A stretch of 64,000 nucleotides of DNA. Source: Epithemia pelagica. Its lineage: Eukaryota; Protista; Bacillariophyta. Within the stretch, counting starts at the first letter, position 1. Each line of letters starts with the position of its first letter. The notes under the pieces are model-generated. The model had not been told where the DNA came from. It ran no database searches and was given only the letters and a program-made list of their open reading frames with translations. The translations under genes were made by a program, and so were the position numbers. The stretch lies in contig OX337228.1 in the NCBI GenBank assembly GCA_946965045.2, positions 6,262,001-6,326,000 of the forward strand. The letters run 5' to 3'. Positions 1 to 64,000 of the stretch are shown here, piece after piece.

Positions 1-2253
1 TCATCCACGGTCGTTGATTCATGCAAAACCACCGGGATAGATTCATTGATACGAGCCAACAATTTTCGAGTAGAATCGTCCAAAGACACAAAGGATGATA
101 CCACAACTAGTTTCGGTCGAATCTTGTTGATTCGTGCAACGCACTTTTTCAATAATTTCCAATGCTTTTTGCGCTCCTCCTCATTATCGTCACTGCTGTC
201 ACTGCTCTTGGTCAATCTCTTGTCAAAGAATAAAGGACTGCACAGTTGCACAAAACTCAAGAGTTCCACAGGCCGTTCTTTCCGATCAAATTGTTGGGCA
301 TCGGACGCGTGAGGTGCCTTGCCTTGGTCGTCATTCATTTGTGTCAGGCCCACAACATCTCGTGTGACGGGTCGAACTTTGGCCTGTAATCGAGCCTCCA
401 CAGGCGTCGCAAAGAACCGAGCCCACAGTCGTGGTTCTTGGCCGAAGAGTTTTTGTCGATCCAACAAATGCAGGACGGCTTGTCGGTCCATAGGAGAAAG
501 GCGTAGCAAGTCGTGACGAGATCCATCACCCGGGGGGTGCGCGTCACAGACATCCAGATCCTCACAGTCTTGTGCCGCCATGCACGCCACGGCTCGATAA
601 CACAAGTCTCGTAGGGATGGAATGGGCGTTTTCGGACGCGAGCCGGAACTTGCTTCGTAAATTTGGTGGACCGAGGCAAGATAGGGGTGTTGCTTCAAGT
701 CCATGTAACCATCGCCACATTCTCGAATCTTTGTGACAGAACTTTGCTCACTTTCGTTCTTAGTATCCGTGCCAGGGACCAGTTCAAAGGCCTGTGCACC
801 CAAGCGATGCTCTGGTTGTACCTGCATGAGTTTATGTATGAAATCCCAACAATCATCGTGGATAATGCCTCCATGGCGAGTCAACAACCCACGCTGAATC
901 CTCAAAAAGGCCAAATAGGGTGATGTTGTCCAAAAGGGAGTCACACCCGTTTGTAATATGTAGGCCAGGGCACCCAAAGCCCATAAATCGGCCGTCCACA
1001 CGGCGGGTCCTAGGTTCGGCTTGGATGATTGTTGGTCTTTCTTACCCTTGACCATACCTTTCGTGTCATCGCCTGTAACAGCTTCAGGACTCATAAAATC
1101 CGGCGTCCCCACAAATTCCGGCCCATTCAAATCCGTCAGGACCAAGTCTTTGGCGGTTCCAAAATCAATCAACACGAGATGGCCGTGACGATTCAACAGT
1201 ATGTTTTCGGATTTGATATCGCGATGGACAATTCCATGGCGATGCAAGTGTTCCAATGCCAATACTAGCTGATAGATCCATATCTTGGCTTGTGATCGAT
1301 GACATCCCACCATGACATTGTTTTTCTCCTTCCATCGTAGCTGTGACCACAAGTCTGACCAGACATCGTGCAGTTCCATGAGATAATACAAATGCTCATA
1401 ATCCTGGAACGCATGAAACATGCGAATAACAAACGGAGATGTAGGCGGCAAGCGTTCGAGTAGAGCACGTCGCTCCATTTGGATTTCATTGTATACATTG
1501 GGATGTTGTCGTTTTGCTAGGTCGGCGGCTTGCTTTTTGGGTATCTTTTTCAGCGCGAATGATTCCTTTGTTACTTTGTGAGTGACGACCCAAATTTCCG
1601 AAAAGTTGCCAAAGCCTAGTTCTTTTTTCTGGATAAATTCTCTGATACTGACTGTTCGCTCCGCATACCGAATGGAAGTCTCTTCTTCCTCAGAAGGTTG
1701 TGCAGCAATCGCTTTGGTGATTTGATTCTTCATGTCCTGGAAAGACAATCTTTCTTCTTCGGTAAGTGTCGACGTTGACTTTAGAACATGCCCATCAATC
1801 AACTCTTGGGCTTCTGTATACTCTTTCAATGCGATCAGCGCCTTGGACAAGCGGTACGCTGCCTGTCAGCCAAGATATAGAAGTGAGAAATGGCAAGGGC
1901 TATCGGTAACAAAAAAGCATCGGTATGACATGGACTGCACCAACCTTCGAAGACTTTCTGTCTGATAAAATCCAGCCATTCTGTGCATCTTCCTTCGCCT
2001 CTCTATATTCTTCCATGACAAAGTGGCAAGCCGACCTGTTGCAATAATTTAAGATTGCTTCTTCTTCGCATTGTTTCGTCCTGTTTTGAGTGGGAAGGGT
2101 CTCCAGGGCCTGTGTGTAAAAGCTCAAGGCTGCCTGAAACTCATTTTGCTGGCGGAACAAATGATTTCCTTGGAGACGCAAGTCCTTCGCCTTCTCAATT
2201 ACTTCATCCAGGCTTTTGCCGTTGGATTCGTCAATGCTTGCATCCTTCTCCAT
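1..2253 (-). CDS. TPR-domain + AGC/PDK1-like Ser/Thr kinase with C-terminal BC-box-like motif and degenerate metallophosphoesterase-like region (3' end runs off the window)
   Basis: Exon 1 is 2253-1945 (TPR helices), intron 1944-1863 (GTTGGT...GACAG), and exon 2 is open from 1862 to base 1. Manual translation gives GFGNFSEI, ALKKI, HRDIKSEN, DFGTAK, EFVGTPDFMSPE, DLWALG and HRLG. The ORF track misses it because the frame runs off the edge. Confidence 0.9.
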
Positions 2254-3015
2254 CTCGCCTTCTATATGCTAGTGCTAGCTCTTGGATCTTGGAAATCGGC
2301 TGTGCTAACCTTATCTATTCTGTGCTTCGTTCTCTCTCCCCCCCATTTTCCGGAAGGGGGGCAACTTCTAGTGATGTGGTCGCACATCTATTAGCAACCC
2401 CGAATTTTCGGGGCACCTTTCACATCAAAACTTCGAACAATCTGACGCAAAAGTCCCATTTATTGCGGCCGAGATTCTGATCAACTACAAACAAGAAGAT
2501 GCGGACGGACACAGCATAGAATGGGCCTTCCGTTTTGGATTTCCAGGTGACAGTGTCCACTACTCATACCTTGAGCCTCAAACGAATCAAGGCAGTCCTG
2601 ACCTATTTCGATTCTGCATTGACAACGCCCGAACAACCAGCTTCTATTTTGCCTTGCCCCCTGAGGAAAAGGGCAGATTTTCAAAGGCGATGCAGCCCTT
2701 TGTCGACAAGGCAGGGGCGGTGCTTACCGATAATGTATTATCGCCACTAAAACCAAGGCGACTGTTCAAGTTTGAAAAGCGTGATACACTCCCATACGAT
2801 AATCAGGATCAACAGCACCGTGCTGGATTGCACCTACAAACGGTGCATTGCTTCCCAACTGGTTGGGTGGTTTGATCTTCTATTTTGCTCTCTCAAGCCC
2901 TGTGCTGATATGTCTGTTCCCTCAATCCGCAAGTTGAAATTCTCGACGTGATCATCTTCTCGTACAACAGAGGTAATGGACCTCAATGTATAAGCGTACG
3001 TTGAAAATGTACTCA

Positions 3016-6000
3016 CTATCTTTCGGTTGGCTCTTCGTCCTGCTCAGTATCTCTTTGCTCAGATGACAATACCTCTTCATTTTCGAGGCCTTGGCTGGTG
3101 CCTGTTGTAGCATCACCAGAAAGTGCGAAGAGCTGCCGAAGACGCGTAAAATTATCCGTCACTGGATCCGATGTTTGACAAGTGTTCAAATCAGGATCGC
3201 AACACGAAGTACAACAGAAACAGAAATTCTTGGGCGGTATGCCGAGGCAGTCGGCCGTGATCACAGTTAACTTGGTAGCACCACGGAAAAAACAAATATC
3301 AAACGGGACGTCTCCGGTGAACTTGTTGTCGTCGAGGGTCAGAGATGTCAATTTTTCCAGGTTGGGTAGGGTGGGCGGAATGGGTCCTTCAAAAAGATTG
3401 TCACGAACGTGGAATCTTTCTATATCTACTGCATTGGCACATATCTGTGGACGAGAGACGATGGTAAGATGAATGTGCTAACCAGTTCCTCGAAAACGCC
3501 ACCAAACTCATTCCGTTGACACGTTAAGATAAGAATGTAACTTACCCTGGGGTCGATCTCTCCTGAAAAGTTGTTCTCTTCAACATTGAACTGTATAAGG
3601 TTGGTCATTCTATAAAGTTGAGGAGGCAACTGTCCCTCAAACTGATTGGTGTGTACATAGAACAATTCCAACCCCTCCCAAAAAATATCCGGAAACTCTC
3701 CCCCAAGCTGATTCATCTCAACGCGAAAATCTCTCAAACGCGACGTTAGGTTCACAAAGCTTTGGGGTATCGGTCCAGTTAACCGGTTGTCGTTCAACCA
3801 GAAACGAACCAGACGTTGAAGAGTTCCGTAGTCAGAGGGTATTGGTCCAAAGAAGCCTGCGCTATTCAGCTGTAATGAGTTAAGCCTTGGATGATTCGTT
3901 CCATCCAGAATGGGCAATGGAGCATTGAAAGAATTTCCGTTCAACCACAATTGGGTGATGCTGGGGATCCGCCCCTCGAAACTCGGCAGTGCTCCCGTAA
4001 ACTTGTTGTTTTGTAACTTGATTGTTCTTATATCTGGAAGATCAAATATCTCTTCAGGAATTGAGCCACTCAGAGTATTGTTCGACAAAACCAACGAACT
4101 AAAACCTCTCAAACTTTTCGAAAAATTAAAGAGCTCGAGAGGGATTGTTCCGGTTAGTTCCGAATTAAAGGTAATTGTCAATGCGTTGAAGCATTGCAGC
4201 TGGTTTGTCACAACTGGGAGTTGTCCCCTTAAACCAAACGCAATCAGACGAAGCTCCGACACTTTACCGTTGCAAGCAGCATATAATTCCGCTCTTCGGG
4301 GATCTTCCGCCCAACGGGCCGGAAACGATACGCATACAATTCCGGGCCATTCGCACTGACTATAATTCGACAACCATCGAGGCTGATCGGGCACTTGAGT
4401 AAAGTTGATATAACTCAAATCGATGGATACTCCACCTTCGCCATCCAGGAAAACGCACTCATTGGTATGGCCAGTTTCATAGTCTGGTGGATTGCAGCTG
4501 AGCCAAGGCTTGGTACCATTGGCGGTGGATATAAAATAAAACCAAGCCATGATAAACCTTTCATAGAGCCAGACAGAATCCGAGGTCGTATTATAGAGCT
4601 CACGATCAGGGTTTGTATCTTCGTTGGCAAACCAATTCAATGCCATCTCGAACGCAACTGGAGCTGTGTCAATTGTTTCCGCAAGAATTTGAGTTTCCAG
4701 CCAGGATCTCCACTCGGCAACCTCCATGGTGGTTGGTGCCATGGTGGGGGAGGACGTGGGTGTTTGCTCGGGGTTGACTTGATCATCATCACCATCCTCG
4801 TCGTCATCACTGTCATTGTCTGCTCCCACAACCACACCCGTGATAATGCCCGCTAGGCATATACAGACAATACTTGTCAATGCAAGGAGGAACCATGGAC
4901 GGCGGTAGACCGGAAGTTGTTTTCGTCGAGTGAAATCTTCGGCCGAGACGAGATTGGCCTTTTCGGCTTCTTCGTCCACCGGAGCGGCAACGACCAAGCC
5001 CTCGCCGTCTGGTTCGTCCATCCCGAATTCCACATCGAGTTTGCTACTATTCACAGCAGAGACAGACGGGGCTGCCTCCAAGTACTCTGATGGCTCGTCT
5101 TTGAGAGCGTCGGTGGCATTCATACCTCCGCGAACAGCTCCCGGTTCTGTGGATACGGGGTCGGAGGGGAAGGCAAGGTCCCTTCCGACCGGTGTCATGA
5201 CCTGTTCGTCATTGTATGACAGAGCAGCTGTTGTTGCCACAACGCCGCCCAAAGTTGCGGCAGCCGCGAGACCAGCCACCATCATTGTTTCGTCGTCTTT
5301 GGAGCGCTTTGCGTCCTCGTCCTTGTTTGTACTTGTCGCAGACGAGGACACGGCACCCGGATGCGCGGTCCCCGTGTTGGCATTCTCCCTGGCATATTTT
5401 TCCTTGTCGGTTTCAACAGTTTGAGCCGCTGCCAAGGCATCCATACCCGACATGGTGGATTGAGAAGATGAGGCTCTTTGTTTGATTTTGTCATCCGAAT
5501 CGACAGCTTCCATGACAGCTCCCGCATCCGCAATCGACATGGACATCGAGGCACCAGGCTGTTGAGCCTTTTCCGAACGTTTCGATTGCTGTTTGATCAA
5601 GAGATCGGATTCTTCCGCTTGAACGACGGCCAGAGCAGTAGCTCCTCCAGCATCGGAGAAAGACACGGACGATGCACCCGGCTGTTGAGCCTTTTCCGAA
5701 CGTTTCGATTGTTGTTTGATCAAAAGATCGGATTCTTCCGCTTGTACCATGGCAACCGAATCGGCCCTGGAAACGGCTTGCGAACCAGAAGTGGAAGCAA
5801 CAACTCCTGGTTCGACGGCCACAGCCCCTGGCCGTGTGGCTGGCGCCACCGCCGCGGCACTCTTTTTGGACCAAGCATCGGCTTCCACAGCGGCCACTGC
5901 TGCTTGGGCATCCACCATGGACGCATCACCACCGGATGACTCGTTTGCTGCTGCGGCTATTCCAGGTACAGCCATGGCCCCTGGTCGAGCAGCCGGAGTT

Positions 6001-6713
6001 GCCCGAAAGCGTGTTTTGCTGTCCATTGTGGCAGAAGTGTTGTTGTTGGTTGTCACGGGGCCCAATGGTTCAGAGGCCAGGGGAGTTTGGGGTGACACTG
6101 ATGAATCTTTCTCATCCTCACCCTCGTCCTCTTCTTCATGAATTGTGGTTGGAAGACGGTCATTCGGTGCCTCCCCCTCCATGTCGGATACAGAACCGGG
6201 TCTCTCAACTGGAGCCATTCGATACGAAGCCTTTTCATCCAGCTTACTACTACTATCCGTGGTCAAAATGGAACGCGATGAAGATGGTTCTACAGCCACA
6301 GCTCCTGGTTTGGACACTGTGGAAGAAGAAGCAGTCGACCGATAACTAGCCTTTTCATCCACAGCTGGAGTCCTCATGGCGGGTGCCAAGGGTTCACTGG
6401 CAGTAGCAGTGCTACTTGGACGCATGGAACTGCTGCTACTAGACGAATAGCCGGCCACGGCCCCTGGATAGAACAGTGAAGAGACGGCTCCTGGTCGACT
6501 GGCAGGGACTGAGCTTCGGACCTTGACATTGGATTGGCTGATGCTGCTGCTGCTTGTGTTGTTGGTTCGGGTGAGAGAGGTTGCAGTATTTGTGGAAACA
6601 GTTTGAGGTGGTTCGGATGCTGAGCTACTCCCAGTCGTAGCAGCACCGCCTGTTTGCTGTATTTGGTCCTTGTCTTGTTTTGACTTGGTGGTTGCCTTGT
6701 CGGATGGTTCCAT
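3016..6713 (-). CDS. Type-II single-pass LRR receptor-like protein (long disordered N-tail, TM helix, extracellular LRRs, Cys-rich cap)
   Basis: Exon 6713-3546, intron 3545-3445 (GTAAG...CACAG), exon 3444-3016. TM segment WFLLALTSIVCICLAGIITGVVVGA, plant-type LxLxxNxLxGxIP repeats, and C-terminal ADC..C.CCTSCC. Confidence 0.92.
5551..5744 (-). repeat. In-frame internal duplication (71-bp core, 123-nt period) in the LRR protein N-tail
   Basis: 5551-5621 and 5674-5744 are near identical and encode QAEESDLLIKQQSKRSEKAQQPGA twice. Confidence 0.9.
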
Positions 6714-7664
6714 GATGATGAGAGTTGCTACAACGCCGATGGATGCTCACCTGTTATTACAATCTCGTCGCTGACGCCGAATGTGTCCCACACAAGAATG
6801 GTTTGCTGGATTCAGAGCCACAGAGGAGGATTGATACAACGCCTCCAGTTTCGTGTCTCCTGTAAGGCTTGCCAACTGCCAAGACAACGAAGAGCTGTCG
6901 TTTGGAACTTTCAAAGGGGCACTCGTACTCGTGTGTAGATTCTGCTCTGCCGCCCAAAATTGCGTAGAGTGTAGATAAAAAATGGCATACTGGTTCCCCA
7001 ACGAGATGGCTAAACAGGGGCAATAGTGTACATGTCACGCTTGACGTGGAGCTGCCATAATTCTTCGCATGAAAGAATCGGATTGGGATCAACGAGTACG
7101 CTGACAGATACACTACAGACGTACTACGTACTCCTACTCTCGATATTTAATGTCTCTCCCCTACCCCTAGTACTCGTAGCTAGTAGGAGAAGTAATTCGG
7201 ACCATGGCAGGATCACGGACATTCGAAATGATCCCAACGTAGAAAGTTTGTTGGTACATGGGGCGGAATCGCAAGTGGTCATGAGATTCAAACAAGGTGC
7301 TGCAGCGCCGTCTTCCGGTACGAGACGCGGCGCTTTGTCATGGTCGAGCCGAGGATGAATCGATGGATGGAGACGTCTGTATATTATATGGATGCTATTT
7401 TTGCGATTCAATGATTCGAATGGATGGGTTGCAGTGAAAGGGCCTGGATGTTCCTGCTTCCGAAGAAACTGTCGAGCGACCCCCAAACCAAACGATGGGC
7501 ACACTCGAAACTCGTTCGAATGGAATGGACAATGGCAATGAGGTTCCCTCAGCTCTTGCGGCCGTATCATCGCCAGGAATGATCAATCATGAGCCTCCTA
7601 GTAAGTAGAACAATGTTACGAACGTGTCGCGTACAAACGAAAATATAAAACAACGAAATGGCTA

Positions 7665-8493
7665 TTAGTCATTAAAGTATGGATTGTTGGGATCATCGTT
7701 GGTGTAAATATCATCGTCTTCTTCGTTGTATTGGTACACTTCTTGATGGGCCGCATCCGAGGCCTGTTGCTGCTGCTGTTGTTGCTGCTGAGCACTCCCA
7801 CTTTGATCGTAATAGGTTCGACTGCACCGGACAATGGCCTTGCCCACGCGACCAATCCAATCGTCCTTTTGCGATTCCGTATCGGCATACAACAAGTATT
7901 GCGTTTCGGGCGTGGAAATTTCAAAGGAATGTCGTTTTTTGGATTTCAAATCGGCCGATTTGACCGTGGTGCAACTGGCCAAGTCCATCATCCCATGCGG
8001 TGTCCCATATTCATTCTTGGCAAAAAACAATTTGGAACCCTTGAGAATAAAGTACCGACGACGCCATTCCTAAAACGAAACATAAACAAGACACAAAAGA
8101 AATGTGAGACACCAAACAACCATTCAATTCGTTGGGATGCATGCCCACGGTTCTCGCTGTGGCTCTCCTTCGTACCTTGAGCCAGGCCGATTGTTTGGTG
8201 AGCCATCCTTCGTATTCGGCATTGGAGGTGTCATAGACAATGTTGGTTTCGGGATCCACATAGGGCGGACGATGATAGCCCATGCCACCGCCAGTGTTGC
8301 CACTGGTACGAAGACCCTGTGGTTGCGCTTGCGGAGGATACATGCTCGTCGGTGCCGCGCCACGCGAGGAAATGTTGTAATAGGTCGGTTGTGCTTGTTG
8401 TGGTTGGGGAGGCTGTGGCTGATGATGATACATGGGAGCTTGTTGTTGTTGTTGATTGTATTGCGGAGGAGGAAAGGGCGGTGGAGCGTTCAT
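7665..8493 (-). CDS. Small PH-domain protein (AtPH1-like) with Pro/Gln-rich N-terminus
   Basis: Exon 8493-8176, intron 8175-8070 (GTACG...TTTAG), exon 8069-7665. The splice gives EGWLTKQSAWLK-EWRRRYFILKGSKLFF...DDWIGRVGKAIV. Confidence 0.9.
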
Positions 8494-8846
8494 GGTCTTT
8501 GTTTAATGTGTTCGGCTCTCTCCAAAGATTCTCCCCTACTGCTCTTTTGGGATCACCGTCGTCGTCGCGTTTGTTCTCGAAAATGTAGCGTTGAACGACC
8601 AACCCTTCTGCTCTCCCCTTCTTCTTGTGGAAGAACTCGTTCCAACTTCCAACTGGTCCCACGACCGACACCACCCGGATGTAATGAGCTGTGTGCAGTC
8701 AGTCGCGGATCTACAGAGATGGCCGGCTCGAAATGGCGCGCTATCCACGCAAGCCGACATGATGGTTCATTTTTTTTGCATCCTGCATCCATTGCCAACC
8801 CCTGTGTTGAAACAACAACACCATCACGAAGAAGGAATATAGTACC

Positions 8847-11837
8847 ATGTCGTCGTCGTCTCGTTCCCCCGCGGAGGATGACAACAATAACAATCCCCTT
8901 CGATCTCGTCTTCCCATTCCGGATTTCAACAATACGTTGGAAAGCAGTGACGACGACGAGGAACAGAACACGGGGGGCCGTACCCTTCCAATGCCATCCA
9001 CTCCCGGAGGACCTGCCCAACAACAAGACGGCGACGGCGACGACGACGATGAAATGTTGGTTCCTCCGACACCCGTTGCAGCACGAAGTCCTTCGCAACC
9101 GGAAACGCCCTTGACACCCCTTTCCACCACGTTGGTGGAGGACGAGGACGACGACGATCCAGCCGCTCACGAACAAGATGCCCTCCCCGGCAACAACAGC
9201 AACAACCACAATGACACGGTCGGCCAGGAACTCTTTGCAACCGCCGAAGGGAGTGAAGCCGTGATTCGTGGGACCGACATTCATGTTCCGACGGCCGCGG
9301 CGGCCTTTCAAGAGTTTTTGCGCACCTTTCAATCGCTCCATCATGCCCGTCGGGCCCATCGTCGTCACGCACGACAGGGCAATCCATCGGACGACAGTGA
9401 CGACGACGACGATTCGTCGATGGACGATAATGACGACGACGACGACGAAGACGTTCCGCCCTTGTATCTTTCCAAATTGCAGGCCTTGGTCGCTCCCACT
9501 CCTACTCCTACTACGACCGAGGACGAACCCACATCGGCATCCTTCCACGCCACCACGGCCTGTTTGGAACTGGATGCTCGTCACTTGTACTTTCACAATC
9601 CCGATTGTCAACGTCTCTATCATCAATTGGCGGCCTATCCGACCGAATTGATTCCCGTCTTGGATATTTGTGCTCAGCGACAATTCGAAGACCTCCATCC
9701 AACAAGCAGCAACCTGCGCATTCAAGTGCGTCCCTTCAATTTGCAAAGTGTCAGCAATTTGCGCACCTTGGATCCCATTCACATGGATTCCTTGGTGGGC
9801 GTCCAGGGCATGATTGTGCGCACCTCTCCCATTTTGCCCGATTTAAAAGTGGCCCACTTTTCCTGTACGCTCTGTGGACACGACGTCCAAGTGGCCGTCG
9901 ATGGCGGACGGATTGCCGAACCATCGGGCAAGTGCGCCAATTGCAATGCCAAGGCGAGTTCCTCCTATCAACTCGTGCACAATCGGAGTTTGTACAGTGA
10001 CAAGCAAGTCGTGCGATTGCAAGAGACACCGGATCAAGTTCCCGCCGGTCATACGCCGGCAAGTTGTCTCTTGTTTGCCTTTGATGACTTGTGCGATCAA
10101 GTCTTGCCGGGCGACCGCGTCGAAGTCACGGCCATTCTGCGAGCGCAACCCGTCCGGACTCATCCCAAACTCTCCAAACTCAAAACCTTGTACAAGACCT
10201 ATCTCGATGTCGTTCATTATCGCAAAATTAGTGGCATGCGCAACAACCATCATCATCACGCCATTGCCGGCAGTGGGACCCACCCCACCAAGCAGGGGAA
10301 CCAAGCACAACCACAACAAGAACAACAACAACCACAGCAAGAGGGCCACCACGGCGCCGTCTCGTCGCACTGGTCGGCCCAACGCATTGCACAACTGCAC
10401 GAGCTCTCGCGACAACCAGATATTTATCACAAACTGGTCCAATCCTTGGCACCGTCCATTTGGGAATTGGACAATGTCAAAAAGGGAGTCTTGTGCATGC
10501 TGTTTGGCGGAAATTCCGGCTACCGCAAAGACAGCCAACCACCACAACAAGACTCTTGGTGGGAAGGGGAGGAGGACCAAGCATCCTCCTACAACCCAAC
10601 CAAGACTCACACCAAGGAAAGTACTCACAAACGCGGCGATATCAACATTTTATTGTGTGGGGATCCCGGAACTTCCAAATCCCAATTGTTGGCCTTTGTC
10701 CACAAACTGAGTCATCGAGGCGTGTACACGTCGGGCAAGGGATCGTCGGCCGTCGGATTGACGGCATCGGTCGTGCGCGATCCGGAAACGCGAGACTTGG
10801 TCTTGGAATCCGGGGCCTTGGTGTTGAGCGACTTGGGCATTTGTTGCATTGATGAATTGTAAGTGGCGCAGTGTGTGTGTTTGGTTGTTTGGTTGTTTAG
10901 TTGCCCATGAGAGTAGGACCATGACTCACTTTGGCAATGAATGTGGAATCCTTGTAGTGATAAAATGTCGGATACGACCCGTTCCGTCTTGCACGAAGCC
11001 ATGGAACAGCAGACGGTGTCAATTGCCAAGGCCGGCATTATTGCCACGTTGCATGCCCGGACCTCGGTCTTGGCGTCGGCCAATCCCATGGAATCCCGGT
11101 ACAATCCCAACCGGAGTGTCGTGGACAATATTCAACTCCCTCCCACGCTCTTGTCCCGGTTCGATTTGATTTATTTGATTCTCGACACACCACAAGTCGA
11201 ACACGATCGCCGATTGGCCCAGCATTTGGTGGGCCTGTACTATGAACAGCCCAATGTGGTCCAGCCTCCCTTGGATCAGGACTTGTTGCGGGATTACATT
11301 CAGTATGCGCGGGAAACCATTCACCCGCAATTGAGCCACGAGGCCGCCTCGCAATTGCTCGACTCGTACCTGGAACTCCGCGGTACCGGCCATGCCAATC
11401 GGACCATTTCGGCCACACCGCGGCAATTGGAATCCTTGATTCGGTTGACCGAAGCCTTGGCCAAAATGCGGTATGCGACCATTGCCACTCGCGCCGATGC
11501 CTTGGAAGCGGTCCGGTTGATGCGTGTCGCCACCTGCTCGGCCGCCACGGATCCTCGGACGGGTCGCATTGATATGGATCTCATTACAACGGGACGGGGC
11601 AGTGAAGCACGGGAACGCAACCAAGAATTGCAATTGGCCATGGAGGAAATTTTGACCGAGAAACGAGGCGAACGAGTCTCCTTGCGACAACTTGTTCAGA
11701 CGGTCCAAGAAGTGACGCATCAACCAGTGGAACACCAAGACCTGGTCGAAGTCCTGCGTGTCATGGAGGCCGAGGGTGCCGTCCAATACAGCGAACGAGC
11801 ACAAAGTGTCTTCGTGCGATCGGGCATCTTACAATAA
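8847..11837 (+). CDS. MCM4: DNA replication licensing factor MCM4
   Basis: Exon 8847-10858, intron 10859-10957, exon 10958-11837. Zn finger CTLC/CANC, Walker A GDPGTSKSQ (MCM4 type), IDEFDKM formed across the intron, arginine finger SRFD. Confidence 0.96.
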
Positions 11838-11930
11838 TCAGGAAGAACTATAGATGTGTGTGTGGAAACGTCCTCAAAAAACTAGAAAGGGTTACTCTCG
11901 AGTTTCCATGATGAGACAACTACTAGAGAC

Positions 11931-12794
11931 TTAGAGCGCTCCACCCACATCGGGCGCCGCTTGCACGGGTTCATGGACCGGCGGTGCTTGTGGTACCATA
12001 TCCATTTCCATATCAACGGGTGGTGCACCGCCATCCATGACAACTCCAGGATCTTCCATGGGTGGCGCCGCCGCCGCATACGAGGCTTGGATTTCCGATT
12101 GTTGTTGGGCGGCCAAGAGTTCGGCCGGGGACAATTCTTCCTTGGGTTCCAAAATGGTCACAACATCGTCCAGGGGAATCTTGGGTCCCATGACTCCCCG
12201 CGGATCTTGCGGAAGCATGATGGAGACCTTGATTCCAATGACACCTTGTCTCATGAGCACGTGACGGACCGCCTCGTCGGTGTACACTTGTCCGGCATGA
12301 CCCGTCTTGATCATGTACCCATCTCCAAATTTCATGGCCTTGGCACGTTGACCACGAAGTTTGCCCGTCACGACAACTTCACATCCCTTGGCCTTGGCTT
12401 CCATAACAAAGCGGACGACACCATAACAGGCCCGACGGACCGCCAGTCCGCCCAAGAGTTTGAATTTCAAGGATTCCGCCTGTGCTTGGGCACACAAGCC
12501 ACGATTGTGGACGCGTTCGGCATACAATTCCACGGCGCCATCGGCAAAATTGAACCGCTTTTGCACGACCGAGGTCAATTCTCGAATGCGACGATTGGCT
12601 TCGCCCAACACATTTTGTGTTCGAGTGGCTCGAATCACCAATTCCGTACGATGCGGCGTGGTTCGAACCTCCACTCCAGCGTAGCCCTCTTCGGCCAATT
12701 CACTCGTCAACAACTCATTCAACTCGGCGTAAAAGACACCATCGGCCACAAACTTGCGCTTGGTCGAAAGACGTTTCGTGCCACGGTACGACAT
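11931..12794 (-). CDS. RPS3: 40S ribosomal protein S3 (uS3)
   Basis: ATG at 12794. [53 protein letters not shown]. Acidic/Pro-rich C-terminal extension. Confidence 0.97.
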
Positions 12795-13027
12795 GGTAAC
12801 TAGGGATACACACAACTCTCGTTCTCAAAAAGAGATGAGACGAGGAGCAGTGCAATAGAGGGAGGTGACAATGGACGGATAAAGGAATAGTAAGTCGGTA
12901 TGAGGTAGAGAGGAAGTGGAACCGCGGGACTGGAACTCGGGACTCACGACAGACATTCATTTTTCGAGTCTTCGACATGTGATGGATCGCTGTGTTTTTT
13001 GGTGTTGACACAGAACAAACGGGGAAC

Positions 13028-14155
13028 ATGAAGGTCTCGTGGCATTCACCATGGATCGACACTGTCTCTCTCGTCGTCGTTTTCCTCCTCTTGTGGTCGG
13101 CAGAAGCATGGGTAGGCTCCCACCATCCACAATCGTTCCGGACATGTACTCGAATACAGCTGCTGATGCCACAGTGTCGACAAACTGCGAGGTCAACGGT
13201 TCGTTTATATGCAACAACATCCACCACCACCAAGGGTCCCTCTTCCAGCAACAATAAAACACACTCGTCGGTCTTCAAACCTGCCTATCGTCCTCCAGTT
13301 TCGTCGTCTGGAAGCAGCAAATTTGCGCAACCAGCCTTTGCTGCTTCGACCGTACAACGACGTGGTGACCGAAAGACGACGACGACAACCAAAAAGAAAA
13401 AGAATTTGTATGGTGGCGATTCCAGCATTGCCAGTCGTCATACGGAGCGATTGAAAACGGCGGGACGGGAAGGGACGAAACGATATCAGAATCCCAACAA
13501 GGTCTTTGTGGGAAATTTGCCCTTTACCGTCACCTCCTCCGACTTGGAGGATTGGATTGGTCAGCACTTTGCCGTACCAGCCCCTCTCTTGCTCAAACAA
13601 TGCAAGGTGGTACACGATTGGCAAACGCAAAAAAGCAAGGGCTATGGCTTTGCCGTCTTTACCGAACCCATTTATGCGACTGTACTCTTGGAAAAGTGTC
13701 GTCGGGGCAGTATGTGGCAGGGACGACGACTCACAGTGTCGGCCGGATACAAGAAGCAGCCGGATCCCAAACTCTATGTCCAACAAAAACTCCAAAAGGC
13801 CAAGGATCGGCAAGAACGAGCCATTCAAGAAGGAATCCAAGAAGCATCTCCCTCGACGACGAAACGACCGCGCATGGATCCGGAGGAAGCCTATTTGTTG
13901 CAACGGTTGGATCCGGATTTAATCGATCATAACGACGACGACGACGACAATGTGGAGTACGAGTTGGAGGACGATGGTGATGATGATTTCAGTGGAGATT
14001 TGGAGGAGGATGTGGATGGATACTGGACAGGTGATGATGATGAGGAGGAGGAGGACATGACCATGGAGGAGGGTGCCCCCATGAATCGGCAACGACGACG
14101 GGAAGCATCACGCCAAAAGAAGAAACGCAAAACGAGCGACAAGGGCTTTGGATAA
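13028..14155 (+). CDS. RRM RNA-binding protein, likely plastid-targeted
   Basis: Signal peptide ending AEA-W plus S/T/R-rich transit-like region. RNP2 VFVGNL and RNP1 KGYGFAVF. Acidic C-tail. Confidence 0.85.
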   Translation: MKVSWHSPWIDTVSLVVVFLLLWSAEAWVGSHHPQSFRTCTRIQLLMPQCRQTARSTVRLYATTSTTTKGPSSSNNKTHSSVFKPAYRPPVSSSGSSKFAQPAFAASTVQRRGDRKTTTTTKKKKNLYGGDSSIASRHTERLKTAGREGTKRYQNPNKVFVGNLPFTVTSSDLEDWIGQHFAVPAPLLLKQCKVVHDWQTQKSKGYGFAVFTEPIYATVLLEKCRRGSMWQGRRLTVSAGYKKQPDPKLYVQQKLQKAKDRQERAIQEGIQEASPSTTKRPRMDPEEAYLLQRLDPDLIDHNDDDDDNVEYELEDDGDDDFSGDLEEDVDGYWTGDDDEEEEDMTMEEGAPMNRQRRREASRQKKKRKTSDKGFG

Positions 14156-14307
14156 AGTTCCATCTAGTTCAACCGTCATTGGTACAGTATTTTTTCATAG
14201 AAGGGCTGGTCCATAACAAATCACTAGAATCCTCCGTTGTGCATGTCAAAGCGTATATACAGACAGAGGGGCCTTCTCGGTGGTTGTAAAATCGTTTGTC
14301 TCATCGT

Positions 14308-14718
14308 TTAATCTACATTCTGCATGGCAACGTCTTGACTCTTGTCCTTCTTTGACTTGGCCTCCAGCTTGGCTTTTCGGTCCTTATCCAGCTTCAATTT
14401 GGTAATCACCACATTGCTTGGTTGGATCCCCACGGGAACGGGTGCCCCATTCACCTTCTCTCGTGTCACCCGTTCAATGTGAATCACAAATTTTTTCCGG
14501 AAGCACGCAATTACTTTGCCTTCTCGTGCTTTGTAGAATCCTCGCGTGATCATCACTTCGTCATCCTTGCGAATGGGCATGGAGCGCACGCCGTGTCGGG
14601 CTTGGAGTTCCTTGCTCAGATTGGCCGACATGAGCTTACGACGAGCCTCCGAATGGGCACTGAAGTGAGCCTTTCGGTTCTTGCGGCGAGAGGATGTGAC
14701 GGCAGCGTTAAACTTCAT
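14308..14718 (-). CDS. RPL26: 60S ribosomal protein L26 (uL24)
   Basis: [61 protein letters not shown]. Confidence 0.97.
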
Positions 14719-15167
14719 GGTGTATAGTTTCGTTCTCTCTCGAAACACAAACAAACGATCTGCTGAGGAAAAAGGGAGGAATCGACGACTGTTGCTGTGG
14801 AAATCGGCCACACAACAAAACCAGTAAGGAGGTGAACGGTAAAAAAAAGAGATTTTCCGTCGTCCGTGGTGGAACTGGGTTTGGAGTAGAGGACGGGTCG
14901 ACTCGAAGTGTGCCCGTACGCCGTGCGTACGAACTATGGCATCTACTCTACCTACTATATAGTTGGAGCAGTTGGAGCCATTGCCGCCAAGGTCGCGCAT
15001 TGCTCCGTGTTGAGTTTCAACATAAGGACCCCTGCCTCTTGTTTTCTCTGGGAATGTGGTCGTCGGAGACGTAGAAACCATTTCACACATCTACATGTGG
15101 GCGAGTGAAGGATTGAAACACAAGGCAGCAGAAACATTTTGTTTGATTCAAGCGTTTGAACAGAGGG

Positions 15168-16616
15168 ATGGGGCTATCGTCTGTTGATTCTGTGGGGTCG
15201 TTCAGTGGCATTGTCAATGGCTCGAAACCTACTACGAGACAGATACATGACGTTTCTTCACATTCATACAATGTCTTGGGCAATGACGGAGTGAGTCATC
15301 GAAGAGATGATACACGGCAAAGCCATCACCGTCGTTTACACAACAAGAATGCTCTTGTGGTGGACGACGACTCGGGCCATCATCGCCATAAAAGCAACAG
15401 TAAGAATCGCACTGGTCTTCCTCATCACATAGAATCCCTAATTGTGAACACGGCGAACGACGACGACGACTCTGCAAAGAAACGGAGGAAACGAAATGTG
15501 TACTGGATCAAAGAATTTGTGCGTCAGCGATCCTTGTCGTGCATTGGTGCCATAATTCTCCTATGGTACATGTATTCGGCTCTGAAACGGTTCCTGCGCT
15601 CCTTGGAGGGGGAGAATCTTCCGCCTGACTCGACACTGGATTTTCTGGTTGCCGGCTTTCCCAAATCTGGAACAACAACGCTTTTGGCTGCTCTCAACAA
15701 ACACAAGGAAATTATCATGGACTCCGAAGAATACTGTCAAATAGCACGTCCTATTCAGCAAGATGATGTCAATCTCAAACGACTGAATAGATATTTAGAT
15801 GCCTTGAAGAAATCGGTCATCAAAGAACGAGAGCATACAGAAATCGCCCGATCGCCCGTCTCCTCCCAAACATCCGGTACCTTTTCTTCAACAACGTCGA
15901 ATGTCGATGAGCTCCATGGTCGAAATTTGAAACTGGGAATCAAGTGCCCCGATTCCGTGAAAAATTTCAAAGCCATACACCGGCTCTCACAACACTCACC
16001 GGATTGCAAGTTTGTGATTGGAGTTCGCCATCCCATTTGGTTCTTGCAGTCCTTCTACAATTATCGAGTTCTTGAGACCCACAAGAAGGAAAAAGTGGAC
16101 GAGGGCATACCTTCACTTTTTGAAATATGGGATAACAACAAGAATTGGTGGGATGTGTCTCCGGATGCCCCGCGATTCGAATTGTTTCTGTCGCAGTTTG
16201 GTAAGACGGATTTAACCGTCCAGCAAATGCGAGATTGGTTCATGGGTAGAGCGATGCTGGCTGTGAAGCCAAATCGATTCCGTATCTTTCTGTATACCAT
16301 GGAACAGTTGGAAGATGCATCGCAAAGCAATATCCTTCGTCGTGACCTTCAGTATTTTCTCGGACTGAAGGACGAAATTCCAGGCTTTGGACACGAGAAC
16401 AAGATAAAGGGTAGCAAAAAGTTTCCTGAAACCATTGACATTTGTCATCCCGAGTTTGATACGATTCGGAAGAGTTTAAGCGAGAATGCCAAGGAAACGG
16501 TGGAGTGGATGCACACATTTTTGGATTCTCCCGATGTCATTGTTTCGAATCGACCCTACGTTGAAGCATCAATGGAAGCATGGAAGGTTGACCCTTGTGT
16601 TTCAACAGCATCTTGA
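15168..16616 (+). CDS. Type-II membrane sulfotransferase (PAPS-dependent)
   Basis: TM LSCIGAIILLWYMYSAL, 5'-PSB loop DFLVAGFPKSGTTTL, 3'-PB motif RHPIWFLQSFYNY. Confidence 0.85.
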   Translation: MGLSSVDSVGSFSGIVNGSKPTTRQIHDVSSHSYNVLGNDGVSHRRDDTRQSHHRRLHNKNALVVDDDSGHHRHKSNSKNRTGLPHHIESLIVNTANDDDDSAKKRRKRNVYWIKEFVRQRSLSCIGAIILLWYMYSALKRFLRSLEGENLPPDSTLDFLVAGFPKSGTTTLLAALNKHKEIIMDSEEYCQIARPIQQDDVNLKRLNRYLDALKKSVIKEREHTEIARSPVSSQTSGTFSSTTSNVDELHGRNLKLGIKCPDSVKNFKAIHRLSQHSPDCKFVIGVRHPIWFLQSFYNYRVLETHKKEKVDEGIPSLFEIWDNNKNWWDVSPDAPRFELFLSQFGKTDLTVQQMRDWFMGRAMLAVKPNRFRIFLYTMEQLEDASQSNILRRDLQYFLGLKDEIPGFGHENKIKGSKKFPETIDICHPEFDTIRKSLSENAKETVEWMHTFLDSPDVIVSNRPYVEASMEAWKVDPCVSTAS

Positions 16617-17405
16617 TCCACTTCCTACTTTCTGCCTCAGACAAGTCAAGATGTGTTGGGGCTCCGGCCACTGGTGGTATTCTCGTGATTTTGGTTCGTC
16701 ACTCTCTGATAACTTACACAAAGTTCTGCCGTCAACTTACATCGGCACTTTCTCCACCAGAGGAAATTTCACGTGACACAGAATAGCCATGCGTTGTAAA
16801 TTGCTGTCTTAGAACTTGCAGCAACAGTTCTGGCCGTCCAAAACCGTCAACTTGGAACTTGTAGCAATAGTTCTGGCCGTCCAAAACCGTCGTCGTACCC
16901 ATCTCTTCGCCATGGAATTTGGACAGGACTGGACAGAATCACCCCAATTTGTGAAAAGTGAATCGTCCCAAGGAATTGTTGGCTTTGTTTGGTCTTGCGC
17001 GATGTTTGTCTATCAAAATCTCCGCCTAATTGTGGTGTACCACGAGCATGAGGCAACGTAAAGGGAAACAAAATACATAGAGGAGAAAGTTGCGTATTTA
17101 GAAATGGTTGGACGTTGAGCTGCTCGTACTGGCATGGCGTGCGAAAAGAATACCTATGATACGTGCGCCCTCATACGCCCTTTTGATCGCCCCATGCGCA
17201 CCTGCCGACCATTCAACGGCAGATTCACCCAATTTTTTCGTCCAAACTTTTTTCCACGGCACGAGGAGCTGAAGCTGCTTCCCCTATTTCCGACTGCCTG
17301 TCACATTCTTTCAACGTGGATGGGGTCCGTTTTCTTCTCGACATAAAGGCGTCGTTGCTTTGTGGTCAAGTCAACCCTTCAGTCCTTCCATACAAAATCG
17401 AAACG

Positions 17406-19109
17406 ATGGATGTGATCTGGAAGCATCTATCGGACAACCATCCAAGTTGCAAGAGGTTGTCCTTGTATAGCCAGTCGGATCCAGGTACTGGTGCGACCTT
17501 TGCAGTCCGATGTAATTCGTTGGTCGGAGTCACTTCGGAAGAAAACTTTTTGAACGATGCCATGTATTTGATTGAAGGGGTCTTGCCTCTGAATGAGACC
17601 TTGGAGACCGTTGAAATGGAGTGGTCTTTTCTGAGCCATTTGGAAGAGGAAGAGCGCGATATTTTTATCCGAGGAGTGGCTTCGTTAAAGAATCTTGAAG
17701 AGCTTTCCATACGAGGTGTAATGGCTGAAGAAAGTCGAATAAGATTTCGAAGCTTGTTGCAGATTCCTGAATGCGCAAAGAACTTGAAGCACTTAGCAAT
17801 CGAATTGGACCAAGTACATATAGATGAGCATGCCGAGATGGGGTTGGCGGCGTTATTGTTCCTTCGATGTCAGCATTTGGAGTCTCTTCACATTCGAGGA
17901 CTTATGCCATCTCCACACAACACTGGGCCCGATTTTGACTGCAGCATCTTGCTTTCCGCCCTGGGGGAACTTCCTAATTTGCATACAATCCATATTAGCC
18001 GTAACCAAGAGAACCCAAAGTCCATCAATGCCACAGCGCTTCGCGCCATTTGCGCTCTTCCGATGCTGCAGTCATTGTCTCTCATGAATATGGGGCTCAC
18101 GGATCGACATTGCAAGATATTCAAACGAAATCTTCATTTAAGCCAGCATTTGCATTCTCTAATCCTCGTCGATAATCCATCAATTACGGAGAAGGGGAAC
18201 AAGGCTTTGTTGAGGCTACTGGAAAAGAATCGGTCCATTTATAACTCCACGTTTGGGACGGATAGTGAGACAGTTCATCGGACAGCCCAATTGGTCCATT
18301 TACATTTGAATCGTTGCGGCAGATCGAAGGTTCAGACTCCTACAGAGTTCCCTGATTGGCTTAGCTACATCTCTCGAATCAATGAGACTGTTCCCGAAGA
18401 ACTCGAGCTTGACACGCTTCTGATTGCTGTGCAGGAGAACCCTGAAATGATTATACAGCACTGTTTTGCTAGAGACTTGGCACAACATCAACTTGCAATG
18501 GCACCAAAGAGTGCTTCGACGGAAGTTGAAGAGAAAGGTGAATTGATAGCAAAAGGCAAGATATTACCCTCTCGAAACAATGCCATTGCTTCGAAGAAAT
18601 TACCGACGAGAAAAGACATTTTGATCCTTGATGACTGGGAGTCAGTATTCCCTTTGCTGACCTCACGCGACAGTATTGATTCTATCATGTCACCACCACA
18701 ACCTGTGTGGCAACAACAACAGCAGCATCAACTCCCTGCAGCTCAATCCCCCGAAAACATATGGAGATACGACAAACAAGAAAATGAAGCATACAAGCAT
18801 TTTTCACAAAAAGAACTGCACCTGGCCTTGAGTGAGCCTTGCATTGCAGTTGCCAGCAGTATGCCACAGTCAGGGGTACAAACGAGTCCGCGAAATAGTT
18901 TGATTTCTCCATCATCAAAGCATGGTTCTGACTCTGAGGCATCTGATCATAGCAATCTTGAGGAGCTCTCTTCATCGTGGGATGGTGTTGTCGGCAGATG
19001 GGTTGAGCTGGAACGCACGACGAGCACATTGTTTGAAAGCCTTCGGGACGAGACGTGTTGGCCTAGCGCCCTGGCCGAGCCTGGTGTGCCACCAGGGGTT
19101 CTTTCTTAA
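17406..19109 (+). CDS. RNI-like leucine-rich repeat protein with low-complexity C-tail
   Basis: First ATG at 17406 in a 597-codon ORF. Repeats LEELSI, LKHLAI, LESLHI, LHTIHI, LQSLSL, LHSLIL, followed by HLNRCGR. Confidence 0.8.
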   Translation: MDVIWKHLSDNHPSCKRLSLYSQSDPGTGATFAVRCNSLVGVTSEENFLNDAMYLIEGVLPLNETLETVEMEWSFLSHLEEEERDIFIRGVASLKNLEELSIRGVMAEESRIRFRSLLQIPECAKNLKHLAIELDQVHIDEHAEMGLAALLFLRCQHLESLHIRGLMPSPHNTGPDFDCSILLSALGELPNLHTIHISRNQENPKSINATALRAICALPMLQSLSLMNMGLTDRHCKIFKRNLHLSQHLHSLILVDNPSITEKGNKALLRLLEKNRSIYNSTFGTDSETVHRTAQLVHLHLNRCGRSKVQTPTEFPDWLSYISRINETVPEELELDTLLIAVQENPEMIIQHCFARDLAQHQLAMAPKSASTEVEEKGELIAKGKILPSRNNAIASKKLPTRKDILILDDWESVFPLLTSRDSIDSIMSPPQPVWQQQQQHQLPAAQSPENIWRYDKQENEAYKHFSQKELHLALSEPCIAVASSMPQSGVQTSPRNSLISPSSKHGSDSEASDHSNLEELSSSWDGVVGRWVELERTTSTLFESLRDETCWPSALAEPGVPPGVLS

Positions 19110-19943
19110 CTTTTGAAAGCCGCTTCGGGGACTCAAATCCGATTTTCATCCGCTGCCGTGAGTTTGCTCTGTCTACAGAGATATTCGCTGTAGGCTTTCA
19201 AGCGCTAGCATTCGTACAAAAGACGAGCACATTTGAATTCGAAGACTAATTCACTACTAGATCATCATAAGCCTAGACCATAATCACTATCATGGGTTCC
19301 ATCCCATACATTTGTTCTAATCATTAGGAGTCCTAGATATACCCGTTTCATATGTGTACGAATGGTCCTTTTGGATAATAGACCACCGCAAACCACTCAA
19401 AACCCGCCACAGAAGTTTCACTCTCAGGGCAATATCTTCAACAATCAAGGAGGCTTCAGCAGCAAACTCTGTTTGTTTGACAATCTCAGTCGTCTCCTGT
19501 TGGCCTTGCCTCAGAAAGTGGCCAACTTGGGTATCCGTTGAACTGCAAAGCCCGCATCAAAGTGCGTCGTCGGATCAATCGTTCAGACTACATATTTCTC
19601 TTCGAGATCAGCTAAGTTGAACATACAGCATATTACACTTGTTTCAACATGTACGCAAAACAGTACTACGAGAAAAAAGCACATCATAAATTAACGATGC
19701 ACGTCCATCGTGGTTCATGGAGAGGGCATCATGCAGCGAGAGATGGGAAAATCAGCCATGGCCCAATCTACCTTACATCAATGGTCGTTCAATCTCAGAC
19801 GAGCTCTTCTCCTCGTCATCCAATATGTACATTGTCCCCTGACACAATATCCTCTTCATTTGACCGCTGAAAAAGTCAAACAAATAACTCACCGTATCTT
19901 CACTTATCCCAGCATGGCAGAAGAGTTTTCGATGCTTGAGAAT

Positions 19944-20663
19944 CTATGAACTGGATGAGGCCATTTCCAAGAGATAGGCCACTTCTTGCGTCTTCCCGTG
20001 ATCTTCGCCTTTTGTTTTCACATACAGTTCATGAGCCCTGGTGAGAGCACCAACAGCGTCTTTGTCCTCACCAATTTTCTCATAAAGACATCCAATCTTG
20101 CCGTAGATTTCCGCCAAAATGGATTCACCAGTACCATCACTTTCACTTGACTTCTTCAGCAGTTCGATTGCCTGTTGGAATTCTCCCTTAGCTTCGAAGA
20201 TGGATGCGAGTTGGAAATATGCTGATGCGATATCATCCGGGTTAGCACCATTTGCTTCCAACAGTTTGATCGCTCTTTCTTGAAGCTCGATTGCTTCGTC
20301 AAATTTAGCAAGGTTTAACATAGCGCGGGCTTTCAACTGAAGCGTCTCCGTGTCTTCCCCGTTGAGGGAAAGTGCTTTTTCCAACTGACCAACTGCTCTT
20401 TCTGTTTCGCCAGACCTCATCCATAGGCTCGCGACACGACGGTAGGTTATACAGAGCTCTGATTCCTCGACTTCTTGATTTTGTTGCAGGCTTAGTATAC
20501 GAGACTGTAACATGATTTGTAACTTCAGCAGTTGTTCTTGTTGCCCAGCGCTCTGCTCTGTTAACGCTTTCTCAGAGACTGCAATTTCGTCCAAAGCAGC
20601 ACGGATTGCATCGATTTTTGATGACTGAAACAGTTCTTTTATCTCTTGAGTGGTAAGCGCCAT
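19944..20663 (-). CDS. TPR-repeat protein
   Basis: Intact 239-aa ORF with TPR-like helices (AYFQLASIFEAKGEFQQAIELLKKS, IYGKIGCLYEKIGEDKDAVGALTRA). Confidence 0.85.
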   Translation of the reverse strand: MALTTQEIKELFQSSKIDAIRAALDEIAVSEKALTEQSAGQQEQLLKLQIMLQSRILSLQQNQEVEESELCITYRRVASLWMRSGETERAVGQLEKALSLNGEDTETLQLKARAMLNLAKFDEAIELQERAIKLLEANGANPDDIASAYFQLASIFEAKGEFQQAIELLKKSSESDGTGESILAEIYGKIGCLYEKIGEDKDAVGALTRAHELYVKTKGEDHGKTQEVAYLLEMASSSS

Positions 20664-21287
20664 GGTTGAAGCTGCAGGAAGGTGCCAGTCACAGTCACTT
20701 TGATGATGTCTCGGATGTCGATTGTCGATGCGGATTGTCGTGTCTGCGGTAGGCTAGTGGATCTACTCCTACATAGGAGTAGCTAGAGGAGTACTCGTAT
20801 GTAGTTAGAGTCGCCACGTGACGAGTACCGTGACCGTGGGGCTTTGGTCGTAGCTCAGAGTCCAAAGTCACCGTCAACCGTCTTGTGCCAATTGATCTGA
20901 AACCGCTAGGTTGTCCTGAATCGTTCAGCAAACTTCTGTTTCGAGTTTCGAGTGCAACATCATGTGTACTACTAAGCGTGGAAAGGCGTACGCATAGTGT
21001 TTGTCATGTTTTACGAGGGTTCGCTGCTTTAATGATCATTTACGAACTTTGGGACAGGCGAACGATTCTGATGCGAGGCGAAAAGCCACGACTTCCCCAT
21101 CCCTAAGCTGTGGCGAACTTAACCTGACGTGAAATAATCGAAGATCTAGCGTCTGTCTGTGTCTCTCATGGGAAGCGAGTTGTTGTGTCTCATCATCACT
21201 GGTTGACTCATCATCACTGGTTGACTCTGCTGGTCTGCTGGGGCTCACTGGCTCAAGGGCATCGCGACCAAACACGGCGCACAGCCA

Positions 21288-23110
21288 ATGGACCGGTCAG
21301 ACAACAGTCACCAGGGGAAAGAGCATACAGCGACAGATCCAACTCAAAGTCGGGTGGTCAAATCAAGCATATCATCATCCAAATTGCATCCTCAGCCTGT
21401 CAACAATGCTGTGAAAAAGCTCACTCCCAAGGAAAAGCGTGCCACGACGATTGCGACTTATGAATGTCTCAACCCGACAGATGTATTATTAGGTAGAGGC
21501 AAACGAGCCTCTCTGTGGCAAGGCAATGTGAGGTACAAACGAATTATCTATTCTTTCTTGCCAGCTTACGAGGCTGCCACGAAAAACGCCGAGAAGACTG
21601 GGATCACAGGTGAGATTGTTGCGGCTGTCAAACGAAGCGGTGGAAGGTTTCTCAAAGAGACCAGAAATGGGGATCTCACTGAGGTGCCGGACATGACGGC
21701 AAGGTTGAAAGTTGGGCAGGTAAGTTTATCGAGAGATAGTGTTATAGCAGACGCATCGTTCTTTCTGACAGATTCTTTTCCAAACAATAAAAGGCAATGA
21801 GACACCGAAGACGGCTTCATGAGAATGATGAGGACAGTGATGACCCAGATGGGAATGATTTCGATGAGGGGGATAAGATGCCGTCGGACGATGGGGATGC
21901 GGAGCAGAAACCAGGTGAGCCTTGGAGAGCAAACTTGATCAAACGTGATGATGGGAATGAGGGGGATAAGATTTCGTCTATAGTCGGGGATGCGAAGCAG
22001 AAACAAGGTGAGCCTTGGAGAGCAAACTTTCAACCGTCGCTTATATCATCTCCTGTTGCTGACATTGGGACGCTTTCAGCTACCGCAACGTCTATTCCAG
22101 CACCTTCAGCAGGTCTCAGCGTTCTAATAGAGGCGGCTGAAGCGGCGTCGCAGCAAACGACTGCCTTGGTCGTACCGGAATCATCATCAATGAAGACAGC
22201 ACCCCGAAGCCATGGCGTCGTTGTTGAGAGACGTATTCCCAAAGTACATTACGTTTCAGCCAGAAATTCAGATTCGGCTCCGTCACTGGCTTATGATCCC
22301 AGCCGTTCGGCTTTCTCTTCTCGACATGCGCCGCATATTCAGATGATGAAAAAGAAAAAGCTTCCCTTGCAACGAAATTCTTCAATGACAGAGTCCAAAA
22401 TAGCTGAAAGAGCTACCGTGCGCCAACAAACTCATACCCAACAGAAGAGTTCCACAAGGTCATCATCTGGCACCTGGCAAGCATCAAGCAACAGGCTACC
22501 TATTGTTACAACAGCACCCACCACTGAAAAGCAGCCTCAATTGGGATCGGAACGAAGAATTCGAGATGCGGAGGATCAACTGGGAGAACGGAAAGAGGAC
22601 GTTTTTGGCATGTATACAGACCACCTCTCTCGTTCCGAAAAGGGGAAAGATACTTCAACAGTCGCGGTATCCGGTAAGCAGGAGCGAAAGGAATATGATT
22701 CGGAAGACAGCTGGCTCCCGGTTAAGCGACGACGAGGAACCGATCCTGTTTCGCCTCGTGAAGACGCTGCAGGTTTCACAACCTGTCCTCCTAGTAAGAA
22801 GCCGCCCCACGCAAGACCTGGTGAACATGACAGGAAAAGAAAACCAATTGGACTACCCATGTCGCATCGAAGCCCTAATGCTCAGGCGAAGAAGAGGCAT
22901 CGTGACATTGTCAGTAGAAGTGGTCCAGACACTTTGCCCTTGGAGATCAGAAGTGGTGATGCGGTGTTTTCCAATCCTGGGGTTGAGACGATGAAGAGAC
23001 ATCAAGTGGAACGGCCGGGATCGTATCGTCGAGACGTGAAGCTTACGAATGCTGGGGTAAACGGGGACGACTGCGATTCATCATACTCCACGGAAACGGA
23101 AGCGAGCTAA
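21288..23110 (+). CDS. DUF6824-like domain protein with disordered C-terminus
   Basis: Exon 21288-21719, intron 21720-21793, exon 21794-23110. DVLLGRG..GNVRYKRII..GGRFLK..KVGQ-AMR matches the diatom DVLxGRG domain. Confidence 0.85.
21863..22029 (+). repeat. In-frame tandem duplication, 93-nt period
   Basis: EGDKMPSDDGDAEQKPGEPWRAN and EGDKISSIVGDAKQKQGEPWRAN start at 21863 and 21956. Confidence 0.85.
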
Positions 23111-23163
23111 ACATAATACGGAAATCATGGCTGTCGCTGAAGTTCAAAGATCATTGTTAGTAT

Positions 23164-24475
23164 TTAGAGATTTTTCGTTTGACTTACAAACCACATGGTT
23201 GCAACTTGAGATGCGGCAAAGACTACTACAAGGATCTGTTGGTTGGTTGTTCCTTTGGTGCTGTTGGAACCGTAGGCATTGCCATCGCTCACAGAGCTCT
23301 GCATCGTGCGATACATAAAGTACGATGCCGAGGATGCCGTCCAGAGGAATGTAATGTAGTACACCCGTGCACCCAAACTAAAATGCTTCGCCATCAAACC
23401 GAGAAACATGTTGAAAGAAAGACCCAAATACTTGTACCCACTAAAGGATAACAAATCCAGCCATGGTACAACCTTCATGGAAGGTGGTCGTTGTTGCTGT
23501 TGATAAGGAGCTTGTTGTTGTTGGGAGAGCAAATACAAACCAATGCGAACACAAACGACTTCCAAAACCTGAGTGACAAAGCATTTCGTGGTCACGTCGG
23601 GGATCACTTCTGGATTGAATTTTCCTGCATTTCCATACAACAAGGCACAAAGCAAGACGTAGGTGATAAGGGACATGAATGGGACATAAAGATCCGGAGC
23701 GTTTTGATCGGCAATAGGTAAATCATGCATTGGCGTCATTCCATCCGGTCCACCATAGCCCTTGATCTACGTCGTATCACAAGATCGCAAATCAAACATG
23801 ATCAGGTGTAAAGACAGATTGTACATCCCACAACGACGAAATAAGAATAGTGAGCGAGTCGATCTCATGACTTCAATTCTCAGAGTCACTTCAATTCAAG
23901 TAACGTACATTCCGGTGCCATTCTTTTTTCAGAAAGGGGAACATGAGTGTCTTCATTTTTTGCAAGACATAGTTGTTGTCAACGGCAAAATAGGTTCGTA
24001 GGGTGACGAGAAATGCCTCCAAGCCAGGAATGATCTTGAGCCATGATTCACGCAGGAATGATTTACTCATATCCGTAACAAGTTGTCCAGCCATTTGCGA
24101 AGGAAATTGACCGGACCCACCACTCCCACCGCTGAGTGCCGATGCTGCCGAAGCGGCCATGACTGCTGCCATGGAGGGATCCCATCCCATGGAAGGTGCA
24201 GGTTGCTGTTGTTGTTGCAGAGGCTGTTGTGCCGAATATGCTGGTTGCGGTTGGTTTGGTTGCCATTGCTGATATTGCTGTGGGGTTTGTTGTTGTTGTT
24301 GTTGCTGCTGCTGTTGTTGTTGTGGATTGGAGTGTGGCTGCCACTGACTCGTAGAGTAGTTTGCAGTGCTCCCACCAGAAGTGCCATAGGGATTGCTCGC
24401 CCCAGCGGACGTACTTCCCTGTTGTGGCGCCCCTGAGGATGATTGCGGATAGGCAGAACCACCGTAGTAACTCAT
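23164..24475 (-). CDS. YIF1: YIF1/Hrf1 ER-Golgi membrane protein
   Basis: ATG at 24475, polyQ N-terminus, YFAVDNNYVLQKMKTLMFPF, probable intron 23908-23767, then NAPDLYVPFMSLITYVLL and DLLSFSGYKY. Confidence 0.92.
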
Positions 24476-24691
24476 CTTCTCTCTCGTAATAAGGCCACAA
24501 TGACCATCCCAACCTCTATTCAAGGGAGAGATGCTGTGGCGGAAAATTTTTGTCCCAAAGACGTGCGATCGAAAAGCGATCAATAGGATTGATCAAACGC
24601 ACATGAATCTCACAAAGATCTTTCACCTCTCATTTTTTGTCTGTTTCATGTTCGATCAAAATCAAAGCCCTAACTGTGACACCTGCAATAG

Positions 24692-25550
24692 ATGATGATG
24701 AAAGAAGGCAGAATCTCTGATACTTTGCGACCGATTCGGCTTCCCATACTAAGCGTTTGGGTCGTTGTATTCCAATCGTCGGTGTTCCCCTTTGGACAGG
24801 CCTATATCCACCATTCTGCTTCTCAAACATGCCGATCTTTTGCTTCCGCCATCCAGCATCGCCCAGGTCCTCCGAATCCAACCGTGGTCACGTCTAGGGC
24901 AACTCCAACCCCATTGACTGTCATGAAGTCGCAGTTCAGCGGAGACTCCATCAACACCACCCAAAGTCAAAACCACGAGAGCATGGACACCTTGTTGATG
25001 ACACTGCTTACCCCAGTGAAGGAATGCAATGCTCGTCGAATGTCATCGACTGATTTGGCCTATATTGGCGATGTGGTATACGAATTGCTGGTTCGGTCAC
25101 AGTTTGTATGGCCATCTAGAAGAACCAAAGATCTACAAAATCAAGTCGTTGCCCTTGTAAGAGGTAGGTCCCATAGTCTCTTTGTGTGATTCATGCTTTC
25201 TATTATGGAGGGGAAAGGAACAAAGAGGTGAATCATAACGTATTGACATCAATATTTGTCCTTGCATTCTTTTTCTCAATTCGTTCCATGACCAATAATT
25301 CCCAGCCGAGTTCCAGGCAGATTTGTTGACCCAGCTACGATCCTCCTTCAATTTGACCGCGTCGGAAAAGGCGATTCTTTCTCGTGGACGCAATGCAGTC
25401 AGCGGATCTCGAAATCGAAAGTCCAACCCTGTAGCATACCAAGATGCCACTGCACTCGAAGCCCTTATTGGTTTTCTCTATGTGGATGATCGAGCGCGAT
25501 GCGCTGATCTACTCGAATGGATTCGACCACGCCTATTGACCATGGACTGA
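24692..25550 (+). CDS. Mini-ribonuclease III, likely plastid-targeted
   Basis: Exon 24692-25163, intron 25164-25305, exon 25306-25550. LAYIGDVVYELLVR, VR-AEFQA, RGRNA, YQDATALEALIGFLY. Signal peptide ending GQA-Y. Confidence 0.88.
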
Positions 25551-25962
25551 AACATATATATCTCGCAACACAACTACAGCGGACAAATACTGATTCCAAA
25601 ATCTCTGACGAATTTCGCTGCCGCAATTGGAAATTCAGTGGGTAAATCATGCAACTTTGGTTTTCGGTTTACCCGCCAGCACATTCGGATGTGTCGTGGT
25701 AAGGTGTCAACAAGACTTATCATGATGCTACAGGAGATTCGACACTATACAGCTGCCACAAAGATCAATCAACTAAGGTGGGTACATGATCACCGTCAAC
25801 GCTTTAGTGAATTGCATTTCGTCATTGCGATACGAAAATACAAATGACGTTGCCTTTTAATGTTGAATGTATACTTTGAAACAACATGCTTTTTAATCCA
25901 TCGTACATCCCTCTAGCCCACATGTACACAGCGAGATTGCCGCATCTTACGTAATCGCATGT

Positions 25963-26972
25963 TCATTTGCCGTTGCTCACCAGGAATACCAGAGCTACAT
26001 AAAGTCCCAGTACCTGGAAGGCAAATGCCACAAACCAAAATTGAACACCAACACATCTCGGATGACAACACGGCCACATTTGATGGCATGCAACGGCATC
26101 ACTCCCATCTGCTGTTCTTGTTACCAAATCTATATGTGTGAAGCGATGATACAACAAGAAACGATAGAGTGTTGCGTGTGAGAGTCGTACAAATAAGCGT
26201 GCTTCGACAGGCAGTCGCAGTGAATTGTAGTTCATACCATCGTAGATATCGCAGACACTGTATATTCCAATAAACACTCCAAAGAAAAGAGTCACATACT
26301 CCAAAAATGGGTCAAACACAAACCATTCGATGAATATGCAAAAGAGTAAGAGAACTCCGAATCCAAGCGAAATGAAAACGACTGTCTTGTTTGGGTCGTG
26401 ACTAGCATCATGTCATGAAACGAACGAAGGTGAGCAAAGGAAGATGTCACAATTGGTCCGTCAGCAATGTGAAAACAAAAGACTTACAACAGAGACACAA
26501 ACAGAGCAAAGAGGATTAAACTGGCGACAACTGTGGCGCCAATTCGTGAGCCAGACATGGCCACAAACAATCCACCCCAAAAGGCGGCGCCAACATAACC
26601 AGCGGGAATGACGCAACATCTCCATCCACCCGAATAGCCTGTGATACCTCCCTCGTTGTCGTAGACTTCAATCTTTTTCACTTTTCCTCCCGTCATCCAG
26701 CATGCTGGCGCAATAGAATTGAAAAGGATATTCCATGAGCTATACATGCGCAAAAGGTATCACTGGACATGGAGAGTTGCTTTTCGTCGATAGCATGGTG
26801 TTATCTCACCTGAGGCGTGTCCAAACTCATGTACAAAGACAGCCAATAATCGCATCGGTTTCATAACTGTCCATGAATTGATGAAGATGAAGACTAAAAC
26901 ATAACATGCATAGAAAACCAAAAAGATGGATTCTTCGGCCCCACAACAGCCGGATAGATCCCACTGCGCCAT
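25963..26972 (-). CDS. Peptidase M50B-like membrane metalloprotease
   Basis: Four exons (introns 26809-26705, 26487-26402, 26237-26130, all GT-AG and frame-consistent). HEFGH zinc motif, PAGY, YSVCDIYDD, several TM segments. Confidence 0.88.
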
Positions 26973-27755
26973 CGTGAAAGTACTGAACTTCGTCAAGTAA
27001 TAAATTCAAGTAAGGAGTGTACCGAGTTCCAGATTCGTTCTGGTATCCTTGTTGCCGTCGGGAGCAGATCTTTGAATTGCAATGGGGAATGGTATCACAA
27101 AAGAAAAACGAGAGACATTTTGTTGGGGGTCACGAGTCACGAACGCCTTTGGGTCGTTTTTATTGAATGACTCTTTGACTGCGACTGCAATCGTGCCCTT
27201 CCGCCGCGTTCGCGCCCAAAAGTCAAATGATATTGGCGCTCACGCATGCGCTTTCATGCTCGTGTTTCCCCCCTTCCTGCAAAGAGCAAGCCACATCCAA
27301 AAAGTGGCCCGAGAGTCGAGAGAGATGTTGTGAAGGTACTTTGGAGCCTATACTGAGCACTGTTGAACGGGATACTCCGTTGCGCACAATGGGGGGATGT
27401 CTTGCCCTCGCAAATCTCACGCGCCTTTTTGTTATCCGTTTAAACGAGAGCAGCACGCCAAGACAACAACGAACCTCTGCAGACACATTCATTCCCCTCA
27501 CATAATTTCAAACCTGAAAACCTGGATTACAGAATAGCTGTTGTTGTTGTCGATCGAAGTATCGAGGACAATTGCGTCAAACAAGGCCGTCAAAGACCTG
27601 ACAAGAGCATACGGAAAAGAGGAGTCTTGAGTTACACAACCACTGGATTTCGCGCGATTCACAAAGAATCTGCAGCGATCCACAATCAAGTTCCCTCTCG
27701 TAACCACTAAGAAGGATTTCCAGGTATCCCCCCTCTCCAGAGTTTCTTTGTAAGC

Positions 27756-29535
27756 ATGTCTTCTTTATCTTCAACGTCGGAGTGCATCCGTCAATCAGCA
27801 ACTCATATAGACCATGTATCGGAGCGAAGTGCTCGTGCTCAACGAAGAGCAGCGCTCAGAGACTCGGACTATACACCCCCCGAAGTGAAAGGCGTTCTCA
27901 AGAGAGCAGCTCCTCGCCACGAGATACCTTCCTCTCGAAATGATCGGCCTGGGCCTTCTAAAAAGACACGCATGGCGGATAGTGACGACCATTCCGCCCC
28001 GCAAAGAGACCCATACATACTACGATCAACTGTATCACGTATGGCGGCCGCTCGGAAAGGGGACTCCTCCTCTTTGTCCGTACCCTCAGAAGAAAAGGGC
28101 CAGACTCGTGCCACAGCAACTGTCACTCCTGCAGCACCACGGAGACAAATCGACTTCTCCAAGGAATGCAATAGTGACTCATCGGTTTGTTTGCCCCATG
28201 GCGTGGTGAACATTTTTCCGCGTCTCAACGACCCTGCCACATGCATTTGTCTCACAGAACCCCAGAGAGCCAACTTGGGAGCTTGCCACGCTTGGCCTCT
28301 CTTTCAGGCACAATATGGAGACGAGCAACTAGGTATTTTGCGTCGCAAAGAGCGTGAACAGTACCTCAGCCACTGGAAGCCCGCTGCCACTGTGACATCT
28401 CCAGAATCTCAAGATTCACCCTCCAGCGAATGCACACCCTGGACACCGGGTTGGGACGAAGATGATGACGCCGAACTTATATCGTTACTGTTGCGGGTAC
28501 CTCAGCCTGAAGCAATGTTTCTGGAACCAAACGACGACAATTTTGAAGCCCAGCCTCTCTTGACCCCCCGTATGCGAGCTGTACTCATTTCTTGGCTCGT
28601 GGAAGTTGGTGTCGAGTTCAATATAAGCGATGCAGCGTTTCACTTGGCAGTTTCGATTCTCGATCTTGTTCTTCGGATCAAAGCGAAACGACAAGCGACG
28701 CAGCATGATGATCTGGATGAACTCGATTCACCCTGTTTCAATACAGGGGAAAAGAGATCTGAAGGATATTTTCTCATTCAAAAAGAAGACTTGCAAGCTG
28801 TTGGATGGTACGTCATGTGCAGCTCATGGAATCTACAGCATTACAAATTTCCCTTTCTCACATGTTCTCCGTTGTTTCGTGATCCTCAGTGTGTGTTCAT
28901 GGTTGGCCAGCAAGTTCGAAGATCACAAACCACCATCTCAAGAAGATTTTTCATTCATTAGTGACCATTCTGTCAGCACAGGAAAACTGCGGAGGATGGA
29001 ATTCCGACTGTGTCGTCTCCTTGATTTCAATCTTAGTCGCTTGACTCCCTTTCATTTCCTGAATACGTTCTTGCGCGCATCCAATGCCTGTCCATGTCGG
29101 ACATGTGAATACGAGAATCCGATTCTTCGAGAAATGGTGAATTATCTACTTTGTCTCGCTCGTCTCCCATGCGAGCTCATGGATACAAGACCAAGCTTGG
29201 TGGCGGCCGCTGCCCTGTACCTTGCCCGGGCGACTCTGAACATTCGCAACCCTGTCAACCACTCTTCTTCCCAACGAGACTATCCACACACGTACTGGTC
29301 CCCAACCCTGGAGCATTACACCAACTACACTCCCACGCATCTCCGCCGTTCCGTGTTGTTGATTTACCGATACCAATTGCAAGCCCAGCAATTGGAAATC
29401 GCGGCTTACCAAAAATACAAAGACACGAGCAAATATCGCGTGGCGCTCAAGACGGCACGGCGTTTGGAAGACTTGGATTTGCCAGGCATGACTCTCACTC
29501 ACGAGGACTGGAATCTCACGGACTCACCGTGGTGA
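27756..29535 (+). CDS. Cyclin (A/B-like cyclin box)
   Basis: Exon 27756-28807, intron 28808-28889, exon 28890-29535. MRAVLISWLVEV, DLQAVGC-VCSWLASKFED, MEFRLCRLLDFNL, RPSLVAAAALYLAR. Confidence 0.9.
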
Positions 29536-29768
29536 GTCCACGTCGTTTTCGACAATCTTGGGCCTACTAGGTGGTACCCATGGCCGCCATTGCATGGTTT
29601 GACCGCAAACCTATCGGTTACAGCACTACCGACGTGTTATAGGGGACAGCATTTCTGGGTAGCGTTGTTCTCCAGAGAGCTACTGTTGATCTAATGTTGA
29701 TATAAAGGGAACGCTTGAACTGCTCTTGTGTTTTAAACTAGGATACTGGTGTGATACTATTTTCAAGA

Positions 29769-30527
29769 TTATTTTCGCAATCGAAGAAGCAAACCTTTGT
29801 TTCCCTTGATCTTCTTTTGCAATTGGATGAGCCCAAACAGCAAGGCTTCCGCGGTAGGAGGGCAACCTGGCACGTAAATGTCTACAGGAACAATTCGATC
29901 ACAGCCACGTACAACCGAATAAGAATAATGATAATATCCACCTCCATTAGCGCAAGATCCCATACTGACAACCCACCGTGGTTCGGGCATTTGATCGTAC
30001 ACCTTTCTGAGGGCGGGCGCCATCTTGTTTGTCAGGGTACCCGCGACAATCATCACATCGGATTGACGTGGTGAGGCACGGAACACCATACCGAATCGGT
30101 CCATATCGTACCGAGAAGCAGCAGCGTGCATCATTTCTACAGCGCAACAGGCAAGACCAAACGTCATGGGCCACAAGGAGCCCTTACGAGCCCAGTTGGC
30201 CAAGTCATCCACACGAGACATGGCGTATTCCACATTGTCACGGACCGGGACACCAGCACCACCGGTAAAGACTTCCTCAACATTGTCGAGTTTTCCAAGC
30301 TGTATTGGTGAAAGCATTTGAGAGAAACTTGGATGAGAACATCATGGTATGAATATCACAAAGGCTTGAAACAGAAAGGTTCAACCCCGAGAACGCGGCC
30401 GCAAATTGAATCGGAATCTTACAGCAGAAGTTTCGGAACGGGCCGTTCCTACGGCTCGAACCGCTGTTGAAGCGACGGCATTGGGCTTCATCAACGCCGC
30501 TTTGCGAATGAAGGTAGAAGAAAGCAT
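29769..30527 (-). CDS. NDUFS7: NADH:ubiquinone oxidoreductase PSST subunit, mitochondrial
   Basis: Presequence exon 30527-30423, intron 30422-30300, exon 30299-29769. [27 protein letters not shown]. Confidence 0.97.
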
Positions 30528-31414
30528 GATGGCTGCAACGTTTCTTGACAATGGTCTTCTTGGACTCTCCTTGACAACAGCGGCGCTCCGAACACGTTGA
30601 TACGGAGCGGCGAACAGAAAAATCACCAAACGCTGACATCAGCAGAACCAAAAGCAAATTCACAGAAACTTTTGCAAAGAAAACATCGAACATTTGAAAG
30701 GAAATGAGTCGTGACAGGACTTACAGCGACATTACCTTCCAGAAATGATGACATATCAAGGACATGAATACGGTACTCACATCATCGAAGATTCTGGAGT
30801 GCGATGTGCGATTGACTGAATTTCGGTGGCCAAAGAATCGCCCGTTAGCAATCCCATTTCGATTTAACGGTCGTCAGCAGTGCAATGACTTCGTCGGGTT
30901 CACTGAACCAGTCGACGCGACCGGCGGGAGCGGGAAACTCGGATGCACATACATGATACGCGCGTGCCATTCCAAGGAGGAATTGTTGAGCCGGGTCGGA
31001 GTATGGATTTGATTTGGAGAGTCGCATGGTCACCTTTCTTCACGCGGACCTTGCAAAGAGAATTACAGACTTTTTGGTTTTCGGTGGAGTCGGCACGCTT
31101 TGTTGTGGCGCTTGGATGGTGAGAGTCGACGGTGACGGTGGGCTTTTGGTGGGCTAGTCGTAACTTTTAGGCATAGCCGCTGCTCTCTAACACGACACGT
31201 TATAACTTATTCGTGAAGCAGTACGCCGGTATCCAAACAGACATCGATTGACGAGCGTCGACCGTATCAGGGCTGGCATTACGGAAGAGCGGATTGGTTC
31301 ATGCGACTATAGGAAGATAAATAGACCACAAACAATCTGCAAAGTGTTACCCTTCATCTCTGACCTATCACTGGCTCGAAAAGTCGCCCCATCAATCCAC
31401 ATCACGGAGAAATC

Positions 31415-34186
31415 ATGAAGCTGTTGCGTAGAAGTTCTCGGAACGACTCGGTGCATAAAACATCACGGGTGGAATATGTTTCACCGGTGAAAGACAGTTC
31501 TTCGGAGGAGAGTGAGGAAGATCAGCACCCCATGCTTGGGTTTGTGGAGGGTGACAAGCCCTATGTGTTGAAATTATCGAACAATGGCAAGCAAGAACAA
31601 AGTTTGACGGAACAAAACGTGAGAACGTCCAATCGCAGAAGCAGCAGTGGACGTCTCTCCCTAAGAAATGATGCAGGAGATTCAGAGCCTGGTTCGAAAT
31701 CATCTGGACACATGGGAAGAGGCGAACAGATCCAACAAAGATCGAGTCATCGCGCTCGAAGTCGCAGCCGTGGAAGAATCAAGAAAAGGGACCCCTTACT
31801 CGAGGAATCGGCTGTGGACTCTTACAACAATATGAGTGTCGAAGAGTCTTCAAGGCGGGACAAACAAATTCACTTGGCTTCCGATATTTATCAACATTTA
31901 GGATCGGACGTTCCTCGGTCGCGGAAGAGTAAGAAGAGCATCGCACCCATGCCAACCTTGAATGAGGCCACCACGGAAGAAGATGAGAGCACCACAGCTG
32001 GAGCCAGTTTTCGGAACCTCAGTGAGGATGACGAACCCTCATCTTCATTTGATTCTTGGGACGAAACACAAATGAGTTTCGATGATCAACAGCAACCGCC
32101 TCCTCAACAGCAGGAAGTCAAGGCCCCTGTCCAGCCAACGGTCATGCAGTTGCTGGCCATGGACGAGCATGGCAAAGCTTGTGAGCAAATTAAAGGCCTC
32201 ATATCCGACGCACGCAGCTTGGCGGCCGAAGGGCGGGAGGAAGACGCTATACAGACGTACAAGCGCGCCCTTCAAATAGGACGACAGGATGTACATCGTA
32301 TTAAAGCACAACTGACGAAAAAGTGCAGTCTCACGGAAAAGTTTTATGACTTGTGGCTCGAAATCGGAGTTTTGCTTGCGGAACTTCGAACCAGTCAAGC
32401 TAGTTTGCATGAACTGTTAATGGATTACAGTCACGCCACATCGTGCGTCCAAGAAGCCATGAGCATTTATCGAAGACAGGCGGCGTTTTACAAACCAAGA
32501 TCCAAAGAAAAGGCCCTTGGTACGTTGAAAATAATGCAAAGCTTGGAAGCAATAGCCACTCGGATCGAAACGGCCAACAAACATGATAGCAAGCGGAAAC
32601 AAATGCACGAATCTATATTGCAGTATCAACGGAACGCTGCAGCAGCCACAAACCATACCGAAAAGCTTCAAGCACACAGAAAAATGGAGGAGACATCCAA
32701 AAGTCTTCGAGCGCTCGAAACGGCTGTATATGGAGAGCATCATCCTCTTGTTGCCGATAGCAATTCATTGCTCGGAGCGATTGCCTTGGAACAAGGGAAC
32801 CCCGAGGCTGCCGTTGTTTGTATGAAGCAGGCGCTCCTCATAATGAAGAAAGTACTCGGCATGAAGCACCCCAGAACTGGAACCAAGTTGCTTCACCTGG
32901 CGTCTGTATACGCCAGTCAGGGTCAAGATCTAGCTGCAATTGATCACTACAACATGGCTGTCGCCGTGTTTCGGTCCTGCAGTGCTGACAAACTGGTGGG
33001 TTCCACTCTCAATGATACGGCAGTGATACACATTCGACGAAAAGAATTCGACAAGGCCATACAGCTGCTTCGTGACTCCCTGGAAGCGTACAAGTCCGAT
33101 AACTCTTCCTGGGATACAGTTCAAGTGTGGAGGAATCTAGGAGAATGTTATAGTCAACAGAGAGAGTTTTTGGAAGGAGCATCGGCTCTCGTCAACGCAC
33201 TCAATGTACAACGAGAGGGACGAACGCTTTTGGACAATTCATCCACAGAAGCCGGGGAAAACCTTCCTCCTCTTCATTTGGTTGAAGATGCGGCCATTGC
33301 AGACACATTGCGACGACTCGGCAAGGCGTACTATGCTGCCCGCAAATATGAATCCGCCCTTTCGTACTACAAGGAAGCATGTCTCATTCACAAGGCTGAA
33401 GTGAAGAAGGTAGTACAGGTGTCAAAAACAAGATCAAATTTGAGCTTACCTGTCCGTCAAGATGAACTGGCACAGACCATTTACTGCATGGCGGAGTTGT
33501 ACGATCATACAGGCGAGTACGACCAAGCCGCCAAACTGTACTCGGAAAGCCTCCAGCTCAGATTGTTCTCCGATGCCCACAAAGAAACCCGCTCCAATAT
33601 GGTCCACTGTGCCATGTGTCTATACGGCCTAGGTGGCATTCACTTGAAGGGAGGGGAAGTTTCAGAAGCCGTGAATGTCATGGAACAGGCAATGGAATTT
33701 TGCAAGGCACACGGTGTTACAGAAGGACATGTCATTCATATGACCATTCAAGCACGGTTGGAGGAAGCAGAGCGGAGCTTGAAGGAACAACAAGAAAAGG
33801 AATCTCCGCCTCCGCTTGATGTTGCGACTGATTCAGCCGTGGGGGAGTCGGATGACATCAAGGCCCTTGAGCTGAAGGCTTCGGAAGCCATCAGACAGGG
33901 AAACCTTGAAGAGGCCATTTCTATGTATACAACATCCATGCAACGAAGAAAACTCTTGTTGCAGAGTCTAAAAGAAAAGGGGGACAAGGCATTGACCGTA
34001 AAGTACGACACAGCCTGTACTCTTTACACTTTTGGGAAAGCCCTGGCCATGCGTGGGGATTACACAAGCGCTGAAAAGGCCTTCAAAGACTCACTGAAAC
34101 TACTCAAAAAGAGCGGTACAAAGGATTCGAAGATTGTGTTACAAATATGCGGGGAGCTGCAAAAGATGGTTGGCATGGGTGCATAG
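31415..34186 (+). CDS. Large TPR-repeat protein (kinesin light chain/nephrocystin-3-like repeats)
   Basis: Intact 923-aa ORF. YGEHHPLVADSNSLLG, LGMKHPRTG..LHLASVY and further TPR-like helices. Confidence 0.85.
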   Translation: MKLLRRSSRNDSVHKTSRVEYVSPVKDSSSEESEEDQHPMLGFVEGDKPYVLKLSNNGKQEQSLTEQNVRTSNRRSSSGRLSLRNDAGDSEPGSKSSGHMGRGEQIQQRSSHRARSRSRGRIKKRDPLLEESAVDSYNNMSVEESSRRDKQIHLASDIYQHLGSDVPRSRKSKKSIAPMPTLNEATTEEDESTTAGASFRNLSEDDEPSSSFDSWDETQMSFDDQQQPPPQQQEVKAPVQPTVMQLLAMDEHGKACEQIKGLISDARSLAAEGREEDAIQTYKRALQIGRQDVHRIKAQLTKKCSLTEKFYDLWLEIGVLLAELRTSQASLHELLMDYSHATSCVQEAMSIYRRQAAFYKPRSKEKALGTLKIMQSLEAIATRIETANKHDSKRKQMHESILQYQRNAAAATNHTEKLQAHRKMEETSKSLRALETAVYGEHHPLVADSNSLLGAIALEQGNPEAAVVCMKQALLIMKKVLGMKHPRTGTKLLHLASVYASQGQDLAAIDHYNMAVAVFRSCSADKLVGSTLNDTAVIHIRRKEFDKAIQLLRDSLEAYKSDNSSWDTVQVWRNLGECYSQQREFLEGASALVNALNVQREGRTLLDNSSTEAGENLPPLHLVEDAAIADTLRRLGKAYYAARKYESALSYYKEACLIHKAEVKKVVQVSKTRSNLSLPVRQDELAQTIYCMAELYDHTGEYDQAAKLYSESLQLRLFSDAHKETRSNMVHCAMCLYGLGGIHLKGGEVSEAVNVMEQAMEFCKAHGVTEGHVIHMTIQARLEEAERSLKEQQEKESPPPLDVATDSAVGESDDIKALELKASEAIRQGNLEEAISMYTTSMQRRKLLLQSLKEKGDKALTVKYDTACTLYTFGKALAMRGDYTSAEKAFKDSLKLLKKSGTKDSKIVLQICGELQKMVGMGA

Positions 34187-34404
34187 ACTATCCTCTGTTG
34201 AGTGGTATCAGCTAGAGCGGTTTGAGAGATTTATCAATAGAATACGAGCATAATGCTTTTGTAGTTAAAAGCTTTCGCTTCCTTCTCGTTGCAGAGCATA
34301 CGAAACGCTCGGGTTCATGCTCTGTAGAACAACCAAAATTTGCTTTTATGTGTTTGTGTCCACTCCATGGAATTGTTATCAAATTCTTCGAGCTCCCCTT
34401 CGGA

Positions 34405-35679
34405 CTATGAAGCGGGGTACTCTGTCTCTGACTCTCCATGCCATTCTACGATTACTTCAGCTAGATCCGCAAAGCGATCCACGACAGCGTCAGCGAATTC
34501 ATTTTGAAGAGACTGTGCCAAGAAGTCTTCCGCACCAATTTCCATTTCAACCACTTTCATGCTGGAGACTTCCTTAACCAAATCCTCAACTGTGCGCTGT
34601 GGTTCCTGGCTACGCTCCAATGATGACGTATCAACCTTTTGAACCTTTCCCTGAACAAGCTCCTTTACCCAAATACTTCTCATGTTTAAGCTCTTTGCTG
34701 CCACAATATCCTTTACAAAATCATCGCCGACATGGACCCACCACGGGCCTATCACATCTTCCAAAGCACCATCCGTCACCGAATCTGAGTGGGCACTCTC
34801 AAACTCAAGACCCATGACTTCATGAAATTCCTCATCCAACAAAATCTCTCGAAAAGCTTGCAAATATATCCGTTTGTCCGGTTTTGCCACTCCAACTTGT
34901 TCGGCATTTACGACAAAGTCGAAAATTCCTGCCAGGCAGTCAACCAGATCAGGGTTTGAGTTGCCATCCGTGACGGCACCAATCTTAACCTGGGTTCCTG
35001 TCGAAGATTTGATACTAGAAAGTAACTTCATGGTCTCGGCTACATCTGCAGCCAGATTCGACTCAATCGCAGCATGCCTCGCCTCAACCCACACGGCAAA
35101 AGCCTCTTCAACAAGAGCCACGGCCTTTTCCATTGTGTATTCATTCTCTTGCTCCAAAATGGACTGGATAGCATCTTTTCGGAGCAAGGTCAAGAGGACA
35201 GGACCTTTGGAATTGTCAGGATCCTCAGGACAGTACTTTGCTTTGTCACTTGCGAAAAGATCCCCCATCACTTGTTCAGTGCGTCGAGTTTGAACAATTC
35301 CTTTCTCGTCCAGAAATACCGCCAACGCACTGTTGGCTGCATCAATCGTGGCCGATGTTTTCCACAGCGTGTTATCCAGATCAAAAGTTATGACTCGAAC
35401 TTGACTTCGGGTGTTTGGTCCCGAAGATACATCTGTATTTTCCATATCTACACTATCGAGAAAGAATTTGGCGTCTGGTGTGGATGGTCCGGCTTGATAC
35501 ATTCTTTCCCAACGTGATATATCTTCTGCCGAGGCTTCATCCGAAGAGAAACTTCGAACAGCGACCGATGATGCAGGTGAGAGTGGAGTATGTCTCCAGT
35601 TCCAGTTGTTTTCCAGTCTCCTAGAGTTCGAACTAAGGATGAATGCAATAGCTTTGTTGCGACATAGACTCCAACGCAT
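34405..35679 (-). CDS. HAD-superfamily hydrolase, probable organellar presequence
   Basis: Motif I FDLDNTLW, II VTDGN, III KPD, IV HVGDDFVKD. R/S-rich N-terminus. Confidence 0.88.
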   Translation of the reverse strand: MRWSLCRNKAIAFILSSNSRRLENNWNWRHTPLSPASSVAVRSFSSDEASAEDISRWERMYQAGPSTPDAKFFLDSVDMENTDVSSGPNTRSQVRVITFDLDNTLWKTSATIDAANSALAVFLDEKGIVQTRRTEQVMGDLFASDKAKYCPEDPDNSKGPVLLTLLRKDAIQSILEQENEYTMEKAVALVEEAFAVWVEARHAAIESNLAADVAETMKLLSSIKSSTGTQVKIGAVTDGNSNPDLVDCLAGIFDFVVNAEQVGVAKPDKRIYLQAFREILLDEEFHEVMGLEFESAHSDSVTDGALEDVIGPWWVHVGDDFVKDIVAAKSLNMRSIWVKELVQGKVQKVDTSSLERSQEPQRTVEDLVKEVSSMKVVEMEIGAEDFLAQSLQNEFADAVVDRFADLAEVIVEWHGESETEYPAS

Positions 35680-35957
35680 TTCCACAATTCATCAGCGCTC
35701 AAGATGGATGATGGAATGGATGAAAGAAATGCCAACCGAAAGAATGAGCCTCTATTCGTCAGTCGCAGAAAACTGGCATGCGTCTGCGTCAGCCATCGCG
35801 TGTATTATGACGTGTGTATTGTGACTCGAATGAGTCCCGTACGGACGGTCTATGGCTTTCGTCTACTAGAACGATAGTCAATGGAGCCATAGTCTATGGA
35901 GAGAGAAAATATTTGCTCCTTCTTGTTGGCTTGTGGATCGACAATGTCATCATTACC

Positions 35958-38055
35958 TCAATCGAGCTGGATTCCTTCACAGTCAAGTTCTAGAATGTCA
36001 GTCTTCGAACTGAGTAGAGTTGAAACAGATGGGATAGTTCTTCCCAGGTCGCCATGAACAAATTCCTTGACATCTGTCGAACAGTCAAATTATTACGGAT
36101 ATATCAACGATTCTGTGAGGGGAAATGGAGAACGCCAACACTCATTAAATGGCAAGCAGTCATCACTTACATGTTCCTGCATCCGTAGAAAGCCGAAGCC
36201 GAAAGTAGTGATTGTCAATCCTTGTTGCCCGACAGGTCAATACATGACGCGTTCGAACTAGATTGGATCGCCGATGTAGAACACGTATTGGCGTTCGCTG
36301 TTGAATTTCCAATGGAAAGGTTCCTAGCAAATTGTTCAATGTGTCTTCATCCTGTGGTAACTCTGTTTGGCACCAACATAAACAACCGTAGTGCTTCACT
36401 TTGGATTCAGTCTGGGCTTGCAAATTCTTAAAGGAAGAAGCCGACACAAACTCGAGGTTGGGCGATATACCGACGCCCAAGGGGTTGTTTCCGTACGAGT
36501 TCACAGAAGACGACGAGGTTTCCGAGTGTTGAGGTTGATTGATGTCTCGGACAATTTGTTGTAAAGCTGATTTTGATGGCATAGAGAGAGCATCAATGAC
36601 CTCGCATACAAACGGTCTTCCCGAAACTTTGTGTTTGGTTGTTGATACTTCATGTAGTGCTGGGACGATCATTCGAACATCCATATCCTCTCTTCCAGAT
36701 GCATGGAATTTGGCCGCACCATATGCAACGATTGGTGTTTGTGCCGTTCCGCTTCTGTCGTTGTCCGTGTAGAGCGATTTGTTGTTGACGGTCGATATTC
36801 CTCGACAAGCGCGCTTCACAGCTGGAAGAATCTGCTCCTCGACAGACGTGACGCCTAGACGCCGACGTTTCCCTTGCTCGGAGACAAAAAAGGGAGTCTG
36901 TGAAACGTCTCGTCGAGTTTTGGTATAGCAGCTTCCCAGATAAAAAGGTCGTCTCCAAATCGCAACGTGAAATTCCAGTGCATGGGTTCGGTCGTTCACA
37001 GGAGGATCACTCTGTAGGAATGAAGTCAGTTCTGCGTCAACAAAATGTGCTTGGTTCACTACTGCCTGATTGAGTGTCCATAGCATCAGGGAATCGTTCC
37101 CTTTATTCATCAGTCTCCACTCAAGATTTTGCCGTGGATCTCCGCCTTGTGGTGGTGGTCCTTCCACGGCCAGCATTTGCTTTATCTTTCGAGATATTTT
37201 CCTGGATTTGCGATTGGTTTCAGATGAATCGAGCCCCTCCTTGGGTCTTTGAATCTCTTCAGTTGGTACCACAACAACATGAATTCCCAAGTGTCCAGCC
37301 TCTTCGTCCCACACACATTCTGGATAGTCACACCGTGAGACGTGTTCGGAACAGCACCTAGTTTGTTCGATATTATCCACGCATTGTAGCAAAGTACTTT
37401 TGGCCTCGAGTTTTATACAATTCACAAAGTCTTCAACCTTGTTTGAGGCTTGCGAGGTTTCTGGATCTCTTGTGGTCATTTGTGCTGGTTCTGAATGATT
37501 TTGTTGCTTTTCTTCTTTTCGTTTCGTTGCCACCGCGCAGCAAAAGCGGTACACCACATCCCCTGGTAATAGTATAGCCGGAGGGGATGCTCTTCGACTG
37601 ATTCGATTCCAACCAGCGTTCTCTGCGCTGTCCTCGTTGCTCTTGTCATGGTAATTTCCTGTGTAGGTATCCAGGGCTTGATCAATTGCAGATTGAAGCC
37701 TATCTTGAAAATCTGGTTGAAACACTCCAAGACAAATGGAACACCAAGGTTGTTTAGAAGTAGACGAGGATGCGACGCCCTCTCCATGGCCATTTCCACC
37801 AGCCGTCTTGGTTGTGGTTTCAAGGCTCATCAATGTCTGGTCTCCTAGTTCATGAGGATTGAATTTCAGTTCTTTCTCCTCTTCAAGAGATGTTTCTTCT
37901 TCTGTCGTATCGCTGTTATCGTGCACCAACTTGCTACAGTGCGAACAGACAAACATCATGGTCAAGTGTGCCTTGCTGCGATATTTCTGTCCCCGGGCAA
38001 AAAAATGAGCGACGCGACCGCCCGTCAGTCCTTCGTCCAACTGGAATTTTTCCAT
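35958..38055 (-). CDS. PUS10: tRNA pseudouridine synthase Pus10
   Basis: Exon 38055-36171, intron 36170-36074, exon 36073-35958. FHASGREDMDVRM, GRPF, QRTPIRVLHRR, and AGT-YVKEFVHGDLGRT across the intron. Two CxxC. Confidence 0.93.
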
Positions 38056-38225
38056 CTACAATCTTGATGATGTTTTATGTGGTGCCGGTTCTATCGGCTA
38101 CCTACTCATCTTCAATTCGATCGATCGATCGAGGTAGCAAACCCGGAGTTTGCGCTAGACCCACAACACCAAACCCAAAACAAGCCGACACCAAAACCTT
38201 TTGGCCTGTCAAAGAAACCTGCACC
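38056..38225. promoter_or_regulatory. Candidate bidirectional promoter between PUS10 and ValRS with (TCGA)4 palindrome at 38117-38132
   Basis: 170 bp between divergent start codons, with a perfect 16-bp palindrome near the middle. Function is inferred only. Confidence 0.5.
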
Positions 38226-41200
38226 ATGACGACGTTTGCTTGGGAGCAAGATGAGAAGGTAGGTATTCCGTGTTATAGTTGTTGGATGGCAATTGAATCG
38301 TCACGAAACTAAAGACCGCAAGTTTTCAATGGGGAGGATGAATCTCGAGACTAATGTCATTGATTTATCGAAACGTGCATTACGTGGTTGCTGTCCGACT
38401 CATCATAATGCCTTCTCTGGATTTTCTTGTTGCTCTCAGGTAGTGGGCATGTCCTTGTACACGCCCGAAGGAACGATACGTCCCAACTTTCCCACACCCT
38501 CAGGAAACAGCAATAGTGAGCCTACCAACAAGAATGGCGACAACGAGAAAAAGGATGATAGTCCGAGTGGTGGTGCACCGGCCGAGGGGGAAAAGAAACT
38601 TTCCAAAAACCAACTAAAAAAGATGGCCAAGGGAAAGGTACGTCTGCCAGTTGTCTGGAAATGGATGCAGTCACTTTCTTGTCTCCGTTGTACGGACTAA
38701 AAAGCTTTGTTCCGCTGGAATGACAGAAAGAAAAGAAGGAAAAGCCACAATGGGGTGAACCAAAGAAGGAAAAGAAAATTAAAGCCGCCCCTCCCAAAAC
38801 GGAATTTGTCAATACGACACCCAAGGGTGCCAAGAAGGATTTGGCATCCATTCCAATGCAGGACAAGTACCATCCTGCGGCCGTCGAAGCTGCCTGGCAA
38901 GATTGGTGGGAGGCTCGGGGATTCTACTCGTGTGATCCAGCGGTTGCCGCCACTAAGCCCAAGGAAGAAAAGTTTGTCATGGTGATTCCACCTCCCAATG
39001 TGACTGGTTCACTTCATTTGGGACATGCCCTCACGGTAGCGATTGAAGATACGCTGACTCGGTGGCATCGTATGAAAGGACACGCCACGCTGTTTGTACC
39101 AGGTTAGTACACTCATCATACCATGTGAGCAAGACGGTACCGAGGTTGACGCTAATATGTTTCGTTGACACAGGTACGGATCATGCCGGAATTGCCACTC
39201 AATCGGTTGTGGAGAAAATGCTACAAAAGAACGAGGGGAAAACTCGTCATGATCTTGGTCGAGAGGAATTTGTGAAAAAGGTATGGGAGTGGAAAGAAGT
39301 GCACGGAAATCGAATCACACAGCAGCTTCGGCGTCTTGGGTGTTCCGTTGATTGGAGCCGCGAGCGCTTTACGATGGACGACATGTTGAGTAAAGCTGTT
39401 GTGGAAGCCTTTAATCGATTCCATGAAAAGGGTATCCTGTATCGTGCTAACCGATTGGGCAATTGGTCGTGTGCTCTCAAATCAGCCATTTCTGATATTG
39501 AAGTGGACTACATTGAACTCGAAGGCAGAACCTACCTTGAAGTGAAAACACACAAGGGAAACCCCAAGGATCCGAAAGGACGATATGAGTTTGGGACGCT
39601 CACCTCCTTTGCCTATCCATTGGAAGGATCGGATGAAAAAATTATTGTAGCCACAACACGTCTGGAGACGATGTTAGGGGATACAGCCGTGGCAGTTCAC
39701 CCAGACGATGAACGGTACAAACATTTACACGGGAAGTTTGTCATCCATCCGTTCAACAACCGACGAATCCCAATCATTACGGATGCAGAGCTTGTAGACA
39801 TGTCGTTTGGAACGGGAGCGGTGAAAATCACTCCAGCACATGACCCGAATGATTACGAAGTCGGTATCCGCCACAAACTAGATTTCATTACGATGTTGGC
39901 TGCCGATGGTTCCCTCAACGACAATGGAGCTCCTTTCACTGGAATGATGAGATATGATGCCAGAATGGCTGTGGAAGACGCATTGAAGGAAAAGGGGCTT
40001 TATATCGGTAAAGAACCAAACAAAATGAGACTTGGTTTATGTTCTCGATCAGGTGACGTGTTGGAACCAATGATCACACCGCAGTGGTACGTGGACTGTA
40101 CGAGCATGGCCAAGCGGTCGGCAGATGCCGTACGCAATGGCGATCTCGCCATTATCCCCGACCAAAATGAAAGCACCTGGTTCATGTGGCTTGATAACAT
40201 TCGACCTTGGTGCATTAGTCGCCAACTCTGGTGGGGACACCAAATCCCCGCATGGTTTGCGACCAAGAAGGGAGAGACTCTGGACAAGAATGACATGGCA
40301 AACAACGATCGTTGGGTGGTAGCCAGAACCGAAGAAGAAGCTCTCTCAAATGCTAAGAAGCTTTTGGGAACGGAAGATGTGGAAATCGTCCGAGATGCCG
40401 ATGTATTGGACACTTGGTTCTCGTCAGGTTTGTTTCCTTTCTCCGTGATGGGCTGGCCAGACGATACTGCTGACCTGAAGGGATTTTACCCTACATCTCT
40501 ACTTGAAACCGGGCTTGACATCTTATTCTTCTGGGTGGCTAGAATGGTCTTCTTTGGATTGGAACTAACGGGGGAATTGCCGTTCGAAACGGTATTCCTG
40601 CATTCTATGGTGAGGGACAAAGAAGGACGCAAAATGTCCAAATCTCTCGGCAACATAATAGATCCTTTGGAGGTCATATCGGGTTGTTCTTTAGAATCGT
40701 TGCAGAGCCGTCTAGACGCCGGTAATCTTCCAGAGAAGGAAGTCGCACGGGCGAAGAAGAACAATGAACAAGAGTTCCCGGAAGGTATCCCAGAATGTGG
40801 ATCGGATGCTCTTCGTTTCGGCTTACTGGCTTATACATCGCAAGGAGGTGACATCAATCTGGATGTGAAACGTGTGGTAGGGTACCGCATGTTCTGTAAC
40901 AAACTATGGCAAGCTACGAGATTTGCTTTGACGTTTGTCGCGGACTTTCAACCAACTCCCACGTTGCTCCAGGATTTGTCAGGGAAAATGGAAATCCGAG
41001 ATAAGTTTGTTATTTCGAGACTCATGAACACGGCAAAAGCCGTCAACGACTGTTTAACCAAGTACAAGTTTGGAGACGCCCAGCAAGCTTCCTACGCTTT
41101 CTGGATTGATGATTTGTGCGACGTGTATCTTGAACTTGTGAAACCTGTCGTTTATGACAAGTCCGACGAAAATAAGGATAAGAGATGGGCTGCTCAAGCA

Positions 41201-41872
41201 AGCCTATGGATTGCCCTTGAAGGCGGTATCCGCTTACTTCATCCGATGATGCCATTCGTCACCGAGGAGTTATGGCAGAGGCTTCCCGGACGTGGTACTT
41301 TGGGATCGGAAGAACCCGAAACAATCATGCTTGCCCCGTATCCTGAGGCCGATGACAACTTTATGAATGAGGAAGCTGAGAAGTCAATGGATGAAACCAT
41401 GAAGATTGTCAAAGCATGCCGTTCTCTCCGTTCCTCGTACAATATTGCAAACAAGACGTTGTCTGTGTTTTATCTCAAGGCTAGTGGTCCAACCGCAACT
41501 GCTGCATCCAAACAGACCAGTGATATACAGACTCTTGGGAAAGCATCTGAGGTACATTTGAACGTAGCCGAATCGGAAGTGCCCGCCACGGTTGGAACTC
41601 TTGTCGTGGACGATCAGCTGGTGGTCCACATGGATATTAAAGGTGTTGACTTCACGGTTGAAATTGCTCGCTTGCAAAAGACCCTGAAGACGACCACCCC
41701 CCAGATTGAAACTCTTCAGAAGAAAATGTCCGCTGATGGATACGAAACTAATGTACCAGATGAACTGAAGGCGTCGAATATTGCCAAGATGGACGCATTA
41801 GTAAAAAAGAAGGAAGACGTCGAAGCCGCAATTGCCAATTTTGAACGTCTTGCAGCCATGGAAAGTAAATAA
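38226..41872 (+). CDS. VARS1: Valyl-tRNA synthetase (cytosolic type)
   Basis: Exons 38226-38258, 38440-38637, 38727-39102 and 39174-41872, all junctions GT-AG and in frame. [39 protein letters not shown]. Confidence 0.96.
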
Positions 41873-42254
41873 TGCCGACGAAGACCCCTTTTGAATGATG
41901 GGAATATCTAATATCTGGAACCGAGAAGGTCGAAACAGACTCATAGAATTAATAAGTTGTTTGCTGTGTATCCCATTTCTTCGTAGGCACATGCAACGCT
42001 TGATGGAAATCTAGAGTCTCCTCACTCAGTCCATCAGTTATCTACATCTCAAAGATGAGGTCATAATTCATAATGTGGTGGCTTTCGCTTTGCCAGCTTG
42101 CGACCTCCATGCTTGCGTGACAAGTATGAGTATGTCTCAGCAATAGAGACCGTAGACCGTAGACCGTAGATACAGCCTTGTCCTGGTATGGATACACAAA
42201 CAGAGCCGATTGCGGTACGGAGAGTGAGGATAGGTCAAAACAAGATGTCCGTTT

Positions 42255-43610
42255 TCATTTATGCTCATCACAATTGACAATGCAGAGCTCCAGCGAGGCC
42301 TTGTCCACTTTGAGTTGAATGTGATGAATTTCGGCAAATCCTCCGAAACGCTGAGGCGGGAGGGAGGGCCAGGACTCAATGTTTTCCACATGGTATTTGC
42401 TTTGTTTCCATCCACCGGTCGATGCAACCGTGGCACTCAGACCCGTCTTTTCAAACTGATAGGCTCGCTTTTCGTTAAGCTGTACTGCAGTACCAACCCG
42501 TCGGCCTCGTGTATGATGCTGGTTCGATAGAGAAATGGTTGTAAAAACATGGTCTACCTCGGGTCGATGAGGCACAGTCATGCCCCTGAAACGAGGATTG
42601 CGACATCTCACCAGTCCCAAAAACACTAGGCGATAAAACAAATCAGTGTCCTCCGCACCCCATCCTTGCATTTGATTGTCCATTCCGTTGATACTCGCCC
42701 AATGTTGCTGATGAATCGTCATGACCCCACCGGCAAAATGGGGAAACGGCATGCCAAAAGCTTTATTCTGATTTTTGACTGCCAGATGAAGAGGATAAGA
42801 ACAGCTGTGGTAAAAAGGATTATCATACATACTTGGAATCAAATCCACGTCATGAATAGTGACACATTCTGTGTCCGCCGAAATATGATCCAATCCGGCA
42901 TTCATCAACAGTGCTCGATTGAACAATTCATTATCCCTCTGTTCCACAATAAACAAGGAGAACTCATGCTCAGGCTGTTTCCGATCTTTTCTATAGTGAT
43001 AATAAAAGAAGTAATCCATGTAATCAATGAATCGCTTCAAATGATAGAATCGATGACGGTAGGGAATAACAATCGCATGTTTGTGGGGTTTGGTTTGTAT
43101 TGAGCTTGGCTGCTCATTCGATTGTTGCGCTGGTGTATGATTGAAAGAGGGTTGACGTGCCTTTTGGGGGTCTTTCGCCGTGGTTGCTTGTCCAAAAGGA
43201 GAGTGTATGACCCAGGAATCTTCCAGTTCCGCTGATACTTCTTCACAGAGATTCGATTGGAGACCTGTCGTTCCATTGAAATGATGAAGACGTGGTTTTT
43301 GAACAGTCTCTTGCGGCAAACTCGACAAGATGAACTCCAGCCATTGCCGCTTGTCGTGAATGCGTTGCGTCCAATTGATGTCAGAAGAAAGAGAAGATGA
43401 GAAGGATGTGGTTGGGGTTGAGGATGAACCCTGTGCTTGGCAGTTAGTATCCGTATTGCTTGTGATCGTCGTCATCAACGACAAAGAAGCGGCATCATTC
43501 ATCATTACCATAGGTAAAAAATGGACAAGGACAACAGCAACAGTCAGACCAAGTACAAGTGTTGTCCTTGGTTTTAAACGCCGTCCCATTCCCATCGCAG
43601 AGGCAGTCAT
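42255..43610 (-). CDS. GT7 (beta-1,4-galactosyltransferase-like) type-II membrane glycosyltransferase
   Basis: N-terminal TM, AIVIPYR, LFNRALLMNAG, HDVDLIP, GWGAEDTD. Confidence 0.88.
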   Translation of the reverse strand: MTASAMGMGRRLKPRTTLVLGLTVAVVLVHFLPMVMMNDAASLSLMTTITSNTDTNCQAQGSSSTPTTSFSSSLSSDINWTQRIHDKRQWLEFILSSLPQETVQKPRLHHFNGTTGLQSNLCEEVSAELEDSWVIHSPFGQATTAKDPQKARQPSFNHTPAQQSNEQPSSIQTKPHKHAIVIPYRHRFYHLKRFIDYMDYFFYYHYRKDRKQPEHEFSLFIVEQRDNELFNRALLMNAGLDHISADTECVTIHDVDLIPSMYDNPFYHSCSYPLHLAVKNQNKAFGMPFPHFAGGVMTIHQQHWASINGMDNQMQGWGAEDTDLFYRLVFLGLVRCRNPRFRGMTVPHRPEVDHVFTTISLSNQHHTRGRRVGTAVQLNEKRAYQFEKTGLSATVASTGGWKQSKYHVENIESWPSLPPQRFGGFAEIHHIQLKVDKASLELCIVNCDEHK

Positions 43611-43997
43611 GATGGAAGAATGAAACTTGATCTATTTCTCTGTGGTGTGTATTCGACAAGAGATGAGATGTTCTCTGTGTAAATTTTCTCGTAAAAAGTG
43701 GCTTGGTGTTGGATTTGTGGCGGGGGGATTTCACAGAACGCTAGCTCTCTGGGTGTGATCCTTTTCTCGCTCGTCCGTCCGCTTCACGGGTGACGAGCTT
43801 CAGATTTCGCATGTCTGATCCGCCGATGGGGCAATATAATTCGGACCTGGTTGAATACGAGGGGAGATGTACTGCCAGTCCTTTTTTACTAGGCCTCTTG
43901 TCCGACGGCCGGCGATACGGGGGAAATTTGGGGGAAAGTCAGCATCTTCCCAAGTTGAGTTCGTGACCGACGATACAAAGCTTTGAAGTGGTCCCAG

Positions 43998-44587
43998 ATG
44001 GGTCAACTGTTGACTCTTGTAGAGCAAAATCGGAAAGACATGGTGAGTGGTGAGTTGGTTTTCCAGTAATAACACAACTCATCACAATCCGTCGAACGAT
44101 TGTGGAAAGAAGTGAACCATTGCCTTTGGGTCAAGTGTTGGCGTTTGTCCAAGAGAATCCGTTCATTCGATTTCTCTCTGTGTGAGCCACCGTGAACGAG
44201 ACGCCAAAGGAAATGCGGTTTACCACCACCGAACAATCCGTCAAGGCCGAAAGTTGGATCGACTTTCACAGCCGACATCACTCGGAAGAATTTCGGTATT
44301 CCTCTCGCAATGAGCGTAACTTGGGAAGCCTTCTCAGTGTGAATCCACCACTTTACTCCGAACCATGCTCTCAGTCATGGCTAACGTCGCTCTTGGATAG
44401 CTTATACTACGATGAGAGCCGTGTTTGCCCTGGTGACGAGTCGTCTGAGTGCCTCGCCGAACGAGAGCCCTCCAGCACCGACAGGAGGAGTTCTGGAACA
44501 AGACGGCAGTCCATGTTCTCCACGAAAGGATCTTCTCGTAAACTTCGACGCAAGAACAGTTTGAAGAAAAGACCACCTTCACCGTAA
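43998..44587 (+). CDS. Possible small two-exon hypothetical protein (MGQLLT... N-terminus)
   Basis: 15 codons at 43998-44042 followed by a perfect in-phase GTGAGT donor, and an open frame 44192-44587. The in-frame acceptor (AAG ending 44209) is weak. Confidence 0.25.
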
Positions 44588-44774
44588 TGCCTTACGCTTC
44601 CGTCTCTGCGACTGTGCTATCTCTTCTTTCCCTGGAAAGCTTGACTGTTGCATGCCAGTACGATAAAAAAAAATGAACCATCTGTATATTTCACGGAGAA
44701 TACGAAAATGCTGTAGAATTGATACATCGTAAGCTATATATTCATGTGCTACCTTCCCCATTTATAATAGCTTT

Positions 44775-46362
44775 TTACTTGGATGTGGATGGATCGGCTG
44801 CATTCGCCACTTCCTCTATTATGGGAAGAGCATTGAGGCACCAATTTTCATGCCATCTCAGTCGATTCTCCAACTTTTGGGAGTACTCGTGGAGTTTGCC
44901 AAACGAGTGACACGGCATGGGTTGATCGTGCTGAAGCGGCCGGAGTAACTCAAACAGTTGATCCGCGAGTTGTGCACTCGTGGTAAACACATGACCATTC
45001 ACGTCCTCTTGCACCAGTTCGGACAAACAGGCAAAGTCCATGGCACAAACTGGTACTTGACATCCAAACAAGTCCAGGACTTTCATGGGTAGGTCTAATC
45101 CTGAAGTGGATGTGTGCAAGGAAACACCGACATCGGCACAGGCCAAAAATGTTGGATAATCTCGAGGTTCCAACCAAATGGTGGAAACCGCAAGATGATG
45201 CAGCGTAAGCTTGGAAATTTGGACCTCATAGTCTGCTTTTTCAGGGCCTTTTCCCGTCACAACTACCACGGCACGTAGGTTGATGCCTTCACTTTCGATT
45301 TTCGCGTCCAACAACAACAAGGCCGCAAGAAGTATACCAAAATCCTCATCGGGCGTCCAGGAAGTTGAACTTGTAATCAGTGCTGGCCGACCTAGTCTCG
45401 GACTGTACCTACCGTTCTCGTAGACTGTTAGCAGGGTCTGATTGCTTTGAATGCCGTATTTGGGCCATGATTTGGGGCATGCTTTTTCAAGTTGAGGGTG
45501 GATCTTTTGGAGGAGTGCATGTTGCTCTGCCAGACTCCGAGGTTGGAACATGTGAGGAGGGCAATCTGGAAGAACCCGAACCTTTTCAGCGGCAAGTTTG
45601 AGATCGGAATCGAGAAAGCTTTTCATGGCATTTGTGACAGTCAAATGCGCATCTGCTCGAGGAGCAACGAGTTTTTCATAAACCTGTGCAATCTTTCGCG
45701 TTGGCCCACCGGCAAGCATGGAGTACCCCCTATCGACAGCATCATAAGTCTCTAAGAATGAAGCAAACAAGGCATGGACCACCATGTCGTCGTCTTACTT
45801 ACAGATTGTGCCAATCAATGACGAGGCCTGGTCCTTTTCGTTTACGAAATACAAATAGCCCAATTACCCAGCAATAGACTCTTGCAACGAGAAGAAGCGG
45901 GAGCGCGGGTGGATTTTGTACCAACACACAATGTGGGGCTTTGAGCCTCCTATATGGAATCCGTGCCACCAACACCCAAATCAACCATACTGCCAAGCTG
46001 ACGATTCTCCATACAAAATAGACGAATCGAATCTTTTGAAGAAAGCTCGGCGAGGGTACGGAAAATCGAACGACATTCAGGATGCCAGTCGGCGTGTCCT
46101 CCGTTTGCTCTTCCGAATCGTTCAATGATGGGTCGTCCTTGGTGAGCTTGGCCGTCTCGGTTTCAGGCTCTTGGTGGTGGTTGCCCAGATAGGACACCAA
46201 ATCGGGGATCAGGTCCTCGCCTGTATATCCAACCAAGGAAACAATATGACCACACTGCAGCAACGATAGCGCGTGATACTGCATTCGAGGCGATCGGCCA
46301 AGATCACCGAGAACGATTACCACCACATGGAGTTGCCGATGGTCCGACTTTAGGATTGCCAT
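44775..46362 (-). CDS. ALG1: Chitobiosyldiphosphodolichol beta-mannosyltransferase
   Basis: Exon 46362-45804, intron 45803-45730, exon 45729-44775. VLGDLGRSPRMQYHA, QNPP, IDWHNL-GYS, SSTSWTPDEDF, HTSTSGLDLPMKVLDLFG. Confidence 0.96.
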
Positions 46363-46462
46363 TGTCAATAATTGTGAGAGTCAAGAGTGGGTGGATCGTG
46401 TCATCGCCGATTGAACAATGTCTTGCCGTCGTCCGTTGATCCTTCCGAATTCCGAATCTCCA

Positions 46463-46834
46463 GCCCTGTTGGAGCGCTTTTACGATGTCCAAAAGGGTTG
46501 TATTCGGCTGGATGGACGAGATGTACGGGACCTGAATTTGAAAACACTCCATCGTCAAATTGGCCTAGTCCAACAGGAACCCACCTTGTTTGGCTTGTCG
46601 GTCCGAGACAATATCACTCATGGTGTACATCTCCACGCCGTGGCAGCTCCCACGGACGACCAAATTTGGGAGGCTTGTCGCAAAGCGAATGCGGCAGACT
46701 TTATCGCCAACTTTCCTCAAGGACTGGACGAATTGATTGGCGAACGGGGAACCAAACTGAGTGGAGGTCAGAAACAGCGGATTGCCATTGCCCGCGCCAT
46801 TCTCTTGAATCCAGCCGTTTTGTTATTGGACGAC
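46463..46834 (+). pseudogene. Isolated ABCB/MDR nucleotide-binding-domain fragment
   Basis: ALLERFYD, Q-loop GLVQQEP, signature LSGGQKQRIAIARA and Walker B VLLLD(D). No Walker A, D-loop, H-loop or TMD on either side. Confidence 0.85.
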
Positions 46835-46944
46835 GGTATCGTTTCCTCTTCTTGCAGACTTCGTTCCATCGTCCTCTGGGACCATTGGACTATAGCTATA
46901 GCCATCCAATGCCTTGTCGGGTCCACTGGTGGTGGTGGTGATTA

Positions 46945-47191
46945 AAAATTGGCTCCCCACGGTATTTTGGAGACCATTGAGTTCCACAGCCACCACACGT
47001 CCCGTTTCGCGACATTCTGCTTCGGTCAATCGACGACCCGAAGACGATGCTAAAAACCTCTTTTCGTTATTTTGCAACAATGATTCGTTACGAGACACTG
47101 TAATGACGAATCCTTCTTGTTTGTGGTCATGGCGGTCAACAAACCATCTAAAAGCTTGTCGCTCCATCTCCCGTGCCTGTGGGATGACAAC
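46945..47191 (+). repeat. Dispersed repeat copy A (about 245 bp)
   Basis: Aligns by eye to 53001-53243 with about a dozen substitutions or small indels. Confidence 0.95.
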
Positions 47192-48037
47192 CAACCGACT
47201 TGGATGGACAAAGTGCGGCCCACGGGAGGAAAATTTACCTCCTTCGACGACCAAGGAATCGATTGACTTGGATGTGCACCAATACAAGCATCCAATCTAA
47301 CGAAGGGTGAATCAACGCCTCCAGAATCCCTGGACGTTACAGAGCAAGAATCACAACGAGCGGAGGACGACGCAACACCTGCTGCAACGACACTAGAATC
47401 GACCACTGTGAAAGCTCCAAACGAGGAATTACAGAGAACCGAGGACGATGCGCCGCCTCCGTCGACGACGATAGAATTATCTGACACAACTGCAGAAAGC
47501 AAGGAATTGCACAGAATAGGGGACGACGATGCAACTCCTCTCCCGTCCACGACAATGGAATCTTCTCACTTGGATACCGAGAACGCGCAACCTCCCCCCA
47601 CTGTTGACGGTATAACACCACCATCAACAGCAATAGCATCTACCGACTTGGATGTGCAGCAGGAGGAATCAAAACGGATAGAGAATCATTCAACACCTCC
47701 ACTGACTGCAATAGAATCTTCCAACTTGCATACACAACAGGATGAATCGCAACCAACAGAGGATTAAACAACACCCCTATCGACAGCAACAGAATCTACT
47801 GGTTTGGATCTGCAAAAGGAGGAATCCCCGATTGACGAAAATGACGCACCGCCCATCGCAACTGCATTAGACGAACTAGGATCATCCTCACTCCAGAGCC
47901 CTCCAAAAGCCAAGAGTGTCCCATCGTCTTTACCTTTTGCTCGCTCATGGATCCCACTACTAGTTCGACAATGGACTGTATCGACTTTTTACAGCAACAT
48001 CAATCGACGTTGGAAACACAATTATGGTCAGTACTGA
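46950..48037 (+). pseudogene. Disrupted ORF: R/S/T-rich presequence-like start followed by degenerate 26-aa acidic repeats
   Basis: Frame change near 47285 and in-frame TAA at 47765-47767. 78-nt periodic units start at 47627, 47705 and 47783 (TAIxSTxLDxQxEES...TPP), with more degenerate units upstream. Confidence 0.6.
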
Positions 48038-48408
48038 TGGGTCATGACGCCTCCTCATTATCCTCGTCGTCCACTGGAACTTGTCACATGTCGTGGTGGA
48101 CCGCAATGGATTCCAAAGATGCAGTGGCACAGGACAATGGTACCGACCACACTGTCACAGAGAGGACAACGACAACGACCACAACAAGAAGTAGGGGAAC
48201 GCACACAAAGGATGCTGCTGCCGTGGTTCACCTTTGTATTGAACTGACCAGCCCTGTTCCTAATCGTCCGTTCCATCAACGTGATGGTTATCAAGTCCAG
48301 TGCTATCCCATTTCCTTCAGTATCCCAAACAATAAGCGAACCATAACCCTTTTCATCGATTGGAGCAAGAATCTTTGGTTGAAGAGGGGCCCTGTTTTGT
48401 TTACTTAA
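47947..48408 (+). other. Unassigned 153-codon ORF, possibly another gene fragment
   Basis: Open frame with protein-like composition that overlaps the end of the previous relic. No family recognised. Confidence 0.25.
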
Positions 48409-48518
48409 AGGGGAAGAATTTGCGGTTTGGATCGCCTCCTCCAGTTCCACCGTCAGGACTCCATCAAACATCCTCCAAGTTGTCTCAACAACGGCTCAGA
48501 AGAGTAGAAGAAACCAAG

Positions 48519-49379
48519 ATGAGTGACTACGACGACGGCTTCCATGGCGATGACGACGACCAAGATCCTCCTCCATTCATGTGATTGGTCACGAACATCC
48601 CTTGTTGCCACCGCTCTTACCATCCACGACGGTGGCTGCGGCTCGTACCAAGACTGTCCAACGAAGCAAGAGCAAGTCCTCGTCGTGGGTGTTGTCCTCG
48701 TCGTACTCCTCCACTGCATCCACCTGTTCGATGGATTCCGCCTCGATTGGCGAACGTGTCTCGCAACGCAAACGACGCTCCAGTTTTTCGACAGAAAGCA
48801 ACCACAACAACAACCAGGAAGACGACGAATCGCCCCTCCATCACTTTCATGGCTTGTGCGAGGACTATCACCGTGTCTTGGACAAGACGGCGGTGGAATA
48901 TTACGATGTCATAATTCCCAATGTCCTCCATCAAGCCCAATTGTATGTTCGGCATACCACCTTTCCACCGCCTCCCTGTCGACAACGCAGCAGCAGTACT
49001 GCCTTTGGACGGTCCCAGGAACCCCCTCTCTTATTGGCCGAACCACACGAGGACGCACAACGGAAGCAGCCGAATTTTTGCCTACACCACCTTTTGCGAA
49101 GCGCCGGGTCAGATCAATCCCAGTCAAGCTTGTCGCGTCTTTCGCAACCCTGGCGACATTGTCGTGGCCGTCAATGGCATTGCCACTGCGGACAAGTCTT
49201 TTGACGAAACGTGCCACTTGATCCAAGAACAATCGTACATGTTTTTGCGCATGGTTGATCTACAATGGTACCGGCAACGACGCCACCAACAACAAGCCCT
49301 ACGAGCCCAAGAACAACAAACCAAAAAGGCCCGTGGTAGAAGGAACCTGCACGAAGAGCAGGAGGATTCCTGGTGGTAG
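48519..49379 (+). pseudogene. Frame-disrupted PDZ-like domain gene
   Basis: Three successive frames (48519-48584, 48581-, 48921-49379). The C-terminal part NPGDIVVAVNGIATADKSFDETCHLI resembles a PDZ domain. The second shift could be an intron (48943-49018); the first cannot. Confidence 0.55.
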
Positions 49380-49581
49380 GCCCCCATGAAGGACTATCAG
49401 CAAAAGCCCACCAAGAACAAGCAGCAGCAGGAGGCTGACAAAATTGTCGTTATGCGGTGGATTCGAGCATCGATTCCATGGTCACGAAGCGAAGCGTGCC
49501 CGAATGGAGAAAAACACAGAACAACGTATGCCCAATCAGTAACGTGCAGGAGGCTTGGCCAAGGGCACCACTTCTCGCTCT

Positions 49582-49899
49582 ATGAAATCAAATATCCAAT
49601 CGAGAAAGGCTGGTAAGGCCGGTGGAAACATGGATCGTGACAATGTTTCGAGCGTCAACATACCTGGCGTCCCGGTAGACTTGCAGGCGACCAAAAAGAG
49701 TGGACCGATATCATCCATGAAGCGTGGCAAGGATTCCACTGTTTCTGCTCTCTTGGCCACTCCACGATCAACAGCATCCATGGGGCGATTTGACAAAATG
49801 AGAGAGGATGAACCAGAGCGCAAAAAGATGTTAAGAAAACAAAATACGAGAGTGCAACTGGAAAGAAGCTTTCGCAGAATGAACGAGAACGAAGTATGA
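49582..49899 (+). CDS. Small basic hypothetical protein or gene remnant
   Basis: 105-codon ORF from ATG 49582. No family recognised. Confidence 0.3.
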   Translation: MKSNIQSRKAGKAGGNMDRDNVSSVNIPGVPVDLQATKKSGPISSMKRGKDSTVSALLATPRSTASMGRFDKMREDEPERKKMLRKQNTRVQLERSFRRMNENEV

Positions 49900-50215
49900 A
49901 GGTGCTAAAGAGCGTAGTTGAGGGTGGTGGTGTTGAAAAAGGGAGAAAGATAAGAAAGGGACAGTATGCCAAGGGAGAAACGGCTCTCGACTACGAATAT
50001 GATGATGGACTTGGACCATCAAGTTTCCGGAAAAAAAGGGTCGCGCTGGTGTAGGGAAGGCAAGAAAGCTCACAAAGAAGCACATGAAGTAGCTTCAGCC
50101 ACTTCAACAGCAATTACCATTCATCCTCTCTGATTGTCAACTACTCCTAGGAATCGCTAGTCAGCAATGTTGTCGTGCATGTTCAAATGTTCCACTTGCT
50201 ATTGTTACCACTACA

Positions 50216-50641
50216 TGTTATATAGAAACATTTTAGCCGAAAAGCTAATCCCCTTGTTATTGATCAACCCAACACTTAAATACAGCAGGTAGGGAAGCGG
50301 AGGAATCAATGGATTCTCCAGGGGCAACTATGGCACTCTTCCCCAATGGCACAGAGACCGAAGTCTCCATGCCATACCTGATGACACAAGGACAAAGTCC
50401 TCGTGCCACCAGGGTTTTGTGATAACACAGAGACCGAAGTCTCCATGCCATACCTGGTGACACAAGGACAAAGTCCTCGTGCCACCAGGGTTTTGTGAAA
50501 ATTAGGAAGCCCGGAGGAATCAATGGATTCTCCAGGGGCAACTATGGCACTCTTCCAAGATGGCACAGAGACCGAAGTCTCCATGCCATACCTGGTGACA
50601 CAAGGACAAAGTCCTCGTGCCACCAGGGTTTTGTGATAACA
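50216..50641 (-). mobile_element. LTR-like element with TG...CA termini and internally duplicated 5' part
   Basis: 6-bp inverted termini TGTTAT (50216) and ATAACA (50636-50641). 130-bp units at 50298-50427 and 50512-50641 plus a 73-bp partial at 50426-50498. TATA-like GTATTTAAG on the minus strand at 50275-50283. No TSD. Confidence 0.5.
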
Positions 50642-50774
50642 CCGACAACCAACACACCGACAACCAACACACCAACACACCAACACACCAACACACCAAC
50701 ACACCAACAAACCAACAAACCAACAAACCAACAAACCAACAAACCAACAAACCAACAAACCAACAAACCAACAA
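50641..50774 (+). repeat. Compound microsatellite (ACCGACAACCAACAC)2(ACCAACAC)4(ACCAACAA)9
   Basis: Counted directly from the sequence. Confidence 0.97.
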
Positions 50775-50952
50775 GGACATATCCGACAGGGACTCTAGCT
50801 AGACTCAGCTGATGTAGGAGTAGGAGTAGAATTTTGCAATCGCTAGAAACAGAAGAAGGGGTAGAGTGAGAGTATGGAAAGATTCATAACCGACACGAAC
50901 GTGCGCACGTACCACTGGCAACCGACAACCGACATGTTATTTTTCTGTTTTT

Positions 50953-51768
50953 CTATTTTTTACCCGTACCCGCTGACAAAAGACGAGCGGATCGTCGAAC
51001 GTGCACCATTCCGTGTGCCTTTTTGGAGTAGGCAACAGTAAGGATTCTGCCCAAACGTGGGGTGTTCTCGAGGCCGGCGGAACTCTCGATCACGCTTTGG
51101 GGGGCATTCTCATCCATCTGAGGCGAGGTATCTTTTTCAGTGGGGGTGGGGGCGGGGGAAAGAGGGGTGGAATTTCGAGGGGGTGAGACGTGCCCCAGAG
51201 TGTTCTCGTCGTCGTTGTCGGGGATGAGCGCGGGTTCAGGCTCAGGACGGTCGACTGGAACTAGAGGGGTCTCCTCGTCGTCCTCGAGATCCTCTGCGAG
51301 TGCGAGAGGAGGGAAGTCCAAGTCAGCGTCGAACTCGCAAGGCAGAACAGCAACAGTGTCGACGTCGACCTCCTCCTCGCGATCGCAAAACTCCTCGTGA
51401 CGACGAGTCTCGCGTTGCTTCGCAGCAAGCTTTGCTTCGGCAACAGCAAGCTGTTGTTGAAGCTGAGTCTTTTCGCGTTGAAGCTTTCGCGCAGACCGCA
51501 CTTTCCTCACTCGAAGCGCCGCATTCTCGCGACGAAGCTTCTTGTAGGCTCCATCCTTCGCTGCAATTTCTTTTTGTTGCTTACGGATTGTTGCTCGGCG
51601 TTTCTTGTCAAGCTGTTCCGACCCAATCACCGACTCATGCAAGACGTAAGCGAAGCCGAAAAGCACCATTATCACCACAAAAGGAGCACAGAACTCAGCC
51701 CATTTCATCAGCTCCAAATGGAGCATGAGTAAGTTCGACAATATTTCGTAGATATCACACATCATCAT
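50953..51768 (-). CDS. Hypothetical N-terminal TM + coiled-coil + acidic/Pro linker protein ending in VRRSARLLSA
   Basis: Intact 271-codon ORF from ATG 51768. TM APFVVIMVLFGFAYVL, basic coiled coil, acidic linker, C-terminal LGRI...VRRSARLLSAGTGKK. Confidence 0.75.
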   Translation of the reverse strand: MMMCDIYEILSNLLMLHLELMKWAEFCAPFVVIMVLFGFAYVLHESVIGSEQLDKKRRATIRKQQKEIAAKDGAYKKLRRENAALRVRKVRSARKLQREKTQLQQQLAVAEAKLAAKQRETRRHEEFCDREEEVDVDTVAVLPCEFDADLDFPPLALAEDLEDDEETPLVPVDRPEPEPALIPDNDDENTLGHVSPPRNSTPLSPAPTPTEKDTSPQMDENAPQSVIESSAGLENTPRLGRILTVAYSKKAHGMVHVRRSARLLSAGTGKK

Positions 51769-51946
51769 GGTCAATCGTATTTCGTTCGTATTTTGTTTTT
51801 GTGCGTGTTGGATTGTTGCGTGTTGTTGTTGTTGGCGTTTCGTGTTGATTGGCGATCGGACCCTGGAGGTGCGAGGCAGCGGGGCCGGTTTAGAGCAGCA
51901 CAGCAATCAACCGTCCGGGCAATGTTGCAGGTACCTCTGCGGCGCA

Positions 51947-52384
51947 ATGGTCGGCAGCACTCAAGCGGTCGAAGAGGACACGGCCAACCAAGACGACGAC
52001 GACAAGAACAAGAGCAAGTCGATGACGACGACGACACAACAACAACAAAACGAAGAAGAAGACTATGACAACGAGGATGAAGAACACGAACCCTACTTTA
52101 ATACCAACGAAAAGCCGTTGCTGCGACGATTGCCCAAACGATTGCGCCACAAAATGTTGCCCTTTTTCGATCCAGAGTTCAAATCTGGATCGCCCTTCTT
52201 GTTTGCATTTTCCGTCGTGTTGGAGGCAGGAGCGGCAGTCTCGTGTTTGGTGTTCAAGGATGGCTTGCCATTTCTCGTGGGTGTTGCCTCTGGGCTCCAG
52301 TCATCATCGACAACACTCTCCTTGAAGGATTGGCAGAGCCTCTTGGATATTGATGCGGAACCCATGTCGTGTGTTTTAATTTGA
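51947..52384 (+). other. Unassigned ORF, probable gene fragment
   Basis: Acidic low-complexity stretch followed by a globular-looking segment (EPYFNTNEKPLLRRLP...). No family recognised. Confidence 0.25.
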
Positions 52385-53000
52385 AAGGGTCCAGTCCATC
52401 CCAGCAACACCCGCCAGAACAACCACGACGATGACCACAACAAGAACGACGCATCCTTGGAACGGCAACGACTCGAATGCAAAAAATAATGACATTGTCG
52501 CAATGGTTAGTTCTGTTTCAATTGCTTATTGCTCTTCTATGGAGTTCGAACAGTCCATTCTTCGTACAGGACCACGACAAGAGAGCAACAACAACAACTA
52601 CAACAAGGGGAGGGGAGATACACACATGTGCGCAAGTCGTCGCAAGAGGACATACAGTTGTGGAATTGGCCTTTTCGTGTTTCTCTCATTCCTGAAACTC
52701 TCATTGTTGTACTCGTACCACAAACAACAACACAAGCACAAGAACCACAAACACCATGTTTTCGGCCAATGAAAATTTGCAATTGCGGCAACACAAGCGC
52801 CACATTGTCAACAAGGTAGAATCGTGCATGCCAATCGAGATTGTCGAGGAAGGGTTGGTCAATGGCATGGTGATGCAAGTCACGTGTCGTTTCTTGCTGT
52901 GTTTCTTTCAGTGCGCCCAATTCTTGGTTCCGCATGTTATTCTCCACAGGTTCTTATGATTGTGCCTCACACATATGGATGGACGTATGTTCTCATTTTG

Positions 53001-53243
53001 AAAATTGACTCCCCACGGTATTTTGGAGACCATAGAGTTCCACAGTCACCACACGTCCCGTTTCGCGACATTCTGCTTCGGTCAATCGACCACCCGAAGA
53101 CGATGCCAAAAACCTGTTTGTTATTTTGCAACAATTATTCGTTACGAGACACTGATGACGAATCCTTCTTGTTTGTGGTCACGGCGGTCAAAAAACCATC
53201 TAATAGCTTGTCCCTCCATCTCCCGTGCCTGTGGGATGACAAC
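53001..53243 (+). repeat. Dispersed repeat copy B (about 245 bp)
   Basis: Direct repeat of 46945-47191, 6 kb downstream. Confidence 0.95.
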
Positions 53244-53299
53244 GACCAGAATTCTCCCAAGAACCAAATGGTGGAAACCCAGCAATGCCTGGAACGATT

Positions 53300-53882
53300 G
53301 CAACGCCGTTGCTGGTGAAACGGAACAATTGATGGACATGCCAGAAACTCAAGCATTTACTGCGGTTCTCGTTGCCCTGGCTTCGGTCGGAGCTCCCTGA
53401 TGCTGCGGAAAAGGCGCACAGAGGTTTGCGACATATGATGGACCTTGCTTTGTTGGGAAGATTTAAATGCTTTCCTAACCGTTATTCTTTTGCGGTTGCG
53501 TTCTGCCTGTGCCAAGTCCCCGTCACAAGCTGCAGGGAAAAGAGCTCTAAAGTTGCTGGAGGAGCTAAAGAGTGTCTCTCGCGAGAATAGCGATCCGTCA
53601 TTTGTCCCTGATCTCTTCATTAATGTTGATGTAGTGGTTACGTGTTTCCGGTCGATGAATATTAAGGATGGAGAGGACGCGATTCGGACTCTGTTTGAAG
53701 AGCTCCTATCGAAAGAGGCTTCCTTGTGGCAAAGCGGAGACCGTGATGATGCTGGACAAAACTCTGGCTTGTTGCGCAGATTACGTCGTGAGTTCGAATC
53801 GAGTCATTTCAAATACGACGAGTTGCTCTCGTTGCAGCTGGAGCAAGTCGAATCCATTGGGAAAGATGCTATGCGTCGATGA
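53300..53882 (+). pseudogene. Pentatricopeptide-repeat (PPR) pseudogene fragment
   Basis: PETQAFTAVLVALAS-GAP/DAAEKA..LRHMMDL..PNRYSFAV/SACAKS..AAGKRALKLLEEL..PDLF. There is a +1 frameshift at about 53395 and a second shift at about 53500. Confidence 0.75.
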
Positions 53883-54424
53883 GATCACTGATCATGAGTG
53901 CTGTGGTTGGAATGGATACTTCGATTTCGTGTTGACATCGTCTTGCGTTTCATTCCTTTTTTAAGAAGTCATGGCGAAAAGAACTTGGTAGCTGTTTTTT
54001 CCTTTTTGAATGTTTGTTCTGCAATCAGTCGAGCAACTCATGCAAGCAACAACAAGGTATCTTTTTGTATATGAGTGGGAGGTGGTAGTTCTTTCTCTTA
54101 TTTTCTGATTTCGTGGACATTGTCATGGTGGCTCTTGTTCGTTTTCCTGGAGACTGTCTTTTGGATTGGCCAGTCATCGTCATCCTCATGCTTTGTAGCG
54201 CGACCACTACAAAAACAACGACGTTTCTGCGCCCGTTTTTCGAGTCCCTCAAAGAAGCACAAAATCAAGGACGAAATGAACGAGGCTACAACAGACAAAA
54301 GACGGAGTTAAGGTCGAGAAGGACTCGGACGATTGGCCGCACCGCCAATGGTCCAATTCCTTTTTCATGGCTGATGTTGGGAGGAACCACATCTACTCGT
54401 CCAATCTTCCTCAGTCCGACAACC

Positions 54425-55150
54425 CTCCGTCGGATTGTCCTCGCAAGAGGATGCCGTGTGTCCCATTTCGCAGCACTTTTGTGGGACCATTCTTCCTTGC
54501 GCATGTCTGCGCCAATGGCGGAGCCAATCGTGTGTATCGAGCCACGGTGGATGCAACTCCAAACGATGACAAGAAGAAGAACAAGAGCAACGATTCCCTG
54601 CGATCTCGAATGTCATTGGGAGCGATTTGGATTCCTTGGAATTGCACGTGCTCACCTATTATGAACAGAAAGAGAATGTGGCCATTGTCGACAAACCGGA
54701 TCAGGATTGCAACGATTTGGATAAGAGTCTCAACTATATTTTGGAACCAGCGCCTCGAAGCGATAATAAGGACGACGACAAGACAACTACGAGCAACGAC
54801 AACCACGACAGTTATTCTGGTCGCAATTGTTGATACTATATATAGCCTTGGGAGGACGATTCGATCCAGAAATAGCCTCGATTCAAGCCTTATGTGTGTG
54901 TGCAGGGGACCAAAGATGCATCCTCCGACTCTGACTGCGCCGCGACGGGTGGCCCGTCGTCCTTGTCATCGAGTGGTTGTGGTTGTTTGCGGCGCGAAGG
55001 TCCCACCTGTGGCTTGATTTCATCTTGTGGTGTTTGTGAAACTGTCACAACGCATGGATTGCACTGGAATTTGCACCATCCAACGTTGCAATGTGGTGGA
55101 TTGGTGTCCACCTCGAATGCCATTCAAACCGTGCCACTCCATAGTTCGTC
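54425..55150 (+). pseudogene. TPK1: Thiamine pyrophosphokinase pseudogene
   Basis: TPK motifs in order across changing frames: LWDHSSL / VCANGGANRVY / DLDSL..YY..DQDCNDLDKSL / ALGGRFDPEIASIQAL / EGPTCGLI..VTTHGLHWNL..GGLVSTSN. Four frame changes. Confidence 0.88.
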
Positions 55151-55588
55151 TACCACGACACCCTTGCTACTCTCAATGGAATTGACGCAGCCGAAGCAGC
55201 AACACCAACCGACACCAAGAGATAGAGAAGGAGGAACAACCGGATGCGACCCGACGAGGCATCCGGACGAACCGTAAAATGTAAGGAAGAAGATGTTAAC
55301 AAGCATGTACTGCTCCTAGCGTTGCTTCATGATACTGACACAGATCCTTTCCACTTTTCTCCTCTCTAGAATACAGGTTCTACGCTGGGGACCCTTGCCC
55401 ATCACACAGACATGATTTTGAGATCAAGACTGTGCGGCACATGGCCTCACGCTCGCGCGTGTTGGTATAGCTTCCGAGTCCGGGAAGGACCACGTGAAGA
55501 TACATGCGACCCGAAAGCGACAGGTTTCTTCTGAGTCACACCATAGCTCGCTCGATCCAAGAAATTGCCGACGAAAACGACCTTGACC

Positions 55589-56080
55589 ATGAAGTTCACA
55601 CCGTTCCCTGCTTTCCTTTCTGGATTTGTCTTGGTTTGTTGGGCCCTGTTTGCCCAAGTGACAAGTTCCTTTGTCGTCATTCGACCCAATGATGGCGCGC
55701 ATCTGTCACAATCCAGCTTGATTGTCTTGCACGAACAGAACAACAACAATGGCGGATTGTTCCAAGGCGTGTCCAACTTTTTCCAAGAACTGGATGCTTT
55801 TATGGATGATGCCAGTGCTCGTCGACTGGGAAATGGCGCCGCCTTTTACGGGAAACGAAAATCCAACTTTTATGGCGCCAACGACAAGCAGAAAAAGGCC
55901 GATCGCGACATGCCCGATCCCACTGAAGATTATCAAGGGCCGACCAACACTGGCTTGTTCAAATGGATTCAAGACGAAGAAACAGGCCAAATGAAACCAG
56001 TAACACGAATGAAGAACAAAGTCATTGAACGGAATCCAAAGTTTTGGGATCGATTCTACGAGAACAACCCACAAGAGTAA
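55589..56080 (+). CDS. Plastid-targeted protein of unknown function
   Basis: Signal peptide ending TSS-F. Conserved-looking core DAFMDDASARRLGNGAAFYGKRKSNFYG. Confidence 0.82.
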   Translation: MKFTPFPAFLSGFVLVCWALFAQVTSSFVVIRPNDGAHLSQSSLIVLHEQNNNNGGLFQGVSNFFQELDAFMDDASARRLGNGAAFYGKRKSNFYGANDKQKKADRDMPDPTEDYQGPTNTGLFKWIQDEETGQMKPVTRMKNKVIERNPKFWDRFYENNPQE

Positions 56081-56669
56081 TAGAACGATACATTATCACA
56101 CCGAATATCCATTGGACGCAGTGGAAGCCTTCAGTACCATCTTTTTCATATGAGTGAGTATAGTTACGATACAGGTTGGTTTGCCCTTGTTTGTGCAAAA
56201 TGATGTGATTGCCAGCTACCTACTCCTATTGTACGAGTCCGTAGAGAGTAGATAACCTTATCCGTAGAGAGCAAAACTTCGTGCAAGAGATTTTTTCAAG
56301 ATGTTCCAGAAATCTCATGGGAGTAATCCCGAGCGAGTCCCCCGTTTTCAAGGATCATCTGGATTGGTCCAAAGGTGTCGCACTGTGAATGACTTTTACG
56401 TGACATCTTGTAAGGTAGGGAATCGCGTTGAAGTCTTGTTCCGTGAAGAAGGTCCCTCGACAAAGTGCGAAATGTGATTGACTGCAGAGCTCGGCGGTAT
56501 CCGTGATAGAGTATGAACGAATCACCGAAAGACATGTGCGATTTGGAAAGACTGCGTGAAGGAACGAGGAACCAGTTGCCCTCACATTTTTTGTTGTTGT
56601 CGGGCACAAAAACCGCAACTTGTTTGTTTGCCTTCATCACCCAGTCATTTGCCTCTTGCAGTCATTAGG

Positions 56670-57320
56670 ATGATCCACAACAACACTTTTTGTGAATCGG
56701 TTGTCGAACCGACGGCTTTGGTCATCAAAGCGGCACCTAGTCGGAAACGAGTCTCGTTCGCAACAATGGCAATGGTCCATGACTTGGACGCGAAGGAGCT
56801 TGTTCCGAGTAGTTGGTACGGAGAAGAGGAAATGAGCAATTTTCGCGACGAAGCTCGAGTCACCTGTCGCTACATTCGAAGCCTTGTGACCACCAATGAC
56901 TATTCGCCCACCGCGGTCGGTCCTTTACCCACGGGAGCCTTGGAGGAGGCCTTGTTTCGTTCGGAAGTAGCCGCCACAACAGCAACTCTACGGGGTTTGG
57001 AGTACAGAATATGTCACGAACGACAACGAAGAAAGTGCTTGGCCACCAAATGTGTCGTACGAGCACAAGTCAAACTCAATCCAGAAAGATTGGCCGCTTT
57101 GGCCCAACGGTGCAATCAATGGGCAACCAAGCTGGCACAAGAAGAAGCCATGCGAGATGTTCTCCGGGCACATGATGCAGAACCGCAATTTCAAGCCATT
57201 TCTACCACGTGTGCTTCCGTTCCTAGAAGGAGCCCAGTATCCACCCGGAAACACATGTTGGAACCTCTTGTTTGTGATGATATGGTGGGCCGACGAGTCC
57301 GCCCTCGCGTGTCAGCATGA
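56670..57320 (+). CDS. Diatom-type hypothetical protein (RVSF..V / WY..EE / RGLE motif family)
   Basis: Intact ORF with KRVSFATMAMV, SWYGEEEMSNFR and LRGLE..RQRRK, a motif order common in diatom hypothetical proteins. Confidence 0.75.
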   Translation: MIHNNTFCESVVEPTALVIKAAPSRKRVSFATMAMVHDLDAKELVPSSWYGEEEMSNFRDEARVTCRYIRSLVTTNDYSPTAVGPLPTGALEEALFRSEVAATTATLRGLEYRICHERQRRKCLATKCVVRAQVKLNPERLAALAQRCNQWATKLAQEEAMRDVLRAHDAEPQFQAISTTCASVPRRSPVSTRKHMLEPLVCDDMVGRRVRPRVSA

Positions 57321-57914
57321 GGAGGAGACACTCCTTCTTTGTACATAGACACACACATGAGACAGACACGAGTGATTTTGAAAGACACTCATGCTACGTT
57401 TGGGTTCATAGAATGCTTGCTATAATCCCATCTCTATTGTAAATTCGTTGAATCTTTTCAAATGCACCATTCTGACGTTTCATTGCCCGTATACTATACT
57501 AGAATTGCACTGTCCTAGTCGCATACTAGAGAATAGCATCGTTTTGGACTGTCACTATGATACTTCTTTGTTGGATAGGAGATCGCTACTCATGTGGTTT
57601 CATGTGCGGAACGTTGGAAAATCCTCATTCATCCAAAAAAGGCACCAGTACCCGATGCGTGTTAGTGAATTTTCCACGACCGCCTCTTATTACGGTTCAT
57701 TCGTCGCGCGACGCGACGGACTTGATGTAATCTCTATCGTACGAAAAGGAAGCACGTCGGAACATAAGTGAAATAGAAAAAAGAACAAACAGCGCACAAA
57801 CCTAGTTGAACAGAAAACCATACTACGAGTAAAAAGTACATGTGTTGAGATATTTAGAGCCATAAAATAGACCCATTGGCGGCTGTTGTTACGTGTGTTT
57901 GTTCGGTCTCGTGC

Positions 57915-59363
57915 TTAGGAGGATGGTGCCTCGTTTCCATGGTTGCCACTGGCCGCACTTCCTCCTTGCAAAAGGGCATTGACTTGTTGACGCAATCGTT
58001 CTTGCAGTTCTTTCTTGTTGCCACTAACTTTTAATCCTTGCGAACGCAAAATTTCCTTGAGTTTTTTGACCGTCAACAAATCAATAGGATCACTGGAAGA
58101 TGGAGACGATTCGTTCTGGTTGTCCTCCTCTTCCTCGTAGTCGTCCTCATCATCATCATCATCATCATCATCATCTTGTGATTTTGATGCGGCAGCATCT
58201 TGAGCAAAGGCGGCGCGGGTGAAGTATCGCGTTTGCTTTACTACATTCTCGTCTTCCTCGTCCTTTTCATCTTCTGCAGCATCGCCCTTGCCTTCAGTGG
58301 CAGAAGACACAGCCGCTCCCTTTTGGTCGGTCGTGGTTGTTGTGTGCCAAGGAGAATTGGTATCCAAAAATGGAATTGGTTGTGCTGGTTCTTTCGATGC
58401 TGCAGCTTCTGGGCCATTTTCATTGGAAGTTTCGTCGAAAGATGATGGTGTTTGAAATGGATGTGGCTGTGGATCCTCCGTAGCAAACGGCATTGACAAG
58501 TCTTGTTGTTGTTGGGTCTCGACAACTTCTTTTAGCAATCCAGCTTTGGTCAATTCTTCAAATTTGGCTTGGGTAGCATTCAAATCCGACGAAAAGAGTG
58601 ATTTGTCGACCATACTCATGTTCAAATTGTCAATGTCCACGCCCAGACTGGCAGCATACTCTTTCACATCCAGTTCTTCTGGTTTGTCATAGGTTCTCGA
58701 CACAACCTCGTCATCATCGTCCAGAAACAAGCCGTGCCAATCGTATTGACAGGTTTCAAAGTCATCGCTGGGTGTTCGAATCCATTTTTCAACCGTGACT
58801 GTTACTTCTCGATACGGCAAGGCTAAATTCATCATGTCGGCATCTTGCGTCACATCGTCTATAATCCAATACGTACCATCCAGTGACACACGTCCTCGCA
58901 AAGTTCGATTGCCGTCGAGCAAAACTCGTGTCGTTCCATTGGGTTGAACCAATTGAAGATCAATCGATTTGGAAGTGGCACAAAACTGAACATCCTTGGC
59001 CCTTGTTTCTTTGGGAACCTTGACCGTGACATCAATTTCAAACGCTTCTTCTTTCCACGTATAACCCCGAGCAACGCCACTTCCCGAGTACAATCGAACC
59101 TGGTCACGGCGTCCTGGAAGGTGACGGCTTTGATCATGACCAAGGATATTCGCACTTCCCGTGGTCCATGTCGATTGTCTCCCTGGATTGGTCCGCGGAA
59201 CTACCGACGAAAAGGCTTGTGTTGTAGAAAAAGATGATTGCAATACCATTAAGGACATTGATAACAGCATAGACCAGCAACACCATGACGCTGCCAAGAT
59301 CACAGCACCCCGTCCTACCACCGTAGGATTTGGTGTTCGTTTTCGTTTCCCAATGGTCGCCAT
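57915..59363 (-). CDS. Plastid-targeted CS (p23/NudC-like) domain + SAP domain protein
   Basis: Signal peptide ending TQA-F. CS-like YTWKEEAFEIDVTVKVP..KDVQF..SIDL. C-terminal SAP LTVKKLKEILRSQGLKVSGNKKELQERL. Confidence 0.85.
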   Translation of the reverse strand: MATIGKRKRTPNPTVVGRGAVILAASWCCWSMLLSMSLMVLQSSFSTTQAFSSVVPRTNPGRQSTWTTGSANILGHDQSRHLPGRRDQVRLYSGSGVARGYTWKEEAFEIDVTVKVPKETRAKDVQFCATSKSIDLQLVQPNGTTRVLLDGNRTLRGRVSLDGTYWIIDDVTQDADMMNLALPYREVTVTVEKWIRTPSDDFETCQYDWHGLFLDDDDEVVSRTYDKPEELDVKEYAASLGVDIDNLNMSMVDKSLFSSDLNATQAKFEELTKAGLLKEVVETQQQQDLSMPFATEDPQPHPFQTPSSFDETSNENGPEAAASKEPAQPIPFLDTNSPWHTTTTTDQKGAAVSSATEGKGDAAEDEKDEEDENVVKQTRYFTRAAFAQDAAASKSQDDDDDDDDDEDDYEEEEDNQNESSPSSSDPIDLLTVKKLKEILRSQGLKVSGNKKELQERLRQQVNALLQGGSAASGNHGNEAPSS

Positions 59364-59869
59364 CGTCGTGTTCTTTGATCTGAGAGGCCTTTGGCTGATT
59401 GATACAGAACATGCTTTCGTGGATACGATCCATTGGTCGTCAAAGATCTGCGACCAAAATCGCTATGTCCATCCCGATCCACCCGAGGGATGCTAGCTAA
59501 GGCAACGTGCGTTTTTTTCAATGTAGAGAGCAGCCTACGAGTATCCTCCTAGAAAGAGCTCCATAGCATCGGTTCCTTGGTCAATAAGGATCCACGACCG
59601 AGACACTGGACCACAACAAATGGTAATGATCCATCTTTTCATCTACAACCATAAGTGACTCTCTCGGAAATTCCGACAATCCCAGGGTGTTTGCAGGGTT
59701 TGTTGTTTTGAAATCATGAAACTGATACGAAGTATTATTTAGTACTAGGATGATATATAGAAACGTGAGTGTGGAATCGCATATGTTTTCACTGTACAAG
59801 TCTTTTCTTGGTTGTATTCGAACGTGACCGTGAGGCGGTCGTTTCCCCAAACGCGTTGTGTACTTTGGA

Positions 59870-61165
59870 TTAGACCACCATTTCCGGTGCATCCATGTCC
59901 AAACCGGTCGGTGTACAACACGATCCGGGATATTCCTTGTCATTGTGCGTTTGGCGACTCATCTGAATACTCGTACAGCAGCAGCAAAAGAGCATACAGC
60001 AGCAATCATCCATGATTTCCGGGAGGAGACTGGAAGGAATGTTGTATCGCTTCCGAATGGTTTTACGGAGATTGCGTCCTGTATACACCAACAAGGCAAT
60101 CAGGTACAACAGCACCAACACAAAGCCCACAGCGGTTACGTTGGCCAGGGCCACAACGACCAAAAACGAAAGCACAATCTTGTTGTAGGACAAACTAATC
60201 TCCATATCAGTATCCCGCTGACCCTTCCAATTCAACTTGAGGCGGGTGAGCAATTGGGCCAAGAGGACAGGGACACAGCAAAAGGCCATCCAAAAGGTTG
60301 CCTGTGTCACGACATCGCAACAGGCACACAAGGGGTACCGCCATCGTCCATACGGGGCGCCCAAGGCATCGCGTTCGAGAAACTTGTTGTTGTTATGCGG
60401 GCCTTGTTCCACTTTGCTTGTCCCCGCCTCGGATGGCTCTTCCATCGTGGTCTCGCCGTCTTCACCACTGGGTACTCCATGGGGAGAGGTCGTAATGTAG
60501 CTGTGCTGGTCATGATAAAAGCTCGTTGCGTCTTCGTCTTCCTCCTCGGTTGGTTTGGCAGTCAACGCAATACTGCTCGTGTCGTCATTCTCGTGCTCCG
60601 GAGAATGGGTGCTTCGACCACGACGAGTCGAATGTCCTTCTTCTATGGAAAGAGCTGCAAGGTCTTTGGGATGAGGAATTTCAAATTCTTGGCCCTCCTC
60701 AACACCTCCCTCGGGAACAGTCACGGTATATGTTTCGTCTTCAATTTCGACATCGAGTTCAAAACCTTCGGTCAATGTCTTGGGGGCCACGACTACGACG
60801 GTCCGAATAGATGGCAGCACGTGTGGAGAGACTTGAAGAGGCTCATCGTGTACAGCCTCGTGGTTTCGAATTGTGGATGATCTTCGATGATGATTCTTGG
60901 TTTGTGGTGTTTTTGTGTTGGTACTGATAGTACTGGGCTGCAAGGATTTTTTGGTACTGGATTTGCTGCGACGAGATCGAATTCCATGACTGTTCAATGG
61001 TGTATGAGGAAGGGATGTTTCATGTTCTTCTACGACAGTAGTCTTTTGGGGTGTGGGTTGCCGTCCGCGACGGTCATTGTTTTCCTTGTCTCGTCGAGTC
61101 TTTCGAAAGGATGAAAATCGAGGAGGTGGGGAAAAGTTCAAGTCAGGAAAGAGACTGCCAGTCAT
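59870..61165 (-). CDS. PLAC8-family Cys-rich membrane protein with N-terminal extension
   Basis: GRWRYPLCACC, FCCVPVLLAQ, IRKRYNIP..DDCCCMLFCCCCTSIQMSRQ. N-terminal VVAP..EG..VTVPEGGVEEGQEF domain. Confidence 0.88.
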   Translation of the reverse strand: MTGSLFPDLNFSPPPRFSSFRKTRRDKENNDRRGRQPTPQKTTVVEEHETSLPHTPLNSHGIRSRRSKSSTKKSLQPSTISTNTKTPQTKNHHRRSSTIRNHEAVHDEPLQVSPHVLPSIRTVVVVAPKTLTEGFELDVEIEDETYTVTVPEGGVEEGQEFEIPHPKDLAALSIEEGHSTRRGRSTHSPEHENDDTSSIALTAKPTEEEDEDATSFYHDQHSYITTSPHGVPSGEDGETTMEEPSEAGTSKVEQGPHNNNKFLERDALGAPYGRWRYPLCACCDVVTQATFWMAFCCVPVLLAQLLTRLKLNWKGQRDTDMEISLSYNKIVLSFLVVVALANVTAVGFVLVLLYLIALLVYTGRNLRKTIRKRYNIPSSLLPEIMDDCCCMLFCCCCTSIQMSRQTHNDKEYPGSCCTPTGLDMDAPEMVV

Positions 61166-61559
61166 GGTATCTTTTAGGATTGAGTTATGATGGACGATGG
61201 ATGGTTCACAATGCAAAATGTGTGAAGGAGGAAGTCAATGAGACTTTGAAGAGAGAACACAACAAGGAAAGCCCCGATGTCGATGTGGTCTACCTATCCG
61301 AAGTTCGCACCTCTGTGGACAGAAGCCAAACAGCGTGACAGCGAGTGAAGGCGAGTGCGCGACGATTCAGTCGCCAGGCGTGATAATCGAGCCGGGCTTG
61401 GCATCACAATATGCATAATTGTACATGTGACACACGTATGACATATCTCAGATGATTTGATAGAGATGGAGGTGGCGCCATAGCTACCAGGAGATCCCCA
61501 CAGGATCGAAGATATACTCCTCTCTAGAAAAAAGAAAAAGATCTGACGACCATGGCACC

Positions 61560-62720
61560 ATGCTGCCTGCAAAATATCAAACCTCAAGACCCCATCGTAG
61601 CTCTGATGATGACGACGATGACGAAGACCTTCCTGTGCGAAGGCGACATACCAAGAACAACCATCCACCGTTACAGCCACAACAACCTCCCTTAGGCTTG
61701 ACTGGGGTAATATGTCAAAGCTTTGACCTGTCCATCCTCCATCGAGGGAGTTTGCACTACACCATCTTTAGGCCACGAAACCTGAAATTCATTCCGCCTC
61801 TTGTATGTGTGGCTGGTGGTCCGCTGCTGCCCTGCATCTACTTGCAACCCATTGTGCACCTGATTACCGATCGATCCATTATTTTTTACGATGCCCTGGG
61901 TTGTGGTCAATCGCAACTGGACAAATCTAAAGTACCAACCAACAAAACCGTATCTTCCATGTCCGACAAGACAACAACGACGAAACAAGATGATATAATT
62001 CCAGACATGGTGCAGGATTTGGCATTCTTCATTCAACGATTGGCGTTGCCACATTTTCATTTACTGGGTCATTCGTTTGGAGGCATTATAGCCTATGAGT
62101 ACTTGAAAACAAAAAGTCTGAGGCATATACCATCCTCGTCCCCAAAGAACGGCAAGAGCTCCTGCTTATCCTTGACCTTGGTGAGTACACCAGTTTCGAT
62201 TGCTCAGGCAATCAACCATAGTCATGAGCTGCAAGATCAACTACGACAAGAGTACAAGGCAGAGGGCAAACACGATTTTGATGTGGATGGTGATGGTCCA
62301 CTTTTAGCAGAGTACGCGAAACGTCATGAGTGTCGTCTCGAACCAATACCTCTACCACTCCAACAAGCTTTATTCGGTGTCTTTTCCTCGGCATCCAAAG
62401 GTCTGGCGGCTGTCCAACACTACAATGCTCAGGAGTCTAGTAACAAAGAATCGTTGGACGGAAATCAACCGATTGATGGACAAGAACATGACGATACACC
62501 AGATTATCTGACTCCAGATGCTCATCCGTTCCCACCATCTCTTGTTCTTCGAGGGGAGCATGATTTCGTGTCTCTCGAGTGCCAAGAGGAATGGAGGTCT
62601 CTGCTGGGAAAGGATGTACAGTTTGTGGAAATTCCAGACAGCGCTCACTATACCATGCTCGAAAACGAAGATGAATTTGCAAATGCCGTACGCACTGTCC
62701 TACGTGATCCACCAGCATAG
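61560..62720 (+). CDS. Alpha/beta hydrolase, proline iminopeptidase-like
   Basis: AGGP oxyanion loop, FYDALGCGQS, nucleophile elbow GHSFGG, GEHD acid and SAHY histidine. Confidence 0.85.
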   Translation: MLPAKYQTSRPHRSSDDDDDDEDLPVRRRHTKNNHPPLQPQQPPLGLTGVICQSFDLSILHRGSLHYTIFRPRNLKFIPPLVCVAGGPLLPCIYLQPIVHLITDRSIIFYDALGCGQSQLDKSKVPTNKTVSSMSDKTTTTKQDDIIPDMVQDLAFFIQRLALPHFHLLGHSFGGIIAYEYLKTKSLRHIPSSSPKNGKSSCLSLTLVSTPVSIAQAINHSHELQDQLRQEYKAEGKHDFDVDGDGPLLAEYAKRHECRLEPIPLPLQQALFGVFSSASKGLAAVQHYNAQESSNKESLDGNQPIDGQEHDDTPDYLTPDAHPFPPSLVLRGEHDFVSLECQEEWRSLLGKDVQFVEIPDSAHYTMLENEDEFANAVRTVLRDPPA

Positions 62721-63133
62721 TTCATTACACTTCCCAATGGCGTCCGAGTGCGTCGATAACATCAGTCGCACTGGGTCTTCGTACATCGAACTAATGGTGT
62801 TCCTTTTCATGGATCATCGAGCATCAAAATTTAGCGTTCACACGCCTATGACATGCCGCAAAACCATTATGACCTCTTCAGTAGCCCTCCAACTAAACTT
62901 TAACATTAGAAGTATTCCTACAGGTATATTCCACATATGCTTAAGGAGAGACTCAGATCTGAACGGACGTGCAGCTGTGGGTCAATTGTTTTTTTTGCCT
63001 GCTTGTTGCATGTCTATGAAAAAGTTTATGTGGGTTGTTTTTCCGGTCCAGCCTCTCATGATTTGTTCGACCACTAAATTGCCAACTTCAGATCATGGTT
63101 AGCATGATCTCAATAGATGAGTCGCTACGTCAG

Positions 63134-64000
63134 TCAGACATGAGTTTCGAGATGGGAGAGAGCAAAGAATGCTGCCATCAATGACCAAATAAAGCCGACT
63201 CCAAGAATGACTTTAAAAAGGGCCTTCGTTGACCTTGACCTCATACGGACCGAGTACACAGCCAACACACCCCAAACAACTATTGTCGTTCCGTAGAGAA
63301 GAATCCAATACAGAATACCGTATTGGTTTGGAAGTCCCAAGCGCTTCAAAATCAGCTGACGGGGCAATTTTAGAAAGGGCGGGACGGCATCCAATGCATC
63401 TCGTACGAGACCATAAAAGGTTTTGCATCGCTCCTCTGCATCTGCCGAAGACATCTGCTCAAAGAGTTCTTGACAAAAAGCAGCTTGTGAGGGGATCCGA
63501 AACGACGCTTGACAGTAAGCTGTACGATCGACCGACATGCTGGCCTTAGCAAAGAACGAAAGTGATTGACAAAGCAATGACGGCGACATCCGAACGCCTC
63601 TTGCACACAAGAATTTAACGGCCCTGTCACAGCCTTTGGCCATGATGTAGCGAATGTAGTCATGAGGTTTGGGTCCATGGTAATGAATAACATAAGAACG
63701 TCGAAACACCCGGTCCTTGACTTCCCAGTAGGGTTTGAAATTGAAATACTGAGAAAGAAATTTCACGCTGTCATTGTAAAACACCAAATAGGCTCCTTGA
63801 TCACTGGGAGATGGGTGATCGAACCTACCCTTGGGAACATGTCTCATTATGAAAGCCATGAATTCAGTATGAGTGTGTCGAAGATGAGGAATATTCATGA
63901 GTGTGACACCAGCATTCGAGGGCTTGGTGTCTTCAAAGTTGATCTCTGAGCTCATGGCAATGCCATATGTCAGATTCAGACCAAAGTCGGCTAATGTAAA
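63134..64000 (-). CDS. GT8-like glycosyltransferase, 5' part outside the window, with C-terminal TM helices
   Basis: Frame open to the window edge. NAGVTLMN, SDQGAY, FNFKPYW, IHYHGPKP, two C-terminal hydrophobic segments. Confidence 0.78.
   Translation of the reverse strand, partial: FTLADFGLNLTYGIAMSSEINFEDTKPSNAGVTLMNIPHLRHTHTEFMAFIMRHVPKGRFDHPSPSDQGAYLVFYNDSVKFLSQYFNFKPYWEVKDRVFRRSYVIHYHGPKPHDYIRYIMAKGCDRAVKFLCARGVRMSPSLLCQSLSFFAKASMSVDRTAYCQASFRIPSQAAFCQELFEQMSSADAEERCKTFYGLVRDALDAVPPFLKLPRQLILKRLGLPNQYGILYWILLYGTTIVVWGVLAVYSVRMRSRSTKALFKVILGVGFIWSLMAAFFALSHLETHV

Follow-up and report, generated by a model that had tools for sequence, protein, structure and literature searches.

A two-exon gene encoding about 940 amino acids lies on the minus strand at the left edge of the window, the 64,000-nucleotide stretch of Epithemia pelagica DNA analyzed here, and one spliced mRNA from it encodes a tetratricopeptide repeat (TPR) domain, a protein kinase domain, a helical linker and a metallophosphoesterase fold, with all four modules in a single reading frame. 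Exon 1 (window 1945-2253, minus strand, with its ATG at 2253) specifies 103 amino acids that match the N-termini of 48 homologues and are present in the spliced contig described below; it contains TPR repeats 1 and 2 and, with the invariant Lys103, the first member of the clamp pair of TPR3. An intron of 82 nucleotides (window 1863-1944, minus strand; GT..AG, phase 0) splits TPR3, and exon 2 then occupies window 1-1862 (minus strand) with 620 of its 837 codons, continuing beyond the left window edge to a stop codon at L002 5349-5351, 652 nucleotides outside the window. The original prediction had placed the four elements in one spliced frame and proposed a leftward extension of the contig; the gene model bears out the former, and the extension, once carried out, brought exon 2 to its stop codon. 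The gene is single-copy, as a search of the genome with the tail profile matched only the gene itself. The translations of the two exons were searched separately and were joined solely for indexing alignment columns.

The TPR module comprises three repeats within window 1761-2208 (minus strand, with the intron inside this span), corresponding to full-length residues 16-137 and identified by Pfam TPR matches. The exon 1 translation matched TPR_1 with an E-value of 5e-6, its 26.5 bits falling just below the Pfam cut-off of 27.8, while homologous N-termini exceed this cut-off (45.7 bits in P0013, for example) and the region aligns collinearly with 48 homologues. Clamp-type residues are found at R26, N30, N72, K103 and R107, with K103 and R107 conserved in 52/52 sequences and N72 in 49/52. 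This pattern of Hop/PP5-type TPRs suggests a domain of the carboxylate-clamp type, which may bind the acidic C-terminal peptide of a chaperone or a substrate. The predicted TPR module is thus supported both by Pfam matches, here and in homologues, and by the conserved clamp residues.

Between the kinase and the tail lies a conserved helical linker domain (window 303-707, minus strand; exon-2 residues 386-520), delimited from predicted models and showing no recognizable known fold. Folded alone, the linker reached a pLDDT of 77. Foldseek returned no match for it at an E-value below 1, VIA-align found nothing significant among 48,161 chains (best Z 5.2), and none of the VHL, SOCS or Elongin A boxes matched it significantly in structure. 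The ZYG11B-EloB-EloC complex was present among the linker structure matches at rank 19 (Z 4.1), a lead and not evidence. Inside the linker, the helix SLRDLCYRAV (window 588-617, minus strand; exon-2 residues 416-425) fits the pattern [STAP]-L-x3-[CSA]-x3-[AILV] with an invariant Leu, a helix pattern that the family retains in lineages as distant from diatoms as eustigmatophytes and xanthophytes.

The helix had been proposed to be a BC box that makes the protein an E3-ligase adaptor, and these two proposals fared differently. The bare BC-box pattern occurs at chance level (1 match observed versus 1.0 expected in shuffles), but the helix is conserved, an Elongin C gene is present in the genome (L005:1405-1728, minus strand), and the predicted complex between the linker and the genome's own Elongin C gave an ipSAE of 0.77 against 0.11 for the best control, a score that the model may owe to solved BC-box/Elongin C complexes it has memorized. 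In calibration of this complex test, the mark was reached by 51/78 solved complexes and by 2/108 mismatched pairs. Three runs shared at least 82% of contacts, with a partner pLDDT of at least 65. The predicted interface is centred on the BC-like helix, with Leu38 and Cys42 (A3 numbering) closest to Elongin C residues 69-108, and the predicted docking surface corresponds to the C-terminal helices of Elongin C. We infer from the predicted complex that the conserved BC-box-like helix may bind Elongin C. Through such binding the kinase could be tied to the ubiquitin ligase machinery, or Elongin B/C could simply stabilize the protein. The adaptor proposal gained no support: neither Elongin_A nor SOCS_box had a Pfam match in the genome, no Cul2 or Cul5 box was seen in the protein, and a Cul2/Cul5-type cullin was not found, the three best cullin loci having Cul3, Cul4 and Cul4 as their best matches in a survey that left out a fourth cullin-like locus (G000:C1:4480395-4480979). 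A ligase role is therefore unproven, given that no Cul2/5-type cullin was found.

The same helix could instead be purely structural, packed on the phosphoesterase or the kinase with no Elongin C or ligase link, so that the protein would be a PDK1-type kinase with a decayed domain, and we give this reading slightly less than an even chance. It would account for a motif at chance frequency, for the tail model, in which the helix is packed confidently in a compact two-domain body (pTM 0.84), for the failure of any known BC-box module to match the fold significantly, for the lack of detectable Cul2/5, Elongin A or SOCS box, and for the modest number of most-conserved residues that fall in the predicted interface (8 observed versus about 5 expected). 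By contrast, it leaves aside a predicted complex score far above the controls, an interface that, like those of known BC boxes, has the invariant Leu at its centre, the retention of the pattern over such distances between lineages, and a genome with Elongin C but without a detectable classical partner for it.

The kinase module is an AGC protein kinase domain (window 789-1631, minus strand; exon-2 residues 78-358; Pkinase E-value 9e-42). It has the Gly loop, the catalytic Lys (ALK), the helix-C Glu, HRD and DFGTAK, none of which varies within the family. When the family profile was compared with PDB sequences, the top 21 were all PDK1 (164 bits, E-value 4e-47) and PKG came next with 150 bits, a lead of only about 14 bits in a comparison made by scores and not by phylogeny. 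The closest paralogues in the genome scored no more than 129 bits and resemble PKA/PKG, and no kinase of this genome is nearer to the family than human PDK1. DFGTAK and DLWALG, which we take to be PDK1 signatures, are invariant in the family, and the PIF-pocket residues (Lys, Arg, Gln and Leu) presumably are conserved as well, as they appear to be in the PDK1 alignment. By these sequence scores, PDK1 is nearer to this kinase than is any other kinase of solved structure or any paralogue in the genome, in agreement with the PDK1-like kinase originally predicted.

Canonical PDK1, the master activator of AGC kinases, consists of a kinase domain and a C-terminal PH domain without a TPR, and in animals and plants it is controlled through the PH domain and T-loop autophosphorylation. 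No PH family was matched by the protein in Pfam at E-values up to 10, and PH_3 (PF14593) had no match in the genome, the latter being weak evidence as the search controls were also silent. In the activation loop, Glu249 (exon-2 numbering; window 1116-1118, minus strand), within GPEFVGT, aligns with the activation-loop Ser of PDK1 (NSFVGT; HMMER, 3qc4_A). The Ser that is autophosphorylated in the human enzyme (Ser241) is thus replaced by Glu in the diatom kinase, and this Glu does not vary among 52 diatom sequences and hardly varies in distant relatives. A variable insert follows the SPE motif. Glu at this position would free the kinase from T-loop phosphorylation, and an invariant Glu with no need of such phosphorylation would leave control to the partner-binding modules. 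The kinase itself would act upstream, phosphorylating the activation loops of other AGC kinases.

An AGC kinase specific to this lineage, with substrates of its own and resembling PDK1 by shared AGC ancestry without being its functional orthologue, is an unlikely though not negligible interpretation of these data. It would fit the comparison of a single sequence with the PDB, where MSK1, PKG, PKC-theta and PDK1 were near-equal (88-95 bits), as well as the missing PH domain, the Glu in place of the T-loop Ser and the insert after SPE. However, it does not explain why PDK1 fills all of the first 21 places once the family profile is used, why the presumed signatures DFGTAK and DLWALG are invariant, or why human PDK1 is closer than any kinase of the genome, the two nearest paralogues being PKA/PKG-like; automatic pipelines also name the family PDK1.

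The C-terminal module (exon-2 residues 530-837) is a CPPED1-like pseudo-metallophosphoesterase whose first approximately 90 residues are encoded by window 1-275 (minus strand) and the rest by L002 5352-6000, left of the window. The AlphaFold model of the tail (pLDDT 85, pTM 0.84) has the four-layer alpha/beta metallophosphoesterase fold, which answers the fold check proposed for the C-terminal region. VIA-align gave a Z of 16.0 to 2xmo_A (222 residues, rmsd 3.3) and 12-14 to dozens of superfamily members, Foldseek supported the fold with an E-value of 4e-6, and the two highest-ranked Atlas clusters carry the name CPPED1 (TM 0.67 over 246 residues), with 24/30 Atlas feature matches being Metallophos. 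At the sequence level, the tail alone had no Pfam match at E-values up to 10, the 52 family tails had no Pfam Metallophos match at E-values up to 1, and only noise was returned when the tail (phmmer) and the family profile were compared with PDB sequences. The diatom tail profile did match Pfam-positive Metallophos proteins at E-values of 4e-15 and below, among them the stand-alone protein P0146 (E-value 4e-15; Pfam Metallophos 9e-14). Together, the profile match and the modelled fold indicate that the tail derives from an enzyme of the CPPED1/class-III-phosphodiesterase type.

In CPPED1, the signature D..GD..GNH[DE]..H..GHxH binds two metal ions (PMC8366450). None of the five metal-binding motifs is kept in the window protein (0/5) or in any of 52/52 diatom sequences. 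In each diatom sequence motif I is without its Asp, motif II without GD, motif III without Asn and motif IV without His, and both His residues of GHxH are missing. As these residues are absent, the dinuclear metal site cannot form according to the established superfamily mechanism (PMC8366450). Outside the diatoms, P0194, P0171 and P0243 combine Pkinase and Metallophos matches with a complete D..GD..GNHD..H..GHxH, and the signature of P0146 is also complete. With the whole catalytic signature surviving in three or more members outside the diatoms, the diatom tail is an enzyme that has decayed. The dead phosphoesterase originally predicted is therefore well founded on the fold (Z 16.0), the nearest Atlas clusters (CPPED1) and the lost catalytic motifs, but its description as a dead eraser applies to diatoms, the domain being intact in some non-diatom members. 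Continued hydrolysis of phosphoesters by the diatom tail with non-canonical residues, as an unusual active eraser, is very improbable: a His-Asp/Glu pair (HDG in the consensus, HES in the window protein) does lie near the expected GNHD site in a well-preserved fold (Z 16), but the metal residues of all five motifs are gone from 52/52 diatom sequences, a loss incompatible with the dinuclear site (PMC8366450), and no diatom member reaches Pfam Metallophos even at an E-value of 1.

Evidence that these modules share a transcript came from assembled contigs. The X4 contig of 2782 nucleotides spans L002 5361-7861 and then 7944-8224, so that the predicted 82 nucleotides are precisely absent and nearly the whole coding sequence is covered; its library type is unrecorded, and contigs are no proof of a single molecule. 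A metatranscriptome contig (X1) also spans the exon junction, with a loose end that is exon 1 sequence. Together they support the single transcript that the proposed RNA check was to confirm. In homologues, K-AAYR is uninterrupted across the intron site, and MMETSP transcripts of relatives labelled 'type:complete' have the same module order. A TPR exon belonging to a separate gene was rejected on the spliced contigs and the K/AAYR continuity. An artefactual gene model joining the TPR exon and the kinase from separate genes or transcripts is scarcely credible, for although the long spliced contig comes from one run only, it drops exactly the GT..AG intron with one open frame across 2.8 kb, the metatranscriptome contig is independent of it, and the junction cuts an invariant TPR motif that 52 homologues, complete transcriptome ORFs among them, carry without a break.

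The same chain was found in diatoms and five other ochrophyte classes, which settles positively whether stramenopiles share the predicted domain order. The architecture had been considered unrecognized among characterized proteins. In one respect this stands, as we found no description of it in the literature on diatom PDK1, AGC kinases and kinomes, or on stramenopile kinase-metallophosphoesterase-TPR proteins. However, the protein belongs to a widespread ochrophyte family that public databases already list, under automatic 'PDK1' names only.

Three of the four predicted modules (the TPR, the PDK1-like kinase and the dead phosphoesterase) are thus confirmed by independent evidence. The gene is probably the diatom member of an ochrophyte-wide PDK1-type AGC kinase family in which other regulatory modules replace the C-terminal PH domain. 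This suggests that diatoms and other ochrophytes may control PDK1 differently, with no PH domain, a built-in phosphomimetic Glu and three partner-binding modules. PDK1 works in the PI3K-AKT pathway. Human CPPED1 acts in that pathway too, where it dephosphorylates AKT (PMC8366450), so that the dead domain may recognize phosphorylated AGC-kinase tails and serve as a non-catalytic docking or regulatory domain. In the relatives with an intact phosphatase, two enzymes of the AKT pathway are linked in one chain, and a PDK1-type kinase fused to a CPPED1-type enzyme lends independent evolutionary support to the poorly understood link between CPPED1 and PI3K-AKT signalling. With its intact forms in some lineages and its dead form in diatoms, the phosphoesterase also represents a natural series for the change from enzyme to pseudoenzyme within a signalling scaffold. 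Should Elongin C binding prove true, the linker provides a candidate Elongin C partner where no classical ones were detected.

A more speculative model, which as a whole we consider rather improbable, treats the protein as a self-contained phospho-switch hub. The dead CPPED1 domain would read and capture phosphorylated hydrophobic-motif tails of AGC kinases before the constitutively primed PDK1-like domain phosphorylates their activation loops, and the BC-box helix would recruit Elongin B/C, so that clients are handed to a ubiquitin ligase or the scaffold is itself controlled by one. The intact relatives would then represent a writer-plus-eraser ancestor, and the fusion would act as a 'Rosetta stone' identifying CPPED1-type enzymes as ancient partners of PDK1 signalling.

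Comparison with known systems places each module beside a characterized counterpart. Like PDK1, the diatom protein has DFGTAK and DLWALG, has an AGC kinase domain that matches PDK1 best by family profile, and itself lacks a C-terminal AGC hydrophobic-motif tail. By contrast, it lacks the PH domain, adds an N-terminal TPR and ends in a helical linker and a pseudo-phosphoesterase, and its activation loop has an invariant Glu for Ser and a variable insert after SPE. The TPR shares with clamp-type TPRs (PP5, CHIP, Hop and the plant BSK kinases) three repeats and the R/K-N-N-K-R residues at canonical spacing, although the first clamp residue is Arg here and Lys there. It also has a weak Pfam match to TPR_BSK1_C, but it lies N-terminal to an AGC kinase, whereas the BSK TPR is C-terminal and attached to another kinase class. 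With BC-box receptors (VHL, SOCS-box proteins, ZYG11B and Elongin A), the linker has in common the consensus helix, the invariant Leu and the predicted docking to Elongin C, and its structure weakly resembles the Elongin-binding N-terminal part of ZYG11B (Z 4.1). Unlike in those receptors, the diatom helix sits inside a larger helical domain without a Pfam match to SOCS_box, VHL or Elongin_A, and no Cul2 or Cul5 box could be recognized in the protein by eye. The tail has the fold of the calcineurin-like metallophosphoesterases (Z 12-16), nearest to their branch of CPPED1 and class III cyclic-nucleotide phosphodiesterases (CpdA), and is homologous at the profile level to proteins that carry the full signature, but it is fused to a kinase instead of free-standing and has lost every signature element. 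Finally, Plasmodium GAP50 (3tgh, Z 13.7) likewise keeps a metallophosphoesterase fold as a non-catalytic scaffold, although in the unrelated context of a glideosome membrane anchor outside any kinase.

The gene at the left edge of the window encodes a single chain in which a clamp-type TPR module precedes an intact PDK1-like kinase, and a conserved helical linker leads on to a dead phosphoesterase derived from CPPED1. It is read on the minus strand of the 60.5-Mb, 23-contig assembly (window G000:C1:6262001-6326000), and its left flank was included in the fetched stretch L002, in which window position p corresponds to position p+6000. Exon 1 (window 1945-2253; 103 residues), with its ATG at 2253, is followed by an 82-nt phase 0 GT..AG intron (window 1863-1944) and by exon 2 (L002:5352-7862), a single open frame of 837 codons that runs from window 1862 past the left edge. 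Extending the contig leftwards, as the original prediction had suggested, showed that the exon 2 frame continues to a stop codon 652 nt left of the window, giving a protein of about 940 residues. The two exons were searched separately, and their translations were concatenated only for indexing alignment columns.

The prediction of one spliced frame was borne out by transcript-like contigs among the five public sequencing runs that hold the locus. A 2782-nt contig of run X4, which carries the same organism label as the window and an unrecorded library type, aligned to L002 5361-7861 and then to 7944-8224, leaving out the intervening 82 nt exactly; this segment is bounded by CT..AC on the plus strand (GT..AG on the strand of the gene). 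The contig covers nearly all of the coding sequence: its ends lie 29 nt inside the start and 10 nt short of the stop. An X1 contig from an environmental metatranscriptome of a different, independent study stops at the same exon junction, its loose end matching the first bases of exon 1. Assembled contigs are no proof of a single RNA molecule; however, separate transcripts for the TPR exon and the kinase are very unlikely because the invariant K/AAYR motif, which is split by the exon junction, runs uninterrupted in 52/52 aligned homologues, including MMETSP ORFs flagged as complete.

The X1 contig (234 nt; L002 7640-7864, window 1640-1864) differs from the assembly by one letter and crosses the splice junction; therefore, the window organism or a very close relative was transcriptionally active in that sample. 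On the right, the kinase gene adjoins a 1095-aa open frame (window 3426-6713, minus strand) whose long Ser/Ala/Thr-rich N-terminal half contains internal repeats; with a hydrophobic segment and leucine-rich repeats at the C-terminus as well, it looks by sequence like a receptor-like LRR protein. Directly downstream, left of the window, several minus-strand open frames with a TSGSTGKPKG motif (L002 2327-4647, G000:C1:6258327-6260647) together look like a multi-exon AMP-binding or long-chain acyl-CoA synthetase gene.

The predicted TPR module was recovered in exon 1 by a Pfam TPR_1 match slightly below the cut-off (E 5e-6; 26.5 bits against 27.8), while the N-termini of homologues exceeded the cut-off for several TPR families, and three repeats were seen in the alignment. 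Arg26, Asn30, Asn72, Lys103 and Arg107 stand at the spacing of two-carboxylate-clamp TPRs, with Lys103 and Arg107 each conserved in 52/52 sequences and Asn72 in 49/52; we take these five to be clamp residues, as in TPRs of the Hop/PP5 type.

For the kinase, Pfam identified a complete Pkinase domain (E 9e-42, exon-2 aa 78-358) whose catalytic residues are all present and invariant in the family. Several AGC kinases tied when the single sequence was searched against the PDB. The family profile ranked 21 distinct PDK1 sequences at the top (164 bits, E 4e-47), ahead of PKG at 150 bits, in agreement with the predicted PDK1-like identity. The same profile gave just 129 bits for the best other kinase in the genome, and the two nearest paralogues are PKA/PKG-like. 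Taken together, these rankings indicate that this gene, single-copy in E. pelagica, is the genome's PDK1-type kinase. In the HMMER alignment the Glu of GPEFVGT is aligned with the Ser of PDK1 NSFVGT, which is the activation-loop autophosphorylation site; this Glu is conserved without exception in diatoms and almost so in distant relatives. No PH domain was found in the protein by Pfam, and PH_3 gave no match in the genome, though the controls of that search were silent.

The tail (exon-2 aa 361-837) was not recognised by sequence, either in Pfam searches of this tail and the 52 family tails or in phmmer and profile searches against the PDB. An AlphaFold model of the tail, built from the 52-sequence alignment, was confident (pLDDT 85, pTM 0.84) and placed a metallophosphoesterase fold at tail residues about 170-477 (exon-2 aa 530-837). 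The top Foldseek matches were all members of this superfamily (SMPDL3A, E 4e-6), and VIA-align matched Lmo2642 at Z 16.0 (222 aa, rmsd 3.3), with purple acid phosphatases, GpdQ, Mre11 and GAP50 at Z 12-14. By language-model features 24/30 of the nearest Atlas clusters were Metallophos, and CPPED1 is the name of the two closest in shape, of which the eukaryotic cluster has TM 0.67 (by the row, over 246 aa). The metal-binding motifs are 0/5 in the window protein and in all 52 diatom sequences, in which the motif I Asp is replaced by Asn (38 sequences) or Ser (13). The dead phosphoesterase of the original prediction was thus upheld in both fold and loss of all five catalytic motifs. At L002 5843-5946, left of the window, in a Thr-rich low-complexity insert of the tail that varies across the family, the assembly and contigs of runs X2, X4 and X5 are set apart by clustered base differences and one deletion of 3 nt; these differences are probably allelic or strain variation.

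The kinase and the phosphoesterase are joined by a conserved helical region (exon-2 aa about 386-520) carrying SLRDLCYRAV (aa 416-425; window 588-617, minus strand), which had been proposed as the BC box of an E3-ligase adaptor. The pattern match alone is meaningless because shuffled sequences give 1.0 on average against one occurrence in the protein. Stronger evidence comes from the Pro-Ser-Leu..Asp-Leu-Cys.Arg-Ala helix, which few parts of the family match in conservation and whose Leu is invariant; the helix is retained in distant non-diatom members. The genome also encodes Elongin C: a gene with one exon lies on the minus strand at 1405-1728 of stretch L005, inside G000:C1:3790361-3793546, and its 108-aa product matches human Elongin C at E 5e-25. 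A complex prediction of this protein with linker residues 25-125 (A3 numbering) passed in three runs (ipSAE 0.78, 0.77 and 0.77; best of three controls 0.11) at a mark reached by 51/78 solved complexes and 2/108 mismatched pairs, although in families with solved complexes such a pass may reflect what the predictor has memorised and denotes likeness, not binding. Contacts agreed by at least 82% between runs with partner pLDDT at least 65, and the closest were predicted between helix Leu38 and Cys42 and Elongin C residues 69-108. Binding of the linker helix to Elongin C has roughly an even chance of being real. Several results speak against a canonical ligase role: the isolated linker model had no significant match among solved folds in Foldseek or VIA-align (the Elongin-binding N-terminus of ZYG11B reached only Z 4.1, rank 19), Pfam searches of the genome returned neither an Elongin_A nor a SOCS_box domain, and the three best cullin loci are closest to Cul3, Cul4 and Cul4. 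A Cul2/5-type ligase function appears considerably less likely than Elongin C binding. The linker also contains a near-invariant Arg-Phe-Phe (window 411-419, exon-2 aa 482-484; context PRLY.RFF.D) that loosely resembles the aromatic hydrophobic motifs docking into the PDK1 PIF pocket; modelled at pLDDT >90, it could just as well belong to the buried core.

A word-based protein search with the tail found 82 relatives, collinear end-to-end with exon 2, and the N-termini of 48/82 also matched exon 1. All named sources are diatoms, namely Epithemia (64% identity), Fistulifera, Amphora, Cylindrotheca, Pseudo-nitzschia, Chaetoceros, Ditylum and Odontella. The diatom-tail profile retrieved 176 proteins at E up to 1e-3 from 1.84 billion representatives, and the same module order recurs outside diatoms in longer proteins of other Ochrophyta (Chrysoparadoxa australica, a chrysophyte, Tribonema gayanum, Rhizochromulina marina and Nannochloropsis/Microchloropsis). 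The architecture had been put forward as unrecognised; literature searches found no paper describing the TPR-kinase-linker-phosphoesterase order, but the family is already in public databases under automatic names.

D..GD..GNHD..H..GHxH is the signature of class III PDE/CPPED1 (PMC8366450). Among proteins from the profile search, P0194 combines TPR_2 (8e-11), Pkinase (3e-55) and Metallophos (2e-12) in Pfam, and P0171, P0243, P0190 and P0173 are similar. The non-diatom ochrophyte proteins P0194, P0171 and P0243 retain the complete D(PQ)..GD..GNHD..H..GHxH signature on the kinase chain and are putative bifunctional writer-plus-eraser enzymes. P0146, a stand-alone 378-aa protein named CpdA by JGI, also has the complete signature and was matched by the diatom-tail profile at 4e-15 (Pfam Metallophos 9e-14). 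Other non-diatom members are partly degenerate, with P0151, P0179, P0156 and P0145 intermediate in motif loss. The simplest reading of these sequences is that an ancestral fusion of kinase and active phosphoesterase would have decayed into a pseudoenzyme in diatoms.

We suggest that this protein could be the ochrophyte counterpart of PDK1, in which the T-loop Glu would pre-activate the kinase and control may be exerted via protein-protein contacts instead of lipid binding. The BC-like helix would bind Elongin C, and the dead domain may be retained as a docking or regulatory surface. Because CPPED1 has been reported to act on AKT (PMC8366450), this domain may recognise phosphorylated AGC-kinase tails. 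Canonical PDK1 is defined by a PH domain and a T-loop Ser, and metallophosphoesterases carry a catalytic signature, whereas the diatom protein has none of the three; it is therefore best described as PDK1-like and CPPED1-like, strictly belonging to neither family.

Follow-up and report, generated by a model that had tools for sequence, protein, structure and literature searches.

Does the large reverse-strand open reading frame (ORF) in this window (the whole 64,000-nucleotide stretch of DNA that was analyzed) encode a membrane protein that holds on to chromatin? The question arises from its C terminus, where a first-pass annotation recognized a likeness to the nucleosome-binding core of HMGN proteins and proposed a membrane-to-chromatin tether. 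The ORF is as that annotation described it, intact and on the opposite strand, with a length of 271 amino acids (aa) (Table 1), and its higher GC content was borne out (0.547 at 51001 to 52000 versus 0.467 in each adjacent kilobase). It had also been called the only intact sizeable ORF of its decayed island (roughly 46.4 to 56 kb); it is the longest one there, but the island holds several ORFs of 180 to 230 aa besides. VRRSARLLSA lies at 50971 to 51000, exactly where it had been placed, and the ATAACA noted downstream starts at the 13th base past the stop, with 12 bases intervening. Pfam and PDB sequence searches with the window protein returned sub-threshold noise only, mostly to coiled-coil or membrane families, and Rfam and tRNA scans were empty save for one sub-threshold microRNA-like match in the 76-nt repeats. 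The ORF probably represents a single copy of an orphan gene unit that is young, multi-copy, and restricted to one species, a pennate diatom related to Epithemia; its product is predicted to be a membrane protein with a putative acidic-patch motif.

Hydropathy, charge, and AlphaFold2 agree on the features originally predicted for the protein, namely, an N-terminal transmembrane segment, a basic coiled coil, and an acidic, Pro-rich spacer. AlphaFold2 returned residues 3 to 128 as a single helix (10-residue block mean pLDDT of >90 from residue 11 to 120) and gave pLDDT values of <50 over almost all of residues 131 to 271, with block means of 32 to 48 from residue 131 onward. Across residues 201 to 271, which include the motif, the block means were 32 to 37 and secondary structure was absent, so that the motif segment is predicted to be disordered and accessible. 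The spacer is most acidic on its N-terminal side (residues 126 to 190 have a net charge of -23 and 9 Pro), and the protein ends in VHVRRSARLLSAGTGKK before its stop codon. The transmembrane segment was called by hydropathy alone, and a hydrophobic stretch was present in all four paralogues scored, which include both N-terminal cassette types described below and a third form (19-residue means of 1.84 to 2.45). Its N-terminal flank is acidic and 13 to 34 residues long in the copies scored, and no cleavable signal peptide is present. With a charge of -3 on that flank and a strongly basic C-terminal side beyond about 10 residues, an orientation of the C-terminal part toward the cytosol or nucleoplasm is weakly favored. 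Pfam matches to the basic helix were weak and sub-threshold, several of them to coiled-coil families. The product would be a single-pass membrane protein in which the hydrophobic helix continues into a basic helix of ~85 residues, followed by ~145 disordered residues that form first an acidic, Pro-rich linker and then a basic tail.

Table 1. Features of the ORF, its dispersed unit, and the surrounding island (positions are those of the window)
Feature	Position	Strand	Basis or remark
Intact ORF, 271 codons plus TAG	50953-51768	-	Start ATG at 51768, TAG at 50953-50955; member of a dispersed family
Hydrophobic helix, putative signal anchor, residues 26-44, FCAPFVVIMVLFGFAYVLH	51637-51693	-	Kyte-Doolittle 19-residue mean of 2.19; inside AlphaFold2 helix 3-128
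Basic amphipathic helix, probable coiled coil, residues 45-125, net charge +15	51394-51636	-	Composition, AlphaFold2
Disordered acidic/Pro-rich linker, residues 126-235, net charge about -27	51064-51393	-	Composition, pLDDT
Basic tail with motif, residues 236-271, net charge +9	50956-51063	-	Composition
32-nt block coding VHVRRSARLL(S), with RRSARL at 50980-50997	50975-51006	-	Longest fully invariant DNA run of the roughly 1.9-kb alignable unit in 9 copies
Conserved upstream region, probably promoter and 5′ UTR	51769-52062	-	85-94% identity just upstream of the ATG; 5′ homology limit between loci lies here
Conserved 3′ flank with (AACCAACA)n microsatellite (50647-50774) and part of the 141-nt repeat array	50530-50952	-	Comparison between copies
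Extended 3′ flank, common only to some copies (L001, L003, L008, L007)	50031-50529	-	Copy comparison
76/141-nt tandem repeats	50298-50652		Within the 3′ flank of the unit
Decayed, frameshifted second-family remnant, MKDYQQKP...FRKKRVALV-stop	49387-50054	+, convergent	No RRSARL in the window copy
260-bp direct repeat, left copy	46942-47201	+	About 93% identical to the right copy and starting about 6.05 kb before it; the pair brackets the ORF
260-bp direct repeat, right copy	52998-53253	+	Overlaps a second-ORF-family scrap at 53238-53307

The ORF belongs to a dispersed unit of ~1.5 to 2 kb in which an intronless ORF of 250 to 320 codons is preceded by ~300 bp of conserved sequence and followed by a repeat-rich 3′ flank. 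One assembly yielded 50 distinct protein sequences, grouped under 22 cluster representatives (51 to 84% identity); they are spread over at least 15 contigs, at about 25 or more loci whose flanking genes are unrelated and differ by locus, and every family locus retrieved is from ENA assembly ERZ21939226. These units lie scattered in islands of repeats and pseudogenes. Non-coding flanks are 85 to 97% identical between copies, about equal to the 3′ half of the ORF. The motif had been described as terminal; it is so in the window copy, but in 12 of the 22 representatives the ORF continues for roughly 35 to 45 residues, mostly K-rich and encoded by an A-rich tract. When the C-terminal half served as the sole query, one full-length member and zero orphaned fragments were recovered.

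A profile search of 1.84 billion representatives yielded four clusters only, all four listed under ENA only; two of them were traced to contigs, both in ERZ21939226, and this search found no relatives of the family outside that one diatom assembly. The searched collection does include relatives of the host, as an ALG1-like neighbor gene was recovered from Epithemia clementina (81%) and from ERZ25042306 (79%). Exact look-up in this collection retrieved neither the window ORF nor any of four neighboring ORFs, so that the assembly of the window is either missing from it or annotated with other gene models. The unit is probably a young, species-restricted orphan gene family.

Judged from its substitutions, the family as a whole behaves as though its proteins were free of selection. 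Over codons 126 to 268, the Nei-Gojobori pN/pS was 1.20. The 111 unique variants were distributed 43/31/37 by codon position and comprised 27 synonymous and 84 nonsynonymous changes, against 28% synonymous expected; the nonsynonymous excess over random mutation was not significant (P = 0.40). Substitutions in the linker were likewise consistent with random mutation. Two types of N-terminal cassette exist, both open and both hydrophobic, with about 33% synonymous divergence between them, and comparison within types gave 4 synonymous and 11 nonsynonymous differences. At the orthologous locus L009, sequence upstream of the unit is 98 to 100% identical and then, from about 52080 on, diverges to 45 to 65% identity across the N-terminal and coil region, where L009 encodes the other cassette type than the window ORF. 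Copies thus exchange sequence by ectopic gene conversion, in the form of cassette swapping.

Decay is evident as well. Frameshifted, truncated, and read-through members exist (P0014, P0010, and P0001), and two older tandem copies retain 37 to 49% protein identity; one of these has an in-frame stop, and both are without the motif region. A frame of 250 to 320 codons has nevertheless been kept in 50 distinct sequences through many indels, all of them in-frame in the called proteins, and a single frameshifted copy stops ahead of the motif. The sampled ORFs contained 0 stops where about 2.8 were expected (P of about 0.06), in a sample biased by taking in only copies called as proteins. Since ~50 ORFs stay open despite indels and lack the expected stops, the reading frame may be maintained. 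On the preferred reading, units would turn over by duplication, ectopic gene conversion, and decay; amino acids would change at the rate of mutation alone, with no conserved cellular function visible on the whole protein.

Nothing else in the unit is as conserved as the block around the motif. The hexapeptide RRSARL matches the HMGN core RRSARLSA exactly, as had been claimed, but the full octapeptide is broken by an extra Leu (RRSARLLSA), which leaves six of eight residues matched, all contiguous. R258, R259, S260, A261, R262, and L263 satisfy R-R-S-x-R-[L/I] with its three arginines. Outside the 32-nt block that encodes the motif (Table 1), the next-longest invariant DNA run in the unit is 19 nt, and a hand estimate that allows for all start positions puts the chance of a 32-nt invariant run at about 0.03. 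At the protein level, 11 residues are invariant in 21 sequences, a run length reached by 2.3% of column shuffles. Conservation among homologues had been set as one test of the reading, and all 21 relatives that reach the region carry it, all of them recent paralogues of one genome. Motif conservation is therefore weak evidence, because these paralogues are only 5 to 7% diverged in their C-terminal halves and identical in DNA across the motif codons, which have zero synonymous variation too. RRSARL would arise by chance about 0.004 times among the real genes of one window and about once per proteome of 5 million residues; a chance match is unlikely for the window alone, but not for a genome-wide scan for any famous motif.

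The same heptapeptide occurs in a second ORF family, unrelated to the first. At L001 and L003, its members carry RRSARLL, then an acidic stretch, and then a KRQRRKRR cluster, and the seven motif codons differ by 4 synonymous and 0 nonsynonymous changes; in a paralogue, 13 nt are deleted precisely where the motif would be. With the second-family protein as query, a JGI metagenome scan came back without relatives. A neutral picture alone predicts neither the invariance of the block, the most conserved of the unit, nor the recurrence of RRSARLL in this unrelated neighbor ORF, and these two observations suggest possible selection on the short motif itself. A freely varying disordered linker around a conserved short motif would also be expected of a functional linear motif.

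Similarity to HMGN proteins is confined to the motif. HMG14_17 (PF01101) gave no match at E ≤ 10 for the whole protein or for six isolated tails, long forms included, and it was absent among the 25 families listed of 30 in a Pfam scan of all 23 members. A PDB sequence search with the long-form tail produced no HMGN match, and BLASTP with the F3 peptide of HMGN2, as given in PMC3298710, aligned RRSARL alone and none of the K/P-rich parts. As for other readings of such a tail, di-lysine (KKXX), arginine-based endoplasmic reticulum retention, CaaX, and kinase-site motifs all have the wrong spacing.

Cryo-EM has placed HMGN2 RRSAR and Dsup RRSSR on the H2A-H2B acidic patch (PMC12487698), yeast Dot5 RRSARIAT binds nucleosomes via its three arginines, for which mutagenesis implies contact with the patch, and KSHV LANA is an acidic-patch binder (PMC13347269). 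AlphaFold 3 is reported to yield only low-confidence, wrongly oriented models even for HMGN2 (PMC12487698). Vertebrate HMGN1 to HMGN5 share with the window family the RRSARL hexapeptide, a disordered basic context, and an acidic region, and in the long-form paralogues a K-rich stretch follows the motif. The acidic region precedes the motif in the window family, however, whereas the acidic regulatory domain of HMGNs follows it. HMGNs are moreover small, soluble nuclear proteins that are vertebrate-only and conserved, while the window protein is predicted to contain a membrane helix and a helix of 126 residues and comes from a neutrally evolving family limited to a single diatom genome. Dsup of tardigrades and Dot5 of yeast are closer in kind, as each bears R-R-S-x-R-[LI] with three arginines on an otherwise unrelated, lineage-restricted protein; both, however, are soluble in the nucleus and have been shown to bind nucleosomes, whereas the window family has a predicted membrane anchor and is multi-copy and unconstrained. 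KSHV LANA and the CENP-C motif resemble the window protein in concept only, in that a short arginine peptide on the acidic patch attaches cargo to chromatin, and neither has a sequence relationship to it. CENP-C is a tether with an acidic-patch arginine anchor, and its motif depends on aromatic residues further downstream, which the window protein lacks. LANA tethers the viral episome via a separate DNA-binding domain, an equivalent of which is absent as well.

Tethers of the inner nuclear membrane (LBR, LEM-domain proteins, and plant NEAPs) cross the membrane once or a few times and touch chromatin with a basic or coiled region on the nucleoplasmic side, a layout that the window protein would share; at ~30 kDa, it would be small enough to diffuse to the inner membrane and be retained. 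The known tethers are conserved and single- or low-copy, and their contact with chromatin is made by folded domains or RS-rich regions instead of an HMGN-like motif. Pfam and PDB sequence searches of the window protein detected no homology to LBR, LEM-domain proteins, or plant NEAPs. In its behavior, the family resembles birth-and-death orphan families, with one genome, repeat islands, mosaic paralogues, unit-limited conversion, an omega of about 1, and decayed older copies; that label describes behavior and is silent on function.

By analogy with the characterized proteins, nucleosome binding by the tail is biochemically plausible. Were the protein expressed and delivered to the inner nuclear membrane, docking on the H2A-H2B acidic patch would be predicted for R258, R259, and R262, and it would create a contact between membrane and chromatin; expression, topology, localization, and nucleosome binding are all points that we infer. 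A chromatin-tethering role is plausible and unproven. That the family consists of true nuclear-envelope (inner nuclear membrane) proteins, as the first-pass annotation read it, we regard as possible but doubtful. The combination of a membrane helix, a rigid ~85-residue helix, a flexible ~110-residue linker, and a basic tail would fit such a role, and RRSARL is at least as near the HMGN consensus as Dsup RRSSRLTS or Dot5 RRSARIAT. As is usual for linear motifs, RRSARL sits in disordered sequence, and its 32-nt block is the least variable part of the unit; the K-rich extension of 12 of the 22 representatives could bind DNA; and the second ORF at L001 and L003 repeats RRSARLL together with an acidic stretch and KRQRRKRR. 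That extension is, however, lost in the window copy and about half of the family, the second ORF has a paralogue with a deletion at the motif, HMG14_17 is unmatched, and the likeness to HMGN2 amounts to six residues. With no synonymous variation in the motif codons, constraint on the protein, constraint on the DNA, and chance are moreover inseparable. A conserved cellular tether is argued against by the lack of purifying selection on the transmembrane helix, coil, and linker, by the absence of the family from related diatoms, and by the decay of its older copies.

A stronger proposal is that RRSARLL is a selected acidic-patch motif in diatoms, borne by a membrane-anchored, rapidly recombining multi-copy family that tethers chromatin or repeat islands to the nuclear envelope and by a soluble neighbor ORF with an HMGN-like layout (the motif, then an acidic stretch and a basic cluster). 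We think this unlikely. Validated cases so far are vertebrate HMGNs, tardigrade Dsup, and yeast Dot5, so that, if true, it would be the first HMGN-like arginine-anchor motif beyond opisthokonts and the first on a membrane anchor, put to a new use in membrane-chromatin tethering. If the motif is a coincidence, the ORF is an ordinary lineage-specific, repeat-borne one. The family neatly illustrates how very young genes can spread and be reshuffled through ectopic conversion while their proteins show no visible constraint, and it bears on the origin of orphan genes and of short functional motifs.

Three further explanations compete with a young orphan gene unit. The ORF could be incidental, a stop-poor open frame in a GC-rich, non-coding dispersed repeat in which RRSARL is a chance match. 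Variants flat by codon position, a synonymous-to-nonsynonymous ratio equal to random expectation, flanks as conserved as the ORF, and the lack of relatives or of a Pfam domain are all as this explanation expects. Long antisense ORFs also overlap the frame (for example, 142 aa at 51300 to 51728 on the + strand), and the (GAC)n/(CGA)n triplet tracts common in the region raise the local frequency of RR. We nevertheless hold it to be very improbable, given that a frame of this length survives indels in 50 sequences, that just one frameshifted copy ends before the motif, that two divergent N-terminal cassettes are both open and hydrophobic, and that AlphaFold2 is confident of a 126-residue helix. 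Equally improbable in our estimate is a fast-diversifying, lineage-specific membrane family with another role (for example, cell-surface, secretory, or endosymbiont-facing), in which variation is favored and supplied by gene conversion and RRSARLL is a sorting, cleavage, or kinase site. A pN/pS at or above 1, many intact copies, and cassette exchange limited to the unit, with nearly identical DNA upstream, would agree with such diversification, and the nearest named relatives are Epithemia, which bear nitrogen-fixing endosymbionts (PMC11383321). Against it, the nonsynonymous excess is indistinguishable from random mutation, no cleavable signal peptide is present, and the N-terminal flank is acidic. 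We know of no sorting or cleavage motif that fits better than the HMGN core.

The suggestion that the ORF is transposon-borne is not supported, in that the analysis of the unit found no transposase, reverse transcriptase, terminal inverted repeats, or presence/absence polymorphism at the one orthologous locus compared. We rate it as unlikely that the unit is itself a transposable element or is carried by one, with the ORF encoded by the element or spread as a passenger gene. Pfam identified no transposase, integrase, or reverse-transcriptase domain in the ORF of the unit, in family members, or in the ORFs neighboring the unit. Inverted repeats around the unit were limited to low-complexity (GAC)n matches, and the two ends of the unit (roughly 2 kb) yielded no direct repeat; the sole long one brackets about 6 kb. 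The two copies of that 260-bp repeat were rejected as long terminal repeats, as they carry second-family scraps and bracket mixed content. The 3′ homology limit varies between copy pairs, some of which share far longer segments that resemble segmental duplication, and both genomes have the unit at L009, where it differs in content. Dispersal to about 25 or more scattered loci with differing flanking genes does resemble transposition, as does a 5′ homology limit that is fairly constant at about 290 to 335 bp upstream of the ATG. The islands also hold real mobile DNA: a copia-type reverse transcriptase lies near decayed copies, and a separate 3.26-kb insertion in L009 shows the only duplication seen, of 5 bp (ATCTT), and contains a 786-aa ORF that was found on three contigs.

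The ORF on the minus strand at 50953-51768, which the first-pass annotation described as intact, is indeed open for 271 codons to a TAG stop, and its kilobase is GC-richer (0.547) than each flanking one (0.467), as had been noticed. The proposed N-terminal membrane segment was recovered at residues 26-44 (FCAPFVVIMVLFGFAYVLH; Kyte-Doolittle mean, 2.19), followed by a basic stretch (net charge of +15 for residues 45-125), the expected acidic, proline-containing spacer (residues 126-190; net charge of -23, 9 prolines), and a basic C terminus (net charge of +9 for residues 236-271). AlphaFold2, run on the family alignment, predicted residues 3-128 to form a single helix, with 10-residue block mean pLDDT values of >90 across residues 11-120 and pLDDT values of <50 for almost all of residues 131-271. 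In the best-supported account, the ORF is predicted to encode a protein that crosses the membrane once, has a long basic helix, and ends in a disordered tail.

No known family matched the protein in Pfam and PDB searches. A word-index search gave 22 cluster representatives (51 to 84% identity) that correspond to 50 distinct sequences; the family occupies at least 15 contigs, and all loci fetched belong to assembly ERZ21939226. Two of these loci, L001 and L003, are apparent alleles or haplotigs. As restriction of the family is argued from a lack of relatives, we conducted an exhaustive profile search, in which only 4 clusters among 1.84 billion representatives reached an E value of ≤0.001. Two of the four were traced to contigs, both from ERZ21939226, and all four are listed under ENA only in the collection, in which both nearest relatives are represented by their proteomes. 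On these grounds, the family is limited to this species or a very narrow lineage.

Each copy is carried in a repeated DNA unit. Homology between loci extends from ~290 to 335 bp 5′ of the ATG to ~430 to 900 bp beyond the stop (core in the window, 52045-50530, with homology to some copies reaching 50031), and the genes flanking the unit vary by locus. Between copies, the noncoding parts are 85 to 97% identical, compared with mostly 87 to 97% for the 3′ half of the ORF. Divergence is much greater in the N-terminal and coil part (60 to 77% identity), of which at least two cassette types exist. Copy number of the 3′-flank repeats differs among family loci, and an Rfam search with these repeats returned a single subthreshold microRNA-like match (29.5 bits; gathering score, 101). 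A divergent 205-aa ORF (51767-52384, plus strand) overlaps the conserved upstream region; since it is common to loci only within that region (to ~52062), the data suggest a shared bidirectional promoter region and not a conserved second gene.

Coordinates of repeats, neighboring genes, and second-family sequences (window positions unless a locus is named)
Feature	Position	Strand	Remark
(AACCAACA)16 microsatellite	50647-50774		3′ flank of unit
141-nt units with internal 76-nt tandem repeats	50298-50652		3′ flank of unit
ALG1-like glycosyltransferase gene	44778-45785	-	
~260-bp direct repeat	46942-47201 and 52998-53253		93% identical; brackets the window ORF
Second ORF (236 aa)	L001:11790-12500; apparent allele, L003:11799-12509	-	Unrelated to the family ORF
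Second-family scraps in the window	49387-49448, 50031-50143, 53238-53307		

The motif VRRSARLLSA is encoded at 50971-51000, exactly where the annotation had placed it, and had been likened to the HMGN core that binds the H2A-H2B acidic patch. The literature backs the premise: cryo-EM places the HMGN2 RRSAR and Dsup RRSSR residues on this patch, with R26 and R367, respectively, as arginine anchors (PMC12487698), and yeast Dot5 (RRSARIAT) binds nucleosomes via R6, R7, and R10 (PMC13347269). The match to the core holds for the hexapeptide RRSARL, while the octapeptide is interrupted by an extra Leu. Judged by sequence, RRSARLLS, which sits in a disordered segment of the window protein, matches the consensus no less closely than do the validated non-vertebrate Dsup and Dot5 motifs. 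Membership in the HMGN family itself fails, since the HMG14_17 profile was absent from the matches listed for the family proteins and did not match isolated long-form tails and BLASTP against the HMGN2 peptide aligned six residues and nothing more. An imperfect echo of the motif, VRSARKL, lies within the basic helix (residues 90-96; 51481-51501, minus strand) and is unconserved, with Gly or Val replacing Ala in paralogues.

No element of the unit is more conserved than RRSARL. This conservation is difficult to interpret: VHVRRSARLLS does not vary among 21/21 sequences, but the codons are identical in DNA as well. Within the ~1.9-kb alignable unit, no fully invariant run is longer than a 32-nt block at 50975-51006, the second longest being 19 nt. 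By hand calculation, a run of 32 at 0.26 variants per site has a probability of ~7e-5 per start position, rising to ~0.03 across the C-terminal half; shuffling the columns of the protein alignment gave 0.023 for the invariant motif run. RRSARL is a biochemically credible candidate acidic-patch anchor. Its described terminal position is approximately right for the window copy and for that copy only. In 12 of 22 cluster representatives, the ORF reads on into an A-rich tract that encodes a K-rich tail (KNPKNPEKAKKSKKPRKSKK...ITCRLSVASGTCAQSCRL and stop; the columns after ...SAGTG in the protein alignment); the window copy has a ~100-nt deletion at this tail and stops within the A-rich tract, and the frame beyond its stop still encodes KITCRLSVAS.

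The second ORF, convergent to the family copy at L001 and L003 with ~1 kb separating the stop codons, holds the heptapeptide RRSARLL (...GHRRSARLLQQQ... and ...AAVHPNDGHRRSARLLQQQQQQ...). The seven codons differ from those of the family at 4 positions, all synonymous; as estimated from per-residue probability, RRSARL is expected ~0.09 times in the six-frame sequence examined. After the motif come an acidic segment and then a KRQRRKRR cluster (KVKRQRRKRRVALV and stop), a layout reminiscent of HMGNs. Weighing against a selected-motif reading are a 13-nt deletion precisely at the motif in the paralogue at L008, the single intact second-family locus known, and local (CGA)n/(GAC)n tracts, which increase the background frequency of RR.

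Selection on the family ORF was assessed by Nei-Gojobori pN/pS, which came to 1.20 over codons 126-268 and 0.94 over codons 1-50, with a value of 0.66 in the coil, which aligns poorly. An event-based count over codons 126-268 of 10 DNA copies yielded 111 unique variants (43/31/37 by codon position), 27 synonymous and 84 nonsynonymous, where random mutation would give 28% synonymous (p = 0.40); within cassette type B, the N terminus showed 4 synonymous and 11 nonsynonymous differences. From these ratios and counts, purifying selection on the amino acid sequence is undetectable anywhere in the ORF. This pattern could be read as that of an incidental ORF. Despite it, the frame remains open in ~50 sequences, and sampled copies contained no stops against ~2.8 expected (P of ~0.06, in a biased sample of protein-called copies only). 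The 32-nt invariant block and the second-ORF motif go beyond a purely neutral picture. We consider an incidental ORF very unlikely.

Some members are disrupted (P0014 is frameshifted, P0010 is N-terminally truncated, and P0001 has no stop), and L011:6001-7503 (ERZ21939226 ctg1360l) contains two older copies in tandem, with 37 to 49% protein identity to intact members, an in-frame stop in one, and the motif region missing from both. Family turnover follows a birth-and-death pattern. A copia-type reverse transcriptase is found ~5 kb upstream of the tandem copies.

Exchange between members was visible at L009, the ERZ21939226 region that is orthologous or allelic to the window (94 to 98% identical over 20 kb). 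Beyond ~52080, on the upstream side of the unit, the sequences are 98 to 100% identical; within the unit, identity is 45 to 65% in the N-terminal/coil part and 77 to 98% in the C-terminal half, and the L009 cassette (MMMCDCDYCYEKMISSEW...) is of a type other than the window's. The window ORF is a mosaic, with an N terminus like those of L001 and L003 and a C-terminal half 96% identical to L008. This mosaic, and the cassette difference beside near-identical upstream DNA, indicate that members overwrite each other faster than their flanks gain point mutations. The best-supported reading is an orphan gene unit of recent origin, restricted to one species and freely recombining. The annotation's putative membrane-to-chromatin tether draws on the hydrophobic segment and the C-terminal motif; the family's evolution argues against a conserved cellular tether, and we regard it as unlikely. 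Its further suggestion of a transposon-borne gene, which the dispersal of the unit might favor, was not borne out. Transposase, integrase, and reverse transcriptase domains were absent from the unit and its adjoining DNA, inverted repeats around it amounted to (GAC)n low complexity, its 3′ limit is not constant among copy pairs, and at the orthologous L009 site the unit is present in both genomes. This evidence speaks against a transposon, an alternative that we hold to be distinctly unlikely.

Mobile DNA was seen nearby. A 3.26-kb insertion (L009:3293-6552), 70 bp 3′ of the family ORF stop, carries a 5-bp duplication (ATCTT) at its borders, with the empty site at window ~50883; Pfam gave no match for its 786-aa ORF, which is found on three contigs at ≥90% identity. 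The insertion looks like an unclassified mobile element. A 1.68-kb window segment (47494-49177) is missing from L009, and the junction shows TGC microhomology; L004 and L005 contain parts of the segment in different surroundings.

The window contig is not human; it is gene-dense eukaryotic DNA, with genes for MCM, valyl-tRNA synthetase, Pus10, a glycosyltransferase, and TPR. The ALG1-like glycosyltransferase is 100% identical to an ERZ21939226 protein, 81% to Epithemia clementina, 79% to ERZ25042306, 70% to Entomoneis paludosa, and ≤58% to the remaining named diatoms (Fistulifera, Cylindrotheca, and Bacillariaceae). These identities identify the source as a pennate diatom closely related to Epithemia. 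Copies of the 260-bp direct repeat start ~6.05 kb apart, and their interpretation as long terminal repeats was rejected. A decayed ABC-transporter ATP-binding domain fragment (46418-46945, plus strand), garbled further on, ends where the left copy starts, and the right copy overlaps the second-family N-terminal remnant (~53238-53307).
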